Assembly (NCBI GenBank): GCA_965207375.1
Contig: OZ242274.1
Coordinates: 256,001 to 320,000 of the forward strand
Reading direction: 5' to 3'
Length of the DNA stretch: 64,000 nucleotides
Origin: Nitrosopumilaceae archaeon
GTDB lineage: Archaea; Thermoproteota; Nitrososphaeria; Nitrososphaerales; Nitrosopumilaceae
In this document: positions 1 to 64,000 of the stretch, piece after piece
Numbering within the stretch: position 1 is the stretch's first letter
How the letters are laid out: the number at the start of each line of letters is the position of its first letter
The notes under the pieces: model-generated
What the model saw: only the letters and a program-made list of their open reading frames with translations
The model's database searches: none
What the model was told of the DNA's origin: nothing
Position numbers and translations under genes: made by a program

Positions 1-24
1 GATTCCAAGGTGTAAAGTTTTCAT
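1..24 (-). CDS. 5' end of a probable paralog of the 57754-59811 secreted protein (MKTLHLGI...), running off the window edge
   Basis: Positions 10-40 are identical to 59797-59827, covering the start codon and leader; only 8 codons are visible. Confidence 0.6.
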
Positions 25-339
25 GAAATTAACGGGGGGGTTCTAAAAATGTTGCGATTTGGATGCTGTCATCCACATTTTTTTCAAATCACCATCAGCC
101 ATATTTTCGAGAGACTTGCAATGTAAACAATATATATCAATTAATGTATAAGGTATACATGAACAAGAGAGAATACAAATGGGAAGAACACCACTATAAG
201 ATGGTAGACGAATGTGAAAAAATGTTCAAAGATGGTACCCAAGGTAAAAAAATAGATATTTAGTTTAATAGAGTTTATGCGTAATCAACCAAAATAATTT
301 TTCCAATCAGATATCTGTGTGAGATTTGTCATAGTCTCA

Positions 340-375
340 AGTAAAATATGCATACACAGTAAAATATGCATACAC
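340..375. repeat. 18-bp tandem duplication AGTAAAATATGCATACAC x2
   Basis: Read directly from sequence. Confidence 0.8.
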
Positions 376-422
376 GACAAAAAATCATGCGCAGACATGT
401 GCATTTGTAAATTACATGTATC

Positions 423-2165
423 GATTCTCCAGCATTAATTGTTGGTAAAAGTCAATATACAAATTTTCTCTGGATTGCCCGTGCCTAGATTACTGCCTGT
501 ACCAGCAGATCAATCACACATTATCAAAGCAATCACACATTAGCAGAACATAATCTTCTCCGAGTTGTCACTGTTTCATCACACATGTAACTTTGACATT
601 ATAGTTTATTGCACGTACAGTGCAGCGTTTGATATTACGGTCCTCCACTTTTGTCCGTGTATAGTTATGCCTGCAGCCTCTGCAGGCGTCCTGCCTCCAA
701 GACTCGAGTGAGGTCGCATGAAATTGTAATAAATATCACATCCTGCAAATATTGGCGAGTTTTTACTTTTAATGCCGCGTCTGGGTCGTTGTATAGAACG
801 TAATGTTCCATTGAATCTTTCCTGGACATTGTTGTTGTTCTTTTTGGAAATTCCTGCATTTGATATGTGTATACAATGTTGATGTATCGCGTTTGGTGCA
901 GCATACACTGATTCAAATGCCTGTGCATATGAGGGCAGGGCATCGCTTACAAATTCTGTAGGTTTCTTTCCGGCACGAACTGCTGCAGTTTTGAGTAGAT
1001 TTTCTGCATTGTGTCCGTCCTTGCAGTCTGCAACCTCCAATGCCAGCAAAAATCGGGTATCATAATCAGTCTCTGCAAAAAGATAATTTTGTTTACCTCT
1101 TATTGAAATGTATTCCTCGTCTGCACAGAATCGATTGCCTGTATTAATTGAAAGTGACATCAGGTATCTATACGCCATTGTTACAAATTTGATTATCCAT
1201 CTGTATATCGTAGATATACACACATACACTCCCTTTTGTGCTAGCGTGTCTTGTATTGCAGTAGGTGTATGTCCTTTAAAGTAGGCATCAAGTGCATCTA
1301 GAATTGCCCATGATTCTATTCGTGCATGTTCCATGCCGCCTCTGTACCCAAAAACACGCTTGCAATTTTTGCATTGGTATCGCTGTGTAATGCCATTTTG
1401 ACGCTGTATATGACCATATTTTATGAGACGGTCGTTACCGCAACGAATACAGTGGGATGGGATTTCTATTAGACATATTTCTGTGACCTTTTCAGTGCTG
1501 TCATCTGTATCTTTGATCTGTTTGTCCTGGCAAGGCAGCTCAGACGCATCTTTGGGGTGTCCATCCATTATTGTCTCTGCCTCTCTATCTGTTACATCTG
1601 CAATTACTGCCAGGATGTGTTTGCATTGAGCTTGTCTGTATTTGTAATCTGGACAGTCACATGACCAAGAATTTTTTTTCTGTATCACGGTATATCTGAT
1701 GTTGTCCTTAGATTGGGACTGTACTGTGTAATGGTTAGGTTTGACTTTTTTTATTGCATTTTGTGTTTCTAGTATTTTCAAGGCACGGTTTCCACGCCCT
1801 TGTGCACCCTTACTCCAGGATACACGTGTACTCATCCATCTGGTAACTCGTGTCATTTTGTCAGTACTGCGCGTAAGCAGTGTAGATGTCTTGTTTCGTA
1901 TAGCCTCAAATTTTTCGTGTAGTTTAAATTTTGATCCTGTACATGGTTTTTGATGTGTTTGTCCCATCATTGTGGTAATCGATGGGACTACATGTCGTGT
2001 GTATTTGGATCATGTGGGTTAACAAATTTTGAAAAAATGGTTAAATTTTTGATCTCTTTTACCTGCACAAGAACAAACTATGTAACAATTGAAGAAATTT
2101 TAGGCACGGGCAATTCGGAGAAAATTTGCATATTGACTTTGACCAACAGATAACGCTGGAGAATC
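423..2165 (-). mobile_element. IS6-like element with long TIRs
   Basis: About 65-bp imperfect inverted repeats at 423-487 and 2101-2165; 8-bp TSD CATGTATC (415-422, 2166-2173). Confidence 0.88.
606..1970 (-). CDS. IS6-like DDE transposase with N-terminal SWIM zinc finger and zinc ribbon
   Basis: SWIM motif CDCPD..CKHI; CxxC..CxxC ribbon; ADEEY, VSDAL, QERFNG and YNFMRPHSSLGGRTPAEAAG motifs; true start uncertain. Confidence 0.85.
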   Translation of the reverse strand: MMGQTHQKPCTGSKFKLHEKFEAIRNKTSTLLTRSTDKMTRVTRWMSTRVSWSKGAQGRGNRALKILETQNAIKKVKPNHYTVQSQSKDNIRYTVIQKKNSWSCDCPDYKYRQAQCKHILAVIADVTDREAETIMDGHPKDASELPCQDKQIKDTDDSTEKVTEICLIEIPSHCIRCGNDRLIKYGHIQRQNGITQRYQCKNCKRVFGYRGGMEHARIESWAILDALDAYFKGHTPTAIQDTLAQKGVYVCISTIYRWIIKFVTMAYRYLMSLSINTGNRFCADEEYISIRGKQNYLFAETDYDTRFLLALEVADCKDGHNAENLLKTAAVRAGKKPTEFVSDALPSYAQAFESVYAAPNAIHQHCIHISNAGISKKNNNNVQERFNGTLRSIQRPRRGIKSKNSPIFAGCDIYYNFMRPHSSLGGRTPAEAAGITIHGQKWRTVISNAALYVQ

Positions 2166-2191
2166 CATGTATCGATTTGAATATAGTATTG

Positions 2192-3379
2192 TTATTTACT
2201 GTCCAGTATCTTGTCTTTCCAGTAATGATATGTGCCGTCTGCCCACATCTTGCGCTTGTTGTACATGCCACAGATACCGTTGAATTCAACATTGAACTCT
2301 TCTGCAGTGCCATCATATCGTCCCGCTATACGCTTCCAGTTTTTCACATGTGCAAAGACGTGTTCTACTGGTACACGCCTCTTAGAGTGTGCCTTGTTGA
2401 ATGCCTTTTGTGTTGAGGTAAGCTCACCGCCCTTTGGCTTTTTGTATGGTAATTTTGCAGTTATTCCAGCAAGATATTGTTCAATTCCGATATATCCTCC
2501 ATCTGCATTGAGTCTTATGCGATGTGCATCAGGTACATCTTTGTCACCTGTCATATAGTCAAGCCACTTGCCAAAGTCTGGTAGTCCCTCAGTCAATACC
2601 TTAAGATCATGACAGCTTCCCTCTCTAGAATCACTTATTCCAACAATGTACCTGTCTTTGTTTATCAGCATAGCAGTGCTGATGGCAAATGTCTTTTTCT
2701 TGCCAGAGTACTGTTTCTTTCGCTCATCTTTGTCTGCGGGCCGTGCCTTTGCAACTAGTGTGCCATCTACGGTCAACTCACCACCGTCTTTTCCAGGTAC
2801 TATTTCCTTGAATTTCTTTTTGGATTTTATAGTGGCGATATAATCTGTAATGTTGTTTGGTGTAACAATATACAGCTCGTCATTGTGTAGATTTGCAAAC
2901 TTTAGGTATCTTGAGACCGTACCTTGGTCTATTCCAAAAAATGCCCCAAGTGCTGCCTGCGTCAGGTTTTGAGCCTTGCGTATCATATCCATGAGAAGAA
3001 AGTGTCGGACATACAGATTGCACTGGTTTCCAGGATCTTCATTTCTGTCTGTATCGTCTCGAAAATGTGGTGCATCTTTGGATTTTTTGATGATGTTTAG
3101 TAAATCTTTTAGCGTATCATCAAATAGCTTTTTGGTGTTACGTGTAAGTGCATACAGCAGATCACCATTTGCAATGATATAATCTAGTGTTTCATGTATG
3201 TGAAGCAACTTTGCAGGCTGTACAGATGTGTGTCTGTTTTTTCCAAGTTCGGTACCCCACAGCGAGTCTTCTCGAGCAAGTTGCATCTTTAACTTTGAAT
3301 TCTCTTTATGTAGCTTTGATTTTTCTCTTTCAATCTTTTTGAGTTTTGTTTCTAGCTCTGCTTGTGTCTGTTTTTTCAC
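2192..3379 (-). CDS. IS5/ISL2-like transposase (HTH plus DDE_Tnp_4 type)
   Basis: VDGT, YSGKKK, GSCHD, ADGGYIG and RVPVEHVFAHVKNW motifs; HTH FGIDQGTVSR. Confidence 0.88.
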   Translation of the reverse strand: MKKQTQAELETKLKKIEREKSKLHKENSKLKMQLAREDSLWGTELGKNRHTSVQPAKLLHIHETLDYIIANGDLLYALTRNTKKLFDDTLKDLLNIIKKSKDAPHFRDDTDRNEDPGNQCNLYVRHFLLMDMIRKAQNLTQAALGAFFGIDQGTVSRYLKFANLHNDELYIVTPNNITDYIATIKSKKKFKEIVPGKDGGELTVDGTLVAKARPADKDERKKQYSGKKKTFAISTAMLINKDRYIVGISDSREGSCHDLKVLTEGLPDFGKWLDYMTGDKDVPDAHRIRLNADGGYIGIEQYLAGITAKLPYKKPKGGELTSTQKAFNKAHSKRRVPVEHVFAHVKNWKRIAGRYDGTAEEFNVEFNGICGMYNKRKMWADGTYHYWKDKILDSK

Positions 3380-3838
3380 AGATCCTTCTCATAAAGAGAT
3401 AATTTAATCACGCATGTCTAAATTATTCATGTTTTGAGATAATTTACTAAAATTTTGTGACTAGCATTTTTTAAAAACGGTGATTACGCATAATCTCTAA
3501 TGTATTTTTAGTTATTTTATGATATTCTGGAAATGTATAACTACATTTAACACTAATTTTAACAAAAAATATGACTACCTTTCAGATCCATCAATAGACC
3601 TTATACAACACTTAAGAGAAAATTATAACATATGATGTTCCGACAAACCATGAGGATTATGTTCCATGTGAACATATTGAGAAGAGTAAAAATTACCTGT
3701 TATTCATACTTGGTAGCAGAGTGGAAGTTTTAATCAAACCTGATTATACAAGTAGGGAGTTATGCTTTATGGATTGTAACGACTTGTAATATTACAACAC
3801 ATCTCAATAATTCTTCTATATTAGAGAATCTCCTGCGT

Positions 3839-5137
3839 CAGTTAACTCATCAGCAACGCAGAATCCGCTTCAATATCCGGCGGAGGCTTTGGATTGATCT
3901 GAGATTCGAACAACATTGTAATTTTAAACTCAAGTGTGACAAATGAAATTCCACACCATTTAGTGTCATACAATCCAAAACCAGATTCTGCATTAATTAC
4001 AACCCATTGATTATACAGTATAATTGATGCTGTAAAACACAGTAATCTTGCACATGGACGAGTGCTACGGGTTTTGACTCGAAGATCTTCAATCATGCGG
4101 TACCCTGTTTCAACTCCCCATCTTTTCATGTATGCTGCAACGTCTAGTTCGTTTGAATTACATGCAAATCCAATATATTTTTCACTTGGCTTTTCTGGCT
4201 TGCAATCCTGACATGACGTGCCGTGTTTACATTTGCGTGATGTCCTCTTTACTATCATCATGACATATTTTACAGCCTTGTTATGATTCTCAAGTATGCA
4301 TTCAGATTTTTCATCACGAATCTTTGCGTCAAACTCGTCAAATGCTGCTACCACATTGTGCGTGTTTTTACATGGAGTCATGTAGGTCTGCTTTGCCTTA
4401 TCCATTGCATCTAGTGTTTCGACTGCAAAAAACTCTCTGTCCATCAAAACACATTTGATCGGAATGCCAAAACTTTGGTATTTATCCACGATTTTACGCA
4501 CAAAATCAGCAGTTGACTCTCCTGCATCGATTGGATATGCATCTAGAGTCATTCTGAGTCCTGGGTCAACGCACTGTGCTGTGATGTATCCTTCAAACTG
4601 CCATGTACCTTTTTTGCTTTTGGAACGTAACAGTTCGGGGCCTGGGTTTTTATCGTATCTTGGTATGAGGTGTTTGTCAAATGCCATTGTAATTGGAGTG
4701 TTGTCATTCTTGAGTTTTTTGAGTTGATTTAGTTGATATTCTATTATCTCATCAAATGCATTTTGTACAGTTTCTGGGTCTGCACGTGCAAATGCCTTTC
4801 TTACCCATTCATCCCCTCCAGATGTACCTGTTGCTTTTCTCTTGCCTTCTGCATATCCTCCTGCTGATGCAGTCAAAGCGGCAGCTCCAGTCATTATCTT
4901 TGTCATATCTGATGCATCATGTTCTTTGGTGTCACTGTCTGATATGATACCGCACAGTTCTATGAACTTCTTCAAAGGTGCTGCGATATTTTGATATGTG
5001 AGTGGATTATCCATTATAATGTCAGCCTCTTTTGTTTTTGTTGCATATCAAATCTTCAGAGGCAGGCCTTATTGATCTGTTTCGGTTTACTTTTTTTGAC
5101 GAATATCGTTACTTGTTATCTGCTGGTGGGTTAACTG
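3839..5137 (-). mobile_element. ISH3-like (IS4 superfamily) insertion sequence
   Basis: 17-bp TIRs CAGTTAACTCATCAGCA (3839-3855) / TGCTGGTGGGTTAACTG (5121-5137), 15/17 match; no TSD visible. Confidence 0.75.
3842..5014 (-). CDS. ISH3/IS4-family transposase
   Basis: AFDKH, LMDREFF and YMKRWGVETGYR (YREK-like) motifs; stop codon lies inside the TIR. Confidence 0.85.
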   Translation of the reverse strand: MDNPLTYQNIAAPLKKFIELCGIISDSDTKEHDASDMTKIMTGAAALTASAGGYAEGKRKATGTSGGDEWVRKAFARADPETVQNAFDEIIEYQLNQLKKLKNDNTPITMAFDKHLIPRYDKNPGPELLRSKSKKGTWQFEGYITAQCVDPGLRMTLDAYPIDAGESTADFVRKIVDKYQSFGIPIKCVLMDREFFAVETLDAMDKAKQTYMTPCKNTHNVVAAFDEFDAKIRDEKSECILENHNKAVKYVMMIVKRTSRKCKHGTSCQDCKPEKPSEKYIGFACNSNELDVAAYMKRWGVETGYRMIEDLRVKTRSTRPCARLLCFTASIILYNQWVVINAESGFGLYDTKWCGISFVTLEFKITMLFESQINPKPPPDIEADSALLMS

Positions 5138-5334
5138 AAGTCAATTGTTTTTTACCCTAGATAGTAGCACAACTCTACCTAAACTAGTATGATAAATTTC
5201 GTACCTAAAATTTGGGTTATGCTACTCCAATATGAAAAATCCCTTGGCTACGTGTCTGATTCTGTACAGTGTGCATTTGCAGATCAGAATATCTTTTGCT
5301 AGCTAGTCTAGTCTTTTATGCTTTCTTTATGTCA

Positions 5335-5613
5335 TTACTGTGTCCATCTGTAATAATTGGCTTCTGCTTGTGCTCTACCTATTCCTTTATACTCTTCCAT
5401 CTCGTGTTGAATCCATCTTTCTTTTTCATAGTTCTCATGCCATATCCAATAATGTTCATCTAGTGGTTTGATCAAACCTTCCTTTACTGCCTGATCCCAT
5501 GCTTCTTGTGTATCAAACCATCCCCAACTATCCATGTCAGCAATTATGTCGCCTTTTGGTCTGGTTGATTTTCCAAGTGTTATTTTTATGAATTGTTTAG
5601 TTTCAGGGTCCAT
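5335..5613 (-). CDS. Hypothetical Trp-rich 92-aa protein
   Basis: ATG-started ORF with protein-like composition; no family recognised. Confidence 0.55.
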   Translation of the reverse strand: MDPETKQFIKITLGKSTRPKGDIIADMDSWGWFDTQEAWDQAVKEGLIKPLDEHYWIWHENYEKERWIQHEMEEYKGIGRAQAEANYYRWTQ

Positions 5614-5726
5614 TATTCAAACACCATGTCAATACATCTTGTTTCTATATATCATCATCGGAAGTATGGCTTTAGGATAGGTTCGGTTCAAATCCAACTT
5701 CTGTTATTTAATTTCTATACAAAATA

Positions 5727-5827
5727 CAGCTAAATGAAATGTGTACAAAATAGGCCAAAACTTATTCCAAAATGCAAAGAGAACAACAGGGGCGGGATAG
5801 GAATTTGAACGACATTTCGCTTAGCTG
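5727..5827 (+). mobile_element. 101-bp MITE, CAG-ended family (copy 1)
   Basis: TIR CAGCTAAATGAAATGT / ACATTTCGCTTAGCTG; homologous inverted copy at 8691-8791. Confidence 0.8.
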
Positions 5828-5905
5828 ATAAGGCCGTAAAACACAAGGATCGTCACCATAAAATCATCATGTAATAGAGGAATCTGTAATTATTTTTTTT
5901 ATGCA

Positions 5906-7455
5906 TAGTAATTTGAAAAAAGAATGGAACCCAAATTCCTGAAAAAAAGAGCCTGCATGCCCATATCTTGGGCCAAATTGGACAGGAATGTGCCTGCTTA
6001 GTTGCATTTTTGTCATATTTGGTAACGTATGGGATCAATGAAATTAGAACTTGCGATACAAAAGATTGACGTGCCTAGAAGCAATTATGATACAACAGCT
6101 AAAGGCACATCAAGATACACTTGATAATGCCATATTTAACTGCCCATGTTGGGAGGACGATATTTTATGAAGCCATCCTCAGGGGTAAAGAGAGGAATAG
6201 AGTTTCTCAAAGGTACCACTACGTCTGAGATGGAACATCGCCTAAAGGCAGAGCACTCAGGCAAGTCGCGTGAGCGGCTACAGGCAGCACTGCTGCGCAG
6301 ACAGGGCCTAGATCTAGAATCTATACGTAAAATTCTAGGACGAGGTAAGGGCAGCATCTCAAGATGGCTCAACAGGATGCAAAAAGAAGGACCTGATGCG
6401 ATACTTGACGGCAAGAGTACCGGAAGACCCTGCAAGCTCTCAAAGGTACAACAGGAGGCAGTCAGAATATCTCTTGCCCAGGATCCAATGTGCAGCGGTT
6501 TTGAGCGCTCAAACTGGACTGCTAGACTGCTTGGAGTACACATTGAGAACAATTATGGTACACAATACAGTGCATCAGGAGCTCTTGCACTTGCGTATGG
6601 CATGGGTTATTCCATCAGAGTGCCTAGATCCGTACCATACAATACACCTGACAAGGAGACAATTGACAAATACGTGTCAAACACCATACAAGCAATTACG
6701 TCACATGCATCTGCTGATTATGCCATATGTTGTTTGGATGCTGTAGGATTTGCCGACTCGCCGTTTTCTGCTCGTGGGATTCGTCTCATAGGTGGACATG
6801 AAACTGTAAAGTCTAACTTTAAGACTGCTACCACAAAGGCAATAGGCGCACTCGGTCAAGACGGACTAGTCTTGGATTTTTATGACGACGTTGGATCTGA
6901 TAGTGTCATAGATTTACTTGAACAGATACGTAAAAAGCATGGCAGAGTCTTTGTGATATGTGATAATGCAAGTGGCCACAAATCCAAAAAGATCAAAGAG
7001 TATTTGGAAAAGGCATGCGGCGATGTTGTCCTGTGGTACCTTCCACCGTACACCCCACAGCACAATCCAATAGAGATGATGTGGCGTGAGATCAAACGGG
7101 CCATTGCAGGAAGATACTTTGGCAGCTTTGAAAAAATGCATGATACCATAAAACAACTCATAAAATCAGGCGAGGTGGCAACTGTAAAGCTGTTCAAATA
7201 CATGCTTGATGCAATAGATCAGGCCAAAAACGTCCTTCAGACATCTGTAATCTGAAAAACATATCAGGATTTCAAGGGTTGTCTTTTCAGGGTAACCTAA
7301 GCTCAAAACTGCACCAATATACCAAAACATGCCACAACATGTTTGATTTTATGAATTTGCCCATATTCTGTCATGATTTTGCGTTTTACCTGTGGCTGAA
7401 ATCTAATAGCACAGGCTACAGCCAGAAAGCGTTCCATTCTTTTTTGCGATTACTA
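5906..7455 (+). mobile_element. IS630-like element, copy 1
   Basis: About 25-bp TIRs TAGTAATTTGAAAAAAGAATGGAAC / GTTCCATTCTTTTTTGCGATTACTA; flanked by TGCA on both sides; near-identical to 31705-33252. Confidence 0.9.
6146..7255 (+). CDS. IS630-family transposase
   Basis: N-terminal HTH, GRP, WTARLL; catalytic CLDA, CDNASGH and LPPYTPQHNPIE. Confidence 0.92.
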   Translation: MLGGRYFMKPSSGVKRGIEFLKGTTTSEMEHRLKAEHSGKSRERLQAALLRRQGLDLESIRKILGRGKGSISRWLNRMQKEGPDAILDGKSTGRPCKLSKVQQEAVRISLAQDPMCSGFERSNWTARLLGVHIENNYGTQYSASGALALAYGMGYSIRVPRSVPYNTPDKETIDKYVSNTIQAITSHASADYAICCLDAVGFADSPFSARGIRLIGGHETVKSNFKTATTKAIGALGQDGLVLDFYDDVGSDSVIDLLEQIRKKHGRVFVICDNASGHKSKKIKEYLEKACGDVVLWYLPPYTPQHNPIEMMWREIKRAIAGRYFGSFEKMHDTIKQLIKSGEVATVKLFKYMLDAIDQAKNVLQTSVI

Positions 7456-7501
7456 TGCACATCTGATGATATTCAGAAAACATATTTGCATCAAATTAAA
7501 A

Positions 7502-7690
7502 TCAGTCTAAAATATGTTCCAAATCTTTTGTAGTGGTTTTGGTGTCCTTATCTACAATATCTACAGTGATTTTTGGCTCTATCATATACGAAAGTGGGTT
7601 TTCTTTACAATCATAAATATCATCAATAACCTCGTCCACACTATCTGTATGGCTTTCTTGTCTTAAATTAGTTTTTACATCAGACCCCAT
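7502..7690 (-). CDS. Small acidic hypothetical protein
   Basis: 62-aa ORF overlapping the end of the upstream gene. Confidence 0.4.
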   Translation of the reverse strand: MGSDVKTNLRQESHTDSVDEVIDDIYDCKENPLSYMIEPKITVDIVDKDTKTTTKDLEHILD

Positions 7691-8595
7691 ATTAAAAGCA
7701 CCATTCCTAAAACAATAGGAATCAAATATAATTTAAATTGATTTCGTCTGATAGAATCACGTGTGGTAAGTTGAGGCAATACTAGAGAACCTCCTATCAT
7801 AAAAAGTGCAATAGATACTTGACTACTCATTATAGATTCTATTCTGACCCATTCCGTAATGTGTAATAATAAGACTGCGCAAAAAATCAAAGATAACACT
7901 CCTACTCCAAGTTTAGTAGAAAATGTAGTCTCAGAAGATGGTTTAAAGGAGTATAGTATAGCAAGATCATTATCAAGTTTGGCAGATATTCTAAAAACTG
8001 ACGCATTGTATGTACGAAATTGTTCTACATGTTTGGGACGTTTGGCAGTTGTAGCAATCCCATTGTTTTCTAACAATGCATAAGACGTTTGCTTAAAGTC
8101 ATAATCTTCTGGGGCATATAGAGAATAATATGAGGGATATTTTTGCGTTTTAACATTTAGTCGAAGTGTTGAACCGACCATATTATAATTTGGTGAATAA
8201 TGCAATATGATAGTTCTAACCTCATTTCTGGTTAATGCAGTGATTTTCGGTATTTTAACCCAAATTAGATTTAGGTGTCCCGAATCAATTTGTTTAATGA
8301 TATGTGTTAGTTTTTGTACGTCTTTCTTCGAACTCTTTTCTAGAAAAGAGTACAATAATTGTTTAACATATTTCGTCGGCATTATGGGCAATGTGTTATT
8401 TTTTTCATCAGTTACCAACAAGTTCGGCAAAATATTTTTTGAAATAAAGATCAAGTTGGTTAAGTTATCCCGTTTTGATCTAATTGTATATTCACTAGTA
8501 ATGCTTCTTTGTGCTTGACTGTCATGTGATATGAATAATCTCTGACGTAATATTTCCATTATTTGATTATTGTTAAAAATAGAATCATCACTCAT
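7675..8595 (-). CDS. Hypothetical membrane protein with about 3 C-terminal TM helices
   Basis: 306-aa ORF, AT-rich, hydrophobic C-terminus. Confidence 0.7.
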   Translation of the reverse strand: MSDDSIFNNNQIMEILRQRLFISHDSQAQRSITSEYTIRSKRDNLTNLIFISKNILPNLLVTDEKNNTLPIMPTKYVKQLLYSFLEKSSKKDVQKLTHIIKQIDSGHLNLIWVKIPKITALTRNEVRTIILHYSPNYNMVGSTLRLNVKTQKYPSYYSLYAPEDYDFKQTSYALLENNGIATTAKRPKHVEQFRTYNASVFRISAKLDNDLAILYSFKPSSETTFSTKLGVGVLSLIFCAVLLLHITEWVRIESIMSSQVSIALFMIGGSLVLPQLTTRDSIRRNQFKLYLIPIVLGMVLLIWGLM

Positions 8596-8690
8596 ACAAA
8601 AAAACCACTAATGTTATTTGTTTTAATTCTATTAGATTTACTCATAATATTTTTGGTAAAAAAATAACTTATTATGGATTGCGATCTATT

Positions 8691-8791
8691 CATCTAAGCG
8701 AAATGTGAGCCAAATTCTTAACCTACCCCTGTTGTTCTCTTTGGATTCTGGGATATATTTTGGTCTATTTTGTACACATTTCGCTTAGCTG
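8691..8791 (-). mobile_element. 101-bp MITE, CAG-ended family (copy 2)
   Basis: Reverse-complement homolog of 5727-5827. Confidence 0.8.
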
Positions 8792-8905
8792 TTGTTTTAG
8801 TTAGTATTATAGATTCGCTCTATTTCCTTGATCGGGATGCATATGATTACCAGACCTATCCTCTTACTGTACGAGTATCAATTCATAAAATTACTCATCT
8901 TCCAG

Positions 8906-8982
8906 AAAGGTGATTCATAATTAGAAAACCGCTTCTAACAAAAGCAAAAATCCATGACTAGATCTAATTACGAACCATGTAT
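8906..8982 (+). mobile_element. 77-bp MITE with ISL2-like ends (copy 1)
   Basis: TIR AGGTGATTCATAATTAG / CTAATTACGAACCAT; inverted homolog at 50435-50511. Confidence 0.75.
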
Positions 8983-9201
8983 AGCTAAAGCATTATTTTT
9001 CTGCACTAATTTACAAGTAAACAAAATAACAAAATTCTGCCATACAAAAAGTAGATTCACAATTGTATTGGAATGTCTTTGCCGATCACATGTTTTGTAT
9101 AAGTACAAACAGACGTACAGCATCAGATCGAATTTATGAAATGATCCGTATCAATTAGATGATACCATTTTGTTATCTGCGTAACTTGTTACTAAAACAG
9201 A

Positions 9202-9911
9202 TCAGCGTGATGTACGCTTGCGTCTTGCATGTATGATACATGCTTCTGCAGCATCATCTAGACGCTTGAATAATTTTTTGTAAATGTTTGTTGGATAGTT
9301 ATTGTGACGCAGTGCCTTGTATAGACCTGCCTTGAATTCGGTGATATTTTGATATACGGTATTACTTATCTCAGATTTTGTAACACCCCACTTACCCTCT
9401 ATGTCATTCATGTGGGGAGAGCCAGTGGGCAGATATATTGGCACTGTTTCTGGATTTTTCTTAAACCATTTTTTTACCTTTTTGGATTTGTGATATGATG
9501 CTTTATCCATCACAATTACTGTGGGTCCCATTGTCCGTTGCATATCTCGTAAAAATTCTATAAACGTAGGTGAATTAAATTTAGGTTTTATACGAAACAT
9601 AAATCGTCCGTCTTCTACCATGGCACCAATTATAGGCACTTTTTGCTTTGTACCGGTGTATGTGGCATACAGTCTCGTACCGCGTTTGCAATATCCATAT
9701 CTGGATTCAGAATCAATTTCAACTGATGCCTCATCTAGGGCAACAAGTTTGTAGCCCTGTTTCTGCAGTTTTCTAATCTTTGGAAGATTCTTTTTACGCC
9801 AGATGTCTGCTTCCTCGTTTGTAGCTGCACGTACATGAACCGGCATAATTTTTTTGAAGGTATGGCCGTTTTTGGCCAATATCCTTCGTATTCCTGATTT
9901 GCTGTATCTTT
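9202..9911 (-). pseudogene. 5'-truncated IS630-family transposase
   Basis: ALDEAS, MDKASYH and LPTGSPHMNDIE motifs; only the tail of the HTH region remains. Confidence 0.8.
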
Positions 9912-10272
9912 GGATGCCTTTATTGAATTAGATACATAACTCTAGGGGATTTTTAAGAGTCGATCCTAAAAGACCCCATGTTGATGTATTGTATAATCCG
10001 CCTTTAAGATCCAACATAAGCAGTATGTGGGGGGATTTTTTTTTCATAGAATGTTTGTTACCTGCAATCTAATTTTCATATTGTATAATGAATTACAATA
10101 TTTTGTAAATTTAAGCCTTCTTTTGCATAATTTTATATCATTTTTTGTCCATAATTGTAAATATATGCATATAGATTTAATATAATAACACTAAATTTTC
10201 AACCTTAAAAAATTAAGTAATACTAAACTTGATATTAGGATTTTTTATGTACATTTTGGAGCAAAATTTCTC

Positions 10273-11484
10273 ATGACCAAAGTCACACTACAGTGCAGAG
10301 AATGTAAAAAGGACTATGAGTCTGTATTCAAGTATATCTGTGATGACTGTTTTGGACCCTTAGATGTCAAATACGACTTTCCATCCGTTTCCAAAGATAC
10401 CTTTGCAAACCGTGAGCAAACCTACTGGAGATATTTTGAACTATTACCCATTATAGACAAATCAAATATTGTCAGTATTGGTGCTGGCATGACACCACTT
10501 GTAAAAGCCGATAAACTTGGCAAGGCGTTGGGCCTCAACAACTTGTATATCAAAAACGATTCTGTAAATCCAACATTTTCATTCAAGGACAGACCTGCAG
10601 GTGTAGCAGTGTCTAAAGCAAAGGAGTTTGGATTATCTGCAGTAGGATGCGCATCTACTGGCAATTTAGCATCTGCAACTGCAGCTCATGCAGCTAAGGG
10701 CGGATTTCCATGTCATGTTTTTGCACCAAGCGACATTGAGCTAGCAAAAATCGCCCAAGCTCTTTCTTATGGTGCCAATTTCTTTGCAATTGATGGAACC
10801 TATGATACTGCAAATACCATTGCTGCTCAAATTGGCGATTCAAAAAATATTGGCATTGTAAATATTAACATGCGTTCTTATTATGTTGAAGGCTCAAAAA
10901 CTCTGGCCTTTGAGGTAGCCGAACAGCTTGACTGGCAGGTACCTGATCAATTAATTGTCCCTGTCGGCAGCGGTGCAATGCTTAATGCAATTTGCAAAGG
11001 CTTTGAGGAATTACAACAGGTATCCTTACTTGGTGACGTATCTGATATGAGAATCATGGCAGCTCAGCCTCAAGGATGTGCTCCTGTAGTTGAAGCATTT
11101 AAGAAAAACACATCCGTGATTCCAGTTGAGGATCCTCAAACCGTTGCTAAAAGTCTAGCAATAGGTGATCCAGGAGATGGACGATACGTACTGAATCGTC
11201 TTGCACAATACAATGGATACGCCGAACAGGCAAATGACAAGGAAATTCTTGACGCAATTGTATTACTGGCCAAGACAGAAGGCATATTCACAGAACCTGC
11301 AGGCGGCGTCTGCGTTTCTGTTTTACAAAAAATGGTACAGCAAGGCAAAATCGATAAAAATGACCACACAGTCTGTTATATAACAGGCAACGGACTCAAA
11401 TCAACAGAGTCTTTGATGCAGGTTTTACAAAGACCTCAAACGATGCAACCTGATTTGGCAAAAATAACAGCGGCGGTAAAATAA
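10273..11484 (+). CDS. thrC: Threonine synthase (PLP fold II)
   Basis: NPTFSFKDR, ASTGN, PVGSG and TGNGLK motifs. Confidence 0.88.
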   Translation: MTKVTLQCRECKKDYESVFKYICDDCFGPLDVKYDFPSVSKDTFANREQTYWRYFELLPIIDKSNIVSIGAGMTPLVKADKLGKALGLNNLYIKNDSVNPTFSFKDRPAGVAVSKAKEFGLSAVGCASTGNLASATAAHAAKGGFPCHVFAPSDIELAKIAQALSYGANFFAIDGTYDTANTIAAQIGDSKNIGIVNINMRSYYVEGSKTLAFEVAEQLDWQVPDQLIVPVGSGAMLNAICKGFEELQQVSLLGDVSDMRIMAAQPQGCAPVVEAFKKNTSVIPVEDPQTVAKSLAIGDPGDGRYVLNRLAQYNGYAEQANDKEILDAIVLLAKTEGIFTEPAGGVCVSVLQKMVQQGKIDKNDHTVCYITGNGLKSTESLMQVLQRPQTMQPDLAKITAAVK

Positions 11485-12807
11485 GTGGCAGATATAGCAT
11501 TTACAGTTCCATCCGTTTTAAACCAAGGTAAGGGAGAAATCAAACATGATATCTCTGCAGATTCCCTACAGGATGCGTTTACCAAAATAGCCCAAATCAT
11601 GGGCGATGACTTTAAACGACGAGTGTTAGAGGCAGATGAGAGTCCGCGCTCTCTGATTAATGTGTATATTAATGGAAAAAATGCCAAATTCTCAGGTGGC
11701 ATGCAAACTGATCTCAAAGACGGCGACCAAATCTATATTCTTCCTGCCGTTGCAGGAGGCTCGCAGGATCTTTCAAGTAAGGAACTTGACAGATTTTCAC
11801 GCCAGGTAATGTTGGAGCAGATAGGATACGAAGGACAACTCAAGCTAAAAAACTCCAAGGTATGCGTTGTGGGAACAGGTGGATTGGGAAATCCTATAAC
11901 CTCACGTCTTGCTGCAATGGGCGTAGGAACACTGCGCATAGTTGACAGGGATGTAATTGAGCTTTCCAACCTTCCAAGGCAAACAATGTTTGACGAGTCC
12001 GATATAGGTACCGTAAAGGTAGAGGCTGCCTCCAACAAACTCAAAAAACTAAATCCGGATTGTGACGTGCAGGCACTTGCAGTCTCAGTTAATGATTATA
12101 CTGCTTTTGAGGTTGTACAAGGCTGCGATGTTGTCATAGATGCATTGGACAGTGTAAATGCACGATACGCATTAAACAAGGCATGTGTAAATCTTGAAAT
12201 TCCGTTTGTTACGGGTGCCGCAGTAGGTGTATCAGGACAGGCATTTACCGTACTTCCTGGCAAATCTGCATGCTATCATTGTATGTTTCCTGCCCTAGAT
12301 GAGGACTCGATGCCCACATGCAGCATTGAAGGTGTACATCCTTCGATTCTTTCAATTGTTGGAGGCATTGAGGTTGCAGAAGCCGTCAAAATCATTTTGG
12401 GTCAAGAGCCTAGTCTGTCTGAGAAAATACTGCACATCGACTTGGAAAATCTTGATTTTTCAAACGTGAAAACCTTTAGAGTCGACGAATGTCCCATATG
12501 TGGAACGGGCACAATACCCGATACTCCAAAAGAGGAATTGATTCTTGAGGAGCTGTGTGGTAGAAATCATGGAAAAAGAACATTTTCAATTACACCCACA
12601 CTTACCTTTGATCTTGATGTTACAAGAGTTGCAGCTGCTGCAAAAACTAGAGGTCTTAGTATCGATAACCAGGGTGAGCTAGGATTATCATTACGCAATA
12701 ATGATTTTTCTGTTAGTTTTATGAAAAAGGGCTCTGCCGTTGTGGTAGGTCCAAAAGATGAGGCTGAGGCAATTGCACTGTATAACAGTCTTGTAGCCAA
12801 ACAGTAA
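11485..12807 (+). CDS. MoaD/ThiS ubiquitin-like domain fused to a MoeB/ThiF E1 adenylyltransferase
   Basis: ILPAVAGG followed by RFSRQ, GTGGLG, SNLPRQ and CYHC..CPIC motifs. Confidence 0.9.
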   Translation: MADIAFTVPSVLNQGKGEIKHDISADSLQDAFTKIAQIMGDDFKRRVLEADESPRSLINVYINGKNAKFSGGMQTDLKDGDQIYILPAVAGGSQDLSSKELDRFSRQVMLEQIGYEGQLKLKNSKVCVVGTGGLGNPITSRLAAMGVGTLRIVDRDVIELSNLPRQTMFDESDIGTVKVEAASNKLKKLNPDCDVQALAVSVNDYTAFEVVQGCDVVIDALDSVNARYALNKACVNLEIPFVTGAAVGVSGQAFTVLPGKSACYHCMFPALDEDSMPTCSIEGVHPSILSIVGGIEVAEAVKIILGQEPSLSEKILHIDLENLDFSNVKTFRVDECPICGTGTIPDTPKEELILEELCGRNHGKRTFSITPTLTFDLDVTRVAAAAKTRGLSIDNQGELGLSLRNNDFSVSFMKKGSAVVVGPKDEAEAIALYNSLVAKQ

Positions 12808-12937
12808 TCTGCTTTGGGTATACACGATTTGATGTATAATTACAGTATATTTCATGCACAAGAATTTTTCACTTTGTCAAATCAGGCACAAATTTGGAGA
12901 CTAAAGTAATTAATATCACAAAATCTCAACATGCATT

Positions 12938-13462
12938 ATGTATAATTCGGGAGGAGCAGTCGACACTCTTAACATGTTATTTGACAAGCTTGAGGCTCTA
13001 TTTGATGAATCTCAAGGATACTATGAGACATTTTTAGATACAAACAATTTGTACAAACAAGGACAGCTCTCAGATAAGGAATTTTTCCAAAAGTTAGGGG
13101 ATTATACGGTGGCTTATTCTGCCTTGGAATTTTTAGCAATAAAGGTACTCTTTGAGGTTAGAAAATCACTTGGTCCAGGTACAGGTACCCAGTCTCCGGG
13201 TTTAATGCCCGGCATGGGACAGCCCGGAATCATGCCTGGTGCTGCTCCGCCACAAGTCGGTACCGTAGATAATCCCGTAGGCGGCCCGCCAGGAATTGTT
13301 TCTGCTCAACAAGGATTTGGAGAAGCAGGAACCCTGCCTACACCTGATCCAAATTTAATGCCAAGACGTCAGACAACTGCACCTAGTAACGGATGTCCAT
13401 CATGTGGTGTGTCACTCAGACCCAACGCAAAGTTTTGTGTACAGTGTGGCAACAAGGTTTAA
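12938..13462 (+). CDS. Zinc-ribbon domain protein with Pro/Gly-rich linker
   Basis: C-terminal CPSCG..AKFCVQCG. Confidence 0.8.
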   Translation: MYNSGGAVDTLNMLFDKLEALFDESQGYYETFLDTNNLYKQGQLSDKEFFQKLGDYTVAYSALEFLAIKVLFEVRKSLGPGTGTQSPGLMPGMGQPGIMPGAAPPQVGTVDNPVGGPPGIVSAQQGFGEAGTLPTPDPNLMPRRQTTAPSNGCPSCGVSLRPNAKFCVQCGNKV

Positions 13463-13821
13463 TCTTGTGTTGAACCGCAATCTGGGCAGAATTTTGCACT
13501 AGCTGAAATTTTTTCGCCACACTCTGAACAGAATTTTGTATCTGCATCTATTTTTTCAAACTGATTTCCATAGACCTTTGAGTTTAGTACAGCCCCGCTT
13601 GGCTCGTATTTGTCATCATCAATAATGTTTACCGGCTCAAAGTCTTGCTCTGTAGTAAACGTCATAATTCTGGGAATGGTTTTTTCTTTGTCTTGCGGGT
13701 CTGGTACCATGTCTCCTAACCAAAATGCAAATCTCATAAGGGTAAGCTCTGGAGTTGAAAATGCTAATGTGTGGGCTGACATATAGTCCTGCGCTGCCTT
13801 TTTTCCATCAAATACCTTCAT
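13459..13821 (-). CDS. Zinc-ribbon domain protein
   Basis: C-terminal FCSECG..AKFCPDCG. Confidence 0.8.
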   Translation of the reverse strand: MKVFDGKKAAQDYMSAHTLAFSTPELTLMRFAFWLGDMVPDPQDKEKTIPRIMTFTTEQDFEPVNIIDDDKYEPSGAVLNSKVYGNQFEKIDADTKFCSECGEKISASAKFCPDCGSTQD

Positions 13822-14096
13822 GAATCTACTGTTTTTAGTTTATGTATAATAGTTTTTAGAGACAAGAAAGTGATTGTATCTTTGATTTTTTTGTCAATTA
13901 TTTCTGCAGACACGCAGGGACCATCTATTTTTCAGGCACAAAATTTCTTTTGAAAAACACTTGCATAAATTTGAAAACTATATGTTGTGCACTAAATTAA
14001 CAATCACATCTACTATAAAGTCATATCATATTTTGCTACAGTCTGCCTTGCAGATTCTTGTTGCATTTGGCCTGTGACATCTTTACAAAAACTAAG

Positions 14097-14168
14097 TGGA
14101 CCGAGAGGGAGTCGCACCCTCGACCTCCGCGTTGCGAACGCGGCATTATGCTCCTAAACCATCGGCCC
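14097..14168 (-). tRNA. tRNA-Ala(CGC)
   Basis: Acceptor GGGCCGA/TCGGTCC with G3:U70; anticodon arm CCGCG-TTCGCAA-CGCGG. Confidence 0.85.
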
Positions 14169-14242
14169 TAAACAGCACGATTTTACCTCCTCTTTTATTC
14201 ATTTACTCAACGCATAATAGCAATAAAATTTCTTACAAAATC

Positions 14243-15631
14243 ATGACAGTTGATTCTGTTGTTGTAGGCTCTCATGTTGTTTTACCAAACGGCATAGTTG
14301 AGAAAAATATCGTAATTGATCAGGGCAAAGTGATTGCTTTGACCAATGACATTCCTTTATGTGATAATAAAATCAAGGCAGATGGCTTGGTATCTATCCC
14401 CGGACCAATTGACACCCATGTTCATTACGGTGTTTATTCTCCTATAGATCAAGCAGCAGTTACCGAATCTCATGCTGCAGCAATCGGCGGCATTACAACA
14501 ATGATGCGAATGCTACGATTAGGCAGTTCTTATAAAAACGACTTGACAGCTCAGCTTGATGCAAGTGCAAATTCTCATTATGTTGATTATACAGCTCATG
14601 CATCAATTTTTAACAATAATCAAATTAATGAAATGAAATATTGCACCGAACAGGGAATCACCTCCTTCAAATTATACATGAATCTTGGTTCTGATATAGG
14701 ACATGTTTACATGGACATGAATCCGTATTCGACAACTCTTTTTGATGCTCATGTCGATGTAACTAGTGAAATTGTAAGAAATACAGTAAAAATGGCAGCA
14801 CATCTTCGGTGCCCCGTTTTGGTTCATGCCGAAGACTATGAGTCGTGTTCATGTGGAATTAAAACTGCAAAAGAAAAAAACCAGGACGGACTACCTGCAT
14901 GGTCTCATAGTCGTCCTCCTGAATCAGAAGCCAAGGCAATTGCAACCATATCTGAGTATGCACGAGAATTCAACTGTGTCATCTATTTTGTTCATATTGG
15001 TTCTGCTACTGCCTTGGAACAAATTAAAAAAGAAAAACAAAAAGGCACTAAAATTTTTGTAGAATCATGTCCACACTATATGACTCTCTCTTATGAGAAA
15101 CAGCAGGGCTATCTTGCCAAGGTTATGCCTCCGATCCGTTCAGAATCTGATGTTAAAGCAGTCTGGAACGCCATTTTATCTAATCAAATCAATACAATCG
15201 GCACCGATCATGTTGCAAATCAACTCAAACTAAAACTTGGAGAAGATGTATGGGATGCACTAGCAGGCTTTCCGGGTATAGGTACAGTATTGCCTATTTT
15301 ATTGAGTGAAGGCGTCAACCGTGACAGAATTTCTTTGCAGCATCTAGTCCAATTGACCAGCTATAATGCTGCAAACATTTTTGGCATGTATCCAAAAAAA
15401 GGCTCCCTTGAACCAGGATTTGATGCAGATGTGGCCATAATTGATTTGAAATTAGAACAAAAAGTTAACAATGAGCTGTTTGGCGGCTTTTCTGATTATC
15501 TTGTGTATGAGGGATGGAATCTCAAAGGATGGCCGATTAAAACTATGGTTCGTGGTCAACTTGTAGCCGAAGATTTTGAGGTTATAGGCAAAAAGGGTCA
15601 TGGCCAACTAGTGATGCGACCGTCTACGTAA
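14243..15631 (+). CDS. Dihydroorotase/allantoinase-like cyclic amidohydrolase
   Basis: PGPIDTHVH, SFKLYM, VHAE and GTDH motifs; start moved to ATG 14243 because the longer ORF overlaps the tRNA. Confidence 0.87.
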   Translation: MTVDSVVVGSHVVLPNGIVEKNIVIDQGKVIALTNDIPLCDNKIKADGLVSIPGPIDTHVHYGVYSPIDQAAVTESHAAAIGGITTMMRMLRLGSSYKNDLTAQLDASANSHYVDYTAHASIFNNNQINEMKYCTEQGITSFKLYMNLGSDIGHVYMDMNPYSTTLFDAHVDVTSEIVRNTVKMAAHLRCPVLVHAEDYESCSCGIKTAKEKNQDGLPAWSHSRPPESEAKAIATISEYAREFNCVIYFVHIGSATALEQIKKEKQKGTKIFVESCPHYMTLSYEKQQGYLAKVMPPIRSESDVKAVWNAILSNQINTIGTDHVANQLKLKLGEDVWDALAGFPGIGTVLPILLSEGVNRDRISLQHLVQLTSYNAANIFGMYPKKGSLEPGFDADVAIIDLKLEQKVNNELFGGFSDYLVYEGWNLKGWPIKTMVRGQLVAEDFEVIGKKGHGQLVMRPST

Positions 15632-15758
15632 TTGGTTATTTTGTGTACCTAATGTTGTTTTGATATTGTGATAATATGAAAATTTCATACCTGAAAAATT
15701 TACGACCAGAGTTTGTACGTGCATTTTACTACATAAACACATGCAGACTTGATGTGCA

Positions 15759-16097
15759 TCAGCCAATCAAATCAATCAAAATCTTTTTGATTTTATCGTG
15801 TGTTGTCTTGTTTATTGTGCCAATCTTCATACGTACCAACTCATTGCTAACACTGAAAACCCTGTCAACCTTAATCTTGCTGTCTGCAATAAGATGTCCC
15901 TTATCCAGACTGTTATCCTTTAACAATAAATCGTATCTTCTTTTTTTGAAATTTGTTGTAAGTGGAACTGCTATGAAATCTTTGTGTGTTTTATTGTATG
16001 CATTTTTGGATATGACTATTGCAGGTCTTACCTTGGATGCTTTCATATCAGAAAAGGGAAACGACAAAAGAACAATGTCCCTTTGATAGACATTCAT
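15759..16097 (-). CDS. mazF: MazF/PemK-family toxin
   Basis: QRDIVLLSFPFSD..KVRPAIVIS..AVPLTT. Confidence 0.9.
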   Translation of the reverse strand: MNVYQRDIVLLSFPFSDMKASKVRPAIVISKNAYNKTHKDFIAVPLTTNFKKRRYDLLLKDNSLDKGHLIADSKIKVDRVFSVSNELVRMKIGTINKTTHDKIKKILIDLIG

Positions 16098-16378
16098 TTT
16101 TGTTTCATGTATTGGTTCCAGATCTCGTCATCTTTGTTGGACCAGAGTCGTTTTAATGACTCTTCAGAAAACTCTTGAAGATCCTTAAACTCATCTTGCA
16201 TCTTCTTTGCTAGAGCGTCTGCTTTTTCTATAAGAATGCGCTTACCTTTTTTTATCAAAATAATGTTATCCCCTTTTTTCAAACCTAGATCTTTTTGAAT
16301 ATCCGACGGTAATGCGATCTGGCCCTTTGCAGAAACTTTGATTGTCTTAAATTTTATCTCGTTACTGAGTGTTGTCAT
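16094..16378 (-). CDS. AbrB/MazE/SpoVT antitoxin
   Basis: KVSAKGQIALPSDIQKDLGLKKGD; overlaps the toxin start by 4 bp. Confidence 0.88.
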   Translation of the reverse strand: MTTLSNEIKFKTIKVSAKGQIALPSDIQKDLGLKKGDNIILIKKGKRILIEKADALAKKMQDEFKDLQEFSEESLKRLWSNKDDEIWNQYMKQK

Positions 16379-16383
16379 ATTAG

Positions 16384-16403
16384 AAGTAAGAATTTTCTTA
16401 CTT
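16384..16403. promoter_or_regulatory. Palindromic operator of the TA operon
   Basis: AAGTAAGAA-TT-TTCTTACTT between a TATA-like box and the antitoxin ATG. Confidence 0.7.
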
Positions 16404-16422
16404 ATAAAAATAATGACTTGTA

Positions 16423-16506
16423 CAGCTAAACGAAATGTGACTCGAATTCTTACCCTTGTCTCTGTTCATTTCGGGGTAGATGGGTAAAAACGACGTTAAC
16501 ACTTAC
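16423..16506. mobile_element. Partial CAG-family MITE followed by an isolated IS66-type end
   Basis: CAGCTAAACGAAATGTGA.. at 16423; 16484-16506 is the exact reverse complement of 35708-35730. Confidence 0.65.
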
Positions 16507-16555
16507 GAATATATTCTGCTTTCAGATAGATGTCATGTATAATCTGTATGTCATT

Positions 16556-17233
16556 TTATTGTATGATGTCAAATCTTCCACCGGTTTTGGCCTTGTAAAT
16601 CACATCTGGCCTTTTAGTAAATATTCCTACCTCCATTACTCCTGCCATTTGGATTATTGTGTTTGCTAACTGCTTTGGATTTTTTATCGTACCAAAATCA
16701 CAATCAAGAATAATATTTCCATTTTCTGACAAAAACGGATATCCTCGGTCTAGTGTTCTGACCTGTGCATTTCCACCAATTTTGTCCACTAGTCTCGAAA
16801 CTGTCCTTCTTGCATGTGGGTGAACCTCGACTGGAATTGCTCTGTTGATGTTTTTTACAAATTTAGTTTTATCTGCCATAATTACGACCTTTTTTGCAGC
16901 ATTGATCAAAATATTTTCCCGCAGTAATGCGCCTCCTCCACCCTTTACCAAATACTTTTGAGCATCAATTTGATCTGCCCCATCAAATACTAGATCAATT
17001 TTTTCAACCTGATCCATTTCTATTAGCGGTATTGCATTTTTTTCTGCAATCATTTTGATTTGCAGTGATGTTGGAATTCCTTGCACGTTGATATTTTTTG
17101 CCTTGATGTATCTTCCCAAAGACTTTACAAATGCACTAGCCGCCCTGCCGCTACCTAATCCTAACACCTGCCCGTCTTTTACAAATCTTAACGCATCTAT
17201 AGATAATGCATTAATTGCATCATCATATGACAA
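16556..17233 (-). CDS. rpiA: Ribose-5-phosphate isomerase A
   Basis: GLGSG, DGADQ and KGGGGALLRE motifs. Confidence 0.95.
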   Translation of the reverse strand: MSYDDAINALSIDALRFVKDGQVLGLGSGRAASAFVKSLGRYIKAKNINVQGIPTSLQIKMIAEKNAIPLIEMDQVEKIDLVFDGADQIDAQKYLVKGGGGALLRENILINAAKKVVIMADKTKFVKNINRAIPVEVHPHARRTVSRLVDKIGGNAQVRTLDRGYPFLSENGNIILDCDFGTIKNPKQLANTIIQMAGVMEVGIFTKRPDVIYKAKTGGRFDIIQ

Positions 17234-18046
17234 TTATTCTACCTCGGCCTGTGATAAACTTTTAAGTTCCTTTAAAATTTTTGCCTTGATTTTTTCTATA
17301 TCTTCATCATCTGTTGACTCTTCCTGTACCCCTGTGGGCTTTTCTTTTGTCACTTTTACAATTGGTACCTCCTGCTTTTCTTTTGTCTCTTTTACAACCG
17401 GTATCTCTGGTTCTGGAATTACCTGTTCTGTATTTTTAAACGGATATGGTGTACCTTTCTTTGGTATTGTTGTCAGTGTTGTAATTTCCATCTGTTTTTT
17501 CAAAGCCTGGCTTACTGTATTTTTGTCAAACTTGAATGTGTCTTGCATCTTTTTGATTGGATCTGACTTTTCCTTACTATATACATCAAACTTTGTATCT
17601 TGTGTTTTTTTGGTTGGACTTTGCTTTACATCTTTTTGGATTGGTGGTTGTGTGATCTTTGCAGATAATTCATACAGTCTGCTGTCTAGCTGCGATAATT
17701 TCTGATCCATCAGGGTAATCAAACCGTCTCCTACAGGACCCAAATCCGGATGACGTCGGGCCTCCTCTAATCTTTCTAATTTGGCAAGAATGATTCCAAG
17801 TTGGTGTTGGTATTTTAGCAACAGTTTGTCTTTTTGAATATTTGATACATCTGAATCATTCTCATACAATCTTGCAATTGTCTTGTTCAAAATATCCTTT
17901 TCAATTTTAAGTGAATTTATTTGATTTTTGATATGCGCACTTGTACCTATGCTTTGTAATTTGGTTCTGTTTCTTGGAAATTTTTTTACAGCTACTGCTG
18001 ATGCTGCTCCTGCTATCGAACTAAGTAGAATTACTAATTCTTGCAT
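17234..18046 (-). CDS. Hypothetical membrane-anchored coiled-coil protein
   Basis: N-terminal hydrophobic helix, coiled coil; co-oriented with rpl37e and rpiA. Confidence 0.75.
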   Translation of the reverse strand: MQELVILLSSIAGAASAVAVKKFPRNRTKLQSIGTSAHIKNQINSLKIEKDILNKTIARLYENDSDVSNIQKDKLLLKYQHQLGIILAKLERLEEARRHPDLGPVGDGLITLMDQKLSQLDSRLYELSAKITQPPIQKDVKQSPTKKTQDTKFDVYSKEKSDPIKKMQDTFKFDKNTVSQALKKQMEITTLTTIPKKGTPYPFKNTEQVIPEPEIPVVKETKEKQEVPIVKVTKEKPTGVQEESTDDEDIEKIKAKILKELKSLSQAEVE

Positions 18047-18214
18047 CTATGTGTACCATTTGATCCAAGAGTATTTACGGATTTTTGCCTCTGGAAAGCC
18101 ACAACTAGCACATTTATGGTGACGCTTGTGCAACGAGTTTTTACCGCACCGCCTGCATCTAATGTGGACCTTTTTCTTGGTAAAACCACCCATTGATGTT
18201 GTGCCTTTTACCAT
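18047..18214 (-). CDS. rpl37e: 50S ribosomal protein L37e (not in the ORF track)
   Basis: Hand translation [55 protein letters not shown]; downstream of SmAP. Confidence 0.95.
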
Positions 18215-18225
18215 GATTAATCACT

Positions 18226-18459
18226 CTATGATGATGGAGGTGGAGAAATCATTACCACATTGTCTCCTCGTACAACTATGGTTCCCAAAGTCTTTGAATC
18301 GCCTTCAGAAGGGATCTCTTCTGATTGGTCGAGTAGCAGATTCATGTGTTGGTCAAATCCGAGTAAGCTTCCACGGATAGTCTTGCCGCCTTTTAGCTTT
18401 ATCAGGACTACCTTGCTGATGCTTTCATCTAGTACTTTTACTGCCATATCTACGGACAT
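18226..18459 (-). CDS. Sm-like archaeal protein (LSm/SmAP)
   Basis: [14 protein letters not shown] and [11 protein letters not shown] motifs. Confidence 0.95.
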
Positions 18460-18504
18460 TTATTTCACTTATTGACCCTCATAATGAGGCATTATATTAA
18501 AATT

Positions 18505-19224
18505 TCATTGGTGTAACTTGGTCTTTTGTTCAGTAAGACAAGTTTGACACGTTTTGCTCAAATTTTTGATGATTTCTGACAAAATTTTTACCCCCTCCTT
18601 TTTTGTAGCCCTTCTCGGATCGCCCCAAATTCCGTTTTTGGTAACCTTTGGAAACGATTTTGAGGCTAGCTTGCGTGCTTTTTTTAACTCCATGGGGCCA
18701 AGTCTGTCTTCATCTAATCCCTTTTTTGCTAGTCTCATCTTGACATTTTTTGAGACAGCTAGCATCAATGAGGTTTCAACATGACCTGCATGATCAAACC
18801 GCCTCTTCATAAAATGCCAATATGAAAATACATGGATTTTACCCCCAGAAACCTTTTTGCTAATTTGACTCGTAGCTTTTTGATTCCCGTGATGTCCGTT
18901 TATGACAAAGATATTTTTGATTCCATTTGATTCTAGCGATTCACAAATATCAATAATTTGTTTTTGTAGTGTGATGTCCCTTACACTCAGTTGAAATAGT
19001 GGTGCATGCTCAAATGATACTCCGTATGTAATAGTTGGCAGTACAAGTGCACCAATTTTTTTACCCACTTTATTTGCAACTCTTGTTACTATTTCTGAAT
19101 CTGTCGTAATTGGCAGGTGTGACCCGTGTTGTTCTATGGATCCTACAGGAATTATTGCAGCTAGTTTTTTTTGTTTTATTTTTTTTCTTAATTGCGGATC
19201 AAACCAGGTAAAGGAATCCGTCAT
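18505..19224 (-). CDS. Creatininase-family amidohydrolase (ArfB-like)
   Basis: PVGSIEQHGSHLP, NGHHGN and DHAGHVETS motifs. Confidence 0.88.
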   Translation of the reverse strand: MTDSFTWFDPQLRKKIKQKKLAAIIPVGSIEQHGSHLPITTDSEIVTRVANKVGKKIGALVLPTITYGVSFEHAPLFQLSVRDITLQKQIIDICESLESNGIKNIFVINGHHGNQKATSQISKKVSGGKIHVFSYWHFMKRRFDHAGHVETSLMLAVSKNVKMRLAKKGLDEDRLGPMELKKARKLASKSFPKVTKNGIWGDPRRATKKEGVKILSEIIKNLSKTCQTCLTEQKTKLHQ

Positions 19225-19228
19225 TGAA

Positions 19229-20068
19229 TCACTTGGATTTGATGTGAACCTTTCTCCAGTTCACCTCTAACTTGTTTTCTAAATGTAATTTTGCAGCTTT
19301 GAAAAGAGTAAGAGCTTCTAACTTTTGGCCATTTTTCTTTATGTCTTCAAGCGAATCCTGTGTAGTAACCTCAAAAGAGTTTTGAAGAATAATAGGTCCC
19401 TGATCCAAGTTTTCTGTAACGTAATGTGATGTAACTCCAACAATTTTTGTCCCCCTCTCAAATGCTTGTGCATATGCAATTGCACCAGGAAATGCAGGCA
19501 GCAGTGACGGATGTATATTGATTATTCTATTTGGATATCTCCAAACAAAGTTTGGCGTAAGAATCCTCATGTATCTTGCCAATAGTATCAAATCAACATC
19601 ATATTTTTTACAAACTTCTATTAATTTAGATTCTGCCCTACTTTGTTCTCGTTCTTGTACGGTAACAAATGGAATCTTTGCTTTTTTTGCCATAGATTCC
19701 AGAGTTTTTTCGGTTCCCACAATTATTGCAATTTTGCCCCCCAGCCTTGCTTTATTTTTCAACAACAACTCTAGACAGTGATCCTCTTTTGTGACAAAAA
19801 TTGCAATATTTTTTGCAGAATTAGATTCGTGATGTGTGCTTACTTCCATCTTTTGCCTTTTTGCTAATTTTTGCAATTCCTGATCAAATTTTTTGACATC
19901 AATTATTCCGGCAAACGATGCCTCCAAGTACATTCCAAACAGGCCCCTTATCACATTCTGATTTACTTTTTCAACATTTCCCTGTTTTTGGAACACAAAA
20001 TTTGTAAACGCTGCAACTATTCCCTCTCTATCCTTTCCCACTATTGTGATCCCAACTACTGTTTTCAA
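19229..20068 (-). CDS. purU: Formyltetrahydrofolate deformylase
   Basis: ACT domain, LARYMRIL, INIHPSLLPAFPGA and LDQGPII motifs. Confidence 0.92.
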   Translation of the reverse strand: MKTVVGITIVGKDREGIVAAFTNFVFQKQGNVEKVNQNVIRGLFGMYLEASFAGIIDVKKFDQELQKLAKRQKMEVSTHHESNSAKNIAIFVTKEDHCLELLLKNKARLGGKIAIIVGTEKTLESMAKKAKIPFVTVQEREQSRAESKLIEVCKKYDVDLILLARYMRILTPNFVWRYPNRIINIHPSLLPAFPGAIAYAQAFERGTKIVGVTSHYVTENLDQGPIILQNSFEVTTQDSLEDIKKNGQKLEALTLFKAAKLHLENKLEVNWRKVHIKSK

Positions 20069-20284
20069 TGTGATATGGTTTGCAAATTACCTTATTAATT
20101 CTTAAAGTTAAAACAAGTCCTGTAAAATCTGCCATTGAATTTTGACAAAACTGCGATACGCCACTAATCGCAGATATTGCCAAATTATGTCTACGGCACG
20201 AATCTAAAGGCTTGGGCAACAGTTTGATAAACTCTGCAAAAGGCAATTCATACCTTGCAAAAGTCCTAACTACCAAATCAGACT

Positions 20285-21745
20285 TTATTTTGTAAGCTCA
20301 GCCACTCTGTGCTGCATCTGTTTTATTGCAAGCTCTATCTTGTTATCGCGTTTGGCAATTTGTGTTCTATACGAATCGATCCTTTTTGTACGCTGTACAA
20401 TCATACGTTTTTGCTCAGAAAAGCCAGAAGAACCCTGTGAAACACGTGTGCGCAAGGAGGATGTAATGGTAGTATTTTTGATAATTTCAGCTACAAGCTT
20501 TACATCAACATTGGCATCTTTAACACACAATCTAATTTCGTTATTAGTAAGCTTTGATAGCTGCTTTTTTGCTAGATGCGCCCTTTGTACAAGTTGACCT
20601 GAAATTTTATGTGTAGTTCTAAAGGGGATTTTATTTTGCACTAATTTTTCAGCAATGTCTAATGCTATTAGATAGCTGCCTTCTGCTGCCTTTTTCATCT
20701 GCTTTTCATTAACAGACATTGTAAGTAGTATGGGTTTTACAACTAGCAACGCAGCAATTGAGGTTTTAGAGGTGGACCAAATTGAAGATTTTATCTGTTG
20801 TAGATCTCTGCCGTAACCGGTTGCAAGACCTTTGACCGTAGATAATATGCCCATCAAATTTCCAATAACCTGTGCAGTATATCCCCGAGTCAGCTCTAAA
20901 ACATCTGGATTTTTTTTCTGCGGCATTACACTTGAGGGAGATGTAAACTCGTCGGCTAGCTCAATAAAGGAAAATTCTGTTGCAGACCAAATAACAAAGT
21001 CTTCTGCAAGTTTACTAAGATTAGTCATCATAATTGCAGCACTGCTTACATACTCTGCAACAAAATCTCTAGTACTAGTTGCATCTATGGAATTTTCAAC
21101 TAAACCATCAAATCCTAACATTTTTGATGTACTGATTCTATCAATTGCAATACTTGTTCCGCCTACGGGCCCTGCCCCTAACGGACTCTGATTTACCCTG
21201 TCATAACTGTCATAAAACCTGTCAAGATCACGAAGCAGTGCATCTGCATGGGCTAGCAGATAGTGAGAAAATGTTCCTGCCTGCGCCTGCTGCAGGTGTG
21301 TATAAAGCGGCATGATAGTCTTTTGATGCTTTTGTGCTACAGAAACTAGGGCCTCAACTGTATCAAGCAAACAGTTGCAAATAGTGTTTATGTCATCACG
21401 AATCTTCATTCTTGTATCTAATGATATCTGGTCATTTCGTGAACGGGCAGTGTGCATTTTACCACCGCTTGCAGAACCTGCCTTTTTGATTACTAGTCTT
21501 TCAACTAGTTCGTGAATATCTTCAGAATCACAGGGCTCATCAAACTCTTCTTTTTTGAGCTCTTCTAGTGCATTTAGAATTTTTTTAACATCTGACTTTG
21601 ATATAATCTGATTATCATACAGCATGATTACATGTGCCTGGCTCGCACAAATATCGTACTGTATAATTTCTGCATCATCAGAAACAGATGAAACATAATC
21701 CAAAGTTACATCGCCTAGATTATTTTCAAGACGGGAACGATACAT
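20285..21745 (-). CDS. argH: Argininosuccinate lyase
   Basis: HTARSRNDQ, YTHLQQAQ and SSVMPQKKNPD motifs; start set at MYRSRL. Confidence 0.95.
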   Translation of the reverse strand: MYRSRLENNLGDVTLDYVSSVSDDAEIIQYDICASQAHVIMLYDNQIISKSDVKKILNALEELKKEEFDEPCDSEDIHELVERLVIKKAGSASGGKMHTARSRNDQISLDTRMKIRDDINTICNCLLDTVEALVSVAQKHQKTIMPLYTHLQQAQAGTFSHYLLAHADALLRDLDRFYDSYDRVNQSPLGAGPVGGTSIAIDRISTSKMLGFDGLVENSIDATSTRDFVAEYVSSAAIMMTNLSKLAEDFVIWSATEFSFIELADEFTSPSSVMPQKKNPDVLELTRGYTAQVIGNLMGILSTVKGLATGYGRDLQQIKSSIWSTSKTSIAALLVVKPILLTMSVNEKQMKKAAEGSYLIALDIAEKLVQNKIPFRTTHKISGQLVQRAHLAKKQLSKLTNNEIRLCVKDANVDVKLVAEIIKNTTITSSLRTRVSQGSSGFSEQKRMIVQRTKRIDSYRTQIAKRDNKIELAIKQMQHRVAELTK

Positions 21746-21794
21746 CACCATACATTCTAGAATGGTTATATATAGCATAGACGATTTGGCCATT

Positions 21795-22115
21795 ATGTCT
21801 CAAGATATCAAACATCTAAGGGTCAAAATCTTTGATGAATTATCCAAGATAGTGGATCCTGAAATTAACACAACAATTACGGAGCTTGAATTAATTGATG
21901 AGGTAGACATTAACGAATCAAACGTCAAGGTAGATTTGCATCTGACTAGCCCATTTTGTCCTGCAGTTTTTGGATTCAAAATTTGTCAAGACATACATGA
22001 TAATCTGCTCACAATTGACGGCGTAGACGACGTCAAGGTAAATGTATCAAATCATTTTATGGCCGAACAAATCAACAATCAGGTAAATAACAGCCCCAAT
22101 CCAAAAAAATCTTAA
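21795..22115 (+). CDS. DUF59/SufT-like Fe-S cluster assembly factor
   Basis: DPEI..ITELELI..LTSPFCP. Confidence 0.88.
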   Translation: MSQDIKHLRVKIFDELSKIVDPEINTTITELELIDEVDINESNVKVDLHLTSPFCPAVFGFKICQDIHDNLLTIDGVDDVKVNVSNHFMAEQINNQVNNSPNPKKS

Positions 22116-22879
22116 TCTCTAAATCCTAACATGTATCCTCTAAGCAACTGGATACCCATGGCCGGATCTACGCCCTTTGGACACACTTGACTACACGATC
22201 CTGCAAAATGACATCTCCAAATACCATGAGAGTCATCAATAATTTTGAGACGGTCGTCTTTTCCCCTGTCTCTGCTGTCGGCCACATATCTATAGGCCTG
22301 AGCTAGTGCCTGCGGACCTACAAAGGATGAATCAGTTGCCATAGTTGGACAAACAGAATTGCAAAGACCACACTTTATGCAGTTTGCAAATTGGATATAT
22401 TGCTCGTGCTGTTCTGGAGTCTGTAGCAGCTCTTCTGTACTGTGACTGGCATCGGTGTCTTCTCTTATCAAATATGGCTTGATTTTATGATGTGTATCAA
22501 ATAACCTCTCAAATTTTACGGCCAAATCACGGATGATTGGAAAATTATTCATCGGTTCTACTGTAATTGTATCTGATTCTAATTCACTGATTTTTGTAAA
22601 ACATGCCAAACGCGGCTTGCCATTAATTATCATTCCACAGGACCCACACGTTGCCTGCCTGCAAGAGTATCTTACTGCAATAGAATGATCAAAGTGCTTT
22701 TTTACTTCTAGGATTGCCTCAAGTACTGTAGTCCATCGCTCATAAGGAATGTTAAATTCCACAAAATGCTGTTCATCGCCTATCTCTGGATTAGAACGTG
22801 CTATTCTAAGAGTGATGTTTTTTGATGGGGAAACATGAGAATTTGCCTGTTCTTGTGCAATACCTGATACCAGAGCCAT
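22112..22879 (-). CDS. sdhB: Succinate dehydrogenase Fe-S subunit
   Basis: SCRQATCGSCG, CIKCGLCNSVCP and CHFAGSCSQVCP motifs. Confidence 0.95.
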   Translation of the reverse strand: MALVSGIAQEQANSHVSPSKNITLRIARSNPEIGDEQHFVEFNIPYERWTTVLEAILEVKKHFDHSIAVRYSCRQATCGSCGMIINGKPRLACFTKISELESDTITVEPMNNFPIIRDLAVKFERLFDTHHKIKPYLIREDTDASHSTEELLQTPEQHEQYIQFANCIKCGLCNSVCPTMATDSSFVGPQALAQAYRYVADSRDRGKDDRLKIIDDSHGIWRCHFAGSCSQVCPKGVDPAMGIQLLRGYMLGFRD

Positions 22880-22881
22880 CT

Positions 22882-23232
22882 TCAAACCATCCCCATACTT
22901 GTCATGATAATCGTTCTTGACCCATACGCAATTAATATTATCATAGATATCACACATCCGTACGAAACGGCCTTTTCATAAACCCTGCCCTGCCTTAATT
23001 CCAGCAATATTACGCGCAATCCGTTGAATCCATGTACAGAAAGTAGAATCAAAATGATCTCAAGCATTCCAGCATAGGGCAAGAATTGATAATTTGCAAT
23101 TACATTTTCATATTCAATTGATTCAGCATATCCACCTTGTGTGAGTCTCATCAAAATATGAACCGCAACAAAAGCAACTGCTGCTAGGGCAGTTCCATAA
23201 TGAATCTTCATAATGTGACTTTCTCTCATCAT
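22882..23232 (-). CDS. sdhD: Succinate dehydrogenase membrane anchor
   Basis: Three TM helices, HGFNGLR, operon context. Confidence 0.88.
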   Translation of the reverse strand: MMRESHIMKIHYGTALAAVAFVAVHILMRLTQGGYAESIEYENVIANYQFLPYAGMLEIILILLSVHGFNGLRVILLELRQGRVYEKAVSYGCVISMIILIAYGSRTIIMTSMGMV

Positions 23233-23233
23233 A

Positions 23234-23665
23234 TCACCCAAACATTACTGCTGTTCCATACATCATTGCAAGTGCAGCCAAGACAATGGCAGAATAAATT
23301 CCTATTTTATGTCTATAGTTTTGAGATGCAGGATCATATGGATAATCTGGCCTTGCAGGCCTTCCAACACCTACTCCACCGTGTCCTAACATTACACGAA
23401 TACCATTAACGGTATGAAATACACACATTCCGATTACCAACGTCATGAAAATGTGTCCCTCTGTAGTCTGGGTAATATCCAAAAACTCTTGCCATCCCAT
23501 TTTCCCCTGTAAAATATTACTTGTCTCATAAATGTGCGCGATAAAATATCCTAGCAATCCTAATCCTGTAAGCCTCATAAGCCAGTATGCAACACGTTCA
23601 ATTCCAAAGCGGGTTGGATTTGCCATCCCCTTGATTCCTTCTTTACGTTTTGAATTGTCTGCCAT
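23234..23665 (-). CDS. sdhC: Succinate dehydrogenase cytochrome b subunit
   Basis: MRLTG and FHTVNGIR motifs, operon context. Confidence 0.88.
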   Translation of the reverse strand: MADNSKRKEGIKGMANPTRFGIERVAYWLMRLTGLGLLGYFIAHIYETSNILQGKMGWQEFLDITQTTEGHIFMTLVIGMCVFHTVNGIRVMLGHGGVGVGRPARPDYPYDPASQNYRHKIGIYSAIVLAALAMMYGTAVMFG

Positions 23666-25377
23666 CAGTATTTTCTCTCCACCGGCTGATAATTAGTGAT
23701 TGTAACTGGAAGGGTTTTCATGATTGGTTCTCGTGTATCATAATACGCCAATGTGTGATGTAAAAAGTTTCCATCATCACGTTTTGGATAATCGGTTCTA
23801 GCATGTCCTCCGCGGGATTCCTTTCTATTTATTGCGCCTACTAGAACCACCTCTGCCACTCTAAACATAGAATCTAACTCCATGACATTTGTAAAGTTAG
23901 TGTTGTATTCTTTGGCACCGTCATCTACATGCTTCCATGTAAGATTGTATAGTTCCCTGATGCGTTTTAGGCCCGCAACTAGATCTTTTTCGTTTCTATA
24001 CACATATGCCTTTTCATTTAATGTATCGGTTAGTTCCTGTCTTACCTCGTACGGATTAACATCTCCATTGCCACGAAATATCCCGTCATAGATTCTCTTT
24101 TCCTCTGCTGCAACCAAATGATGAGGCCACGGCTCAGACTCTGATTGCTTTGATGCATAATCTGCTGCTAGCTTGCCTGTGATTTTGCCCCATACAATAC
24201 ACTCTGAGGTAGAATTGGCACCTAGCCTGTTTGAGCCATGCACACTATTGCATGCTGCCTCGCCTGCAGACCAAACTCCCTGCAATTCTGTAGCTCCGTC
24301 AATATCTGTATTTATTCCACCCATCATATAGTGGCATACGGGCCTAACATCAAGCATCTCTTTGGCAGGATCAATACCTGAAAATTTAATTGAAATCTCT
24401 CTAATTCCACCAAGTTTTTCCTTGATTGTTTCGTCTCCAATATGTCGAAGGTCTAGCTTCATACAATCTACACCGGTTTCGTGTTTGAACCCTCTACCCT
24501 CGTTAATCTCGGTAATAATTGAGCGAGACACAATGTCTCTTGGAGCCAATTCCATTTTTGCTGCCGCATAAGTTTCCATAAACCGCTCCCCTCTGTTGTT
24601 AATTAAATGCCCACCTTCGCCTCTTGCACCCTCTGTAATCAAAATTCCAGAAGGCAAAATTCCGGTAGGATGAAACTGGACAAATTCCATATCTTTGAGT
24701 GCCATACCTGCACGAAACGCCATGTCGAGTCCGTCAGGAGTTGAAGATAGCGCATAAGTTGAAAAGCTGTACAGTCTGCCTGCACCGCCTGTAGCAATGA
24801 TCAGTGCCCTTGCCTTTATTGAATAAAATGTTCCAGAAGACATTTCAATTGCAGTTACTCCCAAGAATTTTCTTCCATCATGTATGATAGATGTTACAAA
24901 CCATTCGTTTAGATATTCAATATTTTCATAGCGTTGACATGTGTCGTATAACGTCTGCATTTCAAAGAATCCAACCTTATCAGATGCATATGTTGCCCTA
25001 GGAAAACTATATCCTCCAAATGCGCGTTGGTCAATTCGCCCATTTTCTCGCCTTGACCATGGCATTCCCCACTTGTCTAACTGGTAGATTTCTTGAGGCA
25101 TTTGATTACAAAGCCGTTCAGCAACATCTTGATCAGCTAAAAAGTCACTTCCCTTGACGGTATCATAGATGTGAGACTCGATTGTATCTCCTTCATCTTC
25201 GAAAAGAACCGCAGCTGTTCCGCCCTCTGCTGATACTGAGTGAGAACGCATTACCTGAACTTTGGAGACTACAGCAATTCGTAATTGGGGACTAGTCTGT
25301 GCAGCAGAAATAGCAGCTCTTAATCCTGCTAGTCCGGAACCACAAATTATCAGATCATAATCCATAGTTTCAGTCAT
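23665..25377 (-). CDS. sdhA: Succinate dehydrogenase flavoprotein subunit
   Basis: GSGLAG, RSHSVSAEGG, QFHPTG and HGSNRLGANS motifs. Confidence 0.96.
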   Translation of the reverse strand: MTETMDYDLIICGSGLAGLRAAISAAQTSPQLRIAVVSKVQVMRSHSVSAEGGTAAVLFEDEGDTIESHIYDTVKGSDFLADQDVAERLCNQMPQEIYQLDKWGMPWSRRENGRIDQRAFGGYSFPRATYASDKVGFFEMQTLYDTCQRYENIEYLNEWFVTSIIHDGRKFLGVTAIEMSSGTFYSIKARALIIATGGAGRLYSFSTYALSSTPDGLDMAFRAGMALKDMEFVQFHPTGILPSGILITEGARGEGGHLINNRGERFMETYAAAKMELAPRDIVSRSIITEINEGRGFKHETGVDCMKLDLRHIGDETIKEKLGGIREISIKFSGIDPAKEMLDVRPVCHYMMGGINTDIDGATELQGVWSAGEAACNSVHGSNRLGANSTSECIVWGKITGKLAADYASKQSESEPWPHHLVAAEEKRIYDGIFRGNGDVNPYEVRQELTDTLNEKAYVYRNEKDLVAGLKRIRELYNLTWKHVDDGAKEYNTNFTNVMELDSMFRVAEVVLVGAINRKESRGGHARTDYPKRDDGNFLHHTLAYYDTREPIMKTLPVTITNYQPVERKY

Positions 25378-25452
25378 AATTTAGTCAAATTTGAAGATGC
25401 AGAGTTAAATATGTAGTATTGCCACCTTGATAATTTTTCAAATGATTAATAT

Positions 25453-25478
25453 ATATCGCTAGTGATATCGCTAGTGAT
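25453..25478. promoter_or_regulatory. Tandem 12-bp repeat/near-palindrome, candidate PadR operator
   Basis: ATATCGCTAGTG x2 directly before ATG 25477. Confidence 0.45.
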
Positions 25479-25983
25479 GATTAATGACTGGTTTCAGAGG
25501 GTAGGCTCGGCAGTACCTCGAGGATTTTCAAGATATTTCATTTTGGATCTATTAAAAGACACGCCACACACCGGAAAACAAATCATCGATCATGCCGTAG
25601 AAAAAAGCAATGGAATTTGGAAGCCTTCTCCAGGCTTGATCTATCCTTTACTAGGAAGATTACTAGATGAGGGACTAATTTCAGAAGATAAAGACGGAAA
25701 ATATCAATTAACAAAAAAAGGAAGATCTACTGCAGAAGACGTTGATAAAATCAATGATATTGTAAAAAAACAGATGGATGTATTGTTTAGAATAGGAAAT
25801 GTGGGCAGGTTTGTGGCCATGGATATGTTGGAGAAAATATCTGCGATGGGTTCTGTATTGAGTTCAAATGTGGCAAATATGACCGAAGAAGAAACCACAA
25901 AATATAGAAAATTCCTCCGTGACGAACTCCAAAAATTAGAGGACCAGACAGTTTCAAAGGGCAAAGAAATCAAAATAGAATAA
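25477..25983 (+). CDS. PadR-family transcriptional regulator
   Basis: PSPGLIYPLLGRL..YQLTKKG. Confidence 0.9.
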   Translation: MINDWFQRVGSAVPRGFSRYFILDLLKDTPHTGKQIIDHAVEKSNGIWKPSPGLIYPLLGRLLDEGLISEDKDGKYQLTKKGRSTAEDVDKINDIVKKQMDVLFRIGNVGRFVAMDMLEKISAMGSVLSSNVANMTEEETTKYRKFLRDELQKLEDQTVSKGKEIKIE

Positions 25984-26555
25984 AATTGTCAATTTTTGGT
26001 CGTAAAAGACAAAACATCAACAATTCACACTTTTGTATACTGTTTTGATTCTGTCGGCTCAAAATTCCACTTTTGCTAAACTGTATCGTGTTTCGTAAAA
26101 AAGTTACAGGAATCAAATGACATTAAAACACAAGTCTTGATGGTATTTCCCTATACTGTCACTTTGGTTTTGCAAGTATTTTTAAATTTGATTAAATTGG
26201 TGTAAGGTATTATTTCTATGTGGTCAGCTTCATTGGCAGTACTCTAGAATTGGACATGCAGGTACGTTAGATCTATCTTACAAATTGGTACCTGCCCATC
26301 GATGATTTGCACAAAAATCAAAGTGTATCAAATTGTATGCGTTAAATATCAAAACTATGATTTTTACACAAATTAGAAAATCTATCTATTACAAATTTTT
26401 TGATACGCTTGTGCAATTCTCATAATTTATTATCTGATAAACTCCAAACCACACAAGATTGTCTTGCAGGTTAAAATTATCTGTCCATCAATACACACAA
26501 CAAAGAAAATTTTAGAAAAACTGTACTTAAATAATTCAATATGTCTTTTTAAATC

Positions 26556-27416
26556 GTGAAGACTCTTCGCAAGATGTTTAAAGAGAAAAAACCACTGGTA
26601 ATACCGGGAGTATATGGTGCACTAGGCGCAAAAATTGCAAGTAAAATCGGATTCTCAGCCATGTTTCAAACTGGTTATGGAACGTCTGCTACACTGTTTG
26701 GCATGCCTGATTATGGATTTATTGGAGCCACAGAAACAGTACAGAATGCAACAAGGATATGCAGAGCTTCTTTGGTTCCGGTAATTGTTGATTCAGATAC
26801 AGGATACGGCAATGCATTAAGTGTATGGAAGTTAGTAAAGGAGTTAGAATCTACAGGTGCATCTGGAATATTTCTTGAAGATCAAAAGTGGCCAAAAAGA
26901 TGTGGCCATATGCAAGGAAAAGAGGTAACAACACAAGAGGAATATACTGAAAAACTAGGAGCCGCAATTGATGCACGAGAAAGTAAGGATTTTGTTATAG
27001 TTGCAAGAACAGATGCAAGAGCCACAGAAGGATTGGATGCTGCAATTCAAAGAGGACTAGAAAATAAAAAAACTGGTGCAGATGCAATTTTTGTTGAAGC
27101 ACCAAAGGGAATAGATGAGATGAAAAAAATCGGCAAGTCAATTAATGCCCCGCTTGTTGCAAACATGATTGAAGGCGGTATGACTCCAATTATTTCTGCA
27201 GAAAAACTTTACAAAATGGGATTTAACATCATATTGTATCCTCTATCTGTCTTGTATGCTAGTACCTTTGCCACAATGAATATACTTACTGAGCTAAAAA
27301 AATCAGGAACCACTACGGGTAACAACGTTGTCAACTTTGATCAGTTCAATGATATTGTAGAATTGGCAAAGTTTAGAAAACTAGAAAAAAAATATGGCAC
27401 TATAAAAAGAGAATAA
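26556..27416 (+). CDS. Isocitrate lyase/PEP mutase family enzyme (methylisocitrate lyase-like)
   Basis: DSDTGYG, LEDQ, KRCGH and ARTDA motifs. Confidence 0.9.
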   Translation: MKTLRKMFKEKKPLVIPGVYGALGAKIASKIGFSAMFQTGYGTSATLFGMPDYGFIGATETVQNATRICRASLVPVIVDSDTGYGNALSVWKLVKELESTGASGIFLEDQKWPKRCGHMQGKEVTTQEEYTEKLGAAIDARESKDFVIVARTDARATEGLDAAIQRGLENKKTGADAIFVEAPKGIDEMKKIGKSINAPLVANMIEGGMTPIISAEKLYKMGFNIILYPLSVLYASTFATMNILTELKKSGTTTGNNVVNFDQFNDIVELAKFRKLEKKYGTIKRE

Positions 27417-27438
27417 AAAATGTAAGTAAAGCACACAT

Positions 27439-27723
27439 CTATGAGTTTCTCTTTACTTCAATTTCTATTGTTGAAACGTTTCTTGCTTTGCCGTCTTTGG
27501 ACTCTAATGTTTCAGAGCCAATGTTGATGTTGCCAATAGAGAATCCAGCATTTTCTGTCTTTCTTGAGATGATTTGAGCTACATCTACAGCACGACCTAT
27601 ACTGAGACCTCTTGCTTTGATGCTCACGGCAGGCAAGTTGGCCAATTGAATCAATGTTGATGTAACATATGCCATCAATGGTTTCTTGCCTATGAATATG
27701 GTGTCTCTTGCTTCGTTTGACAT
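27439..27723 (-). CDS. albA: Alba DNA/RNA-binding protein
   Basis: IFIGKKPLMAYV, KARG..IGRAVDVA and VSTIEI motifs. Confidence 0.93.
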   Translation of the reverse strand: MSNEARDTIFIGKKPLMAYVTSTLIQLANLPAVSIKARGLSIGRAVDVAQIISRKTENAGFSIGNINIGSETLESKDGKARNVSTIEIEVKRNS

Positions 27724-27839
27724 AGGATTACGACACATGAGGATAATTTAAAGTTAAAATGAATTTTTGGCAACTGTAAACGTGATTTCAGAGTCCGGAT
27801 GATTTTAGGCACGATATAATTCCAACCGGGCCCCCGACT

Positions 27840-28454
27840 ATGATATTAATAGATACAATTTTTGCAAGAAATGAAAAGTTTTATGAAAATAAGGACATCA
27901 CAAACAATGTAGAAATGAACACTATCGAAGAAATTCACAAGGTACCCAAAGCAGAAAAAATTAAAATTTTAGAGTCAGTGTCCCAAACAGATGTAAAATT
28001 GGTAATTGATAAAATAGTGTCACTTTTAGATCATCCAGATATTGAAATTAGAGGAGAGGCATTTAGTGCACTAGTATTAAACAAAAACGATATTTCTGAA
28101 ATCCTAATTCAAAATTTAAACAGTACTCAAAAAAATATCAGAGCATATTCTGCCTTGATTCTTGGAAACAGAAAGGATCTAAATGCAATTGAACCCTTAA
28201 TTAAATTGGTATCTGATAAAAGATCATCTGTACGATCATGTGCGTTAGGGGCTTTGGGATATCTAAAGGCTGACGGTGCAAAACAAGTCATTCGTAGATG
28301 TCTTGCTGATGAAGATATGGAGGTCAAAAAATCTGCATTAAAGGCAATGATTGACATTGGTGATGACATTTCTACTGATGAACTAAAAGAACTATCAAAT
28401 CAAAATGATGCAGAATTAAACAAGCTAATCAAGATTGCAATGAAAACCGTCTGA
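27840..28454 (+). CDS. HEAT-repeat (PBS lyase-like) protein
   Basis: Repeated LxDxxxxVRxxAxxALG-type units. Confidence 0.82.
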   Translation: MILIDTIFARNEKFYENKDITNNVEMNTIEEIHKVPKAEKIKILESVSQTDVKLVIDKIVSLLDHPDIEIRGEAFSALVLNKNDISEILIQNLNSTQKNIRAYSALILGNRKDLNAIEPLIKLVSDKRSSVRSCALGALGYLKADGAKQVIRRCLADEDMEVKKSALKAMIDIGDDISTDELKELSNQNDAELNKLIKIAMKTV

Positions 28455-28984
28455 ACTGTCAAAACGTGATTTATACTTGTGACTGTTTTTCAAACACGTA
28501 CAAAATAATCTGTTATAAAATGCAGTAGAGGCGTTTGCACGCTAATTACATAACTGCACAACGTACTTTTGATTCAAATCGTCATCGTGCAGCTAGTACA
28601 TGTTATGGTGTTGTATATTGTAGAATTTTAATTTCTGAATTTGCCAGTTCTGTTATGTCATGGCAGAAACAGCAGATGCAAAAACAAACATCTTCTCGCA
28701 TGTGACTGATTGTGACAAATGCAGATGATGCCTCTTGCATGTGGCGTCTGTATTGTTTTATGGCATTTATCAGTGTCGTAGGATTTTTGCTCTACTCCTT
28801 TGATAGTTTGAAATAGACGTTTGTGTCTTTTTGTGGATTTGATACGGTACAGTATTTTAGCGTAACATCTGTAGCTAACCCTGTTGATTATATGCAAATT
28901 GCATTAAATCAGGTGCAGTAACCATACCTTGTAATATGTGGCTGTAGGCGTGGATGAGTCCTTTTCATGTTTGGGGTGACTTTG

Positions 28985-30142
28985 CTAGCCCCAGATCTTT
29001 TCCTTAAATGTCCATTTTTTATTCAAGACAAAGTTTCCTAGTGCAGAAATACCTACTGAAATCATCAGTGCCGTAGGATATGCCATGTGTCCTCCATCTA
29101 CAAGAGTATAAACCATGCCAAGTTGTGCTAGTGCGCCAAATGAGCTAAACATTACAAACTTGGCATACTGTGGAATTGTCTTTTTGATGTTAAAATCACG
29201 ATCACTAAACGTCCAATACTTGTTTAGGATAAAATTACTCGTTATGGAGGCTGCAATGCCTATGATATTGGCATGAAGGTACCACATATCGGTAATGCCT
29301 CCTGCAAACAGCAAAGACATTAGATAATTTACGCCAAGACCAGATGCACCTACGGTGAAGAATCTAGCAGCCTTGGACAGAAAACGAACGGATTTTTGTT
29401 CTCCCTCCTCTGAACTCTTTCCATACCGGTACAGTCTCCACACTGATTTTAGATAATCTATAACTGTTAAAGTTCCAAGCTTGCTTGTACCAAACTGTCT
29501 GTCAGTAAATGTATAGGGAATTTCGATCACATTGTTTTCCTTTGTTTTTACAAGTATTTCTAAAAGCATCTTGTAACCAATTGCATCAAATTTTAAATCC
29601 TCGATTATTTTTTTCTTGAATGCAAAAAATCCTGACATTGGATCAGCTACATCAATACCCAATCCCTCCCTTGCAATCTTAGTAGCTGTTTTGCTGATTA
29701 TCTTTCTTTTCAGATTCCAACCCTCAACTGCACCGCCTACAGTATATCTAGAGGCAATGGCCAAATCATATTTTGATTTTAATGCATCAAGTAATTTGGG
29801 TATGATGTTTGCAGGATGGGACAAATCACTATCCATAACCACAATGGTATCACCTGTTGCTTGTTTAATGCCAGATAAAATCGCAGAGCTTAGGCCATCT
29901 TTGGCCTTTCTATGAATTATATTAATTGTATTGTGGGCAAATTCTTTGACATTTTCGATGTACTCTTCAACAATATTCCCGGTTCCGTCTGGAGAATTAT
30001 CATCAATCACAATAGTCTCTATGGGAATTTTTTTAGGGATAGATTCTCCAATTGACTTTAAGATTTTTAAAATGTTTTGAGATTCATTATAAGTTGGAAT
30101 GATAATAGATACCTGTGGAGCAGATTCTCTGTTTGCCTTCAT
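28985..30142 (-). CDS. GT2 dolichol-phosphate mannosyltransferase-like enzyme with C-terminal GtrA domain
   Basis: IIPTYNE, DDNSPDGT, MDSDLSH and DPMSGF motifs; four-TM tail. Confidence 0.92.
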   Translation of the reverse strand: MKANRESAPQVSIIIPTYNESQNILKILKSIGESIPKKIPIETIVIDDNSPDGTGNIVEEYIENVKEFAHNTINIIHRKAKDGLSSAILSGIKQATGDTIVVMDSDLSHPANIIPKLLDALKSKYDLAIASRYTVGGAVEGWNLKRKIISKTATKIAREGLGIDVADPMSGFFAFKKKIIEDLKFDAIGYKMLLEILVKTKENNVIEIPYTFTDRQFGTSKLGTLTVIDYLKSVWRLYRYGKSSEEGEQKSVRFLSKAARFFTVGASGLGVNYLMSLLFAGGITDMWYLHANIIGIAASITSNFILNKYWTFSDRDFNIKKTIPQYAKFVMFSSFGALAQLGMVYTLVDGGHMAYPTALMISVGISALGNFVLNKKWTFKEKIWG

Positions 30143-30344
30143 GTTTTTTTACTCGAATAAGCAGTTATATAATTTTCATTTAACAAAATTGACCCTCATT
30201 GTGGAATAATTTTAGAGCAAAAAAGATTTTACAAAAAATACACGCAGCAAAATTCTCCAAAAACGTAACAGACACATTTTCTAATGTTACTCTAGTTTTT
30301 AGATGATCTACTAGAATACATGCAAAACCCGTGCAGTTTACGGT

Positions 30345-30574
30345 AATGATACCCGAAGAGGCAGGTTACAGAAATGATACCCGAAGAGGCAGGTTACAGA
30401 AATGATACCCGAAGAGGCAGGTTACAGAAATGATACCCGAAGAGGCAGGTTACAGAAATGATACCCGAAGAGGCAGGTTACAGAAATGATACCCGAAGAG
30501 GCAGGTTACAGAAATGATACCCGAAGAGGCAGGTTACAGAAATGATACCCGAAGAGGCAGGTTACAGAAATGAT
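30345..30574. repeat. Perfect tandem array: 8 x 28 bp plus a 6-bp partial unit
   Basis: Unit AATGATACCCGAAGAGGCAGGTTACAGA with no spacers. Confidence 0.95.
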
Positions 30575-30599
30575 CACACAATATCAAATTTTAAACATT

Positions 30600-30697
30600 A
30601 GACTTTATGCACAATTGACTAATTCGAAATAAAATTTTTAAATTTAAGGCTAAAAAATGAGCATTTTTAATTCAAAATTCAATTATGCATAAGGTCT
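30600..30697 (-). mobile_element. 98-bp MITE, AGA-ended family
   Basis: TIR AGACTTTATGCACAATTGA / TCAATTATGCATAAGGTCT; ATT TSD; homologs at 50838, 52206 and 59960. Confidence 0.82.
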
Positions 30698-30804
30698 ATT
30701 ACACCTCATACATTTGACAAATTATGCAGCAATTGTGACTTTTGGCATGGGAATTTTTTGATCGATACAACTTGAAATAATCAGCGATCGTCCTCTTGAT
30801 CCTA

Positions 30805-31235
30805 AGAGGTGATCCGTAATTATTTTTTATGCGTGCCTACTGCCATCCAGATGCCCTGCCTCAGTCAGGCCATCTGATTCAACCGCCACAATATGCTGCG
30901 GTTTACCAAACCGCACACAATATCGTTGATCCGGTCGTATTTTATGAGTGGATTCCTGTACACGTTTCCCATAATACGCCAGGTTTTAACCCTGCGTATT
31001 GCATGTTCTACGTATACACGAATCTTTGAGTGGATTTTGTTGTATTCTTTTTGCTCTTCTGTGATCTTTACACCCTTTTTCTTTTTGATTGGAGTGCACA
31101 GTATCCCTCCAGGAACCTCAGGTGCCCCTTGGTATCCTCTGTCTGCATATATGGTGACCTGTATTTCATCAGGTATTTTCTCTGGAAATGTTGGAGGTTT
31201 TTTCTTGTATACTGTAACGTCATGTATTTTTCCTG
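30805..31235 (-). pseudogene. Extra 431-bp copy of the 3' end of the ISL2-like element
   Basis: Direct, slightly diverged repeat of 31236-31666 including the TIR. Confidence 0.88.
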
Positions 31236-31704
31236 AGAGGTGATCCGTAATTATTTTTTATGCGTGTCTGCTGCCATCCAGATGCCCTTCCTCAGTCAGG
31301 CCATCTGATTCAACCGCCACAATATGCTACGGTTTACCAAACCGCACACAATATCGTTGATCCGGTCGTATTTTATGAGTGGATTCCTGTATACGTTTCC
31401 CATAATACGCCAGGTCTTGACCCTGCGTATTGCATGTTCTACGTATACACGAATCTTTGAGTGGATTTTGTTGTATTCTTTTTGCTCTTCTGTGATCTTT
31501 ACACCCTTTTTCTTTTTGATTGGAGTGCACAGTATCCCTCCAGGAACCTCAGGTGCCCCTTGGTATCCTCTGTCTGCATATATGGTGACCTGTGCCTCAT
31601 CAGGTATTTTCTCTGGAAATGTTGGAGGTTTTTTCTTGTATACTGTAACGTCATGTATTTTTCCTGGCGAATGACGTGTCTTGTGCACTATTATCCCATG
31701 CGTG

Positions 31705-33252
31705 TAGTGATTTTAAAAAAGAATGGAACCCAAATTCCTGAAAAAGAGCCTGTCCCCCTATCTTGGACCAAATTTGAGCACAATGTGCCTGTTTAGTTGC
31801 ATTTTGGTCATATTTGGTAACGTATGGGATCAAAGAAATTAGAACTTGCGATACAAAAGATTGACGTGCCTAGAAGCAATTATGACAAAGCAACTAAAGG
31901 CACATCAAGATACACTTGATAATGCCATATTTAACTGCCCATGTTGGGAGGCCGATATTTTATGAAGCCATCCTCAGGGGTAAAGAGAGGAATAGAGTTT
32001 CTCAAAGACACAACTACATCTGAGATGGAACATCGTCTAAAGGCAGAGCACTCTGGCAAGTCACGTGAGCGACTACAGGCAGCACTGCTGCGTAGACAGG
32101 GCCAAGACCTAGAATCTATACGTAAAATCCTAGGACGAGGTAAGGGCAGCATCTCAAGATGGCTCAACAGGATGCAAAAAGAAGGACCCGATGCGATACT
32201 TGACGGTAAGAGTACAGGAAGACCCTGCAAGCTCTCAAAGGTGCAGCAGGAGGCAGTCAAGATATCTCTTGCCCAGGATCCAATGTGCAGCGGTTTTGAG
32301 CGCTCAAACTGGACTGCCAGACTGCTTGGAGTACACATTGAGAACAATTATGGTACACAATACAGTGCATCAGGAGCTCTTGCACTTGCGTATGGCATGG
32401 GCTATTCCATCCGGGTGCCTAGATCTGTACCATACAATACACCTGACAAGGAGACAATTGACAAATATGTAAAAAACACCATACAAGCAATTACGTCACA
32501 TGCATCTGCAGATTATGCCATATATTGTTTGGATGCTGCAGGATTTGCAGACTCGCCGTTTTCTGCTCGCGGGATTCGTCCCATAGGTGGACATGAAACT
32601 GTAAAGTCTAACTTTAAGACTGCTACCACAAAGGCAATAGGCGCACTCGGTCAAGACGGACTAGTCTTGGATTTTTATGACGACGTTGGATCTGATAGTG
32701 TCATAGATTTACTTGAACAGATACGTAAAAAACACGGCAGAGTCTTTGTAATATGTGATAATGCAAGTGGCCACAAATCCAAAAAGATCAAAGAGTATTT
32801 GGAAAAGGCATGCGGTGATGTTGTCCTGTGGTATCTTCCCCCGTACACTCCACAGCACAATCCAATAGAGATGATGTGGCGCGAGATCAAGCGGGCCATT
32901 GCAGGAAGATACTTTGGCAGCTTTGAAAAGATGCATGATACCATAAAGCAGCTAGTACAAAGCGGTGAGGTGGCAACTGTAAAGCTGTTCAAATACATGC
33001 TTGATGCAATAAATCAGGCCAAAAACGTCCTTCAGACATCTGTAATCTGAAAAACATATCAGGATTTCAAGGGTATTGTCTTTTCAGGGCAACCTAAGCT
33101 CAAAACTGTACCAATATGCCAAAACATGCCACAACATGTTTGATTTTATGGATTTGTCGTATATTCTGTCATGATTTTGTATTTTACTGTGACTGAAATC
33201 CAATAGCACAGGCCACAGTCAGAAAGCGTTCCATTCTTTTTTGCGATTACTA
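31705..33252 (+). mobile_element. IS630-like element, copy 2
   Basis: Same TIRs as copy 1; flanked by CGTG on both sides. Confidence 0.9.
31941..33050 (+). CDS. IS630-family transposase
   Basis: Near-identical to 6146-7255 with intact DDE motifs. Confidence 0.92.
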   Translation: MLGGRYFMKPSSGVKRGIEFLKDTTTSEMEHRLKAEHSGKSRERLQAALLRRQGQDLESIRKILGRGKGSISRWLNRMQKEGPDAILDGKSTGRPCKLSKVQQEAVKISLAQDPMCSGFERSNWTARLLGVHIENNYGTQYSASGALALAYGMGYSIRVPRSVPYNTPDKETIDKYVKNTIQAITSHASADYAIYCLDAAGFADSPFSARGIRPIGGHETVKSNFKTATTKAIGALGQDGLVLDFYDDVGSDSVIDLLEQIRKKHGRVFVICDNASGHKSKKIKEYLEKACGDVVLWYLPPYTPQHNPIEMMWREIKRAIAGRYFGSFEKMHDTIKQLVQSGEVATVKLFKYMLDAINQAKNVLQTSVI

Positions 33253-34014
33253 CGTGTTAGTCGTATATTGTACCTTAGAGGTATGTTCTCCTGCCTTGCC
33301 CGAATAGTGAGACTTTTCCATGTCCTTGCGTCCTGGTCTTTGTATTTTCTGTTCTGAGGCATCAACAAGACATCTAAGACCTGGAAGAATCTCTTCTAAT
33401 TCCTCTATGGAGGAAATTCTCTTCATCTGGTCGTGTATCTTGGTAGGTATTGGAATGCATAGTTTTAGGATGGGCTCTATATGTGTAATAGAGCGCGATA
33501 CTGATGCTTGTCCTATTTCAAACATGACTGCTGCTACATCTTGTGTGGTGTATGTACGATAGTAAAACAAAAGTAGCATCACCTGGTCTCGTACATTTAA
33601 TGCGAATCTGCGGCCTGCACCTATTGCGCGCACTCTGTTTTCTCTAGAGAGCCTCTTTTTTTCTGCTCTTGGATACTTTTTTTCCACCTTAGATACCAAC
33701 AAATCAAATTCTTTGGCAGACATGCCTGTTACGGCACGAAATCTTCTGGGATTTTTTACCAGTTTTTCATAGGACATCATGAGTTGTGGTAGATTCGGGC
33801 GATATTTGGATCTTTTTGGTATTGCTAGGCGTGAAATTTAGGGAAATTTGCTAATTACGAATCACATCTCTAGGTGGACCTATTTTTCGTACAATAGAAT
33901 CATTCATCATGACATCTAGTATTCTGTCTCCTATAATATCTCGGATTAGATAGTACTTGATCTCTCTAAAATTTGACTAACCTGCCCCCTAGCATGGTAT
34001 CCATTATGGATTGG

Positions 34015-34130
34015 TATATTTCATGTAAGAATAATTCCCTGGTAGGGAATTATCATGACACAAAGTATAATATTTATATATTTCATCAAGAATAATTTCC
34101 TAATAAGGAATTATCATGACACAAAGTATA
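34015..34130 (+). promoter_or_regulatory. Duplicated promoter/operator unit of the AbiE locus
   Basis: About 55-bp unit repeated at a 61-62 bp offset; each unit holds a 23-bp palindrome (34031-34053, 34092-34114). Confidence 0.75.
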
Positions 34131-34928
34131 CACCTAGGGCCTCAAGAAAACAGGCTTCTTCTTGCACTAGCAGAGAAAGAAATTAGCGTATTTAGTTTTG
34201 ATGAGGCAAAAGACATACTTCAAACCTCTAATCAATCGGTAAGGCATGTTCTCATGGATCTGACCAAAAAAGGCAGACTGCAACGAATCCAAAGGGGCAA
34301 GTATCTATTAGTTCCAGAAAAGGCAGGTAGGGAGCTATACTGGGCCGAATCGCCATGGGTTATTGTCCCGCATCTGATTGATGTCTATTATGTTGGATTT
34401 TGGACAGCTATGAATTACTGGGGAATGACAGAACAAATTCCTTACACCGTTTTTGTGGCAACAACAAAAAGGAAAAATAGTTTGAAATTTGGAAATCAAA
34501 AATTTGAATTTGTAACTCTATCAAAGAAAAAATTCTTTGGGTTTGTTGAGCAAAAAGCTAGTAAAACAGCGACCTTCAACATTTCTTCAAAAGAAAAAAC
34601 AATTGTTGATGGTTTAATACATCCCGAGTATTGTGGTGGGATACCTGAGGTTGCAAAGGCAATGTGGAATGCAAGAGATGATGTAAACTGGTCAACAGTA
34701 TTTGAGATGTCAAAGAGAGTTGGAGTAAGTGTAGTTTTGAGAAGGTTAGGATACCTTTTAAATATTTTAGAGATCGAACAAGGAATTGCACATGATCTAA
34801 AAAATATCTTCAAAGGATATCACTTTCTTGATCCTAACGCGACAAAAGAAAGACTGAGTTATTCTAAAGAATATGGGTTGATTATTAATAGGAGAAAGAA
34901 TCGCCTATTGGGTTGGAGGGAATATTGA
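34116..34928 (+). CDS. AbiEi-type (type IV TA) antitoxin/regulator
   Basis: Winged HTH LTKKGRLQRIQRGKY, YVGFWTAMNYWGMTEQIP and EKTIVD motifs. Confidence 0.88.
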   Translation: MTQSIHLGPQENRLLLALAEKEISVFSFDEAKDILQTSNQSVRHVLMDLTKKGRLQRIQRGKYLLVPEKAGRELYWAESPWVIVPHLIDVYYVGFWTAMNYWGMTEQIPYTVFVATTKRKNSLKFGNQKFEFVTLSKKKFFGFVEQKASKTATFNISSKEKTIVDGLIHPEYCGGIPEVAKAMWNARDDVNWSTVFEMSKRVGVSVVLRRLGYLLNILEIEQGIAHDLKNIFKGYHFLDPNATKERLSYSKEYGLIINRRKNRLLGWREY

Positions 34929-35686
34929 TGGATGATAAGATGATACAAAAATTAGCTGCAAAAGAAAAAGTTCCAATTGGAACAATCGAAAAAGATTATG
35001 CAGTTACAAGTATTCTTTCTGTAATCTCACAATTTCTAAAGATTGACAAAATAGTGTTCAAAGGAGGTACTGCACTAAAAAAAATTCATTTTAATGATTT
35101 CAGATTTTCAGAAGACATCGACTTTACATGTTTAGACGATGTGTCCGAGGAATTGTATTCACTACTAGACCACAAAAAAGACAGTCTTGATTTTACTATA
35201 ACAGATATTAAAAAAGAGACTACGGTAGGAAACAGCAAAAAGTTTACGGTAAAATACAACGGATTTAAGAATTATCCAAACAATGTAAGGGTTGACTTGA
35301 GTCTAAGAGAAAAAGTACAAAATGAATCTCGTAATCTCAATGTCTTGCACAATTACAATGCAATTCCAACTTTCAGTATTCCATCAATGACCATAGAAGA
35401 GATAATGGCAGAAAAGGTTAGAGCGGTAATTTATTCTGGTGCTCCTCGACATCTTTATGATTTGAATTATATTTTTGATAAACAAATATCATTAAATCCT
35501 GACCTAGTCAGAACTAAAATCAGTCTTTATGGTGAAGATTTTGACATTGAGAAGTTCGGCAAAAGCATAGAAGCGATGGAAAAAGAGTGGATTAAAGATT
35601 TGAGTCCATTGCTACCTCAAGATCCGCCTTCATTTAACGCAATCTCTAGTAATGTTTTACAAAAAATATCAGAGATAATGAAATAG
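34928..35686 (+). CDS. AbiEii-type nucleotidyltransferase toxin
   Basis: IEKDY, FKGGTAL, RFSEDIDF, AEKVRA and RHLYDL motifs; TGATG overlap with the antitoxin. Confidence 0.9.
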   Translation: MDDKMIQKLAAKEKVPIGTIEKDYAVTSILSVISQFLKIDKIVFKGGTALKKIHFNDFRFSEDIDFTCLDDVSEELYSLLDHKKDSLDFTITDIKKETTVGNSKKFTVKYNGFKNYPNNVRVDLSLREKVQNESRNLNVLHNYNAIPTFSIPSMTIEEIMAEKVRAVIYSGAPRHLYDLNYIFDKQISLNPDLVRTKISLYGEDFDIEKFGKSIEAMEKEWIKDLSPLLPQDPPSFNAISSNVLQKISEIMK

Positions 35687-35707
35687 TATCAAGGTTCTGT
35701 AAAGATT

Positions 35708-36150
35708 GTAAGTGTTAACGTCGTTTTTACGTCTCTAGAGGTATTTTACCATCTGTACCAGATAATTTAGTCTGGCATTTCTCCACGATACCACACATGA
35801 AAACAGATTACCCAATGTCTCCATGCTTTTCTCAGATCTGATTCTGCCACGTACCTTTCTGTGTACAACAATCTCACGCAGTGCACGTTCTGCTGTATTG
35901 TTGGTAGGGAGGTATGGTAGGATCCAGCACAAACCTGAACAGGTTTGGCAGGGCTCGTCCCAGCTTTCCCATGAATCTTTTGAGATTGTACAGTGGAGTG
36001 TATGTATCAATAATCCTCTTTACACGACGATACAGATTGCGCCGTATTTTTTTGCGCTGTTTATACGAGATACGTGCAGTTATGGTATAGAGGTGCGCAT
36101 AAATTCCTACACCGTAATTCTACACCAGACTCCCATATCACATGAAAATA
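35708..36150 (-). pseudogene. IS66 remnant (terminal repeat plus transposase C-terminus)
   Basis: PTNNTAERALREIVVHRKV; GTAA-starting end at 35708; inner boundary approximate. Confidence 0.8.
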
Positions 36151-36229
36151 ATGAGAAATCATGTCTGATTTTTTTAAAACTGTACAAAAAAACACAAGGC
36201 AAAAAAATATCTGCAAGAACAGTAAAAGA

Positions 36230-36586
36230 TCTGATCGATTTAATCCAAACATGACTGCTACATCCTGTATTGCATACGTACGGTAATAAAACAAAAACAG
36301 TATCACCTAGTTTCGTACTAGTACGAATCTTCGTCCTGCACCTAGTGCACACACTTTGTCTTTTCTAGAGTTTCTTTTTTTCAACTCTTGGATACTTTTT
36401 CCACCTCAAATACTAACAAATCAAATTCTTTGGTAGACATGCCTGTTACGGCTCGAAATCTTTTGGTGTTTTTTACTAGTTCTTTCTAGGACATCATGAG
36501 TTGTAGTAAAATTTGATGATATTTGGATCTTTTTGGTATTGTTAGGCGTGAAATTTAGGGGAATTGGCTAATTACGAATCAACTCT
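36230..36586 (-). pseudogene. Decayed 5' part of the ISL2-like element
   Basis: Clear homology to about 33500-33869 with frameshifts and stops; TIR at 36569-36586. Confidence 0.85.
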
Positions 36587-36626
36587 TTGTTATTCTTTGA
36601 ATCCGTTTCAAGTCACTAAAATGAAA

Positions 36627-36700
36627 TGGACCGGAAGGGATTTGAACCCTTGATCCGATGCATGCCATGCACCTATCCTACCAGGCTAGACGACCGGCCC
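36627..36700 (-). tRNA. tRNA-Ala(GGC)
   Basis: Acceptor GGGCCGG/CCGGTCC with G3:U70, loop ATGGCAT, T-arm GGTTCAAATCC. Confidence 0.92.
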
Positions 36701-36788
36701 AAATCAGAATAAACTGACTGATATATTCTTTCAAGATTGGTTATTAACGTTTAGCGCTTTGATCAAAGATTTGCAAAATAATTAAAAG

Positions 36789-36889
36789 GTATCTGTTAAC
36801 GTTGTTTTGCATTTATGGTAATTTTAGACACAAAATTACTTTGTTATCAAAAAATAGAACAAAAATCTAGACATGATGTTAACATTTAC
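36789..36889 (+). mobile_element. 101-bp MITE with IS66-like ends (copy 1)
   Basis: GTATCTGTTAAC..GTTAACATTTAC; near-identical to 63364-63464. Confidence 0.85.
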
Positions 36890-36927
36890 AACATAAGATA
36901 TTTAACCATTCAAAACTTGGTTAACAA

Positions 36928-37773
36928 GTGGTAGTAGACAACAAGGCAACCATTACATACATTCAAACCTTGAAAGAAGATTTGAGCATATTTAGAATAG
37001 TTCCAAAGGAAGGTGGGATTCCAGATTTTCGTGCAGGCCAATTTATCACATTAGGATTGCCAAATCCCGAAGAAGACAATAAAATCGTAAGAAGGGCATA
37101 TTCCATTGCATCTCATCCAGAAAATAAACAATACATAGAATTAGTAATCAGGTGGGTGAGAAAACCGCTTCCGGGCAGATTTACCACCCAATTATTCAAT
37201 GCAAAAGAAGGAGATGAGATTAGCTGGTTAAAACCCTCAGGATTGGCTTTGGACATAAACGAAAAACTTCCGGATGGATCAAAGGATGAAAGAAGAATTG
37301 TCTGCATTGGAGGAGGAACAGGACTGGCTCCATTTGTCAGCTATGCGCAACACCTTCATGATATCGGAGATAAAAGAGAGATTGTCGTACTTCACGGTGC
37401 AAGTTATGTAGATGAATTATCTTACAAGGGATTGTTAAGTGATTTGGAGATAGAAAGTATCGACAAGGGCACAGACAAGTGGAATTTCAAGTACAGGGCA
37501 GCAATCAGTAGACCACAAGAATGGTTCAATAGATCATGGTCAGGACAGGTGGGAAGAGTCGAGACGTTTCTTAGACCACGAGATAACGGCAAATCTCCAT
37601 TAGAAGAGTTGGTGGGAGAACCAATTACCAAAGACAATACGATATTTTACATCTGTGGGTGGCAGGGAACCATTGATGGTGCAATGGACTTTTTAAAGCC
37701 AAAAGGCTTTGTGACACAACGAGACAAACGACAAGACGGAAGCTTTGAAGTCAAATACGAATCATACGGCTAG
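36928..37773 (+). CDS. Ferredoxin--NADP(+) reductase
   Basis: GQF, RRAYSIAS, GGTGLAPF and YICG motifs. Confidence 0.9.
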   Translation: MVVDNKATITYIQTLKEDLSIFRIVPKEGGIPDFRAGQFITLGLPNPEEDNKIVRRAYSIASHPENKQYIELVIRWVRKPLPGRFTTQLFNAKEGDEISWLKPSGLALDINEKLPDGSKDERRIVCIGGGTGLAPFVSYAQHLHDIGDKREIVVLHGASYVDELSYKGLLSDLEIESIDKGTDKWNFKYRAAISRPQEWFNRSWSGQVGRVETFLRPRDNGKSPLEELVGEPITKDNTIFYICGWQGTIDGAMDFLKPKGFVTQRDKRQDGSFEVKYESYG

Positions 37774-37837
37774 ACATGTACAACTGCGATGCTGTTGACT
37801 CTATAATTGAAATAGAACCAGAAAAAAGAAAATTTAA

Positions 37838-38434
37838 TTGACAACTGCACTTTATCTAGCTCATCTTAATCCGGTAACAAAGGCACATGTAGAAATAATT
37901 AGAGAACTACAATCTATGGCACAAAAAGTCAAGGTTATGCCTGTAGTCTTCAAAGAGGCAGATAAGGAAATCAACAGTAAAAGCTTTCCATTTACCTATG
38001 AAAACAGAAAAGAAATGATCAAAGCAGAATTTGCCAATGAAATAGAGGTCACAGATGATTATACATTTTTTGCACCGTTTAGAAAATATACGCCTCCACT
38101 AATTGCACCAAAATCTTGGAAGTTACGAAAACAAATACTCTGTGGGGTCAAAGGGGATTATTTTACATATACTGGGGACAGAGCCGAGGGGCTAATGTTA
38201 AAAATTTACAGACTTCGACCAAAAATCGGCACAAGAAAATCATTATCTGCTACATCCGTAAAAGAAAAACTCTACAGGTCCGCCGTTGGCATGGAATCTG
38301 ATTGGCAAAACGATGTTTCAGAAAATGTCGCAAAGGTTATTGTACAACATTGGGATGTGGTGAAAAAATTCTCTAGTATAGAAGACAAAACTACAAGAGT
38401 TTTAGGTATGAAATTTCCCAAAGAGGGCTATTAA
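37838..38434 (+). CDS. HIGH-type nucleotidyltransferase (cytidylyltransferase-like)
   Basis: HLNPVTKAH, FPFTYENR and LSATSVK motifs. Confidence 0.78.
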   Translation: MTTALYLAHLNPVTKAHVEIIRELQSMAQKVKVMPVVFKEADKEINSKSFPFTYENRKEMIKAEFANEIEVTDDYTFFAPFRKYTPPLIAPKSWKLRKQILCGVKGDYFTYTGDRAEGLMLKIYRLRPKIGTRKSLSATSVKEKLYRSAVGMESDWQNDVSENVAKVIVQHWDVVKKFSSIEDKTTRVLGMKFPKEGY

Positions 38435-38471
38435 CACATAGATTAATTATAATTGGATTTACAGTGTTTTT

Positions 38472-39389
38472 ATGAAATTACCGCTATCAAAATATCTGTG
38501 GCTTGATGGAAAGTTTGTCACACAAGACCAGGCCAAGGTCCCAATTACAACACACGCAATACATTATGGAACATCCGTATTTGAGGGAATCAGAGCATAT
38601 GGTAATTCAAAGAACCTGTTTATTTTCAGATTAAAAGACCACATTAGGCGATTCAGAAGGTCAGGAGAGTTTTATGACATGTCATTGAACTATTCTGATG
38701 AACAGATAAAATGTGCCATAATTGACCTATGCAAGAAAAACAAGTTAAAAAAATCCACATACATTAGACCATTTTATTTTGTAGGGCAATACGGAATCAA
38801 TCTGCACGTTACAAAAAAGGCGCCAACACACTTGGGAATTTTTGCATTTCCATTTGGAGACCTGTTTAACAAAAATGGAATAACAGTAGGAGTTTCATCA
38901 TGGAGAAAATTTTCAGACGCCTCTACTCCACCCCAGGCAAAAATGGGAGGAAATTATCTAAATTCCATAATAGCCACACAGGAAGCAAAACGTAATGGAT
39001 ATGATGAGGCGCTTTTGCTAGATCATAACGGCAATGTGTCTGAGGCGCCAGGTGAGAATATTTTCATCGTACGAGACGAGCATCTAATTACTCCTCCCCT
39101 TGGCTCATCTGCACTAGATGGGTTGACACGGAATGCAATAATTGAGATTGCACAAGATTTTGATATTCCAATTGTCGAGCGGGAAATACCTAGAAGCGAA
39201 TTACATACAGCAGACGAGATATTTCTCTCAGGAACAGCTGCTGAAATTACGCCTGTAAAATCCATAGACGGCAAAAAAATTGCAGGTGGCACAGTCGGGA
39301 AAATAACAAAAAAGTTGATGCATCAGTATGATGATATCGTAATGAATAGAAACAATAACTACTCAAAATGGATTACCTTGGTGTACTAG
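38472..39389 (+). CDS. ilvE: Branched-chain amino acid aminotransferase
   Basis: HYGTSVFEG, AKMGGNY, EAPGENIF and GTAAEI motifs. Confidence 0.95.
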   Translation: MKLPLSKYLWLDGKFVTQDQAKVPITTHAIHYGTSVFEGIRAYGNSKNLFIFRLKDHIRRFRRSGEFYDMSLNYSDEQIKCAIIDLCKKNKLKKSTYIRPFYFVGQYGINLHVTKKAPTHLGIFAFPFGDLFNKNGITVGVSSWRKFSDASTPPQAKMGGNYLNSIIATQEAKRNGYDEALLLDHNGNVSEAPGENIFIVRDEHLITPPLGSSALDGLTRNAIIEIAQDFDIPIVEREIPRSELHTADEIFLSGTAAEITPVKSIDGKKIAGGTVGKITKKLMHQYDDIVMNRNNNYSKWITLVY

Positions 39390-40325
39390 ATGAAAATAGC
39401 ACAAATAGGAACCGGAGGATGGGGCAAGAACCACACCAGAATTCTCTCTCAGCTAAATGTGTTGTGTGCAGTCTGTGATACAGATAAGGAAAAAAGCACA
39501 CAATATTCCCAAAAATATTCGGTACACGGGTACAATTCCGTAGATGACTTGTTGGCAAACGAAGAGTTTGACGGTGTTTTTGTATGTACTCCAACATCTA
39601 CCCACGCACAAATTACTGCACAGTTACTTGAAGCAAAAAAACATGTTTTTGTTGAAAAGCCATTGACATATGACTCTGGTGATGGTGAGAAATTACACAA
39701 ATTAGCGATTAAAAACAAGGTACTGCTGACCTCAGGATACATTGAGCGATTCAATCCTGCAGTGGATATTGTAAAGGATTTTGTAGAGTCAAAAAAATAC
39801 GGCGACTTGGTAATGTTGGAATTTCACAGGGAAAACAGAATGCCGTTACACATCAAAGACGTTGGAATAATCTATGACACATCAGTACATGATATTGATA
39901 CTGCAATGTGGCTCTTTGATGAGACGCCAAATGTGGTATTTGCAAGAGCAGGACAAATCAAACACGACCATGAAGATTTTGCCTCAATTATGTTGGGCTT
40001 TGAGAATAACAGGGTAGCAATAATTTCATCAAACTGGATAACTCCTACAAAGGTAAGAAAATTCAATGCCGTATGTACGGATGCTATAATTTCATCGGAT
40101 TTTATCACACAGGAAATCAAGGTTGAAAAAAACGAGGATACAGAAATTCCAAGAAATACAAAAAAGGAACCACTTTTACTGGAAATTCAAAACTTTATTG
40201 ATGCCGTCGGCGGCAATTCTGAATTAAGGGTAAAGCCTGAGCAGGCAGTAAATGTGACCAAAATTGCAGAGGCAGCACTTTTATCAAGTAAGAAAGGTGC
40301 ACCAATTTATCTAGAGTTAAAATGA
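39390..40325 (+). CDS. Gfo/Idh/MocA oxidoreductase (nucleotide-sugar dehydrogenase-like)
   Basis: GTGGWG, EKP, ERFNPAV and DTSVHDID motifs. Confidence 0.9.
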   Translation: MKIAQIGTGGWGKNHTRILSQLNVLCAVCDTDKEKSTQYSQKYSVHGYNSVDDLLANEEFDGVFVCTPTSTHAQITAQLLEAKKHVFVEKPLTYDSGDGEKLHKLAIKNKVLLTSGYIERFNPAVDIVKDFVESKKYGDLVMLEFHRENRMPLHIKDVGIIYDTSVHDIDTAMWLFDETPNVVFARAGQIKHDHEDFASIMLGFENNRVAIISSNWITPTKVRKFNAVCTDAIISSDFITQEIKVEKNEDTEIPRNTKKEPLLLEIQNFIDAVGGNSELRVKPEQAVNVTKIAEAALLSSKKGAPIYLELK

Positions 40326-40591
40326 ACAAGAAACTGTTAGACATACTTGCATGTCCACTTGACAAAACTCATCCATTGGAATTGTATCAGTGTAACACAA
40401 AAGGTGATGTTATAGTAGAGGGGGCTCTGTACTGTGTTAAATGCATGCGATTTTTCCCAATTATAGAGGAGATTCCAATCATGTTGCCCGACGATCTCAG
40501 GGATAAAAATCATGAAATAGAATTTCTTGGAAAAAACAAAGAAAAATTACCCGAAAAAATAATTAAACAAGGACAACCATGGCATTTGTGA
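40322..40591 (+). CDS. Trm112-family protein
   Basis: LLDILACP..CVKC..FPIIEEIPIML. Confidence 0.88.
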   Translation: MNKKLLDILACPLDKTHPLELYQCNTKGDVIVEGALYCVKCMRFFPIIEEIPIMLPDDLRDKNHEIEFLGKNKEKLPEKIIKQGQPWHL

Positions 40592-40595
40592 TACC

Positions 40596-41072
40596 TTGGT
40601 AACAAACTACATTTCAGAAAAGGCAAAGATAGGCAGCAATGTGAAAATATGGCATTTTAGCTATATTGGAGACAATTCGGAGATAGGAGACAATGTAATG
40701 ATTGGCTCACTAGCACACATAGATCGTGATGTGAAAATTGGAGAAAATTCCAGAATTGAGGCAATGGTTTACCTTCCGCCGTTGACACGCATTGGAAAAA
40801 ACGTCTTTCTGGGTCCAAATGCAACAGTAACAAATGATCCGTATCCTATGTGCAATAAAATGGTAGGAGTTACAATTGAGGATGGTGCAGTAATTGGTGC
40901 AAAGGCTGTACTAAAGGCCGGAATAACTGTTGGCAAAGACAGCGTTGTTGCAATGGGGGCAATAGTCACAAAGGACGTACCAGAGGGCACAGTTGTCAAG
41001 GGAGTTCCTGCAAAGGTGGTCTATACCAGAGCAGAGTATGACAAAAAAAAATTCGCATGGCAGAATTCGTAA
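40596..41072 (+). CDS. Hexapeptide-repeat N-acetyltransferase (WbpD-like)
   Basis: Left-handed beta-helix repeats, IWHFS, TNDPYP and GVPAK motifs. Confidence 0.88.
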   Translation: MVTNYISEKAKIGSNVKIWHFSYIGDNSEIGDNVMIGSLAHIDRDVKIGENSRIEAMVYLPPLTRIGKNVFLGPNATVTNDPYPMCNKMVGVTIEDGAVIGAKAVLKAGITVGKDSVVAMGAIVTKDVPEGTVVKGVPAKVVYTRAEYDKKKFAWQNS

Positions 41073-41210
41073 TTATATCAGTTTTTCAGGCCGTAATGCT
41101 AGAGTCTATTTGATCCTGTGTGCGAGTCTGATAATTTAGTTTCTGTAAAAAGGACGCAGATAAATGGGATTTGTATGATCTTCATTTTGATTTATTGTCA
41201 AAAATGGTGG

Positions 41211-41656
41211 TCATCTTTTGGGAACAGCCCATACGGCGTTTCCTAAGACAACTAGTTTTTTGCAAAGCTTCAAGTTTTTCCAGCGTTTTGGCAATATTTT
41301 CTCTTGGTAAAAGATCAATGCCGTGCCAAAAAAGATGAAATCAAATTTTTCTAGATTGAATTTTTCTACATCGCGTATGTCTCCGTGAATTATGATATAG
41401 ATGTCAGTATTAGAAAATTTTGTCTTTAGAAATGTTACATTTTCTGAAAATATTTCCAAGATTGTAATGTTTGAAAATTTCTTTTTCTCAAAAATATCAA
41501 AAGTGCTAGGCATCTTTTATTTGCCCCGACATAAAGAACGCTTTTAAAATCTGATGAAAAAAGTTGGGGAATCCATTGGTCTGTCAGTCTTTCACGCTCA
41601 ATCTGAAGATTGTTTTTATCCCTGATAATGATTGATTCTGAGGCGTCTAAAAACAT
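41211..41656 (-). pseudogene. Frameshifted class I SAM-methyltransferase-like gene
   Basis: Motifs spread over several frames: SVLYVGA; ITILEI..GDIRD..FDFIF; FWHGIDLL. Confidence 0.65.
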
Positions 41657-41659
41657 ATC

Positions 41660-42427
41660 CTAATTGGTGATGAGGTTTTTTTGGATCATGGTACACATTT
41701 GTTTTCCGGTACAAAACCTTACATCATGAGAATCCAACAGTTTCATAATTTCAGAATACATACGGCCGCCCCTCATTTGCAGGACATTATCATGCCATAT
41801 GAGGGAAATAATTTTATCATTTCTTTGCAATATAGCATCAAAAAAGCTAAGAATATTATCTTCGTTGATGCCCATGCATGCAAAAAGAAATACATCTGCT
41901 ACTGTCACAGGAAATTGAATTATCTCCTTTTGATAAAATCCAAAGTCATCATCTACTAGCTCGGTTTTGGAAAATTTCAAAGATGAATCGTATTTGAATC
42001 CCACCTCTGCCAATTTAGATGGCAGTGCATCATTGTAATTTAGATAGTGAACTCTGTTGCCTATTATCTTGTTTTTAGTAATGCTAGATAGTTGTTCGTA
42101 TTCGTGTTTTATGTCGCTTGTTTGATAAATTGATTGGGGGTCTAAATGCAGTCCTATCTCCCACCCTGACTGCTCAAGCTCGTTTATTTGGTTTTTATAT
42201 TCTAAAAAATCGCCATTTTCGTATTTTGTTCTGAAAAAAAACGTTGAACGACAGCCATATTTTTCCTCTATATTCATGATTTCATTAAAATTGTTATAAG
42301 GATTAACAGAGTCCAAATTGTCTAGAACTGATTTATCAAAACGTTCTTTTCTGTCTAAGATGTGCTGTTTGGGAGGACCTGAAAATCTCCAATCAACATC
42401 GTGTGACAGAAAAACAAATTTTTCCAT
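41660..42427 (-). CDS. Polysaccharide deacetylase family protein
   Basis: SHDVD, STFFF, EIGLH, RVHYL, YDSS and WH motifs. Confidence 0.85.
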   Translation of the reverse strand: MEKFVFLSHDVDWRFSGPPKQHILDRKERFDKSVLDNLDSVNPYNNFNEIMNIEEKYGCRSTFFFRTKYENGDFLEYKNQINELEQSGWEIGLHLDPQSIYQTSDIKHEYEQLSSITKNKIIGNRVHYLNYNDALPSKLAEVGFKYDSSLKFSKTELVDDDFGFYQKEIIQFPVTVADVFLFACMGINEDNILSFFDAILQRNDKIISLIWHDNVLQMRGGRMYSEIMKLLDSHDVRFCTGKQMCTMIQKNLITN

Positions 42428-42478
42428 AACACAAAAATCCAGATTACTAGTTTAAGGATTTCCATCAAATCATGAGAA

Positions 42479-43171
42479 TTAGTCCGTGGAGATAATTTTT
42501 GGATCAGGTGCTTCATACACACTATTTTTGGCAGTGTCGGATTTTACAAATACGTTAGCTCCGACAAATGTTTTTTCTGCAATCTTTATGTGCTGTTTGA
42601 TGGTACAGTGCAATCCTAATGTGGCACCAGAATTAATTGTTACTCTGCCTGCCACACAAACACTAGTTGTAATAAAGCAGTGATCATCTATATTTGTATG
42701 ATGACCTACAATATTTGAGGAAAGCATTATGACATTATTTCCCATGCAAACATGGGGTTCAAAGTTGTTGTTTGCAAGAATAATGCAGTTTTCTCCCATT
42801 TTTGTTGTTTTGTGCAATATGCTGGTTGCGTGAATGTAATTTACAAGACAGTACCCTTTGGATTTTACGCGCTCAAATACGTTTTTGCGTTTCTGATTAC
42901 GTTTGGAAAAACCAATCACGATTAGCATTTTGTAGGTATCTGGAGGATATTTGCTCTGAATTTGTGCAAAATCTACAATCGGCAAGCCATTTAATTGATT
43001 CTGTGTAGGGTTGTCTTGAGTATATGCTATGATTTCAAATTGCTGGTCCTCTTCAATATAGTCGTGTAATATTTGAGCCAATTGACCGGTTCCAAAAATA
43101 ATAATTTTTTCCAACGTAAATTTTGGTCTGTTCAAATTATAAAAAGTAATCCATAATCTAGTCATTTGCAT
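42479..43171 (-). CDS. NeuD/PglD-like sugar acetyltransferase
   Basis: IIFGTGQLA Rossmann-like N-terminus plus hexapeptide repeats; true start probably further downstream. Confidence 0.85.
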   Translation of the reverse strand: MQMTRLWITFYNLNRPKFTLEKIIIFGTGQLAQILHDYIEEDQQFEIIAYTQDNPTQNQLNGLPIVDFAQIQSKYPPDTYKMLIVIGFSKRNQKRKNVFERVKSKGYCLVNYIHATSILHKTTKMGENCIILANNNFEPHVCMGNNVIMLSSNIVGHHTNIDDHCFITTSVCVAGRVTINSGATLGLHCTIKQHIKIAEKTFVGANVFVKSDTAKNSVYEAPDPKIISTD

Positions 43172-43191
43172 CTAGATTTTACAATGTGTTT

Positions 43192-43419
43192 TTAATTTTG
43201 AAACATTTTGTTAAAAGCCCATTTTTTCATTTTGGATAATATGACTATCCAAACAACTACTAGTGCGATTGCAATTACTGCCTTGATACCTGAGGATAAA
43301 ACTTGATCAAAATCCCCGAATCCTGAAATTGAGATTGGGGCAAGAACTGTAACCATGATTCCACCACCTAAAATCATCAAGACCCACATGCAAAAAATAA
43401 ATCCATACAGAGACCTCAA
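43192..43419 (-). CDS. Small two-TM hypothetical protein
   Basis: Two hydrophobic helices; overlaps the upstream gene's stop. Confidence 0.7.
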   Translation of the reverse strand: MRSLYGFIFCMWVLMILGGGIMVTVLAPISISGFGDFDQVLSSGIKAVIAIALVVVWIVILSKMKKWAFNKMFQN

Positions 43420-44408
43420 ATTCTTACCCCCATCAGATAAGCCGATATCACAGACAGGATTCCAGAAAATACTGTCAATCTGAAAATTACATTTGCAATC
43501 TGCCTGTCAGTAAGGGGAGATTTAGATACAATAATTCTCAATAATGAGATTGGGACCTGTGGATCTTTTACAGCCTTGAGTTTGAAATCCTCGGTGAGAA
43601 CTACAGGCTTTGAGGTGATTTGACGATGTTCGGCAAAACGCTTCACGCTTGCCAAAAACAAAAATGAATTAACTACTGCAGGCAAAAGTGCGATTGCTGC
43701 TACGATTTCAACAGATCCTACAACGGCTAGCGTTCCATACATGGCACCTAGGGTCAGGGTTCCTGAATCTCCTGGAAATATGCGGCTCGGATTCTTGTGA
43801 TACTTGTAAAATGCCAACGAAATAAAAATCAGCGGAAGACTAGCAATTGCAATCTCATAGTTTCCTACTATAACCAAAGATATTGACAGGCAGATACTTG
43901 CAATGCTCATAAATCCACTGGCTACGCCATTTAGAATATCAATAGAGTTTATGGTGTTTCCTGTAATTGGAATTATCAATACTATGATCCCTAGGTACAG
44001 TAGTGGAATTTTGACATCACCAAATAGCGGAAACGTAAGGTTCGTATCGTATGCTCCAAGCAAAATTATGGGAACAGCAGCCACTACAAGGGCTAGTGGT
44101 TTAAACCATCCTCCCATCACTCGTCTGTCATCGATATAGCCTATCACAAACGCCAAAAGACTTGTGACCATAATGGCTAAAATGGCAACATTTTGAATAA
44201 ATCCGTAAAGAACTGCCTCTGATACTAGGATTCCAATTATAATTGTGATCCCTCCGGGTCGCGCTATTTGCGGCTTGGTCTTTTTGTGAACATCAGGAAC
44301 CGTATAATTGTGACGTACCAGATACTTTATCAAACTAGGAGTTAGGGCATACACGACAACAAATGCGGCAGCAGACGCAGCTATGGCACCGGCGATGTAT
44401 TCTATCAA
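43416..44408 (-). CDS. MraY/GPT-family polyprenyl-phosphate HexNAc-1-phosphate transferase (AglH-like)
   Basis: GYIDD, NSIDILNG and IFPGDSG motifs, multiple TM helices. Confidence 0.9.
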   Translation of the reverse strand: MIEYIAGAIAASAAAFVVVYALTPSLIKYLVRHNYTVPDVHKKTKPQIARPGGITIIIGILVSEAVLYGFIQNVAILAIMVTSLLAFVIGYIDDRRVMGGWFKPLALVVAAVPIILLGAYDTNLTFPLFGDVKIPLLYLGIIVLIIPITGNTINSIDILNGVASGFMSIASICLSISLVIVGNYEIAIASLPLIFISLAFYKYHKNPSRIFPGDSGTLTLGAMYGTLAVVGSVEIVAAIALLPAVVNSFLFLASVKRFAEHRQITSKPVVLTEDFKLKAVKDPQVPISLLRIIVSKSPLTDRQIANVIFRLTVFSGILSVISAYLMGVRI

Positions 44409-44409
44409 T

Positions 44410-46539
44410 CTATCTCACCTTTAGCAGCTGAGATTTTATATCCTGTGCAAGCCTTGGGCCTATTTTGTCAATTTTTGCCAATTGTGCAGCAGATGTGCCT
44501 CTAAGATCATCGAGATTTCGGATGCCGTGCCTGAAGAGAATTCTTGAACGTACCCTTGCCACGCCCTTGATTTTAACCAAATCTACTAGTTCCTCTTTTA
44601 TTCCAAAAGACAAGCGTTTTCGTAACACGTCAAATTCCTCAAGCAAATCTGCACGATCAAACTCTTTTGCAATTTCTCTCAAACAGTAGACTAGCCAATC
44701 AGCAGTCTCTGTCATCCTGTACATGTCTCCTGATTCAACGTTTAGAGTATCAGACAAGGACAGCTCAGAAGACTCTGTAATCCAGAAATACATGGCAAGT
44801 AGGCTCCTATTGCAATCATACTCAGAAATAGGCTCTAGTAATTCTGAAGAGTTGTTTTCAACAAGCAGACTAGCCTTTTCATAATCCTTGTTTCTAAGAT
44901 TGAATTTTGGAAAAAACTCCTCACAGCCTGACACTAGGTGTAAAAATCCAAAGGTGTGTTTTCTGCCTTTAGATACATTTCTTAGGGACTTTTTAAAACC
45001 GGCAGCAGTTTTTGGATCGATATAAAGTCTTGATGTTTTTTTACCAAAATCCGTTGCAGCATACCTGTCGCCTTTTTTGACAAGCAACTCTTCATTTAGG
45101 AGAAAGCGCAGTGCCACATTGACTGCAAATTTGAGACTAGCCTTTCCTATCTGCAAGCCTCCAAGTGTATTTAAAAAGAAATCTAAAATTTCTTGCTGTC
45201 TCAGGCCCGGATTGGTAACTATGACGCTGAGAACATGAATACGCAATGACTTGTCGCTGCCAATTTTTGACTCGATGGGCTCAGGCTCTCCCCTGATGTA
45301 GTAATCTATCAATTCATCTGCGATAAAATTGCCTGCCACCATTATTGCCTCTCCAAAATCATCGTATTGCGGTCTGCCCGCACGACCACAAAGCTGTTTG
45401 TATTCTAAAACACTTATTGGCTTGTTTGCACCCTCTTTTACATCATATCTGCTTATGCTGGAAATTATCACGCGTCGTGCAGGCAAATTTACCCCTGCAG
45501 CCAAGGTAGGCGTAGAACAAATCAATTTGATTGCACCTTTGCGAAATTGAGTCTCTACTGTCTCCCTACAGTTCTGATTCAACCCTGCATGGTGAAATGC
45601 AACTCCATATCTTGTTGATTCGGCAAGGCGCTTTACTAGTTTGGTGTGCTCGTTATTTTTTAGAATTTTTTCAGATGTTTGTGCAAGCTCTTCGACTTCA
45701 TCCTTGCTGAGAAACTTGGCAATTGCATTGCATGCTTTAGTTGCCAAGGAGACACAACGAGTGCGGGTTTCTGCAAAGACTAGTGACTGTCCTCCTTCTT
45801 TTACACAATGTACTGCCAAATCAACAGCCGTGCCGCCGATACTAGATTCAATCTCAAAATCCTTACCATCAGGCATAGTTACCATGTCTGTTTCGCACAC
45901 TCCCTCAGAAAGCGGCACCGGCCTCCAGGTATTTTCAACGAGGTTACATCCTAACCATTTTGCAATTTGCCCAGAATTTGTCACAGTTGCACTAAGGCCG
46001 ATAATCTGTGGGCCCGGATCTAATCGTTTCAGTCTAGAGAGAACCATCTCAAGTGTAGGACCTCTGTCCTGATCACCAATAAGATGAACCTCATCTGCAA
46101 TTACTAGCCTAATATCATCAATCCATTCTGCATTGTGTCGAATTATCGAGTCCATCTTTTCGTTTGTCAGTACCAAAACATTGCTTGATTCTAGGCTTTT
46201 TTCCAAATTTTCAAAATCACCGGTTGATATTGCCACCTTGATTTTCCTATCTAGTGGAATTTTTTCCATCTTTTTAAACTCACAATATTTTTCAAAGGCT
46301 AGTGCACGAAGCGGGCTTAGATATACTGCCTTGCCCCCGTTTTTGTCTAGATGACTTAGTATGGCCAAAATGGCGATCAGTGTCTTGCCGCTTGCCGTAG
46401 GGGCAGATACCAGTATGCTGTCTCCATCTAATAATCCAGAGTCGACACTGTCTTTTTGAGGCGGATAAAGTTTTTTGAATCCTTGAGAATCAAGAAATTC
46501 CAATACAGGTCTTGCAAGCTTTAACTGTGAAATCTTCAT
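44410..46539 (-). CDS. hel308: Ski2-like helicase Hel308/Hjm
   Basis: PTASGKT, DEVH, LSAT, GRAGRPQYD and C-terminal HhH. Confidence 0.93.
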   Translation of the reverse strand: MKISQLKLARPVLEFLDSQGFKKLYPPQKDSVDSGLLDGDSILVSAPTASGKTLIAILAILSHLDKNGGKAVYLSPLRALAFEKYCEFKKMEKIPLDRKIKVAISTGDFENLEKSLESSNVLVLTNEKMDSIIRHNAEWIDDIRLVIADEVHLIGDQDRGPTLEMVLSRLKRLDPGPQIIGLSATVTNSGQIAKWLGCNLVENTWRPVPLSEGVCETDMVTMPDGKDFEIESSIGGTAVDLAVHCVKEGGQSLVFAETRTRCVSLATKACNAIAKFLSKDEVEELAQTSEKILKNNEHTKLVKRLAESTRYGVAFHHAGLNQNCRETVETQFRKGAIKLICSTPTLAAGVNLPARRVIISSISRYDVKEGANKPISVLEYKQLCGRAGRPQYDDFGEAIMVAGNFIADELIDYYIRGEPEPIESKIGSDKSLRIHVLSVIVTNPGLRQQEILDFFLNTLGGLQIGKASLKFAVNVALRFLLNEELLVKKGDRYAATDFGKKTSRLYIDPKTAAGFKKSLRNVSKGRKHTFGFLHLVSGCEEFFPKFNLRNKDYEKASLLVENNSSELLEPISEYDCNRSLLAMYFWITESSELSLSDTLNVESGDMYRMTETADWLVYCLREIAKEFDRADLLEEFDVLRKRLSFGIKEELVDLVKIKGVARVRSRILFRHGIRNLDDLRGTSAAQLAKIDKIGPRLAQDIKSQLLKVR

Positions 46540-48629
46540 ACTCGGTTATAATGACCTGGTTTTGATTCATAAATAGATGCTTCGCGAAGCATTCTTTGAA
46601 GGAATTTTCTTGCCTCTTCTTCTGTAAACTTTTCTGTTTTTTCCAATTCTTTAACAAAGAGTTTTTCCTCTACTGCGGTTTTAGTCTCGCCCTCTAGTGA
46701 TTTTAAAACATCCATGAACAGCTGCATTTTGGATACCTCGCTTCTAGGCTTTCCTTGCAACACCCCGAGATCGACTTTGCCTGTATTGACGTCTACTCCT
46801 GCATCTTGAAGCATACTTTGAATGAGAAATATTGCCCGCTCTGCATCCTCTTCTTCAACGTGGTTTTTCATCAATAGTCTGGCACGTGCAGTAGACAGAC
46901 GGATTATTCCTTCTAGTTGTCTGGGGGTTACAGTAATCATCTCCTCGCTTTCAACTGTTCTCATTTTGAGATAGTATTGTAGGATTTTCTCCTCTGCCTC
47001 CTTTGTAAGTTCGGGCTGGCTGCGTTTTGCATATGCAAGATATTTTGTAAGAAGATCAACGTCAATTAGTGAGCGGCTATCTGTTCCCTGTGGAGTGTGC
47101 AGTTCAATAATGTGACGTGCAATTCTTTCATCTTTTTCCTTTGTTGGAATATCTCTTACTACAAAAATCAGGTCAAATCTAGTAAGGAGGGGAATTGGAA
47201 GATTTACATTTTCTGTTATATTTTTGAAAGGGTCATACTTTCCATACATGGGATTTGCAGCAGACAAGATAGATGTTCTAGCATTTAGAGTAGCTACAAT
47301 ACCCCCCTTGGCAATACTTGCTGATTGCTGTTCCATGACTTCGTGTAGGGCACTTCGGTCTTCTGGTTTCATTTTATCAAATTCGTCAATACATACAAGA
47401 CCCTGATCACCTAGTACAACTGCACCTGCCTCAAGCATCATGATTCCAGTCTTGTCTCTTACTACTGCAGCAGTAAGACCTGCAGCCGTTGAACCTCTGC
47501 CGGATGTATAAAGCCCCCTCGGTGCAATTCGTGCACAAAACTTTAGCATTTCACTTTTTGCAGTACCTGGGTCACCTACAAGAAATATGTTAATGTCGCC
47601 CCTGATTTTACTTCCATCAGCCAATGTACGCTGGGTAGAGCCTACAATCAACAAAAGAATGGCTTCCTTGATTAATGTTTGACCCTGTATGTGTGGGGCA
47701 AAAGAGTCAATCAATCTCTGATAGATATCCGGACTTTTTGCATGTGATCTGATCATTTTTTCCTCCTCTGGGGAAATTTCCTCCCGATCTGCCTTTCTTT
47801 GTGTCTTTGAGCCCTTGCCGCCAAGAAATTCTATATTGTTTCCGTCAATTCTTAATCTGTATACGCCGCTGTTGACCTTGCTGACGCCTGCAATTGGCTC
47901 TTGTTCTATTCTTACAATGCCTGTTAGAATTATTCTGTCGCCGGGACGTGCATTATCTACCAAATCCTGCTTGATTGTGACATCAATATAGTGGGGCAAT
48001 TGTCCTGGGGGCAGGTCCTCAGGCAATTCTTGTAATCGAAGTATCTGAAAATCTATGAATTTACTGGCATCAGGCTTTACCTCAAGATCCCTGTTGGCAC
48101 ATTTTGGATTTGAGCATTTGGAGGGTGCATTTACACTCATTCCCTTTTCTAAGAAAATTTGCGTTATGTGATTTTCAGCACATACGTAGATAATCTCCTT
48201 TGCAAGTGGCTTTACTTCAGATGAACGTACAACCATTCCTGAAACACTAGTCATTTTACTAATTACTTCTGCATTGATCTGCCTCAAGCTTCGCTGAACC
48301 GGATAATTGACAATGCGGACTCTGGTCTCATCTTTGATTTTTTCTGCATACTGTGGGAATTTTTCCTGTAGAATTTCGTTAACTGCATGTGCAAATGCAT
48401 CTAGAACTATATCGGGCTGTTCATTGAAGATAGATTCAATTTCAGACTCTGTGACTAGATCGTTGTAATCTATTACAATAAACTTTGCCTGTTTTGACAT
48501 CATCTGATCAATTTCTTCTACATAGGAATACAAACGATCTTTGCTCTTGAATTGAATCAGAAATTCTTTGATTTTGTCAGATAATCCTGATTGTGAAAAT
48601 GTCTGGGATTCAGCACTCATCATTATCAC
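46536..48629 (-). CDS. mcm: MCM replicative helicase
   Basis: GDPGTAKS, IDEFDKM, TRFD and TPRQLE motifs. Confidence 0.97.
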   Translation of the reverse strand: MIMMSAESQTFSQSGLSDKIKEFLIQFKSKDRLYSYVEEIDQMMSKQAKFIVIDYNDLVTESEIESIFNEQPDIVLDAFAHAVNEILQEKFPQYAEKIKDETRVRIVNYPVQRSLRQINAEVISKMTSVSGMVVRSSEVKPLAKEIIYVCAENHITQIFLEKGMSVNAPSKCSNPKCANRDLEVKPDASKFIDFQILRLQELPEDLPPGQLPHYIDVTIKQDLVDNARPGDRIILTGIVRIEQEPIAGVSKVNSGVYRLRIDGNNIEFLGGKGSKTQRKADREEISPEEEKMIRSHAKSPDIYQRLIDSFAPHIQGQTLIKEAILLLIVGSTQRTLADGSKIRGDINIFLVGDPGTAKSEMLKFCARIAPRGLYTSGRGSTAAGLTAAVVRDKTGIMMLEAGAVVLGDQGLVCIDEFDKMKPEDRSALHEVMEQQSASIAKGGIVATLNARTSILSAANPMYGKYDPFKNITENVNLPIPLLTRFDLIFVVRDIPTKEKDERIARHIIELHTPQGTDSRSLIDVDLLTKYLAYAKRSQPELTKEAEEKILQYYLKMRTVESEEMITVTPRQLEGIIRLSTARARLLMKNHVEEEDAERAIFLIQSMLQDAGVDVNTGKVDLGVLQGKPRSEVSKMQLFMDVLKSLEGETKTAVEEKLFVKELEKTEKFTEEEARKFLQRMLREASIYESKPGHYNRV

Positions 48630-49134
48630 CTAAAATTTTTTCTTTAAAGTTTTTGCTGTTTTGATATATTGTGTTGTAAAATACCTTCTCTTCTACTGTT
48701 AATTTTTGGGCAATTTCTGCAGTTAACTTTGAGGAATCAGCTATGCGGATGATCTTACCTTGTCTTTTTCTAACAAGAGAGTTTAACATGCTGCCAGCCT
48801 TGTCTTTGTCAGATTCAGAAAATCGTCTCAGATATGCACGAAGCTTTATGTAAAAATAAGGTTCTAGTGTTGCAACCTCAAATTCGCCCTGAACATTTTC
48901 TTTTACCACTGCCTGTTTTAACTCTACTACCATGTCGGTATCTTGTATCTTGCCATGCTTTTCAGATTCAAGCACGTTTGCTACCCATCTAGGAAGATTC
49001 AGGATTTCGCCCTGCTTTGCCTCTACATGAACGCTAGATACGTCAATTTTAATATCGTGATTAAAGGATACCTTGACATCTTCTAGGTTAAATCCTGCCG
49101 TGCTAGCCTTGACGACATCATCTATATCAGTCAT
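48610..49134 (-). CDS. GINS subunit (Gins23-type)
   Basis: LPRWVA motif; directly upstream of mcm. Confidence 0.85.
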   Translation of the reverse strand: MTDIDDVVKASTAGFNLEDVKVSFNHDIKIDVSSVHVEAKQGEILNLPRWVANVLESEKHGKIQDTDMVVELKQAVVKENVQGEFEVATLEPYFYIKLRAYLRRFSESDKDKAGSMLNSLVRKRQGKIIRIADSSKLTAEIAQKLTVEEKVFYNTIYQNSKNFKEKILGDNDEC

Positions 49135-49326
49135 ATTGGAATTTCTCACACCATCTCATGTATGGGATCGATCATTTCTGTTAACACTTTGGTTAGTTCA
49201 ATTGATCCTGTTGTTTGCTCACGCATGAAATACCATGTCAGTTGTGTCTTTTGTATGAGAGTTATTCTGAAATAACCTAGCTAGATTCGTAATGTCATTT
49301 ATTAGTGGAGTTTTGTCAATATCGTC

Positions 49327-50277
49327 ATGTCAGCTGATATGATGTGGGTAGAAAAATACCGACCGCAAAAGCTTTCTGAAATTGTAAATCAAAAAGATGT
49401 TATTGGTAGCATTAGTGCACTAATAAAAAACGCATCAGAAATGCCACATTTGCTATTTTCTGGTTCTGCCGGTGTGGGCAAAACAACTGCGGCACTGTGT
49501 ATTGTAAAGGAGACACTAGGTGATGTTTGGAAGGAATACACCCTAGAACTCAATGCATCTGATGAAAGGGGAATAAACATGGTACGTGAAAAGGTAAAAA
49601 AATTCTCTAGATTTGCAGGAATTTCAGACATCCCGTTTAAATTTATCATATTGGATGAGGCAGACGAAATGACATCTGATGCACAGACTGCATTGCGTCG
49701 TATTATCGAAGACACTGCAAAATTTTGTAGATTTATAATTATTGCAAACAATATATCAAAAATAATAGATCCCATTCAGAGCAGATGTGCGATTTTCAAA
49801 TTCACATCTATTGCTCAAGATGAAATTATAAAGCATCTGGAAACAATTACAAAAAAGGAAAAAATCAAAGCTGACGCAAAGGGATTGAAATCTATTTTTG
49901 AATATTGTGAGGGTGATTTGCGTCATGCAATTAATTTATTGCAGGCAACTGCTAGTTTAGGCAAAGTTTCTGAAGATACTGTAAGATCATCGGCTGGCTT
50001 GACTAAAACAAATGATGTTGATGGTGTTCTCAAACTAGCACTAGATGGAAAATTAACAGCTGCAAGAGACAAAATGATAGAATTGATCAAGGTATACGGA
50101 ATGTCTGAATCAGACTTTTTGAAATATATAAATTCTGCAATATTTAAGACAAAAACTGCCAACCCAAGCTCAATACTGCAAATCATTGCAAAATACGATT
50201 ATAGAATACTTGTAGGCGCAAATCCTGAAATTCAGCTATCTGCAATGCTTGCCGAATTGGGAAATCTCAAAAATTAA
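49327..50277 (+). CDS. rfcS: Replication factor C small subunit
   Basis: WVEKYRP, GVGKTT, ELNASDERG, DEAD and SRC motifs. Confidence 0.96.
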   Translation: MSADMMWVEKYRPQKLSEIVNQKDVIGSISALIKNASEMPHLLFSGSAGVGKTTAALCIVKETLGDVWKEYTLELNASDERGINMVREKVKKFSRFAGISDIPFKFIILDEADEMTSDAQTALRRIIEDTAKFCRFIIIANNISKIIDPIQSRCAIFKFTSIAQDEIIKHLETITKKEKIKADAKGLKSIFEYCEGDLRHAINLLQATASLGKVSEDTVRSSAGLTKTNDVDGVLKLALDGKLTAARDKMIELIKVYGMSESDFLKYINSAIFKTKTANPSSILQIIAKYDYRILVGANPEIQLSAMLAELGNLKN

Positions 50278-50349
50278 AGCGCACTATAGTTAGTGTAATA
50301 ACCCTGACTAAATTCTATTTCAAACATACAAAATTACGCATGAAATTAG

Positions 50350-50422
50350 AGGTACTTGTTCACCTTGTGCCTAAATCATTCCATTATGTCTGAAACATCA
50401 GGCACGAGATAAACAAGTACCT
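50350..50422 (+). mobile_element. 73-bp hairpin/MITE
   Basis: 23-bp imperfect IR AGGTACTTGTTCACCTTGTGCCT / AGGCACGAGATAAACAAGTACCT; decayed homolog at 59868-59950. Confidence 0.7.
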
Positions 50423-50434
50423 TTTTGATATTTT

Positions 50435-50511
50435 AGATATGATTCGTATTTAGATCTAGGCACGGATTTTTGCTCTTGTTAGGCGTGGTTTTCTAATTAT
50501 GAATCACCTTT
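50435..50511 (-). mobile_element. 77-bp MITE with ISL2-like ends (copy 2)
   Basis: Reverse-complement homolog of 8906-8982. Confidence 0.75.
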
Positions 50512-50837
50512 TTGTATAATTGAAGGAATTTCAGGCAGAGCCAATTCAGAGTAATCTATGTGTTGGTTTTTCGTCAACTAGCAAAGAATTTGCGTCTCCA
50601 TATCTTTGAATAATCTTTAGATTTATGGTTAGCTTTAGATAAGCGACATGATTTTCGTACAATAGAACAAGATCATAGAATTTAGAAAATATTCTATTTG
50701 ACACGTAATGATTTTAAAATTACTACACGTTATAGTATAGAGATTACAGTCACACGTTTGATCATTACATGTTTGACCTATTCATAAATTTTCATGCCCA
50801 GCGCTTTGTTCAGTAACAAAATAGTCTGGTTTACATT

Positions 50838-50934
50838 AGATCTTATACATAATCGAATTTTGAATTAAAAATGTTAAATTTTTAGTATTAAATTGAAAAT
50901 TTTATTTTGAATTGTTCAATTATACATGAAATCT
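50838..50934 (+). mobile_element. 97-bp MITE, AGA-ended family
   Basis: ATT TSD; direct repeat of 52206-52302. Confidence 0.82.
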
Positions 50935-51039
50935 ATTTTGTTTAAATGTTTATTTCATAATTTAGGCAGTCGTTGTATTTTACCGTCTAGCTAAAACAAA
51001 TTTGCAAGTTAAGTTTATTAAATTTAAATTCGTAGTTGA

Positions 51040-52146
51040 GTGCCAATGAATATTAAAAAAACCAAAAGTAAGGAACAATTCTATGAAAAGATAAACACAA
51101 AAAGCCAATCTACAATAATTGCCACAAAGAGAACAATTAACTTGTTTGATAATTTTTTGACCTCATTGCCTGATGCAGGCACAAAAAGCAGTACTACATT
51201 ACATGAAGAGGTAATCTCTGAACTACAATCATTAAAACCAAATGAATGTATAGATACCACCTGTGAGCTGTTACAAGATTGGATTAACTATCTTACAAAA
51301 TTTGGTCTAGCCTCATCAAGCATCAGGAGATATTTTTCCACATTCAGGCCTTATTTGTATTACAGGGGAATAAAACTTGACTCGCAAGACGTCACTGCCA
51401 ATATTGTCTTTCCAAGTATCATCAAAGAGGAAAGATATCCGCTGACAATAGATGTGATTAGAAAGATTTTGAATGCTACAACGTGGAAGAAAAAGGGACT
51501 TTACCTGACACTTGTCTCTTCTGGTATGCGAATAGGGGAGGCCATAATGTTGCGCAAGCGTGATTTTGATATGGATCTGTCTAGGATAAGGTGCCGCATA
51601 CCTGCAAGAATAACAAAGACTAAGATCGGCAGGACTACATATGTATCAAGGGAGGCAGCAGAGTTTGTCATGCCACTTTTACAGAAACTAAACGATGATG
51701 ATATGGTGTTTGGGACAAACCAAAACGCGCGGCATTCAACGATTGCCGAGGTTCAAACCTTTGGAAGGTTTGTAGATAAGGTGGGACTAGGCCTAAAGTA
51801 CGACACAGGACGTAAAAAAATCTCACTTCACTCCTTTCGAGCATTCTTTTTTACGCGTGCAGCGCGTGCCCATGATGAAAACTATGCCCACATGATGACT
51901 GGTCACGGCGGTTATTTGATGCAATATGACAGGCTTACAGATGCTGAAAAACTAGACATGTATATTGCCATGGAGTCTGAACTGCTCATATTTGACCAGA
52001 ACAAAAACCAGGAAAAAATAAAGAGTCTCCAAACTGAAAACTCTAGACTCGTAGCACAAAAAGACATAGAGCTAGAGACACAAAGAAAGATAATTCAAAA
52101 ACTAGAACAACGTCTGAGCAAAATCGAAAATCAAATCTCAAACTAG
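51040..52146 (+). CDS. Tyrosine recombinase/integrase with C-terminal coiled coil
   Basis: SGMRIGE, TKTK, LHSFR, MTGH and QY catalytic set. Confidence 0.92.
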   Translation: MPMNIKKTKSKEQFYEKINTKSQSTIIATKRTINLFDNFLTSLPDAGTKSSTTLHEEVISELQSLKPNECIDTTCELLQDWINYLTKFGLASSSIRRYFSTFRPYLYYRGIKLDSQDVTANIVFPSIIKEERYPLTIDVIRKILNATTWKKKGLYLTLVSSGMRIGEAIMLRKRDFDMDLSRIRCRIPARITKTKIGRTTYVSREAAEFVMPLLQKLNDDDMVFGTNQNARHSTIAEVQTFGRFVDKVGLGLKYDTGRKKISLHSFRAFFFTRAARAHDENYAHMMTGHGGYLMQYDRLTDAEKLDMYIAMESELLIFDQNKNQEKIKSLQTENSRLVAQKDIELETQRKIIQKLEQRLSKIENQISN

Positions 52147-52205
52147 ATTCGGCACAGATGATTTTGACATTGTTATATTTTGAATTATATCTCATGTGGT
52201 ACATT

Positions 52206-52302
52206 AGATCTTATACATAATCAAATTTTGAATTAAAAATGCTTAATTTTTAATCTTAAATTGAAAATTTTATTTTGAATTGTTCAATTACGCATAAAAT
52301 TT
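52206..52302 (+). mobile_element. 97-bp MITE, AGA-ended family
   Basis: ATT TSD; direct repeat of 50838-50934. Confidence 0.82.
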
Positions 52303-52802
52303 ATTGTGTTTGCAGTATTGCAAGTGCCACTGAACATTTCTATAATGTTAGCATATCTTATCTCATAATTATTGCAGACCAAAGAAATTTTACTCTTGTT
52401 TTTTTGTAACCGTAATAATCGTGTAAAGATCTTTTGCTATATCTGCATTAATTTCTATGGCTAACGCAACAATGAAACACACATCATGCTTTTTATCTGC
52501 TTTTATTCATGATGCAAAAGACGACACAATAAAAAATCGGCTTTAGAAAATATATCATCATGCACAAATCACTACTGGCATTAAAACTCATTTTACAAGT
52601 GCATTATATGCTCTCATGCAGGATATAAAATAGCCAACACAGGTCTATACAAGAAAATAATGGCAGATGCACAGCGTGGTGTATCATGTTGTACATGACC
52701 AGACTTTTGTCACCTACTATAACGGGATCAAATCACAAAAGGCCATTTTATATCGCATTCTATGAATAACTTTATTATACAAAATCTTTACATCAAACAC
52801 AC

Positions 52803-54896
52803 ATGACCGAATCTGTCTTTTTATCGCCCAAATCCATTGCAGTTATAGGGGCATCTGACAAAAAGGGCAGCGTAGGCGCTACCATCACATCTAATATTTT
52901 AGCAGGTTTTAAGGGAACCGTTTTTCCAATCAGCCCCTCAAGGGACAAGGTTTTTTCTAAAAAGGCATACAAAAACGTACTTGACGTACCAAAACCAATT
53001 GATCTTGCAGTCATTGTCATCAAAAACACACTAGTTGCATCCGTGTTAGAAGAATGTGGCAAGAAAAAAATCAAAGGTGTCATAATTATCACTGCCGGAT
53101 TCAAGGAGGTAGATGAACAGGGAGCGCAACGTGAGCAACAAATCAAAGATATTGCCAAAAAATACAAGATTCAGGTAATCGGGCCCAACTGTCTTGGAGT
53201 AATGAATCTTGATCCAAAAACAATGATGAACTCTACCTTTCTCAAGATTACCCCAAAGTCTGGAAAAATCGCCCTTGTATCTCAGAGTGGGGCAATATGT
53301 GCTGCACTAGTGGAGGATGCTAGCGCCCAGGGCATCGGCTTTTCTGCGGTGATAAGTCTTGGAAACAAGGCAGTCATGAGTGAGGTAGATGTTTTGAAGA
53401 TTCTTGCCCAACACACACAAACCAAGGTTATCGTGATGTATCTAGAGGATATGGGCAACGGCCAGGAATTTCTCAAGGTATGCAAAAACATCACCAAAAA
53501 ACTCCAAAAACCCGTCATTGTTTTAAAGTCAGGACGTAGTCCTGAAGGTGCAAAGGCTGCAATGTCTCATACTGGAGCACTAATGGGCTCTGATGAAATT
53601 TATGACTCTTTGTTACAACAGGCAGGTGCAATACGTGTTGATACTATGGAGGAGCTATTTGACTATGCAACTGCATTCTCAAAGCAGCCACTGCCCTCAA
53701 AGGGTGACCTTGTTATAGTTTCAAATGCGGGCGGGCCTGCAATTATTTCAACTGATGCCTGCTCAAAACTAAACATCAATATGGCAAACATTTCAAGCAT
53801 ACGCAAAAACATTGACAAGGTAATTCCACCTTGGGGAAGCTCCCGAAATCCGGTAGATATTGTAGGCGATGCAGATTTTAATAGATTTGAGGATGTATTG
53901 GATCGCGTACTACAACATCCAAAGGTAGGCTCTGTCATTTCAATGTGTACTCCTTCTGGAACACTTGATTATGACAGACTTGCAGACGTAATTGTGGCAA
54001 TGTCAAAGAAATACAAAAAAACAATGCTTGCAAGTCTGATGGGCTTAGATGAAGGCATTACAAACAGGGAAATTTTGGCTAGAGGCAATGTTCCATACTA
54101 TACGTATGCAGAAGGCGCAATCAGAACACTTGCTGCCATGATCCGATTTTCTAACTGGATAAAGTCACCTGTAGGCAAGGTTGCCAAATTCAAAGTCGAC
54201 AAGGCAGGGGTGCAAAAAATACTAGAAGAGGCAAAAAAACAAAACAGAACCAGCCTTCTTGAGGAGCAGGGACAGCAGGTGCTAAAGGCGTATGGACTCT
54301 CACTACCATCTAGTGTCTTGGCCACAGATGAGGTACAGGCAGCAAAGATTGCCAAAAAAATCGGCTATCCCGTCGTCTTAAAAATTGTCTCGCCGCAAAT
54401 TATTCACAAATCCGACGCAGGCGGCGTACAGGTCAACCTTACAAATGACACAGAGGTAAAGACAGCATTTAGAACAATCATTAAAAATGCAAAAAAATAT
54501 GACAAAAAGGCCCAAATCAAGGGTGTTCTAGTAGTCGAAATGGTCAAAGGAGGCAAGGAATTAATCATTGGCTCAAAGCTAGAGCCCGGTTTTGGCCAGG
54601 TTATCATGCTTGGCATGGGCGGAATCTACGTTGAGATTCTCAAAGATGTCACATTCAGACTTGCTCCAATATCTGATACTGAGGCAGATGGCATGATTGC
54701 ATCAATTAAGACGCAAAAACTGTTACGGGGCGTAAGGGGCGAAAAACCGTCTGATATTGCAGCGTTATCTGAATGCATTCAGAGGCTGTCGCAGCTAGTC
54801 TCTGACTTTGATGAGATTGCAGAACTTGATATGAATCCTGTCCTAGTAATGGATAAGGGATGTCGTGTTTTGGACGTACGAATCGGCCTAGGCTAG
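52803..54896 (+). CDS. ADP-forming acyl-CoA synthetase, probably 4-hydroxybutyryl-CoA synthetase
   Basis: GPNCLG, SQSG, SHTGAL, HKSD and DMNP motifs; adjacent to the dehydratase as in the thaumarchaeal HP/HB cycle. Confidence 0.9.
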   Translation: MTESVFLSPKSIAVIGASDKKGSVGATITSNILAGFKGTVFPISPSRDKVFSKKAYKNVLDVPKPIDLAVIVIKNTLVASVLEECGKKKIKGVIIITAGFKEVDEQGAQREQQIKDIAKKYKIQVIGPNCLGVMNLDPKTMMNSTFLKITPKSGKIALVSQSGAICAALVEDASAQGIGFSAVISLGNKAVMSEVDVLKILAQHTQTKVIVMYLEDMGNGQEFLKVCKNITKKLQKPVIVLKSGRSPEGAKAAMSHTGALMGSDEIYDSLLQQAGAIRVDTMEELFDYATAFSKQPLPSKGDLVIVSNAGGPAIISTDACSKLNINMANISSIRKNIDKVIPPWGSSRNPVDIVGDADFNRFEDVLDRVLQHPKVGSVISMCTPSGTLDYDRLADVIVAMSKKYKKTMLASLMGLDEGITNREILARGNVPYYTYAEGAIRTLAAMIRFSNWIKSPVGKVAKFKVDKAGVQKILEEAKKQNRTSLLEEQGQQVLKAYGLSLPSSVLATDEVQAAKIAKKIGYPVVLKIVSPQIIHKSDAGGVQVNLTNDTEVKTAFRTIIKNAKKYDKKAQIKGVLVVEMVKGGKELIIGSKLEPGFGQVIMLGMGGIYVEILKDVTFRLAPISDTEADGMIASIKTQKLLRGVRGEKPSDIAALSECIQRLSQLVSDFDEIAELDMNPVLVMDKGCRVLDVRIGLG

Positions 54897-54951
54897 TCTT
54901 TCTAGGGCATAATTTAGAATATTTATACGGCATATTACTAACCATATTATC

Positions 54952-56469
54952 ATGGCCAATGTCTTAAAAACAATCAGAACCGGTGATGACTATATAGCAA
55001 GTCTTAGGGGCCGCAATCTCAAGGTCTACCTTTTTGGAGAGCTGGTAAAAGAGCCTGTGGATCATCCCATGATTCGACCCTCAATTAATGCCGTAGCTGA
55101 AACCTATGATCTTGCTGTGAGGCAGTCGGATTTGGCTAGTGCAGAATCCTCAATTACGGGCATACAGGTCAACAGATTTTTGCACATTGCAGAAAGTGCA
55201 CAAGATCTGGTTTTGCAAAACAAAATGCAACGAAGGCTGGGACAAAACACAGGAACCTGCTTCCAAAGATGCGTCGGCATGGACGCACTAAATTCGCTAC
55301 ATTCAGTTACATTTGAAATTGATGAAAAACACGGCACCGATTATCATAAACGATTCTTGGAGTTTGTAAAAATGATTCAAAAAGAGAACCTAGTCATTGG
55401 AGGTGCCATGACTGATCCCAAGGGCGACCGAAGTAAGGGTCCCTCAGAACAAGATGATCCTGATCTGTTTACACGCATAGTAGATACTGATCAAAACGGA
55501 GTCTACGTCTCTGGTGCCAAGGCACATCAGACTGGATGCATTAATTCACACTGGATAATTTTAATGCCAACAATCAGACTTACCCAAAGTGACAGGGACT
55601 GGGCCATAGTGGGTGCCATTCCTGCAGATGCAGACGGCATTACATACATTTACGGCAGACAATCATGTGATACTCGAAGCATGGAGGAAGGCACAATAGA
55701 TGATGGAAATACAAAGTTTGGCGGCCAGGAGGCCCTGATAATTTTAGATCGTGTGTTTATTCCATGGGATAAAATTTTCATGCATGGGGAATACGAGTTT
55801 GCATCTATGTTAGTTGAACGCTTTACCTGTTATCACAGACGCAGCTATGTATGCAAGACGGGACTAGGAGACGTCCTAATAGGTGCTGCAGCAACCATTG
55901 CAGATTACAATGGCGTTCCAAAGGTGTCTCACATCAAGGATAAAATTATTGAAATGACTCATCTTAATGAAACAATATTTGCTGCAGGAATTGCATCTTC
56001 TCATCAGGGCTACAAGTTAAAGTCAGGCGTATATCTAAATGACGACATGCTAGCACAGGTCTGCAAGCACAATGTAACAAGATTCCCATACGAAATTAGC
56101 AGACTTGCCCAAGATATAGCAGGCGGCCTAGTAGTCACGCTTCCATCTGAGAAGGACTTTAGACACCCACAAACAGGTCCGCTTCTTAAAAAATATCTTG
56201 CCGGACGCAGGGGCGTTGATGTGGAAAATAAGATGAGAATTTTGCGTTTAATTGAAAACATGACACTTGGCAGAAACGCAGTTGGTTATCTTACCGAATC
56301 CATGCATGGTGCAGGCTCTCCACAAGCACAAAGAATCCAAATCCAACGACAAATGCAGGTAGGATACAAAAAGAACCTGGCAAAAAATCTTGCAGGTATT
56401 ACAAATGACATCGAAGAAACTACAGAATCATCTGAATACTTTAAACGCGTCTTTAAGACTGGTGACTAG
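54952..56469 (+). CDS. hcd: 4-hydroxybutyryl-CoA dehydratase
   Basis: CFQRCVGMD, MTDPKGDR, YHRRSYVCK and HGAGSPQAQ motifs. Confidence 0.95.
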   Translation: MANVLKTIRTGDDYIASLRGRNLKVYLFGELVKEPVDHPMIRPSINAVAETYDLAVRQSDLASAESSITGIQVNRFLHIAESAQDLVLQNKMQRRLGQNTGTCFQRCVGMDALNSLHSVTFEIDEKHGTDYHKRFLEFVKMIQKENLVIGGAMTDPKGDRSKGPSEQDDPDLFTRIVDTDQNGVYVSGAKAHQTGCINSHWIILMPTIRLTQSDRDWAIVGAIPADADGITYIYGRQSCDTRSMEEGTIDDGNTKFGGQEALIILDRVFIPWDKIFMHGEYEFASMLVERFTCYHRRSYVCKTGLGDVLIGAAATIADYNGVPKVSHIKDKIIEMTHLNETIFAAGIASSHQGYKLKSGVYLNDDMLAQVCKHNVTRFPYEISRLAQDIAGGLVVTLPSEKDFRHPQTGPLLKKYLAGRRGVDVENKMRILRLIENMTLGRNAVGYLTESMHGAGSPQAQRIQIQRQMQVGYKKNLAKNLAGITNDIEETTESSEYFKRVFKTGD

Positions 56470-56505
56470 TCTTTTCTAGTTTCCAAATTCATGGTAACTT
56501 TTAGA

Positions 56506-56665
56506 CTGCAAGGGGTCCTGCCTCCAAGATTAGAGTGACACCGCATGAAATTGTAATAAATATCACATGTTGCAAATATTGCCGAATTTTTACTTTGTAT
56601 GTGGGCTATTGCAAATTCTAGTGTTTCGTTGAATCTTTCTTAGACGTTGTTGTTCTTTTTGGCAA
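56506..56665 (-). pseudogene. Decayed fragment of the IS6-like transposase 3' end
   Basis: Homologous to about 680-850. Confidence 0.75.
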
Positions 56666-56703
56666 GATGTTTAATAGAATTCATATGTAATTATAAATTT
56701 CAG

Positions 56704-57573
56704 TCACATATTGGATACTTCATCAAGTATTGTTTTTGCAAATCTTTTCTTTGCATTCAATTCTTTTGCAATTTTTGATAAACAAGAATGAATACGGGTA
56801 TCTGCATATGATAGCTTGAGTGTATTGTAGTATTCTAGTGTTACAGTATCGTCCTCTTCGTCTGAAATTTTTTTCAGAAAATATGATGTCCTTTTTACCC
56901 TACTCTCAAATGGAAGCATGTTAACACTGTGTTGTAAGAACACTTGTAGAATTTGTTGGTGTTTTTGACCAATTTTAACTGTCATTCTTGATTTTGGCAT
57001 CTCTGATAGCTTTTCTAGCATTTTTTTAATTGGAAAATCATATTCTTCATAATATCTTTGCATAAACGGAGACATGTTATCTAAAATACTTTGATCAAAC
57101 TCGTATTCTCTATCTAGGTTTTTTTGTACCTCAATTGCCAGCTCTGTCAGAGCAAAAATTATGCCCATTGGATCATTGATTGCTTGTTTGCTGTAACTTA
57201 TAGAATATTTTGCAAGCATTTGATTTAATTTATTTAATACGTGCGCCGATACAAGACTTTTCTTTTTTCCACTATCCATTGTTTTAATTATTTTTAATGA
57301 CAATGTAAAGAAAAGAGAATAGTTTTTTGCACTGTTATTATTTTGCAGGCATTGTTTTTCAAACGAATCCATAAATTTTTCAAGTATTGTTGGAATGTGT
57401 TCGTTAACTGGTATGTTTCTAAAACTAAATTTTTTTGTTTGTGAATCATCACTTGGGAAAAGTGATTTTGCTTGTCCAAGTGCACTTGTAACAGATGCCA
57501 GTGTTTTTTTATTACCTTTTCCGTATTTGCTTTTTTGTAAATATTTTACTGATTCAACTAGTGATTCATACAT
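56704..57573 (-). CDS. Hypothetical alpha-helical protein
   Basis: 289-aa ORF; no family recognised. Confidence 0.7.
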   Translation of the reverse strand: MYESLVESVKYLQKSKYGKGNKKTLASVTSALGQAKSLFPSDDSQTKKFSFRNIPVNEHIPTILEKFMDSFEKQCLQNNNSAKNYSLFFTLSLKIIKTMDSGKKKSLVSAHVLNKLNQMLAKYSISYSKQAINDPMGIIFALTELAIEVQKNLDREYEFDQSILDNMSPFMQRYYEEYDFPIKKMLEKLSEMPKSRMTVKIGQKHQQILQVFLQHSVNMLPFESRVKRTSYFLKKISDEEDDTVTLEYYNTLKLSYADTRIHSCLSKIAKELNAKKRFAKTILDEVSNM

Positions 57574-57753
57574 TGTTTGAATAGATTTACATTCTTTAAG
57601 ATAAAGATTATGTCAGGTTAACAATTCTGATTTTTATTCCTGAAATAAATTGTTCGTAATTGTTAACTTCATGTCTGGAGTTTGACATATGGTGTGGTAT
57701 GTTTTATGGAAACTTTGTTTTCTTTAGAAATTTATTGACTCTTTTGTTCCTTG

Positions 57754-59811
57754 TTAGCTGGCATTCTCTATTTCCTTCAAAACTTTTGCAATTTTAGGCC
57801 ATAGTGGACTAGAGTATTTTTTAGAGTTTGCCTCAGCTTCTGCTGCAGTAGTTGGATTATCATGTTGTATCACTCCAAATGCTGCTAGTACCTTATTCCA
57901 TCTGTCCACATGAGCAAAACCATGATGGGTTTGACTTGCCATATACTTTACATCTTCAATTAATTCTGGGTCTATTGCAGGTGTTGGTACTGGGTCTTGT
58001 GTTGGTACTGGGTCTTGTGTTGGTACTGGGTCTTGTGTTGGTACTGGGTCTTGTGTTGGTACTGGGTCTTGTGTTGGTACTGGGTCTTGTGTTGGTACTG
58101 GGTCTTGTGTTGGTACTGGGTCTTGTGCCTGTTCTGGTATTGCCTCTAGTATTGTTAATACTTCTGCAATTTTAGGCCATAATGGACTAGAGTATTTCTT
58201 GCTATTTGCTTCAGCTTCTACAGCTGTCATAGGGTTAGAGTGTTCTAGTAATCCAAATCCTGCCAAAACTCTATTCCATCTGTCAACGTGATCATGACCG
58301 TGATGTGTCATAGATGCCAGATACTTTACATCTTCAATTAATTCTGGGTCTATTGCAGGTGTTGGTTCAGGCTCTGGCTCAACCTGTGGTATGTTTTGTG
58401 TCGCATTTTGTTGCTGTTGCTGTTGTTCAATTGCAGCCTCACGCTCTTGTAAGATATTTGCAATCTTGACCCATAATGGACTAGAGTATTTCTTTGTATT
58501 TGCCTGAGCCTCTTCTACAGTCATAGGATTGTCATGCTGTATCACACCAAAGGCTGCTAGCACCCTATTCCATCTGTCAACATGTTGTTCACCGTGATGT
58601 GTCATAGATGCAAGATACTTTACATCCTCAATTAGTTCTGGATCAGCTGTAGGTATTGGTATAGATTCTGGTACAATGTATGGTGTATCTTGAGCAATGG
58701 CTGATGTTTGGTTTTGTTGCTGTTGCTGTGTATTTAGGAATTGAGTTAACAGTGAATCTGGTATAGGCTGCTGTCCTGTTGATTCTCCGTTAAGACCATC
58801 TGGGACGGGAACACCAGGCTCACTATCAAGTATTGGTATTACAAGACTGGTCTCTCCTGCTAGTCTATATGCATCACTGGGAAGCAAACGAACTATGGCA
58901 AAGCCGCCGCCTTGATCCCCTGGTGTGTTGCCAGCGGCGAATAATGTGGTTAAAGAAGTAAAAGGACTGGAGAGTACTTTCGTATGAGAACCTGGATTAT
59001 CAGTATTGAGATAATTTCCGATTTGGCTGACATGGTATTTTACTGGCACCGTGGGATTCGGGGCAGGACTAATCTGGACAGATATGTTAGTACCTATTGT
59101 CAAACCCTCAGTCATGCTTGCAGGGGGAGCACGAAATTGTACTGAATGCGTTGGCTGTACATAATCTGCTGCATCATCATCTGTTATGTGGACCGTAATT
59201 GTATAGTCATTGGTTAACCAGTGATAGTTACCTTTTTGATTTGTATCTAAGTTTCTGAAAGGATGATGGGACTCGAAAGTCACTTTTAGTGTGTGATCAT
59301 CAGCGTCATTATCATGACCGGCTTTTAGGTATAGATATACTGGTATGTCCCAATTGTTACTATTAAATTCAAAATGGTATTTGTTGTTTCCCTCACATCC
59401 AGAATAATGATCGTTTTCATGAAGTGATTGAAATACAACACCATGGTCGTGAGGGGGATTATGAGATGGAAATCCCGACCCTTCACCTACTCCTTCAAAA
59501 CAGGATATTCTGTTTAGATCACCATTGTCTATATGGGGAAAAGTAATACGAGGCGTGTATAGGCCAACACCGTCTTGCTTGTCTGGTGCTCTGTCCAAAT
59601 TAAAGTAAATGCGGACTCCCTGTTCACCTTCTGTAAGATATATGTCAATGTTGTTGTTAGCATCAGGCGTATGAGGTGCCATAAACTCTAGCCCATGAGG
59701 TGCAGCTTCTGCTGCTTGTATGTTACCTAATAATAGTAAAGATGCACTTGCAACAACTGCCAAGAATATGATGGTTAATGGGGAATTTGCTGTAAAGTGT
59801 AAAGTTTTCAT
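57754..59811 (-). CDS. Secreted/surface repeat protein: signal peptide, Ig/Calx-beta-like region, three approx. 65-aa His/Trp repeats, poly-Q and QDPVPT linkers
   Basis: Hydrophobic N-terminus ending AAEA; ITVHITDDD motif; three DPELIEDVKY..HHG..HVDRWN.VLA.FG..KKYSSPLW repeats. Confidence 0.85.
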   Translation of the reverse strand: MKTLHFTANSPLTIIFLAVVASASLLLLGNIQAAEAAPHGLEFMAPHTPDANNNIDIYLTEGEQGVRIYFNLDRAPDKQDGVGLYTPRITFPHIDNGDLNRISCFEGVGEGSGFPSHNPPHDHGVVFQSLHENDHYSGCEGNNKYHFEFNSNNWDIPVYLYLKAGHDNDADDHTLKVTFESHHPFRNLDTNQKGNYHWLTNDYTITVHITDDDAADYVQPTHSVQFRAPPASMTEGLTIGTNISVQISPAPNPTVPVKYHVSQIGNYLNTDNPGSHTKVLSSPFTSLTTLFAAGNTPGDQGGGFAIVRLLPSDAYRLAGETSLVIPILDSEPGVPVPDGLNGESTGQQPIPDSLLTQFLNTQQQQQNQTSAIAQDTPYIVPESIPIPTADPELIEDVKYLASMTHHGEQHVDRWNRVLAAFGVIQHDNPMTVEEAQANTKKYSSPLWVKIANILQEREAAIEQQQQQQNATQNIPQVEPEPEPTPAIDPELIEDVKYLASMTHHGHDHVDRWNRVLAGFGLLEHSNPMTAVEAEANSKKYSSPLWPKIAEVLTILEAIPEQAQDPVPTQDPVPTQDPVPTQDPVPTQDPVPTQDPVPTQDPVPTQDPVPTPAIDPELIEDVKYMASQTHHGFAHVDRWNKVLAAFGVIQHDNPTTAAEAEANSKKYSSPLWPKIAKVLKEIENAS
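57981..58124 (-). repeat. Coding VNTR: 8 x 18 bp encoding (QDPVPT)8
   Basis: Perfect unit GTGTTGGTACTGGGTCTT. Confidence 0.95.
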
Positions 59812-59843
59812 GAAATTAACGGGGGGGGGGTTTTAAAAACGTT
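59812..59843 (-). promoter_or_regulatory. TATA-like box, C10 tract and short leader
   Basis: Coding strand reads GTTTTTAAAA-C10-GTTAATTTC-ATG. Confidence 0.6.
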
Positions 59844-59867
59844 AGTATTTGAACGGATTACAAGTTC

Positions 59868-60040
59868 GTATTTGTTCACGTAGTGGCAGTTGATTTGTAC
59901 CTAAATGATGACATAGTGATTGAAAAATTAGACACGAGGTAAACAAGTACAATTGTTCTAGACCTCATGCACAATTGATCAATTCAAAATAAAATTTTCA
60001 ATAAGGCTAAAAATTAAGCATTTTTAATTCAAAATTTGAT
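59868..60040. mobile_element. Adjacent decayed MITEs (73-bp family, then a truncated AGA-ended copy from 59960)
   Basis: Homology to 50350-50422 and to 30600-30697. Confidence 0.7.
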
Positions 60041-60163
60041 TCTATTGTATTTCAAAACGGTGCAGGTCCATCAAATTAAAAATACTCAAACATAGACAAA
60101 CTTGGTACCAATTCGTTACAGTCACCTAAAGATCTGCTCAAAGTCCAAACTGTACATGTTGTA

Positions 60164-61477
60164 TAGCAGATCTAACTAATAATCAATAGTTTTTCTACAT
60201 ATTTTAAAAAACAAAGTCGTGACCTGACATTGACACTTGCAACAGTTGCGATCAAAGCAACTAAACATGAAATGCACAAAATATTACAGCATATTATCTG
60301 ATAGTTACAAACAAAAGAATCAAAGAACAAAATTACGGTATCAAATAGTCGAACATTTTTACTATTGGAATAGTTTTGTTTTTTATTGATCGAGCTATGA
60401 TACGTTTGAGCTCAGCATTTGTAGCTATAATACCTGCAATACTCTTTTTCATGACCGACCATTCAGGCTCAATCGGATTGAGTTCAGGAGTATATTTTAG
60501 ATAAAACTCAAACTGCATCTGACCACCTGTCTCCCTTGTGATACGTTTTAGCTCATCTTTTTTGTGATAAGCTGCATTGTCCATAAACATCAGAACCTTG
60601 CCGAATTTCTTGTGTACACCCTGCAAAAAGTTTTCCACGTTAACCCAGTTTCCTGTATCGTAAAACCTAAAGTAATATTCTTTCTCTGCGCCAATAGCAC
60701 CTATAATCGTGAGACTCTTGGATTTTTTAGATTTATTTTTTGCGGATTTTTTCTTTGGTTTTTTCTTGCCTGTGATAAATACAGGACGTTTTTCAAAAAA
60801 CCAGCCCTTTTTGGGCACTGATGCCACCAGCTTGTGAGCAGCATCCATGGTCATAATTGTGTGTCCTTTGTCGCTATAGTATTTTACCTTGCGGTGAGCT
60901 TTTTTTTTGAACACTGCGATTTCCTCAGGGGTTGCTGCCTTGTCGTTTCTAGGTCTAGGTGCAACTAGATGAAGATCAAGTCTAGTGATCAATGCCCATA
61001 CCGAACTTACATTGTAATCTGTCTTGAATATTTTTTTGATGTGTCTTTGTATTATGGGTGATGTCCACAAATTAGTATCATAACCACATTTTTGTGGTCC
61101 TTTTTTCAAATCACGTATTAGCTTGTTTATTTGCTTCTTGTCCAGCTTACACTGTGCACCAGGTTGCTTCTTATCGTATCTAGCATCAATGCCTTCCTTG
61201 TTGATTCTGTCTATCCAATTTTGAACCGTGGTGTACGGTATCTTTATGGAATTTGAAATTTCCCACAATGTTTTGCCCTCCTTTTTTAACATGTATGCAG
61301 TAATTCTCTGTACAACCTTTGGATTTTCTTCTTCTTTTTTGAGTTTGTACAATTTCTTCATGTTTGTATCTGGTAGGAATTTATCCATTGTAACCATCTT
61401 GGAACAAGATCGACATATAGATCTTTTAGTTGACTTTAATTGACAAATTTGCTATCGATTATTAGTTAGATCTGCTA
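60164..61477 (-). mobile_element. IS630 element with canonical TA duplication
   Basis: 26-bp TIR TAGCAGATCTAACTAATAATCRATAG with 1 mismatch; TA at 60162-60163 and 61478-61479. Confidence 0.92.
60333..61397 (-). CDS. IS630-family transposase
   Basis: HTH, LWTSP, MDAAH, MDNAAYH and YTPELNPIE motifs. Confidence 0.92.
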   Translation of the reverse strand: MVTMDKFLPDTNMKKLYKLKKEEENPKVVQRITAYMLKKEGKTLWEISNSIKIPYTTVQNWIDRINKEGIDARYDKKQPGAQCKLDKKQINKLIRDLKKGPQKCGYDTNLWTSPIIQRHIKKIFKTDYNVSSVWALITRLDLHLVAPRPRNDKAATPEEIAVFKKKAHRKVKYYSDKGHTIMTMDAAHKLVASVPKKGWFFEKRPVFITGKKKPKKKSAKNKSKKSKSLTIIGAIGAEKEYYFRFYDTGNWVNVENFLQGVHKKFGKVLMFMDNAAYHKKDELKRITRETGGQMQFEFYLKYTPELNPIEPEWSVMKKSIAGIIATNAELKRIIARSIKNKTIPIVKMFDYLIP

Positions 61478-61587
61478 TAATCCTTGGATTGCAACCAATG
61501 AACTTTTGTATCCTTGTGTATTGCATCCCTCATTGTTTCTGATTTTATCACTGTAACGTTTTACTGTATATTGTTACATCTTACCAT

Positions 61588-61752
61588 CTAGTTAATGCCG
61601 TCAAGCTTGTCTAATTCTTGTGGAATCCAAATTTGCGATTCAAGTGCACTTGTCATTATGACATGTTTGAGATCGTCTCGCTGTACTGCGTATAACTTTT
61701 GCAATTGTTCTTTTTTGATTTCTATTCTCCAATCCACTTGACAGATTTTCAT
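61588..61752 (-). CDS. Possible 54-aa hypothetical protein
   Basis: Hand-translated ORF MKICQVDWRIEIKKEQ.. downstream of the signal peptidase. Confidence 0.3.
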   Translation of the reverse strand: MKICQVDWRIEIKKEQLQKLYAVQRDDLKHVIMTSALESQIWIPQELDKLDGIN

Positions 61753-61786
61753 AGTTCACATGTGCCTCGCTATTGCCTTTTGTAAC

Positions 61787-62464
61787 CTACTTGTCCAAAG
61801 TATCCTGATCTAACTTGTTATCTAGTGCAGATTCTGAATGGCTTTTGTGTTCTGATTTTTTTTGAGAATCGTCTGTGGAATTTACATACTCTGAATCCTT
61901 TGGTATGTCTGTGTCCAATTTTACCGCATCTTCAATGTCAGAGTCATTTCTTGACTCTTTTTTATTGATAAACTGTCTTGCTATCAAAAATCCTACAATT
62001 ATTGCAATTATGATATAATTTAATGGAATTCCTCCTATCTGATGGGCAAAAATTCTTGTAATGAATCCTAGTTGTGGAATTACATAGACTACGGTTCCAA
62101 TGTATTCTTTGGCAGTAATTGGAAAGTCTGTTCCAGGAATTGCTGCAGGATTTGCATCTCCCTGGGTTCTTACCGTATATGGATCATCGTCTAGTATTGC
62201 TACCACCCTGTGCACAATCACCCTGTTGTGGTCTGATGGCCTGTCAAATACGATAACGTCTCCTACCTGTACCTGCTCAAATGGATCATTTCCCTGTACA
62301 ACTATAACATCATAAACCATCAGATGTGGCACCATGCTGCCACTTGATACTACATAAAACGGATTTTGAGTTCCAAATATTGCCATCAATACAAGCCATG
62401 CTATGGCAACTATAGCTATCACAATTAAGATCTCTTTGATCACTGCTGTTGATTTGATTCTCAA
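61787..62464 (-). CDS. Signal peptidase I (archaeal S26B type)
   Basis: VVSSGSMVP, GDVIVF, IVHRV and TQGDAN motifs. Confidence 0.93.
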   Translation of the reverse strand: MRIKSTAVIKEILIVIAIVAIAWLVLMAIFGTQNPFYVVSSGSMVPHLMVYDVIVVQGNDPFEQVQVGDVIVFDRPSDHNRVIVHRVVAILDDDPYTVRTQGDANPAAIPGTDFPITAKEYIGTVVYVIPQLGFITRIFAHQIGGIPLNYIIIAIIVGFLIARQFINKKESRNDSDIEDAVKLDTDIPKDSEYVNSTDDSQKKSEHKSHSESALDNKLDQDTLDK

Positions 62465-62480
62465 TTACCGACGGCTCTCC

Positions 62481-63218
62481 TTACTGCAAACTGTTACCGC
62501 ATTGTTCACAAAATTTGGCGTCTGCCTTGTTTACAAATCCACAACTAGAACATTTTCCGGGTTCATTTGCAGGCAACTGATGCGGATCTCCTAGCAATAT
62601 GATGTCGCCTACCGTCTTTACCTTGCTCCACGGTACGACACTCTCACCGCCGTCATCTTTTGTTATGATCAAAACTACCGTCTGTGATGAATCTATGCCT
62701 ACCTGTTTTGCAGTACCAATCTTCTTTGCATTTTCATCAAAGATTGTCATACCTGCAATTGAATTGACAGAATCATCTGTTTGTACAGTTTGCTCTGCTG
62801 CGGGCTCTTGCTCCTGTGTTGGTTGTATCTGTTCTGGTGCAGATACACCTGCATCTTCTGTATGTATCGGCTTTGCCATTCCTACCTCTTGTGCCTCATC
62901 AGTTTTCTTAAATTCTCTATATTCTGCAATTGCCGAGTTGCAGGTGTTGCACGTATATTGCCCGCGCTCCATCAAAACTAAATTGTCAGCTACCTGCTCA
63001 TTTGGATTTTCATAATTAATTTTCGGACTTGCCTCAAACTCTTTTTCGCACGTGTTGCAAAAATGTTTTGTAATGTTTTGTGCATCAATCCTGCCTATTG
63101 GAGCCAAAAACAAGTCAGGCCCTCCAAGGTTTCCCTTCATCTGCTGATCATCTGTGACCTTTGCCATTATATAGCCTCCAGAACCCCTTAATTTCTTTAA
63201 TCTTAATTCTGAGCTCAT
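62481..63218 (-). CDS. Conserved protein with zinc-binding, PRC-barrel and zinc-ribbon domains
   Basis: CNTC pairs, GMTIFDENAKKIG..VPWSKVKTVGDIILL, C-terminal AKFCEQCG. Confidence 0.82.
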   Translation of the reverse strand: MSSELRLKKLRGSGGYIMAKVTDDQQMKGNLGGPDLFLAPIGRIDAQNITKHFCNTCEKEFEASPKINYENPNEQVADNLVLMERGQYTCNTCNSAIAEYREFKKTDEAQEVGMAKPIHTEDAGVSAPEQIQPTQEQEPAAEQTVQTDDSVNSIAGMTIFDENAKKIGTAKQVGIDSSQTVVLIITKDDGGESVVPWSKVKTVGDIILLGDPHQLPANEPGKCSSCGFVNKADAKFCEQCGNSLQ

Positions 63219-63363
63219 GAGTAAAACTCTCTTAAAGCTCATTTAAGTATATTTCAGATTTGTATTGTACCAAAGGCAGGTCTGCCAGTCATTGACATTT
63301 CTATATGCATTTATGGCCATCTTTTCTGATCGCTTTTTGATATTTCGCTGCATCTGCCATTAT

Positions 63364-63464
63364 GTATTTGTTAACGTTGTTTTGCATTTATGGTAATTTT
63401 AGACACAAAATTACTTTGTTATCAAAAAATAGAACAAAAATCTAGACCTGATGTTAACATTTAC
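63364..63464 (+). mobile_element. 101-bp MITE with IS66-like ends (copy 2)
   Basis: Near-identical to 36789-36889; flanked by CCATTAT direct repeats (63357-63363, 63465-63471). Confidence 0.87.
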
Positions 63465-63621
63465 CCATTATGGTAATGTATCCCATCATGCCAAACCTCA
63501 CATGTATGGATTTTAGGCAATGTGATAGATACTGCAAGGCGTGCGTTTCTGGTATGGCAGAACCTACAGAACCATCACGTACCACTTAACATATTTAGGT
63601 ACGAATCAATCTACTTATACC

Positions 63622-63948
63622 ATGGTAGTATCCGATGTATCAGATGCAAAAACTTGGGAAACTGACGTCATCAATTCTGACATTCCAGTCTTTGTAGACT
63701 TTTGGGCAGAGTGGTGTGGTCCATGTAGGATGGTTTCACCTGTTATAGATGAGCTAGCAAATGATTATGATGGAAAAATAAAATTCGTCAAGGTAAACGT
63801 GGACAAGGCACAGGAACTAGCCTCAAAATACCAAGTGTATAGCATACCTACGCTGATTATTTTCAAAAATGGTGAGCTGGTAGGCCAGCAACTAGGCGCG
63901 GCATCAAAAGAATCCTATCAAGGAATGATTGATAGAGCTCTAGCATAA
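63622..63948 (+). CDS. trxA: Thioredoxin
   Basis: WCGPC active site; start moved to ATG 63622. Confidence 0.95.
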   Translation: MVVSDVSDAKTWETDVINSDIPVFVDFWAEWCGPCRMVSPVIDELANDYDGKIKFVKVNVDKAQELASKYQVYSIPTLIIFKNGELVGQQLGAASKESYQGMIDRALA

Positions 63949-64000
63949 TTTTAACTACTTTTTCTTGTTTTAAATTACAGTTAGACTATATGTTGTTGTT

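Follow-up and report, generated by a model that had tools for sequence, protein, structure and literature searches.

The insertion sequence and its copies

The window analysed here is a stretch of 64,000 nucleotides (G000:C1:256001-320000) from an ammonia-oxidising archaeon of the family Nitrosopumilaceae, whose genome (G000) comprises 4.3 Mb in four contigs. It carries two copies of an insertion sequence of 1548-1550 bp with the tips TAGT..ACTA, terminal inverted repeats that match at 22 of 25 positions and a single transposase gene. Copy 1 (1550 bp; 5906..7455, plus strand) begins with the left inverted repeat (25 bp; 5906..5930, plus strand), which has the common box AAAAAAGAATGGAAC and pairs with the right repeat (7431..7455, minus strand). 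The transposase ORF (6146..7255, plus strand) encodes 369 amino acids from the ATG at 6146, or 362 amino acids from the ATG at 6167. The element is flanked by TGCA at 5902..5905 and 7456..7459, which was read from the sequence as a 4-bp target duplication. Copy 2 (1548 bp; 31705..33252, plus strand; transposase ORF 31941..33050, plus strand) shared 94.6% identity with copy 1 and had the same sequence (100%) as the copy at C1:550405-551952. Its target duplication, CGTG at 31701..31704 and 33253..33256, was recognized from the flanks and from empty sites. Letters and coordinates of both copies were as described in the original prediction, which had been made from the window alone.

A genome-wide blastn search with the element found matches in 15 pieces, none of them outside contig C1; six were full-length copies with both tips. 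The original prediction had proposed that all copies be extracted with their flanks and checked for 4-bp repeats, and these were perfect at all six intact copies (TGCA twice, CGTG, TGCG, CGCA and CACA). All six repeats are of the type Y-R-Y-R, to which 6.1% of the 4-mers on C1 belong. The following pieces could not be scored: (i) c4, which is in two parts with unlike flanks (CACG and TGGG); (ii) c7, which has an internal deletion; (iii) c9, whose right tip is cut; (iv) c8 and c10, both right-end fragments; (v) c12, a fragment of 61 bp. The intact copies formed two sub-families, one consisting of copy 1 and three further copies (99.87-99.94% mutual identity) and one of two copies (100% identity), and every intact copy lay at a separate site with its own flank. 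As near-identical copies occupy different sites, both sub-families have been mobile recently, and the insertion sequence is, by this comparison, active.

A copy of approximately 580 bp at G000:C1:1673289-1673872 was internally deleted and its left tip had been replaced; AGTACT stood on either side. Just upstream of copy 1 (5726-5845) lies a repeat of about 100-120 bp which is present in approximately 40 copies on C1 at 73-85% identity; this repeat could represent a miniature element or the end of an insertion sequence.

Target duplications and empty sites

Flanks were tallied for 48 distinct copies whose ends could be placed; these came from several genomes of Nitrosopumilaceae and included the six intact copies of the window genome. 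The ends of relatives were set by comparison of copies and by a script that sought an inverted repeat with an outermost TA(G/C) tip; the script placed ends in 33 of 45 loci and failed in 12. Copies found by the end motif were added to the tally, and locus L080 was dropped owing to its ambiguous ends. Perfect 4-bp repeats were present in 33 of the 48 copies (6/6 in the window genome, 27/42 elsewhere). With the same boundaries, a 1-bp repeat was found in one copy and a 2-bp repeat in three, while repeats of 3 bp or of 5-8 bp were found in none. Random re-pairing of left and right 4-mers gave a mean of 9.5 matches and a maximum of 19 in 20,000 shuffles, compared to 33 observed, which excludes chance as the source of the repeats. 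Repeats that deviate from the consensus and are nevertheless equal on both sides (CGTG, CACA, TGGA, GGCA, TGGG, CGCG and CCCA) are the clearest sign of a true duplication.

Imperfect flanks were seen in 15 of the 48 copies, seven of which agreed at three of four positions. Nine more copies, read by eye, had no perfect repeat (0/4 in the G074 family, 0/3 in the G116 family, L067 and L080). In two loci of the G074 family, L023 and L040, CGCG and CGCT were swapped reciprocally, as expected from an inversion between two copies. We think that the unmatched flanks of the relatives come from mutation and from recombination between copies. In L042/L081 and in L080 the two flanks were inverted copies of one another (ATTATGCG-IS-CGCATAAT; 13 bp in L080), as if the element lay inside a palindrome with just CG repeated.

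Because A usually precedes and T usually follows the repeat, single copies can be read as having 5-bp duplications. In the four near-identical copies of the window genome the preceding base was A, A, A and C, and the following base C, C, T and T. Duplications of 5 bp or 6 bp with shifted boundaries are compatible only with copies in which the repeat is preceded by A or followed by T, and fail at those near-identical copies that have C there. Only a 4-bp duplication with the symmetric tips TAGT..ACTA suits all four copies.

In the logo of the 33 perfect sites, position -1 was A in 26 cases. The four positions of the repeat were T (23) or C (9), G (31), C (30), and A (21) or G (12), respectively, and position +1 was T in 24 cases. 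The repeats themselves were TGCA in 12 sites, TGCG in nine and CGCA in five, with seven more occurring one time each. The target consensus is A-YGCR-T, with ATGCAT as the ideal palindrome, whose four central bases are duplicated; the consensus does not contain TA. As the element starts with T and finishes with A, both junctions re-create A-TGCA-T, which would explain tandem arrangements of the type IS-TGCA-IS. Related copies or end fragments precisely one TGCA apart were present at L062:855-3764 and L079:2326-3661.

Copy 2 cuts an ISL2-like (IS5-family) element of 1082 bp when whole (31235..33869, minus strand) and splits its transposase gene into two pieces (31296-31688 and 33250-33780). Nine uninterrupted paralogues of this target read ..CCATG(C/T)GTGTTAGTC.. 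with a single 4-mer (seven CGTG, two TGTG) and no TA. According to the original prediction, removal of the element together with one 4-mer restores the interrupted gene, so that it reads NTHG, while a TA model adds two residues (NTYTHG); comparison with uninterrupted ISL2-like copies had been set as the check beforehand. After removal of the element and one 4-mer the gene in the window translates ..KVQYTTNTHGIIVHKT.., and the uninterrupted ISL2-like genes had YTTNTHG in 9/9 and NTYTHG in 0/9 cases. The prediction was thus borne out on both points.

A second set of empty sites was available for copy c11, which is inserted into a different repeat; here, three paralogues have the sequence ..GATAC(T/G)GCATCTGC.. 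with a single 4-mer. In total, the 12 paralogous empty sites (nine for copy 2, three for c11) had one 4-mer each and no TA. These sites are other copies of repeated targets and not ancestral alleles of the same locus. Orthologous empty alleles reading CGTGTACGTG or TGCATATGCA would be contrary to the 4-bp model; the paralogous sites are all without TA. The genome contained no paralogues spanning the sites of c1, c3, c5 and c6, and no empty sites for relatives were present among the relative loci collected. In Logan contigs of four public runs, which are fragmentary at repeats, no joins across the element, empty alleles or excision footprints were found. No RNA data set with the element was listed among the public runs.

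Copy 1 entered the left end of a diverged ISL2-like (IS5-family) element (5876..5905, plus strand), which resumes at 7460. The insertion point is about 27 bp inside that end, and the alignment is ungapped over the junction if the element and one 4-mer are removed, as originally described. This alignment may be taken as modest support for the 4-bp model.

The ISL2-like element has the ends AGAGGTGATCC..GAATCAC(C/A)TCT and is present in at least 10 copies, namely the one in the window (31235-33869) and nine at other places on C1 (e.g., C1:424223-425304). ISL2-like copies were flanked by 3-bp direct repeats (AAG, CAT, CAT, CTT and ATG). Directly adjacent to the interrupted copy is a partial ISL2-like one (30805-31235; approximately the first 430 bp in query numbering), which forms a partial duplication in tandem with it.

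The transposase and its relatives

The transposase matched the NCBIfam profile NF033545 (IS630) with 166.1 bits (cut-off 100) over profile positions 1-297 of 299; the next NCBIfam matches were IS481 (27 bits) and ISAzo13 (18 bits). Pfam searches detected DDE_3 (81 bits) and, in the N-terminal region, HTH_23/29/32/33. No Pfam match to a DDE_Tnp_4 or DDE_Tnp_1-type domain (IS5, PIF-Harbinger-like) was found at E values up to 0.01. Residues D191, D266 and E303 were kept in 19 relatives, and their positions give the spacing DD36E. The best sequence match in the PDB was the Sleeping Beauty transposase (E 8e-4). When an AlphaFold model (pLDDT 82.1, pTM 0.61) was used for a Foldseek search, the top seven matches were chains of the Mos1 transposase (E 6e-10 to 2e-8), followed by the catalytic domains of Sleeping Beauty and SETMAR. 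By profile and predicted fold, the enzyme is assigned to IS630/Tc1/mariner, with two putative N-terminal helix-turn-helix units and a predicted RNase-H-like core. With the IS630 family the element shares a profile score above cut-off, a bipartite HTH plus DDE domain organization and 25-bp inverted repeats around one gene. It lacks the hallmark of the family, insertion at TA with duplication of TA: the repeats at all six intact copies were non-TA 4-mers and the 12 empty sites were devoid of TA. It is therefore filed as a divergent sub-lineage, i.e., an IS630 member by enzyme ancestry minus the TA hallmark.

A protein search gave 85 matches, 68 of which had at least 35% identity and E values of 7e-55 or better. 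Below these 68 there was a gap, followed by matches with 24-27% identity and E values no better than 4e-22. In a class-wide scan of 201 genomes, 18 matched at E 1e-20 or better: the window genome, 16 others of its own family and one of another family of the same order. In a species-genome collection, 62 of 66 loci were from Nitrosopumilaceae, Nitrosopumilus, Cenarchaeum or thaumarchaeal records; the other four comprised one on a Gemmatimonadetes-binned contig and three weak ones from Nostoc and Dehalococcoidia. The locus on the Gemmatimonadetes-binned contig (L058) is a 1276-bp relative with 38% identity and a perfect TGCA duplication. Either there was transfer between domains that share a habitat, or the contig was binned wrongly.

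A transposase phylogeny had been called for by the original prediction. A quick maximum-likelihood tree was built from 37 rows (the two window copies, 22 relatives, four other elements of the window genome and nine distant database proteins), with near-identical copies and ORFs of less than 280 amino acids left out. The window copies fell within a 12-row clade (SH-aLRT 99), and a second 12-row group of 4-bp elements had a support of 89. A pair of TA-type elements, el2 and e2082 (support 100), joined the two 4-bp groups in an unresolved three-way fork, which was nested in a well-supported archaeal group. The tree thus places the window copies alongside IS630-family elements of the TA type from their own genome. 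Judged from flanks and tree, the 4-bp trait appears to be common to a clade almost confined to Nitrosopumilaceae and not private to the window element.

The window itself contains a TA-type element of the IS630 family (60164..61477, minus strand; tips TAGCAG..CTGCTA) with 2-bp flanking repeats. Its four full copies on C1 had the flanks TA/TA in three cases and TT/TT in one. The original prediction that this element duplicates TA held for the canonical length of 2 bp, but the duplicated bases were TA in only three of the four copies and TT in the fourth. From these flanks, the TA tips seem to be the element's own and the target duplication seems to be 2 bp long. Two other IS630-family elements of the genome had the arrangement TA-TAG..CTA-TA, i.e., 2-bp duplications beside the same type of tip. 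At one left flank of the TA-type element, paralogues matched through the outer TA only and then diverged, which is at most suggestive of an empty site.

Altogether, 34 stretches of the genome matched the IS630 profile. Copy 1 has one of these a few kb away (9304-9909; C1:265304-265909, minus strand), a partial IS630-family ORF with 132.7 bits over profile positions 95-297. The 4-bp and the TA-type transposases are not set apart by any large insertion or deletion. Members of the 4-bp clade have the motif TPQ(H/L)NPIE, in which Q was invariant in 19 members, whereas TA-type relatives have TPELNPIE. This residue, Q298, at the position of the TA-type E, is a candidate determinant of target choice or stagger.

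Origin of the 4-bp duplication

Taking profile, fold, repeats and empty sites together, the original proposal of an IS630 sub-lineage with altered target choice and stagger remains the best reading, the stagger being deduced from the length of the duplication. We consider it very probable that the window element is an active member of IS630/Tc1/mariner whose mobile unit, TAGT..ACTA, includes the TAs of the tips, and which duplicates 4 bp at an A-YGCR-T target.

In a canonical IS630 scheme, the element would be GTAAT..ATTAC, TA would be duplicated, and the outer 4-mers would merely reflect a preference for NNNN-TA-NNNN. The tips do read TA, as a TA duplication would give, and IS630-group elements are reported to duplicate TA in the part of PMC8533490 that was available. 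However, this scheme requires a direct-repeat target NNNN-TA-NNNN at all six intact copies. At each of the 12 empty paralogous sites there is a single 4-mer and TA is absent, and none of the nine uninterrupted genes has NTYTHG. The empty sites and the nine NTHG genes rule out the TA model, and we regard it as extremely improbable. The label IS630 might instead be an artefact of the profile, and the element might belong to another family with duplications of 3-4 bp (an IS5 subgroup, IS701, ISH3 or a PIF/Harbinger-like group). A 4-bp duplication and a length of 1.55 kb are indeed unusual in IS630, and the weak secondary profile matches to IS481 (27 bits) and ISAzo13 (18 bits) could be quoted in favour of such an origin. 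Yet the IS630 match (166 bits over 297/299 positions) is far above the rest, the best solved structures are the transposases of Mos1, Sleeping Beauty and SETMAR, and in the tree the element falls together with IS630-family members of the TA type from the same genome. Membership in another family is thus very unlikely.

The 4-bp repeats might also be real and still arise from a 2-bp stagger, with the extra bases added by a fixed repair or processing step, e.g., from 5' overhangs on the excised element. The 4-bp stagger is derived from the duplication length, and mariner-type excision leaves staggered ends. Against such a step, the duplicated bases are those of the target and differ between identical copies, and each empty site has them one time, for which a 4-bp staggered attack is the simplest explanation. 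Likewise, the symmetry of the logo about the 4-mer is in keeping with an attack of two-fold symmetry on the edges of the 4-mer. We give a 2-bp stagger with additional processing only a slight chance.

Mos1 and Sleeping Beauty insert at TA with a 2-bp stagger. Since their transposases are the best structural matches, the mechanism of a 4-bp staggered transfer was modelled on them. A transposase dimer would bind the 25-bp inverted repeats, and the element would be excised by cut-and-paste, as in its family. By analogy, the two 3' ends would then be joined to target phosphates 4 bp apart rather than 2, at the edges of YGCR, and gap repair would yield the 4-bp duplication. We speculate that two flexible pyrimidine-purine steps at the YGCR edges stand in for the single TA step of mariner; the symmetric logo is consistent with such steps supplying deformability. 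Structural similarity to Mos1 extends over the whole chain (4u7b, 5hoo, 3hos) and that to Sleeping Beauty over the catalytic domain (5cr4), while sequence identity to the window transposase is as low as 15-19%.

Duplication of TA is the textbook signature of IS630/Tc1/mariner and is used by annotation pipelines to find ends and miniature derivatives. The target of IS630 is the short palindrome CTAG. Like IS630 of Shigella sonnei, the window element has a single DDE transposase, N-terminal HTH units, terminal inverted repeats and a short palindromic target. Unlike it, the window element duplicates the 4-bp YGCR instead of TA and carries the TA of the tips itself. Its length of 1.55 kb, to which the non-coding ends contribute about 260 and 200 bp, makes it one of the longer members of the family. 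The TA-type elements of the same genome (60164-61477; C1:2081922-2083211), its nearest relatives with another duplication, share the TAG..CTA tips but differ in their 2-bp flanking repeats and in having TPELNPIE in place of TPQ(H/L)NPIE.

Duplications of 4 bp have been described in this superfamily. In the available text of PMC3606827, ISHsp2 from Halomonas sp. ZM3 is an IS630-family element with 4-bp direct repeats, and for this reason it was called a distinct member. By these published features, its target is TTAA with a TA core and there is a frameshift between two ORFs, whereas the window element has one ORF and a target with a GC core. Sailor (DD82E) is named as the exception among TA-duplicating members of the IS630-Tc1-mariner group in the accessible part of PMC8533490. 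It shares the 4-bp duplication but uses TATA and has a transposase of approximately 676 amino acids, as opposed to 362 amino acids, DD36E and a target without TA in the window element. IS630 is mentioned in one thaumarchaeal species in PMC6563490, whose available text gives no repeat data, and the terms TSD and target site duplication do not occur in the available text of a survey from 2026 on insertion sequences in archaea (PMC13343696). Full-text literature searches, to which the claim of novelty is limited, brought up no member of the IS630 group that makes a 4-bp duplication other than at TA; ISfinder may contain a named entry with a recorded 4-bp repeat.

While the published exceptions found (TTAA, TATA) retain TA, the GC-cored 4-bp clade does not. 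On balance, we favour the view that a whole, previously undescribed lineage, almost confined to Nitrosopumilaceae, gave up TA for A-YGCR-T and a 4-bp staggered transfer. It would follow that target sequence and stagger can both shift within the mariner fold in the absence of large insertions or deletions. With tools that assume TA, the ends of these elements would be set 2 bp too far inwards, and the 4-bp duplications would go unnoticed in ammonia-oxidising archaea, whose genomes are rich in insertion sequences. If the view is correct, the lineage would provide a naturally occurring case for working out which components of a mariner-type transpososome determine the width of the stagger and the choice of bases, with the close TA-type relatives in the same genome as a matched pair for mapping the determinants, and it could be a starting point for mariner-like tools that are free of the TA requirement.
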